From Octopus bimaculoides (lineage: Eukaryota), in contig NC_068990.1 in assembly GCF_001194135.2 (NCBI RefSeq), positions 25,263,703-25,327,702 on the forward strand: DNA of 64,000 bases, written 5' to 3'. Position numbers and translations under genes: made by a program. Positions 1 through 64,000 of the stretch are shown one piece after another (positions within the stretch are counted from its first letter, which is position 1; each line of letters begins with the position of its first letter). The notes under the pieces are model-generated. The model was not told the DNA's origin, did not search any database, and saw nothing but the letters and a program-made list of their open reading frames with translations.

Positions 1-1322
1 TTGTAAAATCAGATATTTCAACTATATTCGACAAAGTCACGATTAGATACCCTTTCTGCTGTTAATCACAAAACTGCAAGGCTAAGAATAGAAGCTACCC
101 TAACTCAAGACAGAAGGCACATATTTAAGCTAAGAGATTAAAAGGAAACATTGATCTGTCTGTAATTCAAAGTTTTGGCTTACCACCAATCACTTTATTT
201 CTTTAGTTCAATCAGTAAAGAAAGAAAACAATTCTTGGAAATAAAGAATCTTAATTATTTTCACTTAATTTTACAGGAATATCCAGAATTCCCCACCCCA
301 TCTCTTTGATGATAACTCAAAGATGATACTAATTAAAATATGATATTCTGCTTCAAGAGATATTAGAATTTTTCCTTGATATTCCCAACTTTAGATGTTT
401 AATTTGAACCAATTGACCTTATCTCTACAATAGGTACCACCATCCCTTCTTATCCAGTCCTCAAGGAAAAGAAGTTGAAAGAGATGCAATGAAGTAAAGA
501 AACCATTGTGACGACTAATTTTTACCAACATAATTATTGATTTCTTTTAACAAGGCAGAAGGCCAATTTTGCTGAGAGATTTGAGTTAATTAGGCATATC
601 TTCTTCGTTGTTTCACTTCCATTTTCCCATGAGAGAATGGTGCTTTGGTTATTACAGCTGGATAACCTTGTTATTATTTTAGTCAACCATGAAGCTCAAG
701 TAGAACCTGTTTTATTCATCAAACAAATAAAACAAGAGGCATGATCATAGTTTCCCTAAGGTCACAGCACCATGGTTGTAGTACTGTAGCATAACCATGT
801 GGTGAGTAACTCGTTTACTATTTCAGTTAGTGGTACTTATTTTAGATAGTACTATATGGGTCCATTAGCAGTACTTGGTTGACATTGTGGTACTTATTTC
901 AGGTCAAGGAACATATTTTATCCCATTGGCTCAGGAACATAAAACTTTAAACAAGACCAGTGTTTTGCAAGGTGAAACCCACACACACACAATATTGTGG
1001 TGGGGGCTTGGGACTTCAGAATAGAGTATGGGATCGCTGGAGGGATGGATAGGTGTGTTTGTGTGTATCATGTGACTGACCAGGCTATCAGATGTTGTTA
1101 AACATTGCTGGTCACAATGCGCTTATGCATTGTTTTAGCCTTCAAATGACAGCACCCCGCTGGCTAGGCGTGCAGGTCAACAATCCCCACTGATCGAAGG
1201 GGGGCTGGAGCAATGTGAAATGAAGTGTTTTACTCAAGAACACAATGTGACACCCAATCAGGGAACTGAACCCACAATCTAACAATCGTGAGTGCAACAG
1301 CCCAACCACTAGGCCACATGCC

Positions 1323-1324
<2 letters not shown>

Positions 1325-1402
<78 letters not shown>
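1325..1402. repeat. (CA)n microsatellite
   Basis: Read directly. Dozens of other CA, AT, AG, TAA and GAT tracts occur, for example (AT)n 9925-9992 and (TG)n 24180-24268. Confidence 0.99.
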
Positions 1403-1405
<3 letters not shown>

Positions 1406-2728
1406 ATAATAACAGTAACTGTTTCTAGCATAGACACAAGGCCTGAAATCTAGGGGGCAAGGGAATAATTAATACCATCAGGCCCAGTACTTGACTTTAT
1501 TTTAACAACCAAGGAAGGATGAAAAGTAAAATTGACTTCAACAGGATTTAACCTCAGAAGACAAAGGGCAGTAAACCATGTAAGGCCTTTTGTTTAATAC
1601 TCAAATAATTCTGCCAATCCACTGCCCTATTATTTATAGTAATAATAACAGCAATCTTAGGTGGTAATAGTAATAATAATAATAATAGTCCTATTATATG
1701 CAAAAGGCCTAAATTTGGGGGAGAGATTAAGTTGATTACATCGACCTCAGTGCTCAACTGGTACTTATTTTATCAACCATGAAAGGATGAAAGATAAAGT
1801 TGACTTCAGCAGAATTTCAACTTGAAACATAGCAATGGATGAAAAGCCAGTAAGCAGTTTGCCACCCTAGATAATAATAACAATGATGATAACAATAATT
1901 ATGGTTTCTTGCATAGGTGCAAGAGCAGTTCTTTTTTTTACAGTAAAATGGTATAGACAAATAAAGTAGCATATTAGTGGTTCCTTATTTTAAAAGAATT
2001 AGAGGGAATGGAATAGCAAATATACCAAGATGTGAGCTCAAAATGTCGAGAAATGAGCTTAAATTAATTTGGTGAATTAACACTTCTACTAATTTGCCGA
2101 TAAGGATTTCTTTGCTAGGGGCACAAAGCCCTTTTTTTGTTCAGACAATAATCGTGCTGACTAACGGTATATAAGTGGCTATCTTTTTACAGGGGCCAAC
2201 AGTATTAAAAAGATATCAAGGTATTTAGATAGGAGTATAAAATTAAATCTCAAATATTTAGTCTGGTCTTTCTAATGCATTGATCATCACCATCTACCTG
2301 GTGTTAAATTATTCAAGACTTTGTTGAATTATTAAACAAATAACACAGGAAAGATACAAAAATCACTAACAAATGTGAAATATCCCCAGTTTTGAAAACA
2401 GGAATAACCACAAGCCAGAGACTAACAAAAACAATAATAACAAGACACATGCGTGAAAACACATGCACACAAACACATATTCAAGACAGTGGAAGCATGT
2501 GAGTTGCTGGTAGAACAAAAACCATAACAAAAAATTTAATTTAAAAACAAAAACTTTAAAAAAAAAATGCTGGACATTTTCTTAAGCAAAAGTTGAATGT
2601 CAAGAGGCAAGACAAAAGTAGAACAAAAAATAGCTTAAAATAAATGTAAAACACTATAGAACATTTTTTTTTTTAACGAACAAAATGCTGCAACGTAAAT
2701 CCTAAATTTGCAGAAATTCAAGAAAGCA

Positions 2729-2765
<37 letters not shown>

Positions 2766-2845
2766 CTTAAATCATCACAACAACAACAATAGCAACACCA
2801 ACAGCAATAGTAAAAATAAGAAACCATGCTAGCAGAATCACTAAC

Positions 2846-2863
2846 CTGAGAGAATCTCCAATG
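2846..2863 (-). CDS. shot: 18-nt in-frame microexon within CH1: HWRFSQ (plectin exon-2alpha-like)
   Basis: The minus strand reads ttacttccaataacatgcag|CAT TGG AGA TTC TCT CAG|gttagt, phase 0/0, and follows ...KHLLK in frame. Plectin 2alpha inserts HWRAE and fly Shot inserts HWKYAK at this junction (recalled). Confidence 0.82.
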
Positions 2864-4071
2864 CTGCATGTTATTGGAAGTAAGTTGAGACCACTGTTAG
2901 ATGAGATATTAAGGTTTTATCTCATTGATATATGTATAAATATCAATAACAACAATAATAGTATCAATGCCATTAACAACATCGTAAAAAAATTATTCAA
3001 TTACCTATTTTTTTTTTTTAGAAATTTACCAGAAAAGTGGCACAGAATTGGTGGGGAGGGGGAATGTAAAAGAAATCAAATTTTGGTGACAAAAAATTCT
3101 TGGCAGAAGGAAACAATTACCCCATTTCTTGCACTTTTCCTCCTCTATGAAGAGATGATAAGAGCTATTCCAAAATTCCACTGATCAGAAGTTACACCTG
3201 TTTCATAAGACAGGTGTAATAGTAAATATTTACCATAAATTGAATGCCCAGATTAATAAAATATAAAACAGATCACATCAAATCCTACAGTTTTGATACA
3301 ACTCTGTGAAGATTACTTGAAGAGTGATGTATGTGTGTAGGTATATTATGTGATTGTGTGTGTAGATGTGAATATGTTGATATGGGGATGAATATGAGCA
3401 TAGGTTAACTAAAATATATCTATATGATAACTATCATCATCGGCTTTGCATCCATTATTCCATGCTTGCATGAATTCATTGAGGTGGATTTGTTACAGCA
3501 GGATGCTCTCCCTGCTGCCAACCATCACCTGTTTCCAAGCAAGATAATGTTTCCTCATGTCTAGACGTTTTTCTCTGAAGGCTGGAAACAAATATTTGTA
3601 TGACAGTGACACTCATTTACAAACATCATGTGATATCAAAACAAGGAGACCCCCCCACACACGCACACACACACATAAGCTTCTTTTAGTTTCCATCAAA
3701 TAAATCCATTTACAAGGCTCTGATCATTCCAAAGGTAAAATCAAAGACACTTCTGTATCTACTGAGTATCTTTACTTTCACCTGTACATCCAAATAAACA
3801 TACATGTATGCATGAAAATGAGTAAATATATAAATATGATTCGTGTTGTTTTTTTACATCTATTTTTCCACAGTAGCAGGAGTTGGACGAACACAAAAAA
3901 AATAATAGAAAATCATCTGTATTTGTATATCTCATTATCAATATTCTATATAAATATTTGTCTATTGAAATAAGTTATAGGCAATCATTTTAAATTGAAA
4001 ACGCATTAACTGAACAATTAATGTAGGCTTCAGGTTCTGCTCTTGGAACTTTTTTTTTTTTTTTTTTTTTT

Positions 4072-4699
4072 NNNNNNNNNNNNNNNNNNNNNNNNNNNNN
4101 NNNNNNNNNNNNNNNNNNNNNNNNNNNNNNNNNNNNNNNNNNNNNNNNNNNNNNNNNNNNNNNNNNNNNNNNNNNNNNNNNNNNNNNNNNNNNNNNNNNN
4201 NNNNNNNNNNNNNNNNNNNNNNNNNNNNNNNNNNNNNNNNNNNNNNNNNNNNNNNNNNNNNNNNNNNNNNNNNNNNNNNNNNNNNNNNNNNNNNNNNNNN
4301 NNNNNNNNNNNNNNNNNNNNNNNNNNNNNNNNNNNNNNNNNNNNNNNNNNNNNNNNNNNNNNNNNNNNNNNNNNNNNNNNNNNNNNNNNNNNNNNNNNNN
4401 NNNNNNNNNNNNNNNNNNNNNNNNNNNNNNNNNNNNNNNNNNNNNNNNNNNNNNNNNNNNNNNNNNNNNNNNNNNNNNNNNNNNNNNNNNNNNNNNNNNN
4501 NNNNNNNNNNNNNNNNNNNNNNNNNNNNNNNNNNNNNNNNNNNNNNNNNNNNNNNNNNNNNNNNNNNNNNNNNNNNNNNNNNNNNNNNNNNNNNNNNNNN
4601 NNNNNNNNNNNNNNNNNNNNNNNNNNNNNNNNNNNNNNNNNNNNNNNNNNNNNNNNNNNNNNNNNNNNNNNNNNNNNNNNNNNNNNNNNNNNNNNNNNN
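4072..4699. other. Assembly gap (N run) next to poly-T; smaller gaps at 37417-37431 and 40110-40119
   Basis: N characters. Confidence 0.99.
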
Positions 4700-5489
4700 A
4701 TGTTGTTGTACTTGGGGATGGTCATATTGCCAGTTTAGCCAATAATGTATGAATATGCCAGGGAAAAGATGAGAGGGAAAAGACCAGCCCCACAAATAAT
4801 TCAAAGGTTCAGGTATGGCAACATTTAACTTCACACTAAACATACCTGGACGAAGAGGGGGGAGAGATAAGGAGGAGAAAGTTATGAGAAGGGGAGAGGG
4901 AAGAGTGTGAGGTGTATGTAAGCCTGCATGTGTTTGTTTTACAAAGTGCAATCACAAGCTATAAGGTCGACAAACTGGTAAAGTTAGCTAGAAACTAGTT
5001 GAGGAGTTGATGAAGGGTCCAGATAAGATACCTTAGGAATGTTGTACAGGCAGCAGTAGAAGAGAGGATGGTAGTGGTGGTGATGCTATGTAAACATAAA
5101 GAGGTGAACCAGAAAGGATAGACTGTAGTCATTAATTAACTTCTATACAGATCTCGGTTAAATGTCAATGTATTTCAAAACAAATCCTGGTCAACCGCCC
5201 CCCACCACCACAGACTGTACAACTGTTGTAAGGTGATGTTAATGCAGTTTGGTGATTAGCTGCACCACCATAATTAACACTACCACCACCATCACAAACA
5301 CTACTGCCACTATCACCCCCACACCGATCACCAAAACTACCACATTCACTTCTACACAACTGACATGACTACTATTACTGCCACCACCACCACCAAGTAA
5401 CACTGCTGTCACCACATTCAATACTATGACAGGTACTCCCATTGCCATCCTTCTGCCACCACCCCACCACTATTATCAGTATGTATGTA

Positions 5490-5546
<57 letters not shown>

Positions 5547-6824
5547 ATTATCATTATTATCATCATCATCATCATTTAACATCCATTGTCCATGCTAGCA
5601 TGGGTTGGACGGTTTGAACAGGACTGGTTAGCTGAAGGCTGCACTAGACTCAAGTCTAATTTGGCATGGCTTTTACAGCTGGATGTCCTTCCTAACATCA
5701 ACCACTGTGAGTGTCATGGGTGCTTTTACGTGCAACCAACACAGGTGCCAGTTACGTGACTGAGTCCATTTGGCATTATACCATGCTTGAGAAGAAGACC
5801 CATCAAGCCAAGTAAAACCGCAGTCGTAGCAGATACCAGTGTCACGCAAATAGCATCCGTGCCAGTAACATGTAAAAGCACTTTTTACGCTCTCAGAATG
5901 GTTGGTGTTAGGAAGAAACCGTAGGAACCGTGCCAAATCAGACTGAAGCCTGATGCAGCCTTCCAGCTTACCAGCCCCAGTCAAACCGTCCAACCCATGC
6001 CAGCATGGACAACAGACATTGAAGAATGATGATGATGATGTGACTAGGCTATATCCTACTCTACCAGATATTTTAAGCACACTCACACACGCACATATAT
6101 ATACACACACACACACACACAAGAGGGGGGTGCATACACACACTGATTCACCAGCATGGTAGATTTTCCCAAAATTGGCCTCAGCAAGATTTGATCTCAA
6201 AATCTAAAGCAGTAGAACAAATACTGCAGAGTATTTTTGACACATCAATGATTCAGCAATTCACCATACACATAATGAAAAGATCTGTATATTTACTAAT
6301 ACACTATTGTAGTAGATTTTTCTGAAATCTCATTCATCAGTGACACTGTGCAGGAGATTAGAAACTTAAAAACATTTTTCAACAATAATTTCTATAAATC
6401 TAAAGAAACAACAGAATCATTCAAATAAATTTAATTAGGAATAATTAGATCATGAAATGTACAAAGAAATAAAAAGTCAATGGCACAATATCGTTATAGA
6501 ATCATATATTCAAATGACCTCTTTCATCTTAAATTAAATAAAGTAAAAATACAATTGGAAGTCTATAAACAAAGTAATATTGCCATAGCAACAACAATGT
6601 CAGTTCCAATAAATTCAAGAGTATTATGTGAATTTTTATGCATGTGAAAAGTATAAATAATACACACACACACACACACAGGTGCAGGCTGTGTCTTCTG
6701 CTCTAGCCCTGGGTTGACCACAGCCCTGTGGATGGATTTGGTGGTTGGAAACTGAATGTAGTGTATTATGTGTGTGTGTGTGTAGGAATTAGTTCTTGAA
6801 GCACATAAATGCTATAAATATTCT

Positions 6825-7038
6825 TTTCTTTTCTACTCTAGGCACAAGGCCTGAAGTTTTTGGGGAGGGGGCCAGTCGATAAGATCAACCCCAGTACATA
6901 ACTGGTACCTAATTTATCAATCCTGAAAGGATGAAAGCAAAGTTGACCTTAGCGGAATTTGAACAGAGAACACAAAGACATGAAATACCGCCAAGCATTT
7001 TTCCCAGCGTGCCAACATTTCTGCCAGCTCGCCACCTT
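6825..7038 (-). mobile_element. tRNA-derived SINE family C
   Basis: The minus strand reads aaggtggcgagctggcagaa...gttcaaattccgc...gactttgctttcatcc...gtaccagtt...ggg. Many further copies occur, for example 37075-37315 (+) and 62270-62870 (-). Confidence 0.85.
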
Positions 7039-8634
7039 ATAAATGCTATAAATATTAACATGTAAATGTTGGGTTGAAAAACCCCTATAGATAGAAAAGT
7101 CAAAGGCTGCCTCTGGACTTGAACCTACATCTCCAGTAGACTTTATAGATATTCTACCATTGTATTAAAGCAATCCTTTAAATTTCTCTCTACATTTTAG
7201 AAACTTTATTCTTACCAGCAAGAATTCTATGTTGTTGATGTCAAACATTTATGTGTTTTGAGAACATATTCCAAAAAATTATTATTTCACGTTCTCTTGA
7301 AAGTTTATAAAATCTTTAAGGCATCATCACACACAGACACACACACACACACATTAGTCATTGAAGGAGGGGGAGTGTCCATCACCTTTGCGTTAATCTT
7401 TGACTGGTGAGATTAATGAAAGCTGATGCTGTCAGTACTACACATCATCAGATCAGTCTTGAAGACAGAATGTGTTCCTGACCCAAGCAGATTCTTCAAT
7501 ACTTGGAACATCAATGTAGTTTATATTCACCTAAAACATTAAAGTTGGGAAGGAAATTCCAGAGGAAGGAAGGATTGGATGAAGTTTTGATAGCATTGAG
7601 ACACAGCAAGGGAGAGGATGACAGAGAATCAGAGAGGTGGATGTTCTGAGTGAACTGGTATGGCTGGCAAAAGTGTATGAAAGTAACTCTTTTAAAAGGG
7701 GACGAATAGTAGTAGTGGTGGTAGTGGTGGTACTGCAGATGGTGGCAGCAGGAGCTTTCTTTTGAATTTGGAACGGAATGGTCTTGTGAGTAGCATCAGC
7801 AGCATCAGTAGTATCTTCCTAAATGTGTGTGGGGGGGGAGGGTAGTAGTGCATTGTGGGTCTTACTTGAGTGAACAAGAATAACCGTGGGTGAGGAAAGA
7901 GGAATACAGCACAAGGGCTTGCAACAGAATGAACTCTGCTATTGACACCCAAGAACTAAATGGTTGTAGTGATGATGGTGGTAGTGATGTTAACTGGGTC
8001 AGAATGTTAGGCATTTACAAACACACTACTCCCACCACACACACACACACACAAATGTATATACATGCATGCACACACTTTCACAGTGATAATATTTATT
8101 TTGATCTGTTCAAGTCATGGGACACATCTGTTTAATGAGATGAATCAATGCTAATAAGACACAGCAGTCATTTCATAGTCATTATTACTATTATTATTAT
8201 TATTATCACCATCAAAACATGGCCTTATTTATGATACACGGTATTCATCGTTAGGTTTTTATGACATGCACAATTCATGATCAAATAAACCAAATAATTG
8301 CCAACTGTTTACAAAAAGACAATCCCACTCACACATGTTGCATGATATGCACACACACACACACACACACACACACAGCATGATATGTGCAACACAAAAC
8401 ATACATTATACACAAACACATAATCATTATTTTAACATCTACTTTTTCTATGCTTGCATGGGTCAGACAGAATTCTTAGAGGCAGATTTTTTCTATAGCC
8501 ACAAAGCCTTTGTCATCAACCTTCCAAGCAAATTAATAATTCCCTATAATTGAACCTGTTTCCATTGAATGCTAAAGAGTTGAGGTATACACGAGTATAT
8601 CACACATGCCATATATATATTCATAAGTCCAGAC

Positions 8635-8874
8635 CAGTGGTTCTCAAACAGGGTCCACATGGCGCCTGGAGAGGCGGGGGGGGGGGTTATATAAGATTTT
8701 GTTGTTAAAATTTATGTGCAATTGCTTATACTTCTGCAATACACAAAATATTAAAATCTTTTTTTATACAATTCCTAATAACATTTAATTAGAAAAATAC
8801 AATACGATGTTATGGCTATGGAGTAAAATAGGAATCAAAGGAATCCATGGGCAAAAGATGGTTGAGAAACACTG
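8635..8874. mobile_element. hAT (Charlie-like) MITE
   Basis: TIRs cagtggttctcaaac and ggttgagaaacactg. Relatives lie at about 24760-24930 and 26890-26960. Confidence 0.75.
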
Positions 8875-9918
8875 GTCTAAGACTTACAGAGATAATGTTG
8901 GGCTTGATCAGTTTTTGAGGAGTTGGAACATCTTTCATAAAGCTGGTCTTCATGCAAGACCTAGAGAAATATCAGCCTGGCAGAGTAATACCTCTTTCGT
9001 TGCTTGACTTAAAACACTGAGAAAATGAATCAAGTAAAAGCTGCACCTGCCCAAGAAGGATATTTTACAGCTCAGCAGACTGAGTAATTGATAGTTGTCA
9101 AATTATTTTTTTTAGCTGTGAGGTTAAGAAGTTTGCTTCCTACCCATGTGGTTTCAGGTTCAGTCCCATTGCATGACACCTTGCATAAATATCCTGTACT
9201 ATAGCTACAGGGCTGACCAAAGCCTTGTGGGTAGATTTGGTAGAGGGAAACTTTAAAAAAAAAACCCGTTTGTGTGTGTGTATAAATAAATGCATGTATG
9301 TGTCTGACTTGACATCATACAAAAGTTTCCAATGAACCTCACTGTTACACAAGCCCTGTTCATGGTTTCCAATCTTCAACAAAAATGAGTCAACCTGCGA
9401 AATTTTACCTTGCTTAGAAACAGGTGAGGGTTGGCCACAAAAAGGACTGCAAATGATACAAAAAAAAATCAGTCTCTCTAACGAATTTTAACTGACCCAT
9501 GCAAGCTTGAAAAAGTGGACATTAAAATGACAACAATGAAGGCCATAATGAAAATGATGAGACGAATAACATTTCAGTTTGAACCATCCATCGGAGACAA
9601 ATGTACTAAGTATTAACAATGTTAGCTATCACTATTCTCTCTGGGTTTTACTGTTTCCCAATGAGAATTAAGTGCATCTACATTAATACAAGGCAGAACT
9701 TCCAGTTGATGCGAACCAGTAATCATCTGATTCTTTAGACTGATAACTCAACATTACATACACTCAATCAGCTTGAAAATAATCTTATCTCATTATAAAT
9801 ATGACTGAAAAAATGAAAGGTCATTAGCATCGTGGTAAAATACTTATTTGGTGTCTAAATCAAGCATGGCAGTTGAGTTTCCACCTCTCTTTACTATTTT
9901 CTTTTTACTTTTATACAT

Positions 9919-9995
<77 letters not shown>

Positions 9996-11549
9996 CACAC
10001 ACACACACAGACATATGTTCTATATTGGATCAGTTTAAAATTATTTTCCTTCACAGCTATGGAAAACATATGCTAAACCTGGTAAAAGATTGGTTCAATC
10101 TGGCAATAAAAACCCAGTAAACTACAAATACAGGAAGATCATCCATGAATTATCTAAACACTGCTACCATCTTGTAAACAAAGAAAACTGGTTCCTTCCC
10201 ATCATAATTACAAAATATATATAAAAGCAATAAAACAGTGTGAAGATATGTATATGTATGTATGTAAATTTATACACACACACACATAAATATTGCATAT
10301 TATATGCCTACACACACACAGACATATACACAAATATATACATTTATATTATAAGCTTACACACATATATACAATGTGTGTGTATTACACACACGTACAT
10401 ATATATGTATTTTACACTTACACAAACATATGCATCTATAATGTTCGTGGTGGGGGTGAGTGTAGTCAAAATATATTTCCAGTGTAATGAAAGTAGAAAA
10501 AACATTACTTTGATGGTTTTGCTGTTGTAAAGTCCGCGCTTCCTGTAATTGGTCTCTTACAGAGATGCCACTGAGAACATGTTAGAAAGAAATCAGGCGC
10601 CACTTTACCATGGATTCCAAACAGGATATATAGAAGATGATCAAGTAACAAATTATTTTTTATTTAAAAAAAAAAACAAAAAAAACACTAAACAAAGCTG
10701 GTTCTTTTAATTTCAAAGATGACAACAGGCTGCCAATTAGATGCTGCATTATTACTGCTGATGTAGTCTAAACCATGGGCCCAGGGATGATCTAACAAAC
10801 CTATGATCAAAGATGTACCAGATAAGAGCAATCGTCTTGTTTTATGTTGGACTAAGGGCCAGGTTAAGACCCATAGAGGCCCTAAATACTTATAAGATTT
10901 TGCTGCCCCCATAAATGTCTAATTCAAAATATAAACAATAATAAACCATAAAATACATTTTTATTTTTCAAAATGAAACAAAACTAGCATTATGATGGAA
11001 AATAATGTTTATTTTTGTACACTTTCACTTTATTTATATTTGAAAGGTTTTCTACTTTCTTGAATTGCAAAGCCTTTGATTAGATCCTTGCTATGATGAT
11101 GCCATGAACATTTTGAAATTATATTTTCGATCATATAAACTACTTCCAATATTTTCTTAGCAAGGTTAAAGTGATTTCTTTTGTGCCATAAACCATTTAC
11201 CATTTCTGGAGTGCCCCCTTTCCCTTGATGCCCTAAGCATATACTTGTTTTGCTTAATGGTTAATCCAAGGCTACTTCTTGACTTCAATGAAATATTTTA
11301 AACCCTTTTGTTAGCATACTTTTGTTAAAATACATTGCCTTTGTTTCAATTAATTTTGAAAAAAAAAAAACATCAAGAATTTAGTAAAATAACTGTCCTT
11401 ATTAACCTTTTTATAGCCATATTTCTGAGGATATACACTGCCTTTTTTTTTTCAATAATGAAGAATTTAAACAAATAACTTGTTATTAAAGCTTGTGCTT
11501 GAAACGAATTTTAACAAAATTTAATGAAATATTTTAATTTGAATAAAAG

Positions 11550-12205
11550 TGTAAGCACCCTAAGAGAAAAGTTGGACATAAGAAGCATCAGATGTGGTGT
11601 GCAAGAGAGACGAGTGCATTGGTATGCTCATGTGTTGCATATGGATGAGGACAGCTGTGTGAAAAAGTGTCACACCCTAGCAGTAGAGGGAACCTGTGGA
11701 AGAGGTAGACCCATGAAGACCTGGGATGAGGTGTTGAAGCACAGCCTTCGAACGTTGGGCCTCACCGAGGTGATGACAAGTGATTGAGACCTTTGGAGAT
11801 ATGCTGTGCTTAAGACCTGGCAAGCCAAGTGAGACCATAACCATGGCCTATGCCAGCGCAGCATAACTGGCCCATTTAAGAGCACCCTTCAATCATTGGA
11901 CAATAATCTGTGCTTGCGAAGACCTGTTGAGTCAAGTGAAGTCATTGTTGTGGCTAATGACAGTACCGCCTGATTGGCACCTGTGCCGGTGGTACGTAAA
12001 AAGCACCATTCGAGCGTGGTCGATGCCAGTGCCGCCCGACTGGCTCCCGTGCCAGTGGCACGTAAAAAGCACCCACAATATTCTTTCGGAGTGGCTGGCA
12101 TTAGGAAAGGCATCCAACTGTAGAAACATTGCCAGATCGGATTGGAGCCTGATGCAGCCTCCTGGCTCACCAGCCTTCAGTCAAACCGTCCAACCTATGC
12201 CAGGT
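11550..12205 (+). mobile_element. RTE LINE 3' end plus 3' UTR
   Basis: LREKLDIRSIRCGVQERRVHWYAHVLHMDEDSCVKKC...GRGRPMKTW, followed by the abundant 3' UTR ending ccgtccaacctatgccag. Confidence 0.9.
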
Positions 12206-13918
12206 TGATGGTATGCCATTTAGAAAGTCCCATGGGCCACAGTTTGCCCACAACTGATCAAAGGTATTCTACTTACGAGCAACCCGTCTTTCTATATATC
12301 CATGACAATATTAACCAACGTGTACTTCCTTTTTCCCCACTCACCTTTTAAAATATTAGGTGTGATTTGAAGAGGTTTGGCTGCAATTTCTAGCAGATCA
12401 AGAGATCATATAGAGGTCACCTCATTGATTTGATGAGACTTTGTAGAGACTTACTCAAATGGTGACACAGCTTGCAGGGGTGAGCTATGACAGCATAGCA
12501 TATATTTGCACAGCTTGCAAAGGTGAGCTACGTGCAACAAAACATATTTCTGTCTACTAAACTTACCACTGATAAATTCTTAGATAACAATCACATTATT
12601 ATAAATGAAATATACATAATTTACAAATACAAACTCAGAGCAAATTCATTTATTACAGACTCTTTTTTATAATTATCATACAAGTTTATAACACAATCTA
12701 TTTAACCTAATTATCCATACTCAAAAATAACTGTAATTATATATAACAATGAAACCCTCTTATTTTCCTGATATTTATACAGAATTATATAGATATAATT
12801 GAGGAAATTTGGTTGCAATTTCTAGCTGGTTTAGCAACCATATTGAGAATTCCCCAATGATCTGATGATGGGTTTCTATATAGAGACTCGTTCAGTAGTG
12901 ACACAGCTTTTGGCTGTGAGCTACATATATCTTAGCATAGATTTACAATTAGAAGTAGTAATCCAGGTAATGTAAAAAAAAAAAAATTATATATATATAT
13001 ACATATAAAAATTTTAAAATAAACATCTTAACAATGGACATAATCCCAACAGAATACTAAAAACACTAACAGTAAGATAGAAACCAAATCTATCGATCAA
13101 GACCAACCATTCTCCTATTGACTGACAACACCCATGTCACTGAACCAGCTGTGACATTATGTTGTGCTAAAGAAAAATTCAAGTTCACTTAAAAACACAA
13201 CAGCAATATCTAAGAGTTAACTCTGAGCTAGGTTTTATTGATATTCTCATTTTTAGTTTCAAGTCAGGAAATTCAAATATTTAAGACACAATAGAAGCAA
13301 GATCAATAAATTTGATAGCTATCATCAATGTAATGACCATTTTTACCATGCATGCATAGGTCAGATGAAAGTATGTTGGGGCAGAGGTCTCTGAGGTTGG
13401 ATGCTTTTCTTGATGCCAAACTATTTGTTTCCAAATGAAGTAATAACGTCCCAGTCTATCAAACAACAAACAGCCATGGACATGTTTTACGTGGGAACCC
13501 ATAACAAATGGCACTGAAATGAATGTTTTAGTTTGCAAACGAACACATTTAGACTTGAGAAATATAAGTTCACTCACACAAATATACACACACATGTGTA
13601 GACATGCATATATGATGGGCTGCTTTCAGTTTCTGTCAACTAAGATCCACATACAAGGTTTTGGTTGACCCAGAGCTGTTGTCGAAGACACTTCCAAAAA
13701 TGCCACACAGTGGGAATGAAACCGTGATCTTAAGTACACAGTAATATTTATAAAATCTATTATCTTCATCCAAAGAAAAGTAGACAAATCATTCACTAAC
13801 AGAATGGGGTGGTTTCCATGGCCAACAAAAGAGAAGAGTGAAATGAGGCCTTTAACTTTGCAGGATTTCCCTAAACTAATAAAAGTAATGTTGTCAAACA
13901 ATATCTTCAGGTCAATGA

Positions 13919-14130
13919 TTAAACCTTTTGATGCCAACCCACCTGAGGCTTCCTCTGGCTTTATGATACAAACTTTCAGATTGAAAACCTTCCATCAAAA
14001 TTCCATCTAAATTTATATTCCAGATATCACCTTAAGAATGACGAAGTCATTTTACTAAATTTTTCAGCATTTCAAAATTAATTGAAAACAAAAGCAGTGT
14101 ATTCCACCCGAAATATGATAAAAGGGTTAA
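13919..14130. mobile_element. TTAA-flanked piggyBac-like MITE
   Basis: ttaa(a)ccttt ... aaaggg-ttaa termini. Related elements lie at 19831-20056, about 22534-22732 and 61564-61792. Confidence 0.7.
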
Positions 14131-15173
14131 AGGAACCTAATGATGCTGCTAAAATAGATGTAATGTTAGGCCTCCAGTAGATAATGGGTGTTTAAAATTT
14201 TTTTTTTTTTTTAGTACTTTTGGAAAGCATCATTATTTCTGTTTACACCTATAAAATGTTTTCAAGACTTCATGCAACTGAGAGCCCCACCCCTCTCTCT
14301 TACCAAATTACAGTACAATGCAAACCAAATGAAACCCTCAAAAAATGCAGGGTCCTCTTGTTGTTAACAGTATCAAGTTGTTTCTCTCTCTCTCCTTATA
14401 GCACCTATTCACTTAGAGTAGGTAGTAGATTTGATTGAGTATTAAGTTACCATTGACAGAATAAGTGTGTCACAGAAGAGATTAGATTAACACGCTCATG
14501 ACTAAGCATGCCTAAACAATAACTTTTTACGATATTTAATCTCTAAACTCTCTAATGACTCAACTAATTGTGGTCAATTTTATTGAATGTTTAAATCTGA
14601 CACTCATACCTGGGCTAACTTTTATATTTAATCTGAGAAACTAATGACAGAACTGTTTGTAACAACAATTTACTTGCAGGGATGAAAATTGTGTATAATG
14701 AAATGATAAAAACTTTTGGCCAGTGTCTAGCTCTACCTCTTAATCAGCGCTAACATAACAAAGAAATATTTCCACAATCTAAATGAATCAGAGATAATAA
14801 AAATTCAGTGATTAACCACGTAAGTGAAACAATCTGTAAGTTATCGACTACAACAGTTTTGCACCACAAAACCTTGTACAGTAATGAGTCATATAACCTT
14901 CACCACAGAAAATAGTAAGGATCCTTTATATAAAAATATAAGCATGTGCAAATACACACATAAACATATGAAGTGTATAATGGAACACAACCTAATTTTT
15001 TTTCTGACTCATCTCCCTCTCAAAACAGCCTGGAAAGTTCATTATATTGTGATAGACAACATAACCAGATCCTAGCCTTAAGCACAGGAGTTATTTAGAA
15101 TCATAGCTGAGGGCATCAACGTTAGTCAACACTAATGTCAACCTACACAGAGATTCCAGTTACATACTGCCAC

Positions 15174-15225
<52 letters not shown>

Positions 15226-15759
15226 TACTTAAGGTCAATGTATTCCAAAGAAGGAATAGACTTAAGTGAGTTGACCTTTGTATAATAATCCTAGCAGTTA
15301 TTTTATCAACATTGCAACACTGGAAGACAAAAAAGCAAGAGCAGCAGGATTTGGAGTCAGAAATATGAAGCCTTAAAACTAAAATATTAAAAAATGGAGT
15401 CTTATTATCACTACTTATACAGTGTTCTATATTTCCATATTTTATTTTATCATTTTATAATCGCCACAGAATTGCCCCTCTGTCAAATCTGTTTATGAAA
15501 TTTTTAAAATTTAAAATTTTCAACAATTAAATGCTATTTTGCTGAAAGCCTATATCACAAGTACTTAATTTCAATACAATGAACAAAACATTTTTTCACA
15601 CTCATGGTAGTTAAAGACTAAACTGCCTGCAGTGGTCCTTAGCTGTCAAGTCATTAGCTGTGTTTCATTGTTCCTTGCATTAAATATTTTAACACAAGAG
15701 ATGTACAACTAAATGACTAACCCCTTTCAGTCACTTACCAGATCTTGAACATCTTGCTT

Positions 15760-16260
15760 CTTTGGGCATTGGCAGACACAAGTTTTGACATATCACAGCT
15801 GTCTTGGAAGAAACCTACAAGACTATCCACCATCTTTCCAGCAACTTGGGCAACCTTTTTAGAATTCAATATCTCTACCACCCATGAGACACACAATAAA
15901 ATCAACAAACAGAACAGCACTCATGACTTTCAGAAACATTTGTTTTATTCTCGGAACAGCCAAAGCATGAAAAACTACCCACATCAGTTCTTAATCTGTC
16001 CGGACACTGAATCTTTCAAAACTTCCATTCTCCTCAAAATTCCCCCAACACTACTCCCAACATGCCTAAGCACCCTTACCTCTTCATAGCCCTTTTACTG
16101 TTCATTTTTCTTTTTTGTGTTGTATTCTGTGTACTGTGCATCTACTTACAACATTCATTGCCATTTTTCTTTACTTGACTTACTGCTGCTTTCTGTCCCC
16201 TCTTTTACCCTTTTCCAATGAGTTGAAGAGCACCTAATCACTGTAGAAAATAAATTATTC
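15760..16260 (+). mobile_element. CR1/L2/Jockey-like LINE 3' relic
   Basis: ETYKTIHHL...HDFQKHLF...PDTESFK resembles the ETYKI...FF..R....WN.LP..FK C-terminus. Frameshifted. Confidence 0.6.
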
Positions 16261-16969
16261 ATTATCATTTAATATTCTTTCCTTGTGCTATCAGGATCTG
16301 GCAAGGCTGGGAGCTGCACAAGGTTCCATAGTGTCTTAGTTTTGTTTCTACAGATGGATACCCTTCCTAATGCCAACCATTTTACAGAGTGTACTGGGTA
16401 CTTTTTTACGTGGTACTAGCACCAGTACTTTTTCTATGACACCAGCGCTAGCACTTTTTTATGTTGCACCAGCACTGGCAGGTCATCAAGTACATTGCAA
16501 GACAAAAAATCCTCAACTGGGAGGAGAGAGAAGTACTGAGAGAGTATGGCTTTGTATCAGTTGAGAGATTAAAGGTATAGAGGACCAGAGATAAATGTCT
16601 TGATGTAGAGTAGATACATGGATACTCCAGATGAAAAAGAAAGGAGAGTGAGTTAGAGAGTAAAATAATCATTATTGTTTCAACATTCACTTTTCTTAAC
16701 TTGCATGAATCAGAAAAGAATACTTGGAGCAGGGTTTTCTATGGTTGGATGCCCTTCCCCACCTGTTTCCAGATGAGGTAATAATTTTCTAGTCAACTGA
16801 ACAGCAGTTCAGACATGGTTACATGGAGAACTAGAAACAAATGACACCATATAAATGAGCCTTTTGTTTACAGAGATTAAGCAGCAAGTCTGAGAGCCTG
16901 GACATGCTTTCACACAGGACTGTCACTGAGGTCATAGTTTATGACCAGTAAACACACGCAACGATGAGG

Positions 16970-17020
<51 letters not shown>

Positions 17021-17180
17021 CAAGCTTTATTTAGTTCCTACCAAGTCTACTTATAGGCTTTGGTCAGTCTGGGGCTATAGTAGAAGACACTTACCCAAGG
17101 TACCTGGCAGTAAGATTGAACCAGGAACAACATGGTTGGAAAGCAAATTCCTTAACCATACAGCTATATCTGCACCAATA

Positions 17181-17213
<33 letters not shown>

Positions 17214-19417
17214 ATTGTCAGATACAGTATATCTAAGAGTACATCATCTAGTGTATGCTTGACTTTTAGGGAGATTTAGCATCTATGACTTGCAGGTTGA
17301 GAGACCACCATGAAGAGGTTCCCTCCTTAGAATGTTCCAGTTGACTTAAACACTTGACAATACATCAGAAGCTGAACTGTCCATAAATATCTATTTTCCC
17401 AGATTTTCAAATCAATCAAGCCCACCTACGTTGCTATTGTTTAATAAATAAAAAAAAAACCCAGATTAATTAAAACTTAATTTCATTAAATTGTATTAAT
17501 CAATGATCATTAAGGAATTAGCAGCAGTAACAGTCTTGTAATAAATCAAATTGAAGGCTCATATAAAATGAAATGAATTTTATACTAAGTGAATAATTGT
17601 ACCCTGTAGTCGGGTGACCTTATTTATAATAATTGTTTTTTCTGGGCGTTATAAAAAAGCTACCTGCTGGACTAAACAGTTTTTAGTTGAAGGCAAAACA
17701 AAATGTAATTCATGTGAAAAAGCTGAAAGATGCTATAAAATGAAAATCTTTTACTGTCAAAGGTCGTTTTCTCTTGTTTAATCTCTTAATAAATGATAAG
17801 AGAATAAATACAGTAAAATATTTTAGGAGATTAATACCAGCAATAACCAATAAAAGAAGTTAATGCCATTACTTTAAATAGCTTACGTGTAGACATAGCT
17901 GTGTGGTTAAGAAGTTTGCTTCCCAACAATGTGGTTGCAGGTTCAATCCAACTGAGGAGCATCTTTGGTGGGGATCTACTATAGTCCAAGGATGATCAAA
18001 GCCTTTTGAGTGAATGTGATGGATGGAAAGTGAGCGAAGCCAGTCGTGTGTGTGTGTGTTACTTTCTCTTAACATCACATGAAAGTTGTAAACGAGTGCC
18101 ACTGTCATACAACCAGTGGCCTTCATTTCCAATCTTCTGTGAAAAACATGTCAGGCCATGGGGAAATATTACTTTGCTTGGAAAAAAGTGTTTGTTGGCA
18201 ACAAGAAGGAATCTAACCAGACAAAACCTGCTTCAATGAATAGCATATAACCCATACAGGATTGGAAATTGGACGTTAACACAATCATGATGATGATAAC
18301 ATTATTTTACATACACACACAATATATATGTGTGTATATAACTAGCACTCCATTGGTTACAACGATAAGGGTTCCAGTTGATCCAATAAATGGAACAGCC
18401 TGCTTGTGACTTGTGAAATTAATGTGCAAGTGGATGAATACTCCATAGACATGTGTACCCTTAATGTAGTTCTCAGGAAGAATTAGCATGAAACAGAATG
18501 AGATCATGCTAGCCCTTTGAAATGTGGAGACAATTCATTTGTGCCCACTGAGTGCTCTGGAGCGATATGAAAATGTGTCTTGCCCAAAGAAACAACATGC
18601 TGCCAGGTGTCAAACTCATGACCTTGTGATCATGAGTCGAATACCCTAACCACTTGGCCACTGTGCAGTGGGACTGAACCCAAAACCACAAGGTTGTGAA
18701 GCAAGCTTCTGAACCACACAGAGTCTGTCATGTCTGCTAAAAAATATCAAAGTACTTTCAACATAATGAACAAACACATAAGGCTGCTGTTGAAAAACAA
18801 TATCCCTCATCATAAGTACAAGTCTCTCACACACACCCACACACACATCATCCATCTTTTATATCTTACTTTATTCTAGTTAATGTTCCAGTGATAACAA
18901 CTGGCTCCGTCATCAGCTCTTATCATCATCATACTTGCAAGTGAAGAGCTAATTCACAAGATCTCTTCCTGTTGGTGACTGCTCTCTGCTTTACAACTTA
19001 ACCCAAATATCTCCCAAACACAATACATCATGAAATTCTATTCTGGTTTAGTCCTCTAGCATTAATTACTCCCCCACCCCCACAACCAATAATGTGTGTG
19101 GAACATTCCTCTCAAACTATGCCTTAAATAACATGGTAACTAGCTACGGCAACTGGTGCTAAAAACACGTCAGTTCCTCCTGCCAAATTGTTTTAAAGTT
19201 AAGGCAGGTAGCAAGATGGGTGATTGCTTGGGAAAGCCATCAGAGTAGTAGTAGTAATAGTAGTAGTGGGGGGGGGGGCAGCTGTAGTAGTACTACCTAA
19301 CCTACTTTATAGACTAGGCGACCAGGTAGTACATACCTACACACACAAGCATGAAATTAGCTGGCACTATGCCAATACACAAGTCTATGCACACAATTTT
19401 GGTCTCATTTGTTAACT

Positions 19418-19470
<53 letters not shown>

Positions 19471-22400
19471 TTCAACTGGGCAATTCTTGCTGGTATTGAG
19501 AAAAGCAGACATGGCATTGAGTTTGTAGTTGGAATTTTAGAAAATCAACAAAGCATAAACAGATTGTTCTGATGCTAGTCTATTGAGCACACAAATCATC
19601 GGTTCAACACAGCTCCAGCCTTAATTCAATAAAACAGAAACTGGGTACAACATCTTCAGAGAAGTGGTTTAATAGTGGGACATTCAACTGATCCAACACT
19701 TGTATGCATACACACACACGTTTGCTTCAATTAATTTTGAAAATAATGAAGAATTTAGCAAAATAACTGTTACAATTTTGCTAGCGTCTGGAACATAAAT
19801 TTGAAATGAAATTTTGAAGGAAGGATTAATTTAACCCTTAGTATTTATACTAGCCACACCCAGCCAAAATATTTTCCCAGTTTTATGTTTAAACTGACTA
19901 GATCTGGCCTCTCACACAATCCTACAATATCATTCTAAAAATTAACAATTACCTCATCAAAATCTCAAAGCTACAAGACAATACATGATTAATGCAAAAC
20001 AATGTGAATAAATGAGCATTACTTTTGATAGAATAATGTGGATGTTAAAGGGTTAAATCACTTTAAGAGAAGAAGTTTGTATTATAGAAGCAAGGGTGGT
20101 CTCAGATGGAATGGAATCAAACAGTTTCAAAATAATTTTTTTAATGGCCATTTGCAATGGTCTGATTCTTCCACAATCAATCAACCCAATTCTATAATTC
20201 AGACAGGTTCTTGTGTACAGGGCAAAAGAAACACAACCAACTCTACTTCTCCATCTGTCTTGGTCTGTGACCAATTTTGTGTACTGCTTTCCTCCTTCTT
20301 ATCCATTCTTCAATGTGGCTTAATCAGTCCATTTAATATTTTCTTATTCTACTTCTTTTACCAGGATTTTCTCCCACCATGACCACATTTGTTAAAAGGT
20401 AGAGTGTCATAGTGTGTCACATGACCAATGCACACACACACACACATTGACCTCTTAAAAACACATGGAATAAGATACATTACTTCAAACACTTATACAC
20501 ATGAACAGGTTTCCTTTTACATACTCTCAAGCACATAAACTTATTTACATAACTTTCTCACTCATACTACATGAACACACATATACACAACACACACACA
20601 ATAACAAATACACGCACATATACAATAACAAGTGCGCATGCACAGCAACAAGCACACACGTCAAAATATGCCAGCCAATCATACAATGTCCTGCTTTGTC
20701 ATAAGAGCTGACTTATTGGTTATTGATTAGTTGTGTTAGTATTACTATTCTCCTAATAATCCTCCTTCACAGTAATACTAATCAATAAAGAAACAACCCA
20801 TTTGATTTTTGTGAAGAAGGACCTAGCTGGTAGAGAATTCTGTCTTGTTAACGGTGAAAGGGTTAGGAAAGGGTCATATAAATAGTATTGTTTAAACTGG
20901 GTTTCCACTTTGGAGACTTTGAACAGTAGGGAATCTTTGATGAAGGGTAAATATGTAATTGAGTCAATGCTAGGCCTCTGTGTGTGTGTGTAAATGGTAC
21001 ATACACAAATCCATGCAACCACATATGCACATGCATGCACACCCATCCACTGCATATGCACATGCATTGCATTTGCATACACGTACACACACCACATGCA
21101 TGCACATGCATATACACAGATGCCAAACACATGCACACACACCAAACACATATGCAGATATCCACCCACAACATATTTCTCACTTTCAAAACCCCTGCAC
21201 TAGCCAACAAGGAAACCTGCCCTTTCATTGGATAGGGCTCACTTTTACACCATTAAGAACGAAACAACATTGCAACAAAACGCTTACCTATTCTGATACA
21301 GCTTTATTTAAATTGTTAAAATATGCGTTTGCTAAATGTCTAAAGATGAATTATTAAAAGCCTGCAAAATTATAAACTAATTAACTTCATCGTTTAAAGT
21401 GCATAATTACATTTTGAACAGTTTGTTCAAAATGTTAGGCTTTGTTCCTGGTTGGTTGATAATGCTTGAATCTAGTCCAGTCTAGGATTGTGCACATCCG
21501 GGAATAAAATACCCAATAATGATTGGAGATAAATCAATTTGAAATGTAATGAGATTGATATAGATAATGTAAATGTAAATTCTAAAAGTGTTTCGCAGCT
21601 GTTTCATCCAAATATCAACACTGCCAATAAAGTGAAAACACTATGATAGTTATTTTCAACCAGGTGAGCAAAAATCAAGCAATCTACCTTGCTTAAACAC
21701 ACAAGATTTATCAAATTAACTAATATTAATGATTAAGATATTTGAAGACTTTATGTTAAAACATTTAATAAATGAGACCACATGAAGTTTTGTTTCCACC
21801 AACATTTCTAAACTTAAACCCTTTTGATATCAATCCTCCCAAAACAGCCCAGGTTCTTTGGTACAAACTTTCTGTTTTAACCCTTTTGTCACCATATTTC
21901 TGTAGGTAATATGGTGCCTTTGTTTCAACTGATTCAGAAAATAATGAAGAATTAGGTAAATAATTTTTTCGTTATTAAGCTGGTGTTCTGAATATAAATT
22001 ACCATGAAATTTTGATGGAGGCTTTTAATTTAGATCACTTTAAAAGAGGAAGTTCAAATCATAGAACCATGAATGGTCTCCGGTATGTTGGTGACTGGAG
22101 TTAAAACCTATCAAAATCTCATTAATTTATGTTTGAAACAACAGTTTAATAATAAAGTTAGTTTGCTAAATTCTTTATTATTTTCAAAATTAATTGCAAT
22201 AAAGGCAGCAGATTTCAACAGAAATATAGTAAAAAAAGGTTAATAATGCAGAAATTGCTCAAAGTTTCTTCCTTGCAATTTGCACAGTTGTTAAGAAGTT
22301 TGCTTCACAACAAAATGGTTTCAGGTTCATTCTTACTGCATGGCACCTTAGGCAAGTATCTTCTGCCATAGCCACAGGTTGACTAATATCAAGAGATTGG

Positions 22401-22479
22401 AATTTGGCAGATGGAAACAATGCAGAAATTGCTGTATATATGTTTCATAAATATTGATCTTAAATGGACCTATATATAT

Positions 22480-22526
<47 letters not shown>

Positions 22527-24175
22527 CAAGTCTTTAATCCTTTAGCATGCAATTCAGACTAAATATTCTGTTCTATGTCGAAACTGGTTAGATATAACCT
22601 TTCACATCTACCCTGCAATGTAATTCCTAAAAATAAACAATCACATCACTGAAATCTTGAAGCTACAAGATAATACATGATTAATTCAAAACAATGTGAA
22701 TAAGCATTATATTTGAATGTGAAAGGGTTAAACAACCTTTTTTTGTAAACTAAGATTACAGTAAAATCTTAATTCCAATCGTGTTCAAAATGTTGCTTTA
22801 TATTTACATTTTAAACACTATCTTAACACAAAACTCACAGTTTTTATTACAATCATTTCTATTTTCATGTCTCCATCTTGAAACTTAGATTCATTTCTTT
22901 GTTACTTCTACTTGCCAGTTTAACATAAACTGTCATGACAATATATTCATAGCAATTACAGTTTCAAAGAAATGAAGGAAATATTATTTACATATAACAT
23001 TTCACTATTTTATACTTTTGATTTCTCTTTATCGTTCACAATTGGTAATTGTTTTGAAGTTATTTTACAATGCTGGCATGGAGTGGGTAGTTTGAAAGGA
23101 ACTGAAGAGATCAAGGACTATGTAATGTTCCAGTGTCTGCTTTGGCATGATTTCTACAGCTGGATGACCTTCCTATCACCAACCACTTTTCAGAGAGTGC
23201 TGGGTGCTTTTCCCATGACACGAGAAGCTTTTCTCATGAACCCTCTCTCCAAACTTGTTGGCTTTGTGCCAAAATTTGAAACCAATGTTACTACAACCAC
23301 CACCATTATTATTAATATTATTCAAGCCCTACAACTTCATTAACTGCTATAATTATTAATATGATCACTGTACTACTACCACTACTACTTACTACTAATA
23401 TTAATACTATTATTCTACTACTACCACCACCACCACCGTAAGTACTACTACCACTCATCCTGTCATAAGCCCTACTACTTCCTTAACTGTCATAGTTATT
23501 AATACCATCACAACCACTATCAGTACTTATTGACAACATGGGACTCATATAAGAGTGATTCTCAAGTGTGTGCAGTGTTTATGAAATGTTATGCAGGCAT
23601 CAACAGCCTGTAAAATAATATATGCAAACACATTGCTGCATGTGTATTTATGCATTAAAAAACAAAACTGTTCTTGTGATATAAGAAGATAACTGGAATT
23701 CAGTTTTGGGATCCAGAGAGTACTAATGAAGTACTGCTAGATTTGTTCAATTGAGTACACCCTTCTATAAATGTTTCTTTCACCTAGAGATAGTAAAAAA
23801 AAAAAAAAAAATAGTCTCTAAGGACACTAAGATCAGATAGAGCTTGGCAGGGAGAGAAAAAATTGGTCTCATGTTTAAACAATTTACAACTGTTGGGCTG
23901 GGAACACTTCAAGTAACACACACACACACACACACACTCACACAAAGCCATTTGAAGAAAATATCAACTCCTCTTGTCCCATAAATTCTGTTTGTCGCAA
24001 TGGCACTAATAATGTCAATAATAATAATTAAATATAAAGCATAAATATGATAAGCATCATAATGATGGTGAGAGGTAGATAAGCGGATTTGGCACAATTC
24101 CAAAATCAAGGTCAAGTTATTAACATAAGATACACAAACAATACTAGCCAACACTTCACCGCACCATATATACAA

Positions 24176-24270
<95 letters not shown>

Positions 24271-26149
24271 ACATACACACACACAAACACACATTGTAAT
24301 ATCATTTTAAGTAGGTTTACTTACATTCTACAGCTATGAAAATCTAACTGAATGACCTTCACATTGCGATGCATCCAGATGCAACATCTTGTAACCCTAT
24401 CACGAAAAACCCATTAGCTTAATAGCAATGAGAGTCTGTAAACCAAATATGATAAATAAACTGTAGCAAAGATGGATAATTTATGAAAATAGGGACAACA
24501 CTTAATGCCAAACTATTGGAGTAGATGTGTGTTATCATTATTAACGGTGCCTGTTGGTTGTTTCAATTAAATAATGTAGCTTCTCTATAGCAAGAAACCT
24601 GTTCTGGCCTCTCATACACTACAGTCCTTGGACCTATCAGGCCTGTTGAACCATCTAACCCATGCCAGCATGGAAGATGGTCATTAAAAGATGATGAGGG
24701 TAGCGATGTTGATGGTGATAATGGAAAGGAAGAAGAGTCAATTATGAAGTCTCTATATCAGTAGTTCTCAAACCTTTTTTTTAATATCAAGGCCAGATCC
24801 AAAACCTGAATTTTTTAGGGGCCCACAACAAAAAAAGGTAAAACACAATTGAATTGCAGAAAAATTTATCACATTTATAGAGGGAAGGCTGTTAGGAGTA
24901 CCAGAAGGATACCACAATTGAGAACTGCTGCTCCATATATTTATTCAATATATTAGAAATAACAGCCAAGTTCCCTCAAATATGCCTCAGATATTTATCA
25001 TTATTAGTAATTAAGAAGGTGCATGGTTTTGTGGCTAGGGTGTTGCACTCACAATCTTACAATCACAGTTTCAATTCCTGCAGTGGGTGGTGTGTTGAGT
25101 TCTTGATCAAAACACTTCCTTTCACATTGCTGCAGCCCACTCAGCTGTAAACAAGTCCCAGTGATAATTGGGAAGTTAACCTTTTGATGGACTAGCATCT
25201 TGTCCATGGGGGAGTATTGTAATCTCAATCACTTACACACCATGGAAACCAGTTTAAGTTCTGGTTTTATGAGTCCTAGTGGTTTATGACAGACCTACAT
25301 TATTAATTAAAAAACAGGAAGAAATAGAAAGAGATTTAACAGATGCTGGTTTTGAGCCACTAAGAAAGATATGTATCTCTTGCTTCAATCAACAAGAGAC
25401 CTTCTGTATAGTTGTTTGATCTGCTAAATATAGCAACTAAATCTTTAAGTGACACCTATCAATTTTAGATACATCATTGAACGTAGTCAATTACGTACAG
25501 TAAGAATGGTCAAAACTGAATGCTTTTGATCATGGGTCAGCTTGACCAAGACAGGCCTGGGGTTAAACAACAGCACTTGGGCGAATTTGCCTGACTGACA
25601 GAAATAAATCACATTTATTTCATGGTTGAGTATTTAGCAAAACAAAGGACATCCTTCAGTAAATAACATTTACTCCAACATCAGACTTCTGTAAGCAAGT
25701 AAAACTGGGTGTAAAATAATGAAATAAGTAAATAAATAATGCTGGTTGTTATTAATGTCAACACTGTAGATAGATAAATAATAGACTTGTTTGTCAAGCA
25801 GTCTTAAGCTTATTTATAGTGAAAACATTAGTGTTTAGCCCCCAATACATTTAAGGAATATTGATTTGATTCAATAAAGTGCGTATTTGATAATGAAATG
25901 TTAATTCATGGACGCTGGCCAGACCATCATATGTAGATGTGAATTATGGGAGCAAGAGGTTTTATATTTGTGCGTGTGATGGCTGACCACTTGTGATTAT
26001 TGGTGGATAAACATACATGCTTGCAGATATTGGAAAACAAGCTTCCTCCCATTCACTGCAATGTGTTTTAGAGTAGCTTGTTTAAATTCTACATGGAAAA
26101 TGCATGATTTTACAAAAATGTCCACTCCTGTCTACTCTTATTTCCTCCA

Positions 26150-26460
26150 CTGGTGCTAGTAACATATTGCTTCCCAACTGACCTCCCCTATTTCAAATGC
26201 TTTTAACAAGAACTCCACACAATCCTTAAATCGTAGTCTTGGTTTCTGCTGGGGGTACTTTCCACAAACAAGTTCACCATGTAGCACCTGCTTAGGGATC
26301 CTCCAATCATTCACCTGAATAAGGTGTATGGTCCAACGTAAATGGTGTTTGTGTTCCATTACCTCAATGCTCAGGACATTAGTTCCCCTCAAAACCTCTA
26401 TGTTTGAAGTTCACAAGGACCAGCCAATTTTCAGAATGTATCTCAGACACATGATGCTTA
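26150..26460 (-). mobile_element. RTE (BovB-like) LINE C-terminal relic
   Basis: LRW..H...DWRIPKQVLHGEL..GK....KPRLRFKD...I....WE motif in ORF 26156-26392. Confidence 0.85.
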
Positions 26461-26519
26461 TAAAGGGTCCAACTGCTCCTTTACTCAGACACACACAACA
26501 TTAGGAAAGACATGAAAAG

Positions 26520-26700
26520 GGAGGGAGTTCCAAAAAGCTGATAGTCTGGTTAGGAAGGACTGGGTGTAGTAATTAGTGCAGGGTCTCGAAGGTGGTCACA
26601 TAACAGTGGAGAGGAGAGGTGATTGAATCAGAAATGCCTGAGTGGTTGGTGGTGGCATTCACCTACCAGCTCTGGGAGAGCAGAGGCTATTTTAGTAGTC
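26520..26700 (-). mobile_element. L2/CR1-like LINE 3' relic
   Basis: The minus strand contains ...cagtccttcctaaccagactatcagctttttggaactccc, resembling the SF..RT..LWNSLP motif. A similar relic lies at about 7350-7720. Confidence 0.5.
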
Positions 26701-27789
26701 ATAGAAAACATCAGAGAAAGGAGACAGTAAGTTTGAATAACAGCAGTGTCTGTTTTTAATCTCTGACAAATGAAAAGTGCCATAGTTCCAATTTTCAATG
26801 TGTGAATGAGTGAAATGAAAAACATACATTACTTGGAAAACAAGAAAAGGTTAGTGACAGAAAGAGTACCCAGCTGTAGTAGAAACTCTTGCCAGTATTT
26901 CTCAACCATTTTTTGCCTAAGGACCCTTTTGATTCCTATTTTACACTCCTGGACCCTTATAGTCATTCGATGTATATTAATACACATCTTACTATATTTT
27001 GTGATTAAATATTAAGATTTGTATAGAAAATTGAAATATTTTGTGTATTGTAGAAATACAAGCAACTTATTTCAAATACAAATAATACAAATAAAAAGCA
27101 AAGCTAACTTGAAAAATACAAAGGATGTAGTAAATACTAAGAGGCATTTTGTCTTAACTTGAACATTCACCAATACTGTCATACCAACTACATCTATTTA
27201 TCTCCCACCAGCTATGTCTAGAATAGCCTAGAAAGACTGTTTGCTCTCTGTCCCCGTCAAATTCCAAAATCCATAAACAAATATTTGAAATCAACACATT
27301 AGAACAAGGAACCTCTTTGTTTTGTTAACTCTTCAACTACAATGTGGAAAGTGGTAGGCAAAGTTAAAACCTCAGCTAAACCCAATACTTGTTAAACAAG
27401 ATTCCAATGTACGACAACATTAGATTCAGAAACCTACCTGAGACCATCCTATCTAGTAAAGTGTTCATATTTAACCCTTTCATTATCATATTTACTAAAA
27501 TATATTGCCGTTGTTTGAATCACATTTTAAACTTAAAATAGGTTTGTTCTTATTAAGCTGGTATTTAGAACATAAAGTGAAATTTTAATGAAAGTTTTAA
27601 ATTGCTTTAAAACAGTTAATTCACAGACCAGGAGTGGTTTGAAGCAGATTCAGATGAAAGGAGTAAGATTTAAATCTTAAACAAAATCACTCATTTCAAC
27701 TTAAAAGGTCATCCAAGATCAGCACCAACCTGTATGTAGTTTTGTGAACTGCTTAAAATAACAGGCTAATTTCCCTCAAACTTTACTGG

Positions 27790-28107
27790 TAGTCTGCCGG
27801 TTACAACAATGGGGGTTCCAGTTGATCTGATCAAAGGAACAGCCTGCTAGTGAATTAATGTGCAAGTGGCAGAGTATTCCACAGACACACATACCCATAA
27901 CATAGTTCTCGGGGAGATTCAGCATGACACGGAGTGTGTGACAAGGATGGCCCTTTGAAATACAGGTACAACTCATTTTTATCAGCTGAGTGGATCGGAG
28001 CAATGTGAAATAAAGTGTCTTGATCAAGGACACAATGCCTCACCAGGTATTGAACTCACGACCATGCAATCGCAAGCTGAATACGCCTAACCACTTAGCT
28101 ACGTGCC
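27790..28107 (-). mobile_element. SINE family B copy
   Basis: Reverse complement aligns with 55930-56240. Confidence 0.85.
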
Positions 28108-28528
28108 ATCACTCACACAAGATCAAAACCAACTTAGACATAAACCAACAAAGGAATCTGTAGGTAGTTTCTTGAATTGCTAAAAATAACAACCTAATTC
28201 CCCTCAAACGACACACATACTAAACGACAGGGAATAATACGTCCTAGATAAAGTATGAATTAAAATAAAAAGAGTAGGGCAGGGTAGTCACAGTTAAAAT
28301 GCTCTGTTTATAGATTTACCCCCAGCTAGGTTGACATAGGACCAAACAACAGCATATCACAATCTAGAGTTACAAATGATTTCACTTAATTCCTCCAGGG
28401 ACCTTATTATATAAAAAATTAATTGAAATACTTTGGCAGTCTACAACTCATTAGAAATGCAGTTACAAAAGCAGATTAAATCATTCAGGCTGAATGCTTG
28501 TGTATCTCTACAACAATTCAGCAAAACA

Positions 28529-28565
<37 letters not shown>

Positions 28566-28974
28566 TTGCCAAACAGGCCTCTTTAAATTTTAATAACATT
28601 AAACACGAATAAGCAATAACATTAGTTAATAATAATGATAATAATAAATAAGGTGTGCCAATGGTAAGCTGCAGTAACGAGGACTATCCAAATGAAAGAC
28701 ATGCAGACATACACACCCTGAGGATAGTTATTTTATAATTAATGTAATTATTAAACTCGTTGCAACAGAGTATTTATCATCTCTCACAAAAACTAATAGA
28801 GAAAAAGCTAAACTCTCTACATATGTTATTAAGCATAATAATGGTTTTAAATTTTGGCACAGGGCTAGCAGTTTTTGAGGGGAGGGGGAAATCCTGACAC
28901 TGACTCCAGTACTTAACTGTTACTTATGTTATTAGCCCCAAAAGGATGAAAGGCAAAGATGACTGTGCTGCTAT

Positions 28975-29580
28975 GGTCATGTGATGTGTATGGATGAGGA
29001 CAGCTGTGTAAAGAAGTACTGATGTCTGTGAAGAGAACCTGTGGTAGAAGTAGACCCAGAAAGATATGGGACAAGGTAGTGAAGCACAATCTTCAAACTT
29101 TGAGCCTCACAAAGGCAATAACTGGTGACCAAAACCTTTGGCAATGTGCTGAGCTTGAGAGGACCCGTCAAGCCAATTGCACCTGTGCTGGTGGCATGTA
29201 CAGAACACCTTTCAAGTGTTGGTCCTCACAGGGGCAAAGTTCCTTTCGAGTGTTGGGCCTCATGGAGGCAATGACCAAGACCTTTGGCATTATGTTGTGC
29301 TTGAGAAGAAGACCCATCAAGCCAAGCAAAATCGCAGTCATGGCAGATACCGGTGTCATGCAAATTGGCACCTGTGCTGGTGGCATGTAAACACACCTGC
29401 TGTCATGCTGGTGGCACATAAAAGTACCCATTACACTCTTGGAGTGGTTGGTGTTAGGAAGTGCATTCAGCCCTAAAAAACCATGTCAAATCAGACTGGA
29501 GTCTGGTGCAGCCTTCCAGCATGGTCAAACCGTCCAACCCATGCTAGAATGGACAATGGACGTTAAACGGTGATGATGAT
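28975..29580 (+). mobile_element. RTE LINE 3' end plus 3' UTR with internal tandem duplication and gatgat tail
   Basis: Same family as 11550-12205 (GHV..MDEDSC...GRSRPRKIW). Confidence 0.85.
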
Positions 29581-31663
29581 TTCATTTCTGATTTATGCCA
29601 TGCTGTGTATAAATTACACATTTCTGTGCATGTGCATTTACACACACACACCTCTGTGGTTAAGAAGCCTACAATTCTCTGGTTTGGTTGCAGTCCTTCA
29701 GCAAGTGCCTTCTTTCCATCATCATATCTTGTCAGCCAAAGCCTAATAAGATCTGGACAGACAGGACCTCTGTGGAAACCCTTCAAAAGTGTATATATGC
29801 AAGTGTATGCATGTACATGTGGGTGCATACACACACATGTGCATTTGATATGTGGGCTGCATTTACTTAAGGGACTTGAAGCTCACAATTTACTGACAGA
29901 GAACTTCCTTGGTTTATTCAGCTGTGTCCAAGTTTTTTTTTGGGGGGGGGGCGAAGGGGGCATGTTATTCTACATTAGTTCACCCAGCTACTGTAACTAG
30001 GTCCTATACTATTAGAGACAATGTTATCTGTGATATAAATGGAAGAAGATTGCCAGAAACAGTAGCAGATTCACTTTGCAATATTTCTGTATGTTCCAAG
30101 TTCAAATATTGCCAGAGTGGACTACCTTTTACTATTCCATGATTTCTAAAATAAGCACCAGTAACAAACTGGTATTTATCCCATTAACTGTATCTGTTCC
30201 CCAAATTTTGTAGGCTAGTAACATATTTAAAAATCAGTATTAACTTTCATACAGACTGATATCCTAGGAGCCAATGGGAGAACATGGCCCGTGAAAAATG
30301 GAAAAAGACATTGAATACTGTAATCCTAGATACACTATGTCTGGAAAGAAAGAAAAAAATTAGGATGGTTTCAGCTGAAATACACTTGATCCTGGATTAG
30401 TGGAACAAAAATGACAAGGGTCAGCAAACAACAACTAGCAGCCAATTCATTCAGGATATTTCACATTCACTTCACAGTACTTTCATGGTGTCAAGTGTAA
30501 GTTCCGGTTGTTAAAAGCCTCTTATCACATAGGAAATATGTTTTTATCTTTCTGACTCTATAGCTTCCTGAACAACATTCACTTTTGCTACTGACTATAG
30601 ATTTTGTGGAAATCAACTGATTCGGAGAAGTTAAACCTTTAATATGCATTGTTTGGGTTTATTAATTTCATAACACCTTTAGATGTATGGAGAAAAAGTA
30701 GGATGAGACTCAGGACAAACAGGCTGACAGTTCATTGATCACTTACTGCATGAGAACAGGTGTAAGCATACTAGACCTGAAAGACAACACAAGGTCAAGA
30801 GGAGTGGCAAGAATGACATCATTGTGCAGACCTGGTCGACCAGTGCCAATTAGGAAATTGAAATAATGATAGAAGAATATGCCGAATGTGCAGATCATCA
30901 TTATCATTGAATGTTCATTTTTCATTAAGATGAGTTAGATGGTTCAATAGAATCCGATGAGCCAGAAGACTGCATCAAGCTCTGATGTCTACTTTGGTAT
31001 AGTTTCTATGGTTGGATACCCTTTCTAATACCAACCACTTTACAGAGTGTACTGGATGCTATTTTTCGTAGAACTGGTACTAGTAAGGTCTCAAAGTAAT
31101 ATACAAGAAAAAAAACCCATCAACTGAGTGGGTTTAGAGTAGAGAGGGAGGTGGCTTTATCCTAGATGTTGAGGAGGCACATGTGGTAACTGTAGAGGGG
31201 AAAATATATATAAGGATAGGAGTAACTGGAAAGACAAAGATGGTGGTGACAAGGTGTCAGCATGTACCCTCAAGGTACAAGAAAGTGCATATAAGACAAT
31301 AGGGGTACAGAATCAAGAAGGATGGTGGGTACAGATATAAATTTTTTTTTTAAATCAAGCTCAGTATTTTATTCAATATTACTGTTCTAACAACTAATCA
31401 GAAAAATAGAGAGTATAAAAGGATATTTCTAAGCTTTGTTGTAACAACCAGCATCGTGTTTCTGGCAGTATGATAAAATGCACCATTCCTTATTGTAAGG
31501 TGGTTGATGATAGGAAGAGTATCCAAAATACAAGACATACACAGCAACAAAGTGGGACATTTTCCAAGTTGTATGCATCAGCTGATAAAGGAATGATATA
31601 AATGCAGAGCTACTGTGAGATCTGCCTGACCCCTGTCAGCATGGAAATATGAACATGTGTGTG

Positions 31664-31666
<3 letters not shown>

Positions 31667-31711
<45 letters not shown>

Positions 31712-31774
31712 NNNNNNNNNNNNNNNNNNNNNNNNNNNNNNNNNNNNNNNNNNNNNNNNNNNNNNNNNNNNNNN

Positions 31775-31836
<62 letters not shown>
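31667..31836. repeat. (AG)n microsatellite with assembly gap 31712-31774
   Basis: Read directly. Confidence 0.99.
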
Positions 31837-31837
<1 letters not shown>

Positions 31838-34800
31838 AGAATCCATGATCAAGGAAACTGAAATATGTAGAAGATTCCATACAAATTATGTAGATAACTG
31901 AAAAGTGAATAGTTCTATTTTATAGATTTGTTTCTGCAGAGAACTGATGCTTTCATTAATTCAAACAGTTGAAATTGGGCAAAATTTCAAATTTCTAAAA
32001 CATCCACGGTCAATGAAAATTGATGAATTGTTTACATCTATACATAGCATATAAAATATATATACTCACACACAATCACACAAACAATAACTAGATAATA
32101 GATTACAAAAAATTATTGACAAGTTTCTGATGAACTAATTGAATTAATGAAAGCATAGATTCTTTGCTAAAACAATAAGTCTGTAAAATATAACTGAGTT
32201 GAGTAAAAAAGAATATTTGAAATTTCCAACAGGACCAGGTCGATTAAAAATGGTGAATTCCCACACATTAAAATAAGTTGGAAATTTAATAGATGTAAAA
32301 GAATCTCCTAATCTATATACAGGAATGTTCTGGTAGATTGGGAGTGAATAATTCCAAAGAAATTTTACACTTTCTAACTGGGATAAAAAAAATGGGCAAA
32401 ATTTCAAAATTTATAGCATGTTTTTGGGGTCAGTGAAAATAGAAAATTTCCAACAAGATATAGACACACAGATAATAACAGTACAATAAATTATAGAAAA
32501 ATATTGATGATTATTTTAACAAAGTAACTTATAAGGGAGTGATTAGGGTACTAGAACAGTGTCTGAAGGGTGGATTGTTCAATCTTATATCACTATAAGC
32601 TGTACTGTGCGGCAAACACAGTTACCAATGGGTGCCACTGAGGAAATATAGATTACTGCTGTAAACAATAGAAGCAATGTATATCTGTTTAACTGAAGAT
32701 TCTTATTAGAATGCAACATCAAGCTCAATTCTTGTCTTTGATAAACCTACTCACAATTCAAACCTCTTAGCAGTTGGTTAGCCTGCTAGAAATAGCAATC
32801 AAATCCCCAAGTTTTACTTTACTGTCTAAAAGAACTGAAAGACTTTCGATAATGTAGTCAGACTATCTGACTTAAAGACAAGATGGTCATAACTGGAACA
32901 TGGCTGGTTAAACAACAATATGCGATATAGACCTTTATCCAATTTAACTTAGCCCTTTTATTAGAACTATACTGCCTTACTTTCAATCAATTTTGAAAAT
33001 TATGAAAAATTATTAATATGATGTTTGGAACTCATAAATTAGCAAGAAATTTTGTTGGGAGATTTTAATTTAGATCACTTCAAACAAAGTTTATATCACA
33101 GAACAAAGGGAGTTGCTATCAGAAGGGAACAACAGTGTTTAATTGATTAAAGATGAAAAAAGAAAATAATCTTGAGCACACCACATCACCTTTTTGTAAA
33201 ATATGAAATGCAAATGCTAAGAAAAAGATGATAAGAGCAAACAAAGTCATTCACCCTTACAAGACCTGGAAACCATTCTGATATTTTAATGATTGATTTA
33301 CCATCTATTATTACATGAAGCTTACAAATTCTATAAATATTCAATAATTTCATATTCATATTATCATATTGTAATTCAATATCAAAACATGAACATAAAA
33401 TTTGGAAAACAAAAGCAAAAACATGAACCAACATTAGTCAATGAAAGAACAGCAATTGTCTGATTGATAAAGGGAAGATTGTCTGATAAGAAATATTTAT
33501 TTCCTTTTTAAATGATTCTGTGTAATTATTCCTCTTGCTTAGACATAATGTCCTGTTTTTAACCCGTTAGAGGACGATCAGGTCAATCTGCTGGCCAGAT
33601 ATATTTGTGATAGAAAGAGGAAACTCTGGAATATATGTAATGTTCTCAGTCTATTAACACACACGCATATACTCACAGACTCCATTTATGTTGCATCCCT
33701 TTTCAATGCTAGCATGGGTTAGATAAATACATTGAGGCATTGTTCTGCAGCTGGATACCCTTCCTGCTGTAGACCCTTAATTGCTTCTCAAGGGATCTTT
33801 TATTTCGTGTGTCTTCGAAGGTGCAAAGCAAATAGAGCATTTGCTGGCAAAAGTGAAGTGATGACAAGACCATCACTCCTCACTTATGATTTTCATACAG
33901 TACAAATGGAAACAAAAAACACAGATTCATATATACATGTGTAAACACACATATTGTATGATGTGCTTCTTTCAGTTTCCATTTAGCAAATTTATTCCCA
34001 AGACATTATTGACCCAAGACCATACAGGACATTTGCGAAGGTACCACATAATAGAAATGAACATGAAACCATGTGATTGGGATGCTAACTTCTTAACCAC
34101 ACAGCCATGCCTGTCCATGCGCGTGCATGTGTTTGCATGCATATGGCATTAGGAATGGCATCCAACTGTAGAAACATGCCAAAGCAGACAGCAGGGCTTG
34201 GTACACTCTTCTAACTTGCCTGTTCCTGTCAGTCAACCTACGCCAGCATGGAGAACAAATATTAAATGATGATTTTTTTTTATACATATTACACGCACAC
34301 ACAGGGTCTACAAGTATGGCCGACTGGTTAAGAAGTTTGCTTCAGAACCTTACAGTCCAGGGATCACTATACAGCAGGTTTGGCAAGTGTCTTTACCATA
34401 ATTTCGGGTCAATCCAACCCTTGCAAGTGAAGCTCAGAAGATAGCACGTGTAGAAGCTTGTCTGATGAACTATTCCTGTAACTCATAGGGGTAACCTTGA
34501 TATGCTAATTCTACCTGAGAATTACTTTAACTCTTACTCTCATGTATAGTTCTCTGTTTCAACTCTTTGTTCATAAAAGGATTTGGCAAAAGAGACTAAA
34601 AATGGCTAGGTTTAGAATGTAATAACTTTTATGAAGCCTTCTGTGTGCATACATGACCTTGAAATGTTACGGGTCATATCCTGGGCAACCCATTTGTGTT
34701 CCTAGTGATAAGGCAGGTTTTCAAACGGTTCATGAAAGTGTCTACCGTGGATTGGAGAGGTTTATGATGTTAAGAGTTAAAGAGTACATGTGTCTGTGGA

Positions 34801-34864
34801 ATACTTAGGCATTCTGGTCATTAATGAGTTGATCATTCAGTTGTTCAATAATGGATGTATAGCT

Positions 34865-35195
34865 CTTACTTGTTTCAACCATTAGACTGCAGCCCATGCT
34901 GGGGCACCACCTTGAGAAATTTTAGTCAAATGTACCAACCCCAGGACTTATTTTTAAAGCCTGGTACTTATTCTATCAGTATCTTTTGCTGAACTGCTAG
35001 ATTACAGGGGATGTAAACACACTAAGACTGGCTGTCAAGCAGTGATGGGGACAAACATGTATACATACATGACAGGCTTCTTTCAGTTTCTGGCTACAAA
35101 ATCCACTCAAAATGCTTTGGTTGGCCCAGGGCTATAGCAGAAAACATGCCCAAGGTGCCACACAGTGGGACTGAGCTTGGCACCATGTGGTTCCG
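34865..35195 (-). mobile_element. Older SINE family A copy with CpG decay
   Basis: Same block order as 47900-48299, with many CG to TG/CA changes. Confidence 0.8.
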
Positions 35196-38100
35196 AAGCA
35201 ATAAAAACACCCAGTCCACTCTTGTAAAATGGTTGGCATTAGGAAGGGCACCCAGCCATAGAAACCATGTCAAAGCAGACATCGGAGATCAATGCAGTCT
35301 TCTGGCTTGTTGGATCTTGTCAAATCTTCCAACTCATGTCAGCATGGGATACGGATGTCAAATAATTATAATTTGTGTTTTAAAAATGGATTAGTCCTCT
35401 ACAATGTACACAACTTTGTACCCTTTTATGAACCAAACCGTACCAAGTTAAATCATTGTTCCAAATTTAGTATTTTGCTCGTCTTTATTTTGTCACAAAT
35501 TCACTCCTTTCTCCAATAATGATAAACAAGTTAGCACACATGACTTGACATCAACATCAGAAACAAGGCACAAGCAAGATACAAAACTTAGGATATTATT
35601 ACAAAACCTTCACTCATTTCAGAATTACAAATACAAGCAAATTCAAAACACAGCTTTGGAAGCAGAAATGTAAATATTCGTTAATAAATTATTTTCCCCT
35701 GTCTCTGTATTTATAACTACTCTAGATTTCAGAGAGTAAATCAGTAACTTAGAAATAATGCAGCCAATATACCCTATACTTCAAGTGATTTCAAAAACAT
35801 CAAACACAGCTGGAGTGCAATGAAGGACCTAATTCTCAGAAAAAACTGACTTTTCTCAGAATGAAGACCTTCACTATTACCTGTAAGCTAAAGGAACCAT
35901 TGTAGTCACACAATCTGCTAAAAATAGCAGCCACATCTCTCAAATTACATACTTAAAAAATGCAAAGGGGACATTGGTTGATATAGTCCAAGTGTGAATA
36001 AAAACATGGTCAGAATGCTGTGACCAACATGGTTAACCTGGGGCTGAACAAACTGAACAACAGCTTTTATGTCAGTGACACAACTATCACACGATGTCAA
36101 GAAGGCACAGATATACATACACATATAAACATATATATGTATAAATGCAGGATTCCTTAGTCAAGTGTCTTTTACTCCTGTCCTGGACAAACCAAATCTT
36201 TGTGAGTGGATTTGGTAGGCAGAAACTGAAAGAAGCTCATTATGTGTGCATCATTATCATATATATATATATATATATTTTTCCCCTGACCCCCTCACCC
36301 AGTTCAGTCCTTTATATCACTACCTATATTCACCCCCACCACTGTACCTTGAGGGTATGTTCTGATGTATATTTACCACCATCTCTCCCACACTATCTTT
36401 CTCTTTGAATCTCTTTCTCTCCCTTCTTTAACTGGGATATCTCTTCTACAGCAAGATACCTATCTCTATCTATTATTCTTTTAACCTCTCATCAACTGGT
36501 GCAAAGCCATCCCCTTCAATACTACTCCCCCAGTCAAGGGGACTTTATCTTGTTATACAAGTTACTTGGTGACCCCCACCAGTGCCATGAAAAAAAGTAC
36601 CCACTCTGTAAAGTGGTTGGTGTTAAGAAGGGCACCCAGCCATAGAAACCATGCCAAAACAGACAATAGTGCTTGGCACAGCTCTCCAGCTCTTGTCAAA
36701 CCATCCAACCCATGCCCACATGGGGAATAGATGTTAAATGATGATGATATATGGGGGACTGGACCCATGTGTTGATGTAAATGAGCATCTCCATCATACA
36801 AGTGAGGTTGTTCATTTTCAGTCTCTTGTGAAAAACAAATCTGTCCATGGGAAAGTATTACCTTGCTTGGAAACATGCGAGGGTTGGCAACAGAAAAGGC
36901 ATCCAGCCATAGAAAATCTGCGTTAATGAACTCCGTCTCACCCATGGAGTATTGAAAGTCAAAGTGATAATGATGATGATTATCATCATTGTTGTTCGCA
37001 GTATCATGTCAACCAAATACAAAGATTCTGGAAGCTCTTGCATCATAATGCTGGCGTTACTATTGATTAGTTAATCAAGGCAGTGAGCTGGCAGAATTGT
37101 TAGCAAGCCAGCCAAAATGCCTGGCAGCATTTCATCCATCTTTACATTCAGAGTTCAAATTCCACCAAGGTCAACTTTACCTTTCATACTTTCAGGGCCA
37201 ATAAAATTCAAATAGCAGTTGAGCATTGCGAGAGATGGGGGGAGGGGGTGGCAATGTAATGGACTTACCCCACCTCCAAAATTGCTGGCCTTATGCCAAA
37301 ATTTGAAACCAATATTCATTAGCTAATCATCTGAAAAACTCCACTAAACAGCTGTTTGGTATCACAAGTTTATAAGCATTTCTTTTTTCTTCTGTCTTTT
37401 TTTTTTTTTTTTTTAANNNNNNNNNNNNNNNNTTTTTTTTTTTTTTTTTTTTTTAATAAAACTGTTTTGAGGTCTGACATTGCGTGTGAGATGTCAACTT
37501 TTTAACCCATACAAAATGGAATATTTAGATTAAAATGAAAAAAATCACATGGCAATAAATAAGTGTCAATGTCAATTTATTGTCCAAATTACTAATAACA
37601 GAATGTGAACAAGATAAAGAATAAGGTAGGAATGGTAGAAATTCATGCAATATTTGCCACCCTATAAACAGTTGAATGTTACATTGATGGCTGAAATACA
37701 ATGATGACTAAATACATTTCATTCAGTCATCATTGTTTATGTATGTTTGCATGGATCAGGTGGAATTTGTTGAATTAAGACTTTCTATGACTGGATGCCC
37801 TGCTTGTCACCAACCTTCATTTGTTTCCAGGCAAAGTAATACATCTAGTTCTTTGAACAAGAACAGCATAATGGCCAAATACATTTTTGTAGAAGATTGC
37901 AAATATATGACATCACTTGTATGACGTTATTGATAACTATTGCATGATGTCAATACAAAGAGCTGCAAACACACACATATCTACACACACACACATGTAT
38001 ATACATACATATGTGGCAGGCTTCTTTCAGTTTATATTTAGCAAATGCACTCATAAGACCCTGGTCAACCTGAGGCTATAGAAAAAGACACTTGCATAAA

Positions 38101-38904
38101 GAGCCATGCAGTGGGTTTGAACCTAAAACTATGTGGCCGGGAAATGAAACTTTAACCACATAGCCATGCCTCTATACACACACACACATACATAATATAT
38201 ATATATTTCATTTATTCTATCACAATTACATTTCCCCACACACCAACGAGAGCCTCTTCAGCATAACTACAGTTTGATACCCCGCTTCTGCCTAGGTTCC
38301 TGCATAGCTTTCTAAAAAAAATAAATCAATATTAAACATTTTTAAATGAAATTTTTGCAGACACATTTTCGATGGCATAGATTACGATTGTGCTGATAAT
38401 ATTTAAAAAGTGGGGAGGGAGAGAATTCCGTATCATTCTGACCCCTCCCAAATTAGTTTCATTATAACTCTCTTTAAAATGTATCTTTTAAAATGACATT
38501 TGACTGAAATTCATTTTCAAGAGTCGATACTATGTAAAGATGTTTCAGTCATATAAATCAGGAAAAAAAGTTTAAAATGCTAAGATTACGGAAATTGAAA
38601 GTAAAAAAAATCCGAACGGTGAAGAATAACCCAAAAGTAATCCACTTGCAAAATGTTCTATCTTTTCTAAAATAAATCTCTGCAAAATTTCATTAACAAC
38701 TATGTATTTTCCAGACAGTTATGAGGAAACAAGTTCCGGGGCATCAAACTGCAGTTACGTCAGCCTCTCATATGATTTCTGTCTATCGTTCGTTTATCAT
38801 GTGTTGAAGAGGAACAAGAAAATCTTTCTGCGTCACACCCATGCAACACATTATCTGTCAAGTGATAGACGTGTAGAATATATAACATACGGGAAAACTT
38901 GTGA

Positions 38905-39391
38905 GGCGCAACTACAGATTAGGGCCCTACCGAGTTTATTTGTCTATAACTGTCTGTGAAATGCATATTTTTTCGTGAAACTTTACAGTTACGGTTTCGA
39001 GAATGTAGATTGCAATGTTAATAAAATTTAATAAAACAAAAATTTGGAAGGAATATTTTCAGGCTATTTTCCACCCGGCCCGAAATTACAAATTTCAGCA
39101 TTTTTCACTTTTTTTTTTCAGATCATCGTTACATAATCGACACGTATTTATATAAAATGTCATTTAAAGATATGCATTTTAAAGAGAATTACGAGGAAAG
39201 AAAATTGGAAGGAGACGAGAACGATCCGAAATTCCTTAAAAAAGAGAAAAAAGTCTATTTTCTTTAGATATCAGCAAATTTTTTACACCCTCAAAAATGT
39301 GTCATTGAAAAATTTCTTCAAAAAAACATGCATTGTTTCCAGAAAGCTGCGCGGAGACAAAGTTGCCGGGGCGCTAATCTGCAGTTATGCC
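38905..39391. mobile_element. Old MITE of the same subrepeat family
   Basis: Termini ggcgcaactacagattagggccc and ggggcgctaatctgcagttatgcc are imperfect inverted repeats, and the internal motif is shared with 57586-58519. Confidence 0.6.
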
Positions 39392-39863
39392 TAATACCAA
39401 TTAAAAATAATGAAGGTAACAAGTGTCTAACAGAAAATCTGTATCAAATAATCCGATGGATTGGATTAACTCTGTTTTATCTAAGAAAAGATAAACCTAA
39501 TGTGGTACTGTAGTAATAACCCCATTTCAGATTTATACGTCAGACCTATGATCAATAATAATGTTGTGGCCATCAAGACTACTACTTTATTCGATGTCCT
39601 TTTTTTTTTTCAAGGCGGAGATGTAGCTGCTGTTTTAACAGGTTGAGTGGCCCCCGTTGAGTAGGTGAAAACCTAATTTAGATAGAGGACAGATAAATAT
39701 TAAACTGAAATGAAATCAATGAAGTGTAGGGAAGGATAAGATCAGTATTTTTCATCAGAGAAAAACGTCGCGGAGCGGAGCGGAGTGACACTCGGCAATA
39801 GTGAATGTGAGGGATCGATTTCAATATACATCATCACACATATATTTGTCCGTTTATGTGCAT

Positions 39864-39902
<39 letters not shown>

Positions 39903-40075
39903 TAGACACAGACAATATACGTACATCCATACACACGCACGTATACATAATACAAGGTAATCGCAATACATTTGTTGAACAAATCTGGCTTATTAAATTT
40001 CTCGTTTTGAAGAGAGAGAAACAGCGTAAGAAAGACACTGGGAAGCAAGAAACAGCAACTAGCGTGCATATATAA

Positions 40076-40109
<34 letters not shown>

Positions 40110-41537
40110 NNNNNNNNNNCACACACACACACACACACACATTCATGCTTTCCTCTCCCCCTTTCTATGTATATAAAGAGAGGGGGAGGGAGAAAGAGAC
40201 CTTATACAGCATGATCGGTAATGATGTGCACGAAATCGAAAATGGATTCCAGTCTAAAATGTAATCAATCAGCTGGGCCTGTACGTAAATCGTTAACCTA
40301 TATCAGTGCGCTTGTGTGTATCTTTATATGGCTAGATTTAACTACACACACACACACACATATATACACACACACACACACACGTATGCATTCATGTGTT
40401 GCATCAAGCAGAAAAACAAAACAAACAAAAACTAAATAGCAGTGGAGTGAGTCATCAGATTCGCACAAATTATTTTATTTTACATGAAACACTTTCAGGG
40501 GTTCGAACTCGCTGCGCAGCACCCTGCTCAATTTTTTTTTTAATATCATAGTCTTGGATCGAAGCCATAAGCTTATCGGTGAATTCGGGTAAGACGTGAT
40601 AATTGCGTTGCGTATGCGCATGTATATATGCACGCACACACACACACATATGTGTGTGTGTGTGTGTGTATGTGTGTAGTACATGTATTTTATAATGCAT
40701 AATATTTTATAATATATATTGTGTATCATTCGTAAGTAAAATCAATCTTATATACATATATGTATATATACAATATATATTATGCAGAATAAGTGCGCAA
40801 GCGAGTAGAGAGAAAGGGAGGCAGAGATGGGGTTACATATATCACAAACACTTGTAAAGGTAACGAGACACTTTAGAAGACGTGTCTCTGAAATGGTTTC
40901 GAATCTTAATAGCAGGTATTTGCACTTTACTCCCAACTATGTTCACTCAATTTTACGAATGATACATCGGTGCCCCCACCCTCCACAATCAAACATGAAG
41001 CATGAAGCAGAAACTGGAAAAACAATTGCTGTTAGAACACGTGTGTCCGTGAAATATCTTATCAATGGGTGGTACGTGTCTTTTAGAATGGAGAAAGTGA
41101 TATGGAGAGAAATGGGAGGACATATATACACGCACACGTGTTTAAGTGTCAAATTTATGAGGTAGACAGCATCGATATTTATCACTATGCAAATAATATA
41201 ATTGTTTCTGATTCAGACACAAGGCCGGTAATTTGCAAGGGAAGGAGCTAATCGATATCACGAAGCCCAGTACTTGATTGATACCTTATTCCATCGAACC
41301 GGGAGGGACGAAAGGCAAATTTAACCTGAGCGGGATTTGAATACGCTTTCGATCGTCAAAGAAATGAGGTTTTTGCATGAAGGTGGTTTGGTGGTAGTAT
41401 AATCATTATAGTAAGCTAGTAATTAATTAACAGTACCTAGAAAATAATGATAGTTTGGAATAGCAGAGCAACCAGTCTTAGCTGTAAGAACGGTGAATAG
41501 ACACAACACTTTATTATTTTTTTTTATATATACATAC

Positions 41538-41599
41538 CTTAAGTAAATGTTTATTCACCCATTTGGTGAAAGTCTTTTTCTGTACGGCATCTCTCTCGT
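41538..41599 (-). CDS. shot: Spectraplakin (Shot/dystonin/MACF1/plectin family) common exon, start of the CH1 actin-binding domain: (D)ERDAVQKKTFTKWVNKHLLK
   Basis: The minus strand reads tctttttgtttctatttcag|AC GAG AGA GAT GCC GTA CAG AAA AAG ACT TTC ACC AAA TGG GTG AAT AAA CAT TTA CTT AAG|gtatgt. The exon is 62 nt, phase 1 in and phase 0 out. The peptide matches the DERD(R/A)VQKKTFTKWVNKHL signature of plectin, DST, MACF1 and Shot, with the same phase-1 junction where alternative first exons join. Confidence 0.97.
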
Positions 41600-41799
41600 C
41601 TGAAATAGAAACAAAAAGACAATTAGTAGAGTTTTTTTTTGTTTTTTTTTTTAGTTATTAGATTATCTGAAGGACTTTCTTCAGGGAAGAATGGCAGGTA
41701 TGCAGGTATGACTGTGAGTGTGTGTGTGCAACAAGAGTGTGACTAGAACCTAAAACACTACTTTTACTCTACTTCGATATCGTCAACTATTTTAGTTAC

Positions 41800-41878
41800 C
41801 TGTATCTTTTTTCCGATTTTCTTCATACTGTACCATCACATCAGGCATTTCAGGGTCCATATAACCAGGCGTATCCAT
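41800..41878 (-). CDS. shot: Spectraplakin second alternative N-terminal exon, short type: MDTPGYMDPEMPDVMVQYEENRKKDT
   Basis: The start context tcaaaATGG is strong and has an in-frame TAA upstream. The 79 nt end GAT ACA G|gtaact (phase 1), and a 200-nt intron leads to the CH1 acceptor. There is loose resemblance to the dystonin-a1 leader (GYLSP...QAYEDVLERYKDERD, recalled). Confidence 0.8.
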
Positions 41879-42240
41879 TTTGACAACAAAACAGGCTGCT
41901 TAAGAAGGTAAATCCGAGTAAAGGGTATAATCCTACGACAGAAATATTTGGACCTTCGGCTACACTGGGCACACCCTATTGATGGCCACATACACCGAAA
42001 ACATCCATTTCCATTACCAGATGCAAACGGGTGCAGATTGACTAGATCAAAAGGTTTAGATACCAGAAGTTACTACCCAACCTCTACCCGCTTGGTTATT
42101 AAATTTGGATTCAGTGGATACATTGCATACTAGGGGCCTAAACCATGGCTCAGAATGTAGTTTTTTTCGGGAAGGTGGCTATGACAATAGAGATCGAAGG
42201 TGTCAGTTCGTAGAAACTTGTCGAGGTAAAGAAAATCCCT
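41879..42240 (-). other. Putative 5' UTR portion of the short-N-terminus exon
   Basis: A very strong acceptor, ttgttttctcttttttctcatttcaag|AGGG, lies at 42240, and the sequence is continuous to the ATG at 41878. It contains several upstream ATGs. Confidence 0.55.
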
Positions 42241-43608
42241 CTTGAAATGAGAAAAAAGAGAAAACAACGTCGATGTTTGAGATGTATATATATATATATT
42301 TGGCAGGAGTGAATATGATGTCTTAGAAGCGAGGAAGGACGAAAATAGATGTTGCTGTTGCTCTCACTACTAGCGTATGCTTTGGGGGAAGGCTGGGTCG
42401 GACCGAATAGATAAAACAGGTTAGGCTACGGGTATTATCAAACAAGCAGCTTATGAATGGGCTTCTCGCAGCTTCCTTCCTATCAATGATGATGCACAGA
42501 CAGACAGGATGGCGTGACTTAGAAACAGTATCGAAGTAATAATAACTTAACACAAGATGTTACACTAGAAGTAATATCAATTATTCTTTTTATTTATATT
42601 TGTTTCAGGAGTTACTTTTTCATGGTGGTTGGGGTTTTCATTGATTATATATAGAGAGAGATATAGAGAGATAAGGGGGCGTGGAAGGACTTAGATTTTA
42701 GCTTTGATATAACAAACGTATTTATATATATATCCTTGTATGCTGATCGTAACCTCCAACTGTTTGATATTGAAACAAGATGCAATAAATTGCGACGTGA
42801 AATATGTGCCTTACTAAATAAATCGCAACGCAAAAATTATTCACGAAAAAAAACAACAAACGAAAATTAAAAGATGAATATATTTCTTTTTTAAAAAATC
42901 TATTCGACTGTTTGAAAGAATTTAATAATAAAGATTATTTATAAGAAAATTCGAAGGTTTTGTTTCAAGGAGAATGTAGCTTGTACTTTCAGTTTAACAA
43001 CGGAAATGCTAATAAGCATTAACTCTAGATTAGTATTCCATTTATTTCAGTAACTTTAGCATTTTACACCTCTTTTTTTCCTCAGATTTCTACGTTTGAA
43101 ACATCAACATTACGCAATCTACACTCTACAAAATATATTTCTGCAAAATGTCATTTAATGATACGCATTTCAAAATAGAGTTACGTGGAAACGAATTCAC
43201 AGAGAGGGTGAGAATGATTCGAAACTCCTTCAACAAATATTTATATTTTCTTAATATTATCAACATAACCCTAATCTACACCCTTGAAAATGTATTTCTG
43301 CAAAATGTCTTTTAAAAATCATGCATTTTTCAGAAAATTATGCGGAAACAAAATCGATGGAGCACTAATGTGTAGTTATACCCTCTTAATATTGCAACAG
43401 CTAACAGTAATTATTGAGTTGGAATTAACTAGTCAGAGAAACATTTCGGAATATATTAACACGGAAGAATCATGACGTAAGCTGTTTCACGTTTACAGTG
43501 TTAAATACAAGAAAATAGGGTCTAAAATAAAGGCATAGTGATACAGATGCTACAAGTGGTAAAAATGTATGGAATTCAACAGTTATATAAAGAATCTGTC
43601 ACACTTAC

Positions 43609-43708
43609 CTGCAATTCTCAAAACTGCTCTGTCTGCAGGGTCCAACTGTAAAATACATAAGGGAAGCTGCAGGTCCCTATAATCCTGAAAGTCTATTCCT
43701 AGATCCAT
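43609..43708 (-). CDS. shot: Spectraplakin alternative N-terminal exon, plectin-1c / dystonin-a2 / Shot-B type: MDLGIDFQDYRDLQLPLCILQLDPADRAVLRIA
   Basis: ATG at 43708 with an in-frame TAA upstream. The 100 nt end GCA G|gtaagt (phase 1) and join 41599 to give LDPADRAVLRIADERD, matching LDPAERAVLRIADERD of vertebrate DST/MACF1/plectin-1c. The intron is 43608-41600. In-frame internal acceptors at 43684 (tttcag|GAT) and 43645 (tttacag|TTG) make the 5' boundary uncertain. Confidence 0.92.
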
Positions 43709-43954
43709 GATACACGCATCCGTTTAGACTGTACAGGTGTTTTATGAGTAAATCCGAGAGAGTGTCCCAGCCTGTGTCATCTGTCAAGCCACTGGAGACG
43801 AGTAGCGCACCAGCCGGCTCACACCCAGGCTACGACTTATCAATGAAAAATTTTGCCAGCAAACAATAATTCTAACGAAATATTCATCCATGGTTTTTCT
43901 ATTCTTCTGTGTGTCAGTATTTTTCTTTCCAGCATCCTCAGCAGCTTAATGAAC
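43709..43954 (-). other. Putative 5' UTR portion of the LDPADRAV exon
   Basis: An acceptor, actatctttatttttcaag|GTTC, lies at 43954. Upstream ATG-initiated short ORFs precede ATG 43708. Confidence 0.5.
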
Positions 43955-44045
43955 CTTGAAAAATAAAGATAGTTTTATGATTGTTATTACTCTACCGGAA
44001 AACAGAAAGATGGCTGCCTTTGGCTATTCCAAGTAGACGACTTAC

Positions 44046-44100
44046 CCTTTCCTCGACCTAAACTTTATAAATGATATTCGTTGATTGGCTGCTAATAAAA
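44046..44100 (-). promoter_or_regulatory. Candidate non-coding first exon / proximal promoter (5' end approximate)
   Basis: A perfect donor, AAAGG|gtaagt, at 44046 gives a 91-nt intron to the 43954 acceptor. A CCAAT motif (agccaatcaa) lies at 44084-44088. Confidence 0.4.
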
Positions 44101-45474
44101 AAAAAGTACAAGAATTTGATGTAGCGATTAGAAATATATTTGTTGCTTTTTTTTAAAAAATAATTAAGGGTTGTCATTGAATTTTTGCTTGCACAGCTAA
44201 AATTCTTATCTGTTGAATTTTTAACATAAAATAAAATCTAAAAAACAATCTTGGGCGGTATCCAAATAGTAGAATAGCCACATAGCAATGGCTATTTAAT
44301 TGGCCTTTGACCAAGCAGCAACGATTAACAATAATGATGTCATGAAGAAATTCAGATAAATGAAAATTACGCTATAACAGATACGTAGTTGCAATTTATA
44401 AATTCATATATCATTTATAAAATTATTTAGTCATTCATAAAAACAACACATCTATATCGCCTATTTTTATTCGACCCTAAAATAAATTTGAAATATATTG
44501 AGAAATAATCTATTTGTGTATTGTTTTAAATAAATATTTTATTTAATTAGAAATTATACAGGTATTAAATATTTTTTAATTAATTTAATTTTAATTCTTC
44601 GTTTAAAAAATTAGATGCGAATGAGCGCTAAAAATGTGAAAGTGACAAGTGCGTTCCATTAGTCGGTTATCTCCCGTCATCTAAAAGCGCAACGTCTTTA
44701 TTGAGAGACCCACGTTAAACTTTATCGCTATGATTTGGATTAAAACCTTTAATATAAACACAATATACGATATAAAAAGGATCAGTTAAAGAGAGAAAGA
44801 AAGAAAGTAAAAGAAAGGTTAGCGGAATAAGTAGTAGGCTAATGGTTTCGTTTTCTATAACGTAGATCGTTGATACCGAAACAGCACTTGTTACATTACA
44901 CATATTTTAGTTATTAATCACATGATGTATTTTTTTTCCTTCTATCTCGAGCGATGTGTGTCACCTACATGCACACACGACGACACACATTGTAGAGTAT
45001 ATATATAATATATTCCACGCGTCACTATATTTCTAAGCATGCAGAGTATTTCTCTTGTTGCGCGTACACACACAAGGCCGTTCGCACGCATTTATACATG
45101 CATACATTTGAAGATAGATAATACTTAAGTTGGCATATATGCACGTAATCATGTGCAATAATGATTTATTTTACATATAAATTCTTAAGTATTTCCTTAT
45201 AGCATATACAGACGACGCACGCATTCACCCCTCCCACACGCACATTTAAAAATGTAAATACTGACATTCATGAAACACGTCACTTATATTCAAGAATGCA
45301 ATTTCGCATCTTCCTGCGGGCACGTTTGCACCGAAATATTTCCATTCTCACACTAATACGCAAACACGCACACACAGATCCACATATACATAAATATATA
45401 CATACAAGCACACATACAGTTCATTGATTTTTAGAAAAGCGTCCATGCAACGTTACCATGCCAATACAACTCAC

Positions 45475-45650
45475 CGACGAAGCTCTGTCTCCTACTGTTG
45501 CATGATGCGACTGGCACGCTGTAGTTTTCTCCTTGGTATTACATTTACGTCTAATTATTTTTGTTTTGTCTCCTTCTACATCTTTTCTTTCCTCCCCGCC
45601 TTTTTATTTATTTATTTATTTATTTTTCGATGCGCTTGTCGGTGATTGCT
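45475..45650 (-). promoter_or_regulatory. Candidate non-coding upstream exon (5' end approximate)
   Basis: A strong donor, TCGTCG|gtgagt, sits in CpG-rich unique sequence, with a GC-box-like ggcgggg about 120 nt upstream. No ATG-initiated frame reaches the donor. Confidence 0.35.
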
Positions 45651-47274
45651 TTCCCGTTCCAAGTATTAATTTACTGAATGGGTTGATATAATAGGCAAAT
45701 AAGCAGATAGACCTGTAGACGAAGACAAGGAAGCAGAAATACATATCGGTTGATAGATGAAGGTAGCCAGATGATGACAAGTCGGTAGAAAGGTAAATAG
45801 ATTATCAGACAGATAGGTATGCAGACATACAGACAAAGAGACAGACAGATAGATAGATAGATAGATCGGACGGACGGACGGACACTGATATGTGAATAGT
45901 TTACTGTGGTTTAGCCCCCAACTCCACAGACCTATGATCAAAGGCGTTCCAATTGTGATCCTCTTATCGAAGACTACATTATTCAATGTCTTTCCTTTTT
46001 AAAGACGTCTGGGTGTGATTGTAAGGGGTGGAATTGACTGCTGTTTCTAGCACTTTGAACGTCTATGTAAATCTCACACTTTGCACAAGGCATGTTGCTG
46101 TTGTTTTTGTTGTTACTTAGCCCTAGGTCAGCCTTGATCAAATAGACATATGACGAAAGGCTTTCCAACTGTGCCCATTTCATCACTTCTTATATTAGCG
46201 ATTATAGTATGTCACCCATTTTTTTTTTTAAATACTGTTGGCCGCGATAAGGAGATTTGGCTGCTTTTTCTAGCATGTCTAGTGAATGCATAAAGCAGTC
46301 ATGTACAAACTGCAACCCACGGGACTTTCTGAATAGCAAACTTTCTGAATAGCAAACCCTTTTTTGGTTGTGTGACCCATCTGATAATGAGCCATGTAGC
46401 CCACTTGTCGAATGAGTTACCCTTGACTGGTGTAAAGGTACCCATATTATCCTAAGTTAGGTAAGTAAAGAGACAAAGGGACACATAGGGATAATAAAAA
46501 ACAGACTGTCCTTTTGTCCAAAGATTAAGCCACGTATACCTTGGATTATCTACAGATTAAAGTTCTGCTATGACTGGTTCATTACAGAGGAGCTCCTCTC
46601 CTCATGTCACAGTAGCTCACTCCTCTTATCTTTTACTTGTTTCAGTCATTAGACTGTGGCCATGCTGGGGCACTGCCTTCAAGAATTTTAGTCAAATGAA
46701 TGGTGATGATGATGATGATGATTGTGGGGATGAATGGTTGTGATAGTGGTGGTGGTGGTGATGGTGAACATCAACTGTAAATCACATCATCACCACCAAC
46801 TCTTACCCGTCTAATCTAGGTAAGGCTAAAAAGCTTATTGATTCTGCCATTTTTTTTTCTCCCATAGACTCTCTGATAACAATAAATAAATAAATAAATA
46901 AATAAGCCACAACTCATTCACTTGTACCAATTTATGTAGACCTGGTTTTAACAAACTGCACTGAATTATAACTTACAAAATATCTCTTAGTACAAAGTGA
47001 TTCACTGAAAAGTATTAACTTATTTCTGAGTAAATAAAAAAATCTGATTTGTATTATTCCTTTATAAATGAATCGCCAAAAGGTTTTCTTTTTCTTTCTT
47101 TCTTTCTTTCTTTCTTGTTAGCTTGATTGCTTTCTTTCTTTCTCTTTTTCTTTACCTCAGAAAGAACTGCAGTGAACTGTGAAAATAAATATTAATTTCT
47201 TTTAGAAATGACTGGCTTAAATCTAAGACAAACTAAACAAAATATATTAAATTGAAGGGTAGCGAGAAAGAGAG

Positions 47275-47309
<35 letters not shown>

Positions 47310-47899
47310 AATAGAGAGAGATACATAGATAGAAAGTGAAAGATAGATAGATACATACATACATACACTATTTAGACAGGTAGATAGATAGCTAAATAGA
47401 CAGACAGACAGATAAATAAATACTAAACGTAGTTGTATGTAATTTCATTGAGTGTCAGACTTATTTTTGTCAGGATATAATTAACACTTTTAGCTGCTTG
47501 TGGCAATTCACTTTCATTTACTTCAATTCCCTTGATTTTCTCTCCTTTTCTTATTTTTCTTATTTTTCAAACTCATTTTTTTTTTCCCCAAAAAAATTTT
47601 TATTTTTTTAGATCTAAAACTTCTTAAATTTAATCTTTATTTGTGATTCACTTATTTTCTAATTTGAAACTTGTTGCTATGCCTGTAAGTAAATCAGAGA
47701 CAAGAAACTGAGAAAAGACACCTGCCCCAGAAGTCAGGACACCCATGGTTTTATGGGAGTTTACCATGAGCAGCCCTTGAACATCTCCTCCCTAATGAGG
47801 AATACTCTAGTTAAAGTGTTATTACAGTAATCCTTTGCCATATCGTGGTTCATCTATTGCGCACTCAGTACATCGCAGATTTTTCTAGCTAATACTCAT

Positions 47900-48299
47900 T
47901 TACTCTTTTACTTGTTTCAGTCATTTGACTGCGGCCATGCTGGAGCACCGCCTTTTTAGTCGAGCAAATCGACCCCAGGACTTATTCTTTGGAAGCCTAG
48001 TACTTATTCTATCGGTCTCTTTTGCCGAACTGCTAAGTTACGGGGACGTAAACACATCAACATCGGTTGTCAAGCGATGCTGGTGGGACAAACACAGACA
48101 CACAAACATATATATATATATATATACATATATACGACGGGCTTCTTTCAGTTTCCGTCTACCAAATCTTCTCACAAGGCTTTGGTCGGCCCGAGGCTAT
48201 AGTAGAAGACACTTGCCCAAGGTGCCACGCAGTGGGACTGAACCCGGAACCATGTGGTTGGTAAGCATGCTACTTACCACACAGCCACTCCTGCGCCTA
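47900..48299 (-). mobile_element. Full-length tRNA-derived SINE (family A), young copy with CpGs intact
   Basis: The minus strand begins taggcgcaggagtggctgtgtggtaag (A box) ... ggttcagtccc (B box), has an internal (TA)n tract and ends in a gaaacaagtaaaagagta tail. Near-identical copies occur elsewhere in the window. Confidence 0.9.
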
Positions 48300-48559
48300 T
48301 GTAAATTTATTTTGCAGACTCCTCAGTATATCGCGGGTTTCTGCGGCCGATAAGTATTTATATTTTTTTCGATTTTAATTATTTCTGTGGGAGGTTTTGG
48401 AACGTAACACCCACGATGGTTGAAGGATTACCGTACTACCATTTGCTTTTTTTTCTCTTCTTTTTTCATACCTGTTTCCATGCAAAACCCTCACAATAAT
48501 ATACACACACACTCAATATTTTGTGCCTTCCTTAAGGTTTTGCTTAATATAAACCTTTT

Positions 48560-49230
48560 GTGGTTAATAAAAACTCTTGGCATCAATAAGAATCGACTGG
48601 CTGGTCTGTTCTGGATGACTTTTGGGCTGAGGCCTATGAATAATTTCCAGAAGTCCTTGGTCTAGCAGTGCTACCATAGGCATTGTTGGTTTGAGATAAA
48701 TTCTATAGGTATGGAACTGCCATCAGCTGGGCTTGCCTGAGATGCACACAGAATGCTAAAACTGTTCTGCATGCTCTCGCACAGTGCCCATGTATTTCTG
48801 ATTTGTGGGTTTATGTTGAACATCTGCTATTGCATGTAGAATGGATCTAGCTTTCAGCTGAGTCCATTGTTTTCCTTTAGCCAGGAAGGGCAGGCTGTCT
48901 TTCTTTGTCTGGCAGCCTTAGCAAAAGAGGTTGTGTGGTGGACCAGATTGAAAGAGCTGAAGACAAATACTTACCTCTTTGGCCAAGCCTTCATAAATTT
49001 TATCAAGTTTCACTTGAAAAGGAAAGTGAGGATGGAGAAGAAAGTTCTGTCTTGCAGCAATTTTGTTAAAAGGTGGGTGAATGTTGCAAGAATGATTCAA
49101 GTGAACAGACCTACTTGAACCTTTAAGTTGAAGATGGACAATGTGAACAGGGCATTTTACTTAGTGCTCAGGGTGACTGTGGTTTTTATACGGTCTCCAT
49201 GAGCAACCCAAGGAAGTCTCCCTCTTTTGG
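48560..49230 (+). mobile_element. Tx1/L1-clade LINE ORF2 3' fragment with CCHC zinc knuckle
   Basis: CLRC...KTVLHALAQC...LW (about 48735-48810), followed by VFLCLAALAKEVVWWTR...FINFIKFHLKRK...KRW. Confidence 0.75.
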
Positions 49231-50021
49231 GGAATTATTCATTGTTATATTCCAATATTGTTATTGTTTTATTTTTATACACCTTTTATGTAATCCCACA
49301 TTCTATTGTTCTGTACTGTCCCCGATGTTTTTGTGAACCTTCAGGAGATAATAGTGAAAACATTATTATTATATCCCTTGTGTTGTATTGTCCCTTTTTG
49401 CTTTGTGTTAAGGCCTTGTGGCCAATAAAGAAAACATTATCAATATTATTATTATTATTATTATTGAGTTAAGTTAGAGGTTATAACAACCGTCTAAGAG
49501 ATAACTTGTATCCAGTGAATCCACTGGTGTATTACCTTTATTTAATCATGAGCATTGGTATTACTGCTCATAAATGATAGATAATGACAAGAATAAACTA
49601 AGGTTTATCAATATTTAAGGAAAGCAGAAAATGGAGATAAAATTGATGAATAACAATTGTTAGAATTTTCTTCAGTTTGAGTAGCCCATCCTACTCAAAA
49701 GGTCCCTGAATAAGGGTTGTTTAAGGATGATGCACAAAACATCCATATTAACAGAGGTGAATCATTCAAACCCCAAAGAATTCCTCTCAACACATGGCTA
49801 TGATGCTTCCCTACTACTCCTGCTTGTGATCAGAGATGCATATATTATCAGCCACTAAGGGACATACTCAACTGGTTAAGGTAAAAAAAACTGACAAGCA
49901 AATCTGTGGTATTGAGCAGAATATTTGCTGTAGCCCATCTTTTACACCAAGACAAAACAATGTACATAACATTTCCAATCAGTTAAGATCAGAACCATGA
50001 GAACCAGTGCCTGGTTCTGTA

Positions 50022-50058
<37 letters not shown>

Positions 50059-50299
50059 TGTCCTATATACAAGTCCATTGTTCTGATATACTGTTTAATA
50101 CAAGTCACTGCCTTCTTTTTGAACTTAGCTCAAGAGCTTTGATAAAGGTACTTGATCTGTTCAATGTGACAATTAAACCGCCTTTAACAAACACCAGGTG
50201 CATCTAAGGTAAGGGCGGGAATCAAACAACTAAAAATAACAGCCAAATTACCTGCTATTTACAACCTACCATCTACAAAAGAGCGGCAAAGACTGGGTT

Positions 50300-51420
50300 A
50301 AGAATCAGCAGTTAAAAAAATGAAGGAAATACAAGTTGGGAAACAAGGAGAAAATGTACTAGTGAAAGTTGGGCAAGAACCAGTTGATGAAGTTACAAGC
50401 TTCACATATCTGGGAAGTATAGTGACAAGCAATGGCGATGCACAGACAGATGTAAGCTGCAGAATTGGACAGGCAGTGGCAGTATTTAGAAGACTGACAA
50501 CATTTTGGTGACATAAGTGTAGAGCTGAAGATTCATCTATACAAAACAGCAATATTCTTTTCTACTCTAGGTACAAGGTCCGAAATTTTTGGGGGGAGGG
50601 GGCCAGTGAATTAGATCGACCCCACTACACAACTGGTACTTAATTTATTGTTTCTGAAAGGATGAAAGACAGAGTCAACCTCAGCGGAATTTGAACTCAG
50701 AACATAAAGACAAACGAAATACCACTAAGCAACTTGCCTGGCATGCTAATGTTTCTTATTTCTTTATTGCCCACAAGGGGCTACACACAGAGGGGACAAA
50801 CAAGGACAGACAAATGGATTAAGTCGATTACATCAACCCCAGTGCATAACTGGTACTTATTTAATTGACCCTAAAAGGATGAAAGGCAAAGTCAACCTCA
50901 GCAGAATTTGGACTCAGAACGTAGCGGCAGATGAAATACCTGGCATGCTAATGTTTCTGCCTTACAAAACAGCAATATTGCCAATAGAGATCTATGCAGC
51001 TGAGACCTGGAAGATGACAGCAAAAATCACCTACCAACTTGACGTATTTCATCAGCAGTGCCTCAGAAGGATCCTAAGAAACACTTATCGAGACAAAGTG
51101 ACAAATGGAACCATTCTCCAAGCAGCAAGAGTAAGGCCCCTGCATGCAATTGTAACTGAGCAACAAATGAGAATGACTGGACACATACTAAAACTGCCAG
51201 AAGAGAGGCTTGCCAGAACAGCCATGGGCTGGATGCCACGGGAAGTTGAGAGAAAAAGAGGCTGGCCAAGGTAGACATGGTGTAGTACCTTCAAAGAAGA
51301 CCTACGCAGACAGCACATCACCTGAGAAGAAGCATACCAGTTGACCACAGACAGAGACAACTGGTGATCACTGACTGCCTGATGTGCTGCTCAAAGGCAC
51401 CAACAGACCTAAAGAAGAAG
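50300..51420 (+). mobile_element. RTE-clade LINE 3' fragment (RT C-terminus), degraded and interrupted
   Basis: Motifs V..FTYLGS...D...RIGQA...F..L and IYAAETW...LDVFHQQCLRRIL...VTN...GHIL..PEERL..W.P..RKRG.P, followed by a (GAA)n tail. Confidence 0.9.
50557..50962 (-). mobile_element. Tandem pair of family C SINEs inserted into an RTE LINE, 17-bp target-site duplication
   Basis: tacaaaacagcaatatt occurs at both 50540-50556 and 50963-50979. RTE coding similarity resumes after the second copy. Confidence 0.9.
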
Positions 51421-52139
51421 AAGAAGAAGAAGAAGAAGGAGAAGAGAGAGAGAGAGAGGAAGAAAGAAACATTAGATTATTTAGTTTTGGCATATTCTTA
51501 GTCTTCATTTTAGTTCTTGCTGAACAGCTGGCATGTCCACCAGAGAGTAAGACATTTTCAATCATCTAGATTTTGAGCATCATCCCAGGTGATGCTACGG
51601 TGCTTCAGATCATCTCAGAGGGTGACACACCATGTCTTCTTGGATCTCCTTTTTTCATCCCTATAGCTGTACCCATTGTATAGCTGCCTTGGGAATTCAT
51701 TCTTCTGGCAGTTAGAAAACACAACCTTCAACAGTTGACAGATCCTTTTCCCTAAATATGTGTGGCCCTTGTTCTTATGCTAGAAATCTTCATATCACAG
51801 GTTCACTCAAGTAATACTGCCAGAGGCAGTTTGATAATTTATATCAACTCACATGACAAAACTCTAACAGTCAGGGTGCATTGTCTGGAAAAGTGAACAT
51901 TAAAACGAGGAAGAGGAGGATAACATTGAGGGTAATGGGTAGCCATGCCACCCACTTCTGGTTTTGCTACTGAATAGATTTCAAATATTTTCAAAACTTT
52001 GCTTTCTTTTTCTCTTCTATCCTCCACTTTGAGGTGGAGAGTAGAACCCAAGTTTCTTCTTTCCCCACCTGGATTGCAGATATCACCATCACCACCACCA
52101 CCACCACCACCACATTCAAATTAAAACATCTAATTGGAA

Positions 52140-52184
52140 TGAGGACGATGATGATGATGATAGTTATCATGATGGTGGTGGTGG

Positions 52185-52217
<33 letters not shown>

Positions 52218-52340
52218 GGGTGGTGATGATGGTGATGGTAATGATGATGGTGATGGTGGTGGTGATGATGATGATGGTGGTGGTGATGGTGGTGGTGGTG
52301 GTGATGACGATGACTGTGATGATGATGATAATAATGACAC
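52140..52340. repeat. Compound (GAT/GGT)n trinucleotide repeat
   Basis: Read directly. It produces the spurious Met/Val-rich and Ser/Pro-rich ORFs. Confidence 0.95.
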
Positions 52341-53395
52341 CAACACCAACAGCAAGGATGGCTGTGACCCTACGTCTTTAAGGTGTACTCTAAGGCAATG
52401 TAAGCAAGGGTATGTTTACACGAGTACTTGCCACGGCACAGAAAGTTAAGTGTCTGGAAAACAAAACAATCCTCATCTGCATGACATGTTCCTTAATAGT
52501 ATATGTGTGTGTGTGTGTATGTATGTATGTATAAATATATATACATGTACTTGCATTTCTGTGTGGATGGCGATGGGGCGCATGTGTGTGTAAATATATG
52601 TATATATATATAAATATGTGTGTATATATATATATATTTGTGGGTGCATTGCCGTCAAAACGTCCAACCCATGCCAGGATGGAAGAAGGAATATTAAATG
52701 AGGTTGATAATGATAATGATGATAATTATATGTATGTATATATGTGTGTGTGTGTGTGTATAAATACACTCACACACACAAATGTGTGTGTGTGAGTGAG
52801 AGAGTGAAAGAGAGAAGAGAAACTAGAGATATTATCAATATTAAGAAAAACAAACAGAAAATGATGTTTGTCTAGTAATTTTATTTTTCCTTCTCCCATC
52901 CTTGCATATAATTAGCATCAAGGTATTGGAATTAAAATTACAGTAAGGGGCTTTCTCTACATAGCATTCATATTTTGTGCCATGGGAAGGTACTTTACAT
53001 ATAGGTGTGTGTGTATATGTTTGTGTCTGTGTGTGTAAGTGTGTGTGTTTACATTTGTATATGCTTGTGTGTGCATTCATGAGTGTGTGTGTGTGCATTC
53101 ACGAGTGTGTGTGTGTGCATTCACGAGTGTGTGTGAGTGTTTGTGTATGTGTGGGGGGTCTGCATCTGCATATGCAAGTGTGTGCATTTGTGAGTGAGAG
53201 TGAGTATATTTGTGTGCATGTATGCATGTGTGTGTGCATTTGTGTGTGCGTTTGTACATATGTTTTCCTAGACTAGTTTTAATTGCCATTTGGTAGTTAT
53301 GACACACCCTCAAGAGGCAGAGAAATTTTAATAAAATGAATCTATGTTGTATGGTATTTGATATACCTGTATCTATCTATCTAGCTATCTGTCTG

Positions 53396-53464
<69 letters not shown>

Positions 53465-53940
53465 GTACATACATACACGTACATATACATGTTACTGGCC
53501 ACTCTAAGTTATTTCTCTTAGCTCATTTTTGTTTAAATTATGCAAATTACCTAAGCCACAAATGTGTTTTGCAATGTTTTGTATAAATTTAAGTCCCTTT
53601 GCGATTGCAGATTGTTTAGGACAATAAGCTGGCTGACGATGCTTATTGAAGCAGAAACACACGTCCATGTCTGTCAGCTTGTCTCCAATAAACCAATTTT
53701 TTTCCTTAATGGAGAAATTCTTGAACCTTGAAATTTTCTCCCTTTCTCATATGAAGCTGATCTTAATTGCTATTTAGTAATTACAAAACATCCTCTAGAG
53801 ATAGATATTGTTTTAATAAATCAAGAAACTATGTTGTATTTAGTATATATCTTTATTTGTCAATATGTTTCAATGTAGCCACTCATAAACCACATTATTT
53901 AATGTTCTTTATGGAATCTGTTACTTAATGGTTTTCAATC

Positions 53941-54347
53941 ACTTCTTTTATTTGTTTCAGTTGTTTGTCTGTAGCCATGCTGGAGCACCACCTGTAGTCA
54001 AACAAATCAACTCCAGGACTTATTCTTTGTAAACCCAGTACTAATTCTATCGGTCACTTTTGCCAAACTGCTAAGTTACGGAGATGTAAACACACCAGCA
54101 TCAGTGTCAAGCGATGGTGGTGGTGGTGGGGGGGGGACAAACATGAACACACAAATACATATATACATACATATATATATATACGACGGGCTTCTTTCAG
54201 TTTCTGTCTACCAAATACACTCACAAGGCTTTGGTCAGCCCAAGGCTATAGTAGAAGACACTTGCCCAAGGTGCTATGCAGTGGAACTGAACTCAGAACC
54301 ATGCGGTTGGGAAGCAAGCTTCTTACCACACAACCACTCCTGCGCCT
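53941..54347 (-). mobile_element. Full-length SINE family A copy
   Basis: Colinear with 47900-48299 along its whole length. Confidence 0.9.
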
Positions 54348-55929
54348 CAACTGAAGGTGCATGTCATAGCAGTTACATGGTTCAGTTCATGATCTTATGG
54401 CCATAGGTTCAATTCTTGAATCAAACAGAGCATTTTGTCCTTCAACAAAGCATTTCATTTTCCATTGCTTCAGTCTACTCAGCTCTTAGTACCAAACAGA
54501 TGCTAGCTCAGCTCTCTCTCTCCTCCCACCTCCCACATCCTGGATGCACCATTGAGTGAAACATTGAGAAGGCCAAGAAAATATCTATGTCTGCTTGTAA
54601 CTACACAGGCAGCTAAAACAATTAATTTGTTACAATAGAGAACACTGAAATCTGTTTGAGATCTTTGATAAAAAAAAAATATTACTACAAACAATAAGAA
54701 CTGAGGTAGTTTGAAGCTTATTGTTCCTGGACTTAGTATGATAGTAGTCGCTGTTATAATGTTAACTGATCATTGTGTTGCTATTACCATCCATCCATTG
54801 TTTTTTGTATTGTGACAGCATTCTAGCCAGCTGCTGGTTGTGCTACTCTCTGCTGACTGCCATCTTCTGTGTCCAGTTTGATGTGTACCATCAACCATTT
54901 GTCTGTAGTGGCTAAAATGCACTGAAGATATAGTGGTGGTCTTGCTCAGAAAAAGTACACCAAAGATGATGCTGTTAGATCCAGATTCACATGAGGTCTT
55001 GAAAGGTCAGATTCTTTGATGGTGTTGGTAATATTCTAGCAAATCATGATTGTATTCTTGAATTGTTGTTTTTGCAATGGATATAGTGATCCAGGTTTGA
55101 TTGCTAAATATTCCTGCTACAAATGAAAGCATAACACTTGTTATCAAACGGAATTCGCTCACAAGTAGTGGTGACTGTACTTTACTATTCCTCTCTCAAA
55201 ACGGTTAACCTTGTTAGAAATCTGTATTTATAGACAAAACTCTGAATTAACATTTTTATCAACAATGTTTTGGAATCGTTATACCAATATTACATTTAGC
55301 TTGTAGATAATAGTATTTTGGAAGTCAGTACAATTATATTTTGCCAAAAACGAATCCCAATATTGGCAAAAGGCAGCACATTTGAAGGAAAATATACAAC
55401 CAGATATCATTGGCATGTGAATAATAAGTGGATAATATATATTATGTAGCCTCTTAAACCCCTCGTACTTGACCCCACAAAATATGTGGGGAGAGAGGGA
55501 GGGAGAGAGGAGAGAAAGAGAGACAGTTGCTTCAGTAGTTGGCTGGTACTTGTAACAGCTGAGTAGATTGGTTCAATGTGAAATGAAGTGCCTCGCTCAA
55601 GGACACAACATGTTACCCAGCTATTTTATTATCAGGAACTTAAAATTGCAGGCTTTGTGTCTAAACGGGAAATCATATTGTAGGAAACAGATGATGATGA
55701 TGGTGACGACGACGATGAGGACAATGATGATAATGAAGGGGGATAATATGAGCGATACTTGGCTGCTGTTTCTTGCAGATCGATGGACCACATAGAGGTT
55801 TCCTTGTTGGCTCATATACGATATTGCACCGTAAGGGAAAAAAAGGAATTAATTCAAGAAAAAAAAATGTTCACCATATTATTGTGTATGGAAACTATTC
55901 CAACACTCAGAGACAGTCATTGGGTCACT

Positions 55930-56240
55930 TAGTGGCTTAGTGGTTAGGGCATTCGGTTCATGATCGCGAGATCGTGAGTTCGATTCCTGATGGTGCATTG
56001 TGTCCTTGAGCAAGATGCTTTATTTCACGTTCCTTCAGTCCACTCAGCTGGCAAAAATGAGTTATGTCTGTATTTCAAAGGGCCGGCTTTGTCAGACTCT
56101 GTGTCACGCTGAATCTCCCTTAGAACTCCATTATGGGCACACATGCCTGTGGAATGCTCATCCACTTGCACGTGAATTTCACGAGCAGGCTATTCCGTTG
56201 ATCGACTGGAACCCTCGTCGTCGTAACCGATGGAGTTCTA
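55930..56240 (+). mobile_element. tRNA-derived SINE family B with a CORE-like central segment
   Basis: A box gtggcttagtggttagg and B box gagttcgattcc, followed by tgtgtccttgagcaag...cactcagctg. Other copies lie at 27790-28107 (-) and about 18335-18660 (-). Confidence 0.85.
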
Positions 56241-56376
56241 GGTGAAATTGGTCAATACCTAGAGTGAGGCGTCGATGGTTCGAATGATGTAACTGAAACT
56301 GATTGCATCTGTGGTCCAAACATTTAGCTGTTAAGACTTATGCTCCCTAACTTCTATGCAAGTACCTAGAATTATT

Positions 56377-56518
56377 GGTATTACTTAAATACAGAGGTCC
56401 TGATGCATCTACGTAACCGTAACCCTAAAACTAACCCTAATCCTAACCCCATAACGAGTGTGCACTGTAAAAACATCGTTATGTAGATGCATCGGGACCT
56501 CTGTATTTAAGTAGTGCC
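56377..56518. mobile_element. 142-bp MITE with about 40-bp TIRs, 8-bp TSD and internal telomere-like TAACCC units
   Basis: TIRs ggtattacttaaatacagaggtcctgatgcatctacgtaac and gttatgtagatgcatcgggacctctgtatttaagtagtgcc. TSD gaattatt at 56369-56376 and 56519-56526. Confidence 0.9.
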
Positions 56519-57585
56519 GAATTATTGTTTTAGCCCTAGGTTAACTTTGATCCAGCAGACCAATGTTCAAAAACGTTCCATTTGTGACCCTCCCATGTGG
56601 AAGCACCCACGATTACATTATTTAGTGTGTTATCTTTTAAGATGGCGGTGGTGTGATTTGAAGGAGATTTGACTGCTATTTTTAATTGTTATTGCTGGTT
56701 GATTGACCACTTAGAAGCTCCCGTTGCCTTAGAGTTGGCAAGTGATTAGTTGGCTTGCTGTTCTAGGTTCAGTTACTCAAACAGAAATACTGCAAGATTC
56801 TCGAAAGACTCAACCAATTCATTGTCTCTAATATCCAATCTTATTCTAAAGTAAAAACTTCAATTCAAGAGGTGCTTATTGAACAAGTAGGGAGGAAAGG
56901 AATGCTCGAAAATGGCTTCCGGGGGATGTTTCCTTCCTTACTTAGAAGCCGTTTTACATCGTATTAAGAGAACAGGAAAAACTATTGAAGACGTGTTTCT
57001 GAAATAAAAGGAAAACAGAACAGGATAAAATACTTTTGGGATACTGTTGCAAGGCCAGCCATGAACAGTAGATCTGTGATCAAAGATGTTTCAGCCACCT
57101 AACAATCCCTTCTTTGTGTGTGTGTATGTGTGTGTGCGTGTGCGTGCGCGCTATCTAGGACTACATTATCTGACTATTAAACTTGAAATGCTGAAGCACT
57201 GACCCCCAAAGTTTTCTCCACATCAGCGATCACTTCATTGATATGTCCACTCACTGTCCTTTCATTTCAAGGTAAGCAGTTCTAGAGCATTTTTCACATT
57301 TTTTTATACCTCTAATAGCTTGGTATAATAATATCCTCGCTAATGGTCTATGATTTTCCTTTGCGATATTAAATAGAATGGCGTATGATGTCTTCAACCT
57401 TCCTTCATAATCACCATTGGTGGGTGTTTTAAACATGTTATATTTGCTCGGTTTTTAATCCTTTTCAAGACCCTAAAAGAATCAAAACCTTTGTTCATTT
57501 TATTTTGTTGTTTTCGATTTGAGTGAACCCTTTCAAGATGATCTTTCATCTTTGCAGGTTTCACATGTCATTACTGAAAGTTTTT

Positions 57586-58519
57586 GACATCCCTACATAA
57601 ATGTGCCGCCCCTCTGACTTTATTTCTTCATAACTTTTAGAAAAATGGGATTTTTTTTCAATGAAATTTTCTCAAATATGCTTTAAATGGTGCAGATTAC
57701 GATTTTTTTTTTCCCGAGGGTGGAACGGAAGATTCACACAAGGCAGCCTTGTTTCCTTGTATCTTCCATAAAAACAAGTATTTTTTAATGAAATTTCAGA
57801 GTGTCTAAATTACGATTTATATCAGATTTTAATATGAAAAACAATATTTTTAAACGCTACATTCAGACACATACATACTGATACATATCACAATTTTCTT
57901 TCTCGAAATTTCAAGTCCGTAACTTGGCGGTTCGGCAAATGAGACCGATAGAATAAGTACTAGGCTTACAAAGAATAAGTCCTGGGGTCGATTTGTTCGA
58001 CTAAAGACGGTGCTCCAGCATGACCGGAGACAAATAACTGAAACAAGTAAAGAGTTTCATTTTATAAGATAGATGTGAAGTGTGTCAGTATGTCTGGGTG
58101 CGACCCCACCAGATTTTTTTATCCCAAATTAAATTCTGATTTAATCGGCAGAGGTAAAGAATACGCACACCGCCCGTTTTCAGCATAATTCTAACCCTGA
58201 TCCTAAATACCGGGGTGTGCGTATTCTTTACCTTCACCATCGTAATCTATACTCTTTAAAAGGTATTTGTAGAAAGTTTCATTTTAAAAAAATATCCATT
58301 TTTCTGAAAGTTATAAGGAAACAAAGCCGACGCGTGTGAATTTTCCGAAATTCCTCATTCCATCCTCGGAAAAGATTTTTCACCACAAATTCCGATATAA
58401 TCGGAATGTACACCATCTGAAGCGTATTAGAAAATTTCATTAAAAAAAATATCCATTTGTTCTGGAAGTTATGAGGAAACAAAGTCGGTGGGAGGGGGGC
58501 ACATTTGTGTCGGTATGCC
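57586..58519. mobile_element. Old foldback/MITE-like element with long inverted arms made of about 100-bp subrepeats; SINE A fragment and a small hairpin MITE nested inside
   Basis: The left arm (57586-57820) is the reverse complement of the right arm (58235-58519): aaaatttcattaaaaaaatatccatttgttctggaagttatgaggaaacaaagtc...ggcacatttgtgt. No TSD was found. Confidence 0.7.
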
Positions 58520-60703
58520 TACCAGTCAACTAGTTGGGGTTACATGTTTACTAGATGTCTACAAACGAATTGAAATTATTCACGTTGAAACAACAGTTTG
58601 ATAATACTTTAGCATCTTTATTTTCTTTAAGACTGTATATTATAAATTGAAGGATTTTTGGTAGCTGTTTCCAGCTGCAGTTATGTAGGACTAACACTAT
58701 CTAAACCATGGGTCGGCACATTTCTTATATCCATTGATCTCTTCTGGAATCGTTGATAACTTATCGACCTTCATCATGTAAATTGCTAAAATAAAATTAA
58801 TAAGTATAATTAATGAAAAATTCATTTATCTAAAGAATAATTTCTTCGTTTTTTTTTTAATTAGAAACTTTTAAAGAAATCTAATGAGTAAATTCGAAAT
58901 TGTCCGACATCGAAAACAATACAGTTAACGGGCAATTCGCATTAATATTCAGTGTCTTCGTTGAAATTGTTCTCTTGTCCTTAATTAATTCACTAATTAC
59001 AGGTGGTGTTACATGTTTTGCTAGTTGTATGACAACAATGTGATACCTGCTGAAGCACTTTTAATTTCCAATGAAAAAGACAAACAGTTCGCTAATGTCT
59101 TAGCACCCGTAATGTTAAAAATACTTTCAAGTGTTTATCGACCTTCTTGTTTCCTCTTATCTTTCCGAAAAAATGGTTATTTTTCACTGAAATTTTCTAC
59201 AAATACCTTTCAGATTGTGTAGATTACGATCGTATCACCATTTAAAAATGAAGTTGTTGGACACGCAACATACTGACTGATACACGTGTGCACGTCCAAC
59301 AAGTTATTACTTTTTGACATTAAATTTCGATTTAATCAGAATCTACACCATTGAAAGGTATTTGTAGAAAATTTCGTCGAAAAACAACCAGTTCTCTGAA
59401 AGTTATGAGGAAACAAAGTAGACGGAGCATTTGTGTAGGTATGTTGTTACATAACACCATCCTTGGGGGTGTAGGAAAAGGTGATTAACACTTGCTGGGT
59501 GCTTCACAATTCCATACATAGTTCAAGGAAGGAAAAGGGTTAAATGCTAGCTGTTATCTACTACGTCCGTATTTATGTATATATAACAGAGAGAGAAGGA
59601 GAAGTACACTACAGGGGTTTATATAATGCCATTGTATTGACCGCTTTACCGACTCTGAACGTGACCGCTCCCTTTTTAAAACATTAATTTACGGGAAGTT
59701 GAGCTGCTATTTAATATTACAGTTATCTACTTCTACATTATTGGTGTCCTTCCATTTCTTTTTTAAAAAAGGTAAGCAGTGATTTAAAAGAAATTTGGCT
59801 GCTATTTTTCGAGGCCAAAAGGAAAAGATCCAAGTTATCGACCATGAAAGGTAAAGTCAACTTCGGCAGAATTTGAACTCAGAACATAAAGACAGATGAA
59901 ATACCGCTAAGCATTTCGTCCAGTGTGCTAACAATTCTGCTAGCTCACCAACTTACAAGTGAATAACGACAACTTTGGTGAGATTTGATCTCAGAACTTG
60001 AAAGAATGTAACTTGATATTACAAAACATTTGCATGGGCAGTCTATCTTATTCTTGCAATCCACTGCCCTAAGGATAACAAATACCTAGAGAAAACATTC
60101 AAAACTGATTTTGTAGGTGTGTTCTTGAAGTTACTCATCGGTTGCTCTGTAAATATACAAATATCTTGCTTTTCTTTTTATTGCTTTTTGTTGAATAGTA
60201 CATGGAGAACATAAAAACAAAAACACTAAGTAAGTAATATAAAATGAATGGTGGTGGTGGGGAGGAAGCACGAACAAGAAACACTATTAATAATAACAAC
60301 ACCAAAAAGATAAGTCAGAGCAATAAGTAAAATACAAATTGAAAATAATAATAATAATAATAATAAAACAGGTAATGAGGAAGGGGTAAGATACGTTACA
60401 GCATTATACCATTCAGAAGAGTTTCTCTTAGACACTGGCTTAAGTATCAAAACAAATTTTTAGGAGGAAGAGGAGGTGGCGAAGATGATGAGGATGAAAA
60501 AGATGATGAAGAAATAGAAATTAAATCAACAAGAAGAACAAGACTGACAACAACATGAATAACATAACAGCAAGAACAAGGAAAACAACAACATCAAGGA
60601 TAAAGTATTGTAGAAGAAACAGCAGAAGAAATGGTAAAGGAAGCGTAACAGATAGGGTGAAGAAAGAGGAAAAGGAAAAATACACATGCATGTGTGTGTG
60701 TGT

Positions 60704-60770
<67 letters not shown>

Positions 60771-61800
60771 TGGATGTGTGTATATACATATATACACACA
60801 TCTATGCTTGTGTATGGATATAATGCACATGAATATATATATGTATATATATCTTACATATATATAGGTATATATGTATATGTGTATATATATATATATA
60901 TAAACATACATACATATACATCTATGTTTATATACATACACACACATGCTCATGTATGTATGTATAACAGCTTTACAGCGTTTTCAGATGAAATTTCTAA
61001 AATACTGGTTTACCTATCAAAACATATCTATATTACTTTTCCTGATTTACTGTTTAAAGAACCACACCTTAGAGAAAGGAACATACCAACCAAACCCAAC
61101 ATATGTCTGACGAGCCAACTTCGACCTGCCTGAAAAACCTGACGACTTTACCTCAAATCACACACACACTCCTTACATCTTAAATGAAAACAGATGTACA
61201 GGCTGAAGAATAGCTCACCTTTAGTCATAGGTCTGTTGGATCAGGTCTCACCTAGAGTTAAGCAACAATGAAAGGTGCAGGTGCCACTTAAAAGCACCCA
61301 GTCCACACTGTAAAGTGATTGGCATTTGGAAGGGCATCCAGCTATAATAACCTTACCAAAACTGACCTCACCTGTGCTTGTGCCATCTAAAAAGCACTGA
61401 GTCCACTCTGCTGAGTCGGTGTTAAGAAGGGCATCCAGTTGTAAAAATCCTGCCAAAATAGTTTACAGAAGTTTGATGCTAGCTTCTGCTTAACTGGCTC
61501 TTGTCAAACCGTCCCATTCGTGCCAGCATGGAAGGAGAAGGTCAAACGATAATGATGATGAATTTAACCCTTTAACATATGCATTACACTGTCACATGTA
61601 ATGCTTATTTATTCACATTGTTTTCAATTAATAATGGCTTATCTCATAGCTTTGAGATTTCATTGATGTGATTGTTTAATCTTTCAAATGGCATTGTAGG
61701 GTAGGAGTGAGAGGCTGGATCTGATCAGTTTGAATATAAAACAAGTAGGATATTTAAGCTTGATATGGTTGGTTTAAAGGCTAAAAGGTTAAGCATGTAC

Positions 61801-62002
61801 TCTTTTATTTGTTTCAGTCATTTGACTGCGGCCATGCTGGGGTAGCGCCTTTAGTTGGACAAATTAACCCCAGGACTTATTCTTTGTAAGCCTAGTAATT
61901 ATTTTATCAGTCTCTTTTGTTGAACCGCTATGTTACGGGAATGTAAACACACCAACATCAGTTGTCAAGCAATGGTGGGTGCACGAACACAGGCACACAA
62001 AC

Positions 62003-62037
<35 letters not shown>

Positions 62038-62196
62038 ATGAGCTTCTTTCATTTTCTGTGTACCAAATCCACTCACAAGGCTTTGTTCGGCTTGAGGCTA
62101 TAGCAGAAGACACTCACCCAAAGTGCCACGCTGTGGGATTGAACCCGGAACCATGTGGCTGGGAAGCAAGCTTCTTATCACACAGCCATGCCTGTA
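61801..62196 (-). mobile_element. Full-length SINE family A copy
   Basis: Colinear with 47900-48299. Confidence 0.9.
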
Positions 62197-63754
62197 ATTT
62201 CGAAGAGAAGAGATTAGTCAATACCACTCACATAGTACTTGGCTGGTATTTTATTTCATTCTTTTCTGCTCTAGACACAAGGCCCGAAATATTTGGGGAG
62301 GGGACCAGGCAATTAGATCAACCCCAGTACGTGACTGGTACTTACTTTATCGACCCCGAAAAGAATGTTTTCAGAGGTAAATTATTCACACTCCAAAGAA
62401 TTCCTCTCAACATATGGCTATGATGCTCTCCCACTACTTTTTATTTCTTTATTGTCCATTTTGAGGGTGGGGGAAAGTCGATAGCATTGACTCCAGTGCA
62501 TAACTAGTACTTATTTCATCGACCCTGAAAGGATAAAAGGCAATGTCAACCTTGGCGGCATTTGAACTCAGAATGCAAAGTCAGATGAAACCATTTTGTT
62601 CGACATGCTAATGATTCTGCCAGCTCATCGTTTTAGTAATAATAATAATTATAATCCTTTCTGCTAAAGGCACAAAGCCTGAAATTTGTTGAGCAGGGAC
62701 TAGACAATTACATCGATAGAGTGTTTCACCGGTATTTAATTTATTGACCCCAAAAGGATGAAATGCAAAGTCGACTTCAGCAGCATTTGAACTCAGAACA
62801 CAAAGGTAGACGAAAAGCTGCCAAGCATTTTGCCTGATATACTAATGGTTCTGCCAGCTTGCTGCCTCAAAAAAATAATAATAGTTACTGATTTAAGCAC
62901 ATGGCCAGAAATTTTGAGCAGCATGGATTAGTTGATATCTCTGACTTCAGTACTTGACTAATACTTTATTTTATTGACTTCAAAAGAATTTAAGGTAAAG
63001 TTGGTCTGGATGAATTTTGAATAATAATGGTTTCTGATTTAGACATAAGGGCCAGTGATTTTTAGGGGATGGGATTAATCAATCTTTATTTTATCGACAC
63101 TGCAAGAATTAAATTTAAGGCTGACCTTGGAATGATTTGAACTCAGAACATAAAAGATTTGGAACAAATGCTGCAAAGCAATTTGCCTAAATGCTCTAAT
63201 GATTCTGCCAAACACCAACCAAACAATATATACCTGAGTAAGAGGGAAGGAAAGAGAGAGATTAAGGTAACTTGTATACCTTGTCATACATCAAAAAATT
63301 CTAGTTGAATAAATATAGTGGAGTACTATGTAACATGATGTAAACCAGTTAAATAAATAAAGATGTGTCCAAGGAGGTATTAGACATAAAATGTGCTCAG
63401 CATTAATTTTAAACATGGTTTTATGCTGATATTAAAAATATTTGCTTGCTTTGATCTTTTGCAGTTAAATTTTTAATGGTTGTCTCTCTACTCTCTCTCT
63501 CTTTACAGGTGTATAAATATGTATGGAAATATAATCATTTAAAATTTTAGGTCAGTGGGTTTGTATTGTGGTTAGACAAGAAATCTATAAATCCAATGTG
63601 ATTTGAACAAGTAGTCTTGTGAGTGGCAGCCAGTGTCACAACAGTTGCATCACAGAAACTGCCTATGTACATGTAAAAAAAATTTTTACATCGGGCCGAC
63701 CAAAGCCTTGTGAGTGGATTTGGTAGACAGAAACTGAAAGAAGCCCGTCGTATA

Positions 63755-64000
63755 AGGCAGGTTAACTAGCAAGTTAGTTTTTGTTTGTGGCAGATGTTCA
63801 GGTGCAATAAAGACTGTAAACAAACAAGAAACAACTTCTATCTCATTCCAGGGTGAAAAACTAGAGGTAGTCGATAGCTTCCGCTATCTGGGCGACCAAG
63901 TTAGTAGTGGGGGTGGGTGCGCTGAAAGTGTAGCTGCTAGAATAAGAATAGCCTGGGCAAAGTTTAGAGAGCTCTTACCCCTGCTGGCGACAGAGGGACT
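63755..64000 (+). mobile_element. RTE LINE RT-region fragment with an open frame, running off the window
   Basis: From 63756: GRLTSKLVFVCGRCSGAIKTVNKQETTSISFQGEKLEVVDSFRYLGDQVSSGGGCAESVAARIRIAWAKFRELLPLLATEG, with no stop codons and a YLG motif. Confidence 0.9.

What the first reader, a model, noticed from the sequence alone, without database searches (positions are those of the whole stretch)
2846..2863. Hidden 6-aa microexon (HWRFSQ) in the CH1 actin-binding domain of an octopus-like spectraplakin
Seen: an 18-nt AG...GT-bounded, phase-0, stop-free exon lies 38.7 kb downstream of the KHLLK exon and gives KHLLK-HWRFSQ. Known (recalled): mouse plectin exon 2alpha inserts HWRAE at this exact junction in brain and muscle and alters actin binding, and Drosophila Shot isoforms carry HWKYAK here. 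Inference: a regulated HW-initiated microexon that tunes F-actin affinity is shared by all three major bilaterian lineages, and so is ancient. Gene predictors easily miss it. I do not know whether it is annotated in cephalopods.
Basis: partly seen in the sequence, partly recalled or inferred. Interest (0 to 1): 0.8.

Follow-up and report, generated by a model that had tools for sequence, protein, structure and literature searches.

The report
Ancient HW microexon in octopus spectraplakin
This is a real 18-base alternative exon that adds six amino acids (HWRFSQ) to the actin-binding domain of an octopus cytoskeletal linker protein; it is already in the public annotation, and it appears to be the counterpart of plectin exon 2alpha, present in molluscs, an annelid, arthropods, a priapulid, an acorn worm and vertebrates.

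Summary
The 18 nt CATTGGAGATTCTCTCAG lie at window 2846-2863 on the minus strand. They are AG/GT-bounded and sit 38.7 kb downstream of the CH1 exon ending KHLLK.

On sequence alone this is not significant. Shuffled introns give an AG|HW...|GT candidate in 27-42% of trials.

Comparative evidence shows the exon is real.
- It is not hidden. Octopus bimaculoides RefSeq "plectin" isoforms X1-X9, whose first exons match the window exactly, show three states at this junction: skipped, +HWRFSQ, and a 48-nt form (WSQLTSNNMQHWRFSQ, window 2846-2893) made from an upstream acceptor. A 2015-era model already carried HWRFSQ.
- The same hexapeptide, with only synonymous differences, is in Argonauta and Lottia DNA and in a Haliotis isoform.
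Fish plectin has the 15-nt exon 2alpha.

Homology with plectin exon 2alpha and an ancient bilaterian origin are therefore well supported. Tuning of actin binding is extrapolated from plectin and was not tested. I found no paper describing the cross-phylum conservation.

The parts
2846..2863 (-). 18-nt cassette microexon, short form, encoding HWRFSQ (phase 0-0)
   Evidence: Sequence. Present in O. bimaculoides RefSeq isoforms X3, X6, X8 and in XP_014786349.1. Same peptide in Argonauta and Lottia DNA, with only synonymous differences, and in a Haliotis isoform.
2846..2893 (-). 48-nt long form of the same exon (WSQLTSNNMQHWRFSQ), made from an upstream 3' splice site
   Evidence: Contiguous in-frame extension found. 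Present in RefSeq isoforms X1, X2, X4. Counterparts of similar length: Haliotis WYPLPVDYMQHWRFSQ, Lottia RSTQTVQFTFMQHWRFSQ, Argonauta WSQLPSDNMQHWRFSQ.
2864..2868 (-). Proximal 3' splice site UGCAG (UGC at -5 to -3, then AG)
   Evidence: UGCAG|CA(U/C)UGG also found in Argonauta, Lottia, Priapulus and D. grimshawi. A UGC motif close to the 3' splice site is a feature of eMIC-dependent microexons (PMC8797185).
2894..2900 (-). CUAAC branch-point-like motif (2896-2900) followed directly by the distal acceptor AG (2894-2895)
   Evidence: CUAAC lies 37 nt upstream of the proximal acceptor and is identical in Argonauta. Assigning it as the branch point is an inference.
2844..2845 (-). 5' splice site GU (CAG|GUUAGU)
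   Evidence: Donors in the other species: GUU in Lottia and Priapulus, GUC in Argonauta, and GUA in Capitella, Menopon, D. grimshawi, Saccoglossus and fish plectin.
2773..2910 (-). Island of Octopus-Argonauta conservation around the exon, including a GCAUG at 2825-2829 (+17 from the 5' splice site)
   Evidence: Pairwise alignment: near-identity across the island, with flanks that do not align. Motif scan. A regulatory role is inferred only.
41538..41598 (-). Constitutive CH1 exon 2 encoding (D)ERDAVQKKTFTKWVNKHLLK; phase 1 at its start, phase 0 at its end
   Evidence: Matches O. bimaculoides isoforms exactly.
41800..41878 (-). Alternative first coding exon B (MDTPGYMDPEMPDVMVQYEENRKKDT + G)
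   Evidence: It is the N-terminus of isoforms X2, X6, X7 and of XP_014786349.1.
43609..43708 (-). Alternative first coding exon A (MDLGIDFQDYRDLQLPLCILQLDPADRAVLRIA + G)
   Evidence: It is the N-terminus of isoforms X1, X3, X4, X5, X8, X9.

Best explanation
Window 2846-2863 (minus strand) is a genuine, alternatively spliced cassette microexon in the long intron that splits helix A of the first calponin-homology (CH1) domain of the Octopus bimaculoides spectraplakin. RefSeq annotates this N-terminal part as 'plectin'.

Shown at the annotation level: three outcomes exist. The exon is skipped (KHLLK|ASRRI), included as 18 nt (+HWRFSQ), or included as 48 nt from an upstream acceptor (+WSQLTSNNMQHWRFSQ).

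Inferred with good support: it is the orthologue of vertebrate plectin exon 2alpha (HWRAE) and of an HW microexon found across Bilateria. It shares the same intron, the same phase, a length of 15-18 nt, the first two codons CAY-UGG, and a position in the 3' part of the intron.

Inferred by analogy with plectin: the insert lengthens the end of helix A and the A-B loop beside the actin-binding surface, and so changes F-actin binding (and possibly microtubule binding) in tissues that include it.

Inferred from motifs only: inclusion is probably promoted by a neural/muscle splicing programme. The exon has UGC next to the 3' AG, a CUAAC branch point, a weak 5' splice site and a conserved downstream GCAUG.
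For: (1) Annotation. O. bimaculoides XP_052827041-049 have first exons identical to the window and show the skip, +6 aa and +16 aa states. The older XP_014786349.1 also carries HWRFSQ. The gene lies in GCA_001194135.2.

(2) Deep conservation of the identical peptide. Argonauta DNA reads CACTGGAGATTTTCGCAG and Lottia DNA reads CATTGGAGATTTTCACAG. They differ from Octopus at 3 and 2 positions, all synonymous. Haliotis XP_071119797.1 has ...MQHWRFSQ.

(3) The same intron holds exactly one AG|HW..|GT element of 15 or 18 nt in each of 9 species. Per-intron chance from shuffles is 0.001-0.12. Three of these loci had annotated models without any HW insert, so they served as prior tests: D. grimshawi HWKYAK (chance 0.001), Capitella HWILCK (0.008) and Argonauta HWRFSQ.

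(4) Annotated proteins carry HW inserts at this junction in Saccoglossus, Priapulus, spiders, a horseshoe crab, a scorpion, a louse, an aphid, a psyllid, a butterfly, and plectin from shark, bony fishes, a bird and mammals.

(5) Octopus and Argonauta share a conservation island of about 140 nt centred on the exon, inside an intron that otherwise does not align.

(6) Function of the plectin counterpart: 5 aa, neural/muscle expression, enhanced actin binding, and, together with exon 3alpha, enhanced microtubule binding (PMC8464768, PMC7891324). Solved plectin structures exist with and without HWRAE.

(7) The AF2 model of isoform X3 ends helix A at the first insert residue and places the rest of the insert in a loop.

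(8) The cis motifs match the published eMIC-exon architecture (one search compared).
Against: - I examined no RNA-seq reads. RefSeq X-isoforms are computed models, so transcript support is indirect.
- Tissue specificity and any effect on actin binding were not tested in any invertebrate.
- The AF2 confidence at the insert is modest: mean pLDDT 68 for residues 51-60.
- The conserved UGCAG could reflect coding of Met-Gln in the long form rather than a splicing enhancer.
- The AG-exclusion zone expected for eMIC exons is interrupted at -32 by the distal acceptor.
- GCAUG within 200 nt downstream is seen in only 5 of 9 species (about 2 expected by chance), so that motif is only suggestive.
- Only the first two residues are conserved across phyla.
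Confidence: 0.85

Rival explanations
1. Chance pseudo-exon: an AG...GT-bounded open 18-mer that happens to start with His-Trp in a very long AT-rich intron, and is never spliced in.
For: Shuffled introns give such a candidate in 27-42% of trials. The intron holds 1387 phase-0 AG..GT candidates.
Against: The identical hexapeptide, with only synonymous nucleotide differences, is in Argonauta and Lottia DNA and in a Haliotis isoform. The exon is present in six RefSeq isoforms and an older model. There is a conservation island with Argonauta.
Confidence: 0.02
2. Convergence: the K|A junction of CH1 is a hotspot where short exons arise repeatedly. On this view the HW exons of molluscs, arthropods, hemichordates and vertebrate plectin are independent inventions, not orthologues.
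For: The literature favours convergence for most microexons that share a position between fly and mouse (PMC8797185). Other, non-HW inserts occur at the same junction: the arthropod Cys-rich exon, Mytilus CRS, and P0460 and P0468. Only HW is conserved across phyla, and vertebrate plectin has 15 nt rather than 18.
Against: The exons share the same intron and phase. The length is 18 nt in all seven non-vertebrate loci read, from five phyla. The first six nucleotides, CA(U/C)UGG, are the same in all 9 species. The exon lies in the 3' part of the intron, 0.5-2.4 kb from exon 3 in seven of the eight species where exon 3 was located. UGCAG acceptors are shared by molluscs, a priapulid and a fly.
Confidence: 0.1
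3. The biologically dominant product is the 48-nt exon (16 aa). On this view the 18-nt form is a minor product of a tandem 3' splice site, or the reverse, so 'a 6-aa microexon' would be an incomplete description of the unit.
For: The long form is annotated in Octopus (X1, X2, X4), Haliotis and Lottia. In all four molluscs the upstream extension is in frame and stop-free, at 30-36 nt. The extension is 26/30 identical between Octopus and Argonauta.
Against: The extension is not conserved as protein between mollusc classes, except for the terminal Met-Gln. Non-molluscs have only the 18-nt (or 15-nt) exon. CUAAC lies 3 nt before the distal AG, which favours the proximal AG if that branch point is used. 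No read counts are available.
Confidence: 0.3
4. The insert mainly modulates something other than F-actin affinity: microtubule binding, binding of other partners of the actin-binding domain, or the closed/open CH1-CH2 equilibrium.
For: Plectin fragments containing 2alpha+3alpha co-sediment far better with microtubules (52% and 36.5%, compared with weak binding without them; PMC7891324). The octopus gene also has a second cassette in the CH1-CH2 linker.
Against: Exon 2alpha alone is reported to enhance actin binding (PMC8464768 citing Fuchs et al.). No data exist for any invertebrate.
Confidence: 0.3

Closest known systems
Vertebrate plectin exon 2alpha (HWRAE / HWKAE)
   Same: It is spliced between the exon ending KHL(I/L/M)K and the exon starting A(Q/S)R..., in phase 0. 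It begins with CAY-UGG (His-Trp) and is an optional cassette. In the one fish plectin locus read it lies 2.4 kb upstream of exon 3.
   Different: It is 15 nt (5 aa) rather than 18 nt (6 aa). No long form from an upstream acceptor is known to me. The fish acceptor lacks UGCAG. Its function is demonstrated only for plectin.
Drosophila Shot / arthropod spectraplakin HW microexon (HWKYAK, HWKYMK, HWKYSK, HWRYLE...)
   Same: It is 18 nt, in the same intron and phase, with an acaUGCAG|CAUUGG acceptor identical to the octopus one in D. grimshawi.
   Different: In arthropods it is followed by a second, Cys-rich cassette (xYTCLHVC...CC.P) that was not found in the octopus window. A review notes CH1 length variation among Shot isoforms but draws no link to plectin 2alpha (10.1101/122010).
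Srrm234/SRRM4 eMIC-dependent neural microexons
   Same: The exon is 27 nt or shorter. It has UGC next to the 3' AG, a CUAAY branch-point motif, a UCUC-containing pyrimidine stretch, and weak splice sites (PMC8797185).
   Different: Dependence on the eMIC domain and neural specificity were not tested. An AG at -32 breaks the AG-exclusion zone; that AG is itself the distal acceptor.
Plectin exon 3alpha (12 aa) and the octopus CH1-CH2 linker cassette
   Same: These are further short optional exons in the same actin-binding domain, combined combinatorially with the HW exon.
   Different: They occupy different positions and have different sequences. The octopus 15-aa cassette AKSCLVAQLQLHEKQ follows ILHFQ and lies outside the window.

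Membership tests
Plectin exon 2alpha-type HW microexon of plakin/spectraplakin CH1 | Lies in the phase-0 intron after ...KWVNKHLxK (helix A of CH1), before the exon starting A/V-x-R-x-(I/V) | tested here: met
   KHLLK | HWRFSQ | ASRRISELFDDL.
Plectin exon 2alpha-type HW microexon of plakin/spectraplakin CH1 | AG/GT-bounded cassette of 15-18 nt, a multiple of 3, beginning CAY-UGG (His-Trp) | tested here: met
   comparison of 9 species.
Plectin exon 2alpha-type HW microexon of plakin/spectraplakin CH1 | Optional: both inclusion and skipping isoforms exist | tested here: met
   RefSeq isoforms X5/X7/X9 skip it, X3/X6/X8 carry +6 aa, and X1/X2/X4 carry +16 aa. These are models; no reads were examined.
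Plectin exon 2alpha-type HW microexon of plakin/spectraplakin CH1 | Inclusion enriched in nervous tissue and muscle | not testable with these tools
   No RNA-seq access. For plectin, see PMC8464768 and PMC7891324.
Plectin exon 2alpha-type HW microexon of plakin/spectraplakin CH1 | Insert increases F-actin binding of the actin-binding domain | not testable with these tools
   Known only for plectin. The AF2 model places the insert at the end of helix A and in the A-B loop.
eMIC (Srrm234)-dependent neural microexon | Cis architecture: UGC close to the 3' splice site, CUAAY branch point, long pyrimidine/UCUC tract, long AG-exclusion zone, weak splice sites | tested here: inconclusive
   UGC at -5, CUAAC at -37, UCUC present, and a GUUAGU donor. 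However, there is an AG at -32, and the pyrimidine tract is short. Reference features come from PMC8797185.
eMIC (Srrm234)-dependent neural microexon | Inclusion depends on the eMIC domain and is neuron-specific | not testable with these tools
   Needs expression or perturbation data.
Spectraplakin (MACF1/DST/Shot) gene | N-terminal tandem CH1-CH2 actin-binding domain with alternative first exons, followed by a giant plakin/spectrin-repeat body | tested here: inconclusive
   CH domains confirmed (Pfam PF00307). Two alternative first exons found. The closest full-length relative is Haliotis MACF1-like. A product of 11,201 residues starts 3 kb downstream on the same strand, but its sequence and domains were not examined.

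The most novel reading that the evidence does not exclude
The HW microexon is a single exon inherited from the bilaterian ancestor, more than 550 million years ago. It has been kept as an optional 18-nt cassette (15 nt in vertebrate plectin) in the CH1 domain of the spectraplakin/plakin lineage in molluscs, annelids, arthropods, priapulids, hemichordates and vertebrates. This would make it one of very few microexons conserved across all three bilaterian superphyla. It may be a surviving member of the ancestral neural (eMIC/Rbfox-type) splicing programme, acting as a universal switch of cytoskeletal-linker binding.
Probability: 0.6. Interest if true: 0.6.

Novelty: already known. Interest (0 to 1): 0.42.

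Why it matters
The octopus exon itself is ordinary. It is annotated, and it is the expected counterpart of a characterised plectin exon.

The value lies in the comparative result it led to. Published comparisons found only four eMIC-regulated exons in equivalent positions between fly and mouse, and favoured convergence for most of them (PMC8797185). An optional microexon sits at the same codon boundary of the same helix, starts with the same two codons, and is present from Drosophila Shot and octopus to human plectin. It would be a rare, clean example of a pan-bilaterian microexon.

It also gives a concrete hypothesis that can be tested in genetically tractable animals such as fly Shot: that a 5-6-residue insert at the end of CH1 helix A is an ancient switch for actin and microtubule engagement by giant cytolinkers.

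On the practical side, the exon is missing from several gene models (Argonauta, Capitella, D. grimshawi GH22957), where it can now be added.

Tried and rejected
- A 60-aa chimeric query returned only proteins of 42-105 aa. The tool appears to restrict targets to about 0.7-1.75 times the query length, so full-length spectraplakins never appear. It found no octopus sequence, only plectin with HWRAE.
- The mechanical ORF across the microexon is not on record.
- A 4995-aa Haliotis query timed out.
- Isoform X3 could not be looked up because only the longest product per gene is on record. For X1, the octopus gene range of 112.8 kb was too long for DNA retrieval, so exon 3 of Octopus was never seen. 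The Tachypleus locus was also too long.
- I first looked for Haliotis 'WYPLPVDYMQ' as a separate upstream microexon. It turned out to be a contiguous extension of the same exon.
- Sequence-only significance was tested and rejected.
- Downstream GCAUG as a universal feature was rejected: 5 of 9 species compared with about 2 expected.
- The opposite strand was checked. The 107-aa ORF at 2861-3184(+) has no Pfam match, and there is no Rfam family in 1-8000.
- Literature searches for 'HWRAE', for microexon plus spectraplakin names and for microexon plus plectin found nothing describing the conservation. Absence from this library is not proof of novelty.

Full report
OBSERVATION. The 18-mer CATTGGAGATTCTCTCAG occurs once in the window, at 2846-2863 on the minus strand. 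On that strand it reads ...ctcatctaacagTGGTCTCAACTTACTTCCAATAACATGCAG|CATTGGAGATTCTCTCAG|gttagtgattctgctagcatgg.... The upstream CH1 exon encodes (D)ERDAVQKKTFTKWVNKHLLK. It lies at 41538-41598 (minus), with a strong acceptor (ttgtttctatttcAG) and donor (AAG|gtatgt). The microexon starts 38,674 nt after that donor. tblastn with a CH1-CH2 query finds no further CH1 exon in the window, so the candidate sits inside the intron that follows KHLLK, and exon 3 lies beyond window position 1. The description is therefore correct, apart from the unstated strand.

IS IT MORE THAN CHANCE? Not from the sequence alone. The 41.5 kb of intron in the window contains 1387 phase-0, stop-free AG..GT candidates of 3-51 nt. 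In 2000 dinucleotide-preserving shuffles, at least one AG|His-Trp...|GT candidate appears in 42% (6-51 nt) or 27% (12-27 nt). It appears in 3.4% if the third residue must be Arg or Lys.

IT IS ALREADY ANNOTATED. A search seeded with window-encoded exons returned Octopus bimaculoides RefSeq 'plectin' isoforms. Their N-terminal exons are identical to the window. MDLGIDFQDYRDLQLPLCILQLDPADRAVLRIA is encoded at 43609-43708, and MDTPGYMDPEMPDVMVQYEENRKKDT at 41800-41878, both on the minus strand. So the window is O. bimaculoides (assembly GCA_001194135.2). The nine isoforms XP_052827041-049 show three states at the junction:
- KHLLK|ASRRISELFDDL (X5, X7, X9);
- KHLLK-HWRFSQ-ASRRI (X3, X6, X8);
- KHLLK-WSQLTSNNMQHWRFSQ-ASRRI (X1, X2, X4).

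The older model XP_014786349.1 already contains HWRFSQ. The 16-aa form is the same exon extended 30 nt upstream to a second acceptor (ctaacAG|TGG), giving window 2846-2893. So 'hidden' is wrong for this species, and the unit is a cassette with tandem 3' splice sites. I saw no reads. RefSeq X-isoforms are computed models, so transcript support is indirect.

INDEPENDENT EVIDENCE THAT IT IS CODING.
- Haliotis cracherodii XP_071119797.1 reads KHLLK-WYPLPVDYMQHWRFSQ-AGRRI.
- Lottia gigantea LOTGIDRAFT_162645 reads KHLIK-RSTQTVQFTFMQHWRFSQ-TGRRI. Its genomic exon is tcaTGCAG|CATTGGAGATTTTCACAG|gtttgt, with 2 differences from Octopus, both synonymous.
- In the octopod Argonauta hians the annotated model lacks the exon, but the intron contains ataTGCAG|CACTGGAGATTTTCGCAG|gtcagt. 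This is HWRFSQ with 3 synonymous differences. It lies 38.3 kb after exon 2 and 19.5 kb before exon 3.
- An Octopus-Argonauta alignment shows near-identity from about 15 nt upstream of the distal acceptor to about 70 nt downstream of the donor (window ~2773-2910). The flanking intron does not align.

A CROSS-PHYLUM HW MICROEXON. A library-wide search with a plectin fragment carrying HWRAE, a profile search, and cluster look-ups found HW-initiated inserts at exactly this junction in many annotated proteins:
- Plectin: mammals, a bird and a shark (HWRAE); teleosts (HWKAE, HWWVK).
- Hemichordate Saccoglossus: HWKHDE. An older model of the same gene lacks it.
- Priapulus: HWHYVQ.
- Chelicerates: spiders and a scorpion (HWRYLE), a horseshoe crab (HWRYVE).
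- Insects: a louse (HWKYMK), an aphid (HWKYSK), a psyllid (HWNYFQ), a butterfly (HWKYLK).

I fetched the loci and read the DNA. In every case there is exactly one AG|CA(T/C)TGG...|GT element of 18 nt (15 nt in fish plectin) in the intron between exon 2 and exon 3. It lies 0.5-2.4 kb upstream of exon 3 in every species except Argonauta (19.5 kb); in Octopus, exon 3 lies outside the window.

Two loci whose annotated models have no HW insert served as prior tests:
- Drosophila grimshawi has acaTGCAG|CATTGGAAGTATGCCAAG|gtataa.
- Capitella teleta has cccAG|CACTGGATTTTATGCAAG|gtaaac, encoding HWILCK.

Shuffle-based chance of such an element per intron is 0.001 (Drosophila), 0.004 (Menopon), 0.008 (Capitella), 0.025-0.041 (fish, Lottia, Priapulus) and about 0.1 for the very long introns. 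Common ancestry is the economical reading. Convergence at a 'hotspot' cannot be excluded, because only His-Trp is shared across phyla and other inserts also occur at this junction.

HOW IT PROBABLY WORKS. For plectin the literature states the following (PMC8464768, PMC7891324). Exon 2alpha encodes 5 residues between exons 2 and 3. It is used in brain and muscle. It enhances actin binding. Together with exon 3alpha it markedly increases co-sedimentation with microtubules. Solved plectin actin-binding domains exist with HWRAE (1MB8, 1SH5, 1SH6) and without it (4Q57-59, 3F7P). An AlphaFold2 model of octopus isoform X3 (mean pLDDT 72) makes helix A run through residues 24-55. The helix ends at the His of the insert, and Trp56-Glu67 is non-helical. 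Confidence there is lower, with a mean of 68 for residues 51-60. By inference, the insert remodels the end of helix A and the A-B loop next to the actin-binding surface. Whether it raises actin affinity in octopus is untested.

Regulation is inferred from motifs only. The proximal acceptor is UGCAG, and the same acceptor is found in Argonauta, Lottia, Priapulus and Drosophila. A CUAAC lies 37 nt upstream, followed by UCUC-containing pyrimidines, and the donor is weak (GUUAGU). These features resemble those reported for eMIC-dependent exons in fly and mammals (PMC8797185). A GCAUG at +17 is conserved between the two octopods. (U)GCAUG occurs within 200 nt downstream in 5 of 9 species, which is only suggestive.

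COMPARISON AND NOVELTY. The element meets every sequence-level criterion of the plectin exon 2alpha type: junction, phase, size, HW start and optional use. Its expression and biochemical criteria could not be tested. As a feature of the octopus genome it is already known, because it is in RefSeq. What I could not find in the searchable literature is any statement that plectin 2alpha has orthologues in Shot and across Bilateria. A Shot review mentions only that CH1 length varies among isoforms. Given the reported scarcity of microexons shared between phyla, that comparative point is of moderate interest.

OTHER STRAND AND ARTEFACTS. The plus-strand ORF 2861-3184 has no Pfam match, and no Rfam family is found in 1-8000. 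The window has N gaps at 4072-4699, 31712-31774, 37417-37432 and 40110-40119. None touches the parts described.

Noticed in passing
window 43609-43708 (-) and 41800-41878 (-): Two alternative first coding exons, each with its own ATG and ending in phase 1. Both splice to the CH1 exon at 41538-41598. They match the two N-termini of the O. bimaculoides isoforms and have homologues in Haliotis/Priapulus/Tachypleus and in Lottia/Pinctada/Argonauta respectively.
   Followed up: yes
O. bimaculoides GCA_001194135.2 locus; outside the window: The RefSeq 'plectin' model (at most 295 aa, spanning 112.8 kb) ends in what looks like intron read-through (...LLDAEGKFLFSLKYLFLNFESCRWIWIWIWNQFL). It is followed 3 kb downstream, on the same strand, by a gene with an 11,201-residue product. 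These are probably one giant spectraplakin gene split in two by the annotation.
   Followed up: partly
L004:8788-8850 (Menopon); L007 about 24540-24600 (D. grimshawi); proteins P0184, P0164, P0232, P0218, P0402, P0407, P0410: Arthropods carry a second optional exon right after the HW microexon. It encodes a Cys-rich peptide (xYTCLHVC....CC.P, about 17-21 aa) inside CH1. It occurs with or without the HW exon (the spider Oedothorax has both versions). Its function is unknown, and no counterpart was detected in the octopus window.
   Followed up: partly
L006:41772-41789 (Argonauta hians); L008:7047-7064 (Capitella teleta); L007:24432-24449 (Drosophila grimshawi): The HW microexon is present in the DNA but absent from the deposited gene models (P0436, P0213, P0181). 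The Capitella model instead has an odd RKIVFIPK insert at the junction, which is probably a mis-modelled splice.
   Followed up: yes
O. bimaculoides isoforms X1, X2, X3, X5, X6, X7; outside the window: A further optional 15-aa cassette (AKSCLVAQLQLHEKQ) sits between ILHFQ and ISDVVVPGQ, in the CH1-CH2 linker. It is combined freely with the three states of the HW exon and the two first exons.
   Followed up: no
window 2773-2845 (-), especially 2825-2829: The intron downstream of the microexon is almost identical between Octopus and Argonauta for about 70 nt. This stretch includes GCAUG at +17 and a (UGU/GUU)-rich run. It may be a splicing enhancer.
   Followed up: partly
proteins P0348 (Mytilus, CRS), P0460 (RPHNHPH), P0468 (HVGNNRR), P0228 (SLRK), P0409 (HRRGPE): Other short, non-HW inserts sit at the same K|A junction in assorted gene models or contigs. 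They may be lineage-specific exons or modelling artefacts. They bear on the 'hotspot' alternative.
   Followed up: no
window 4072-4699, 31712-31774, 37417-37432, 40110-40119; 2731-2763; 50879-51274 (+), 29022-29390 (+); 5673-6200 (-) and 36562-36945 (-): Assembly gaps (N runs); a (TAA)n microsatellite 80 nt downstream of the microexon; ORF fragments that look like retrotransposon (reverse-transcriptase tail) remnants; and a repeated element that shares the peptide-like motif ...SSSFN..CP/SPCxHGLDGLT.AG.L... at two places in the intron.
   Followed up: no
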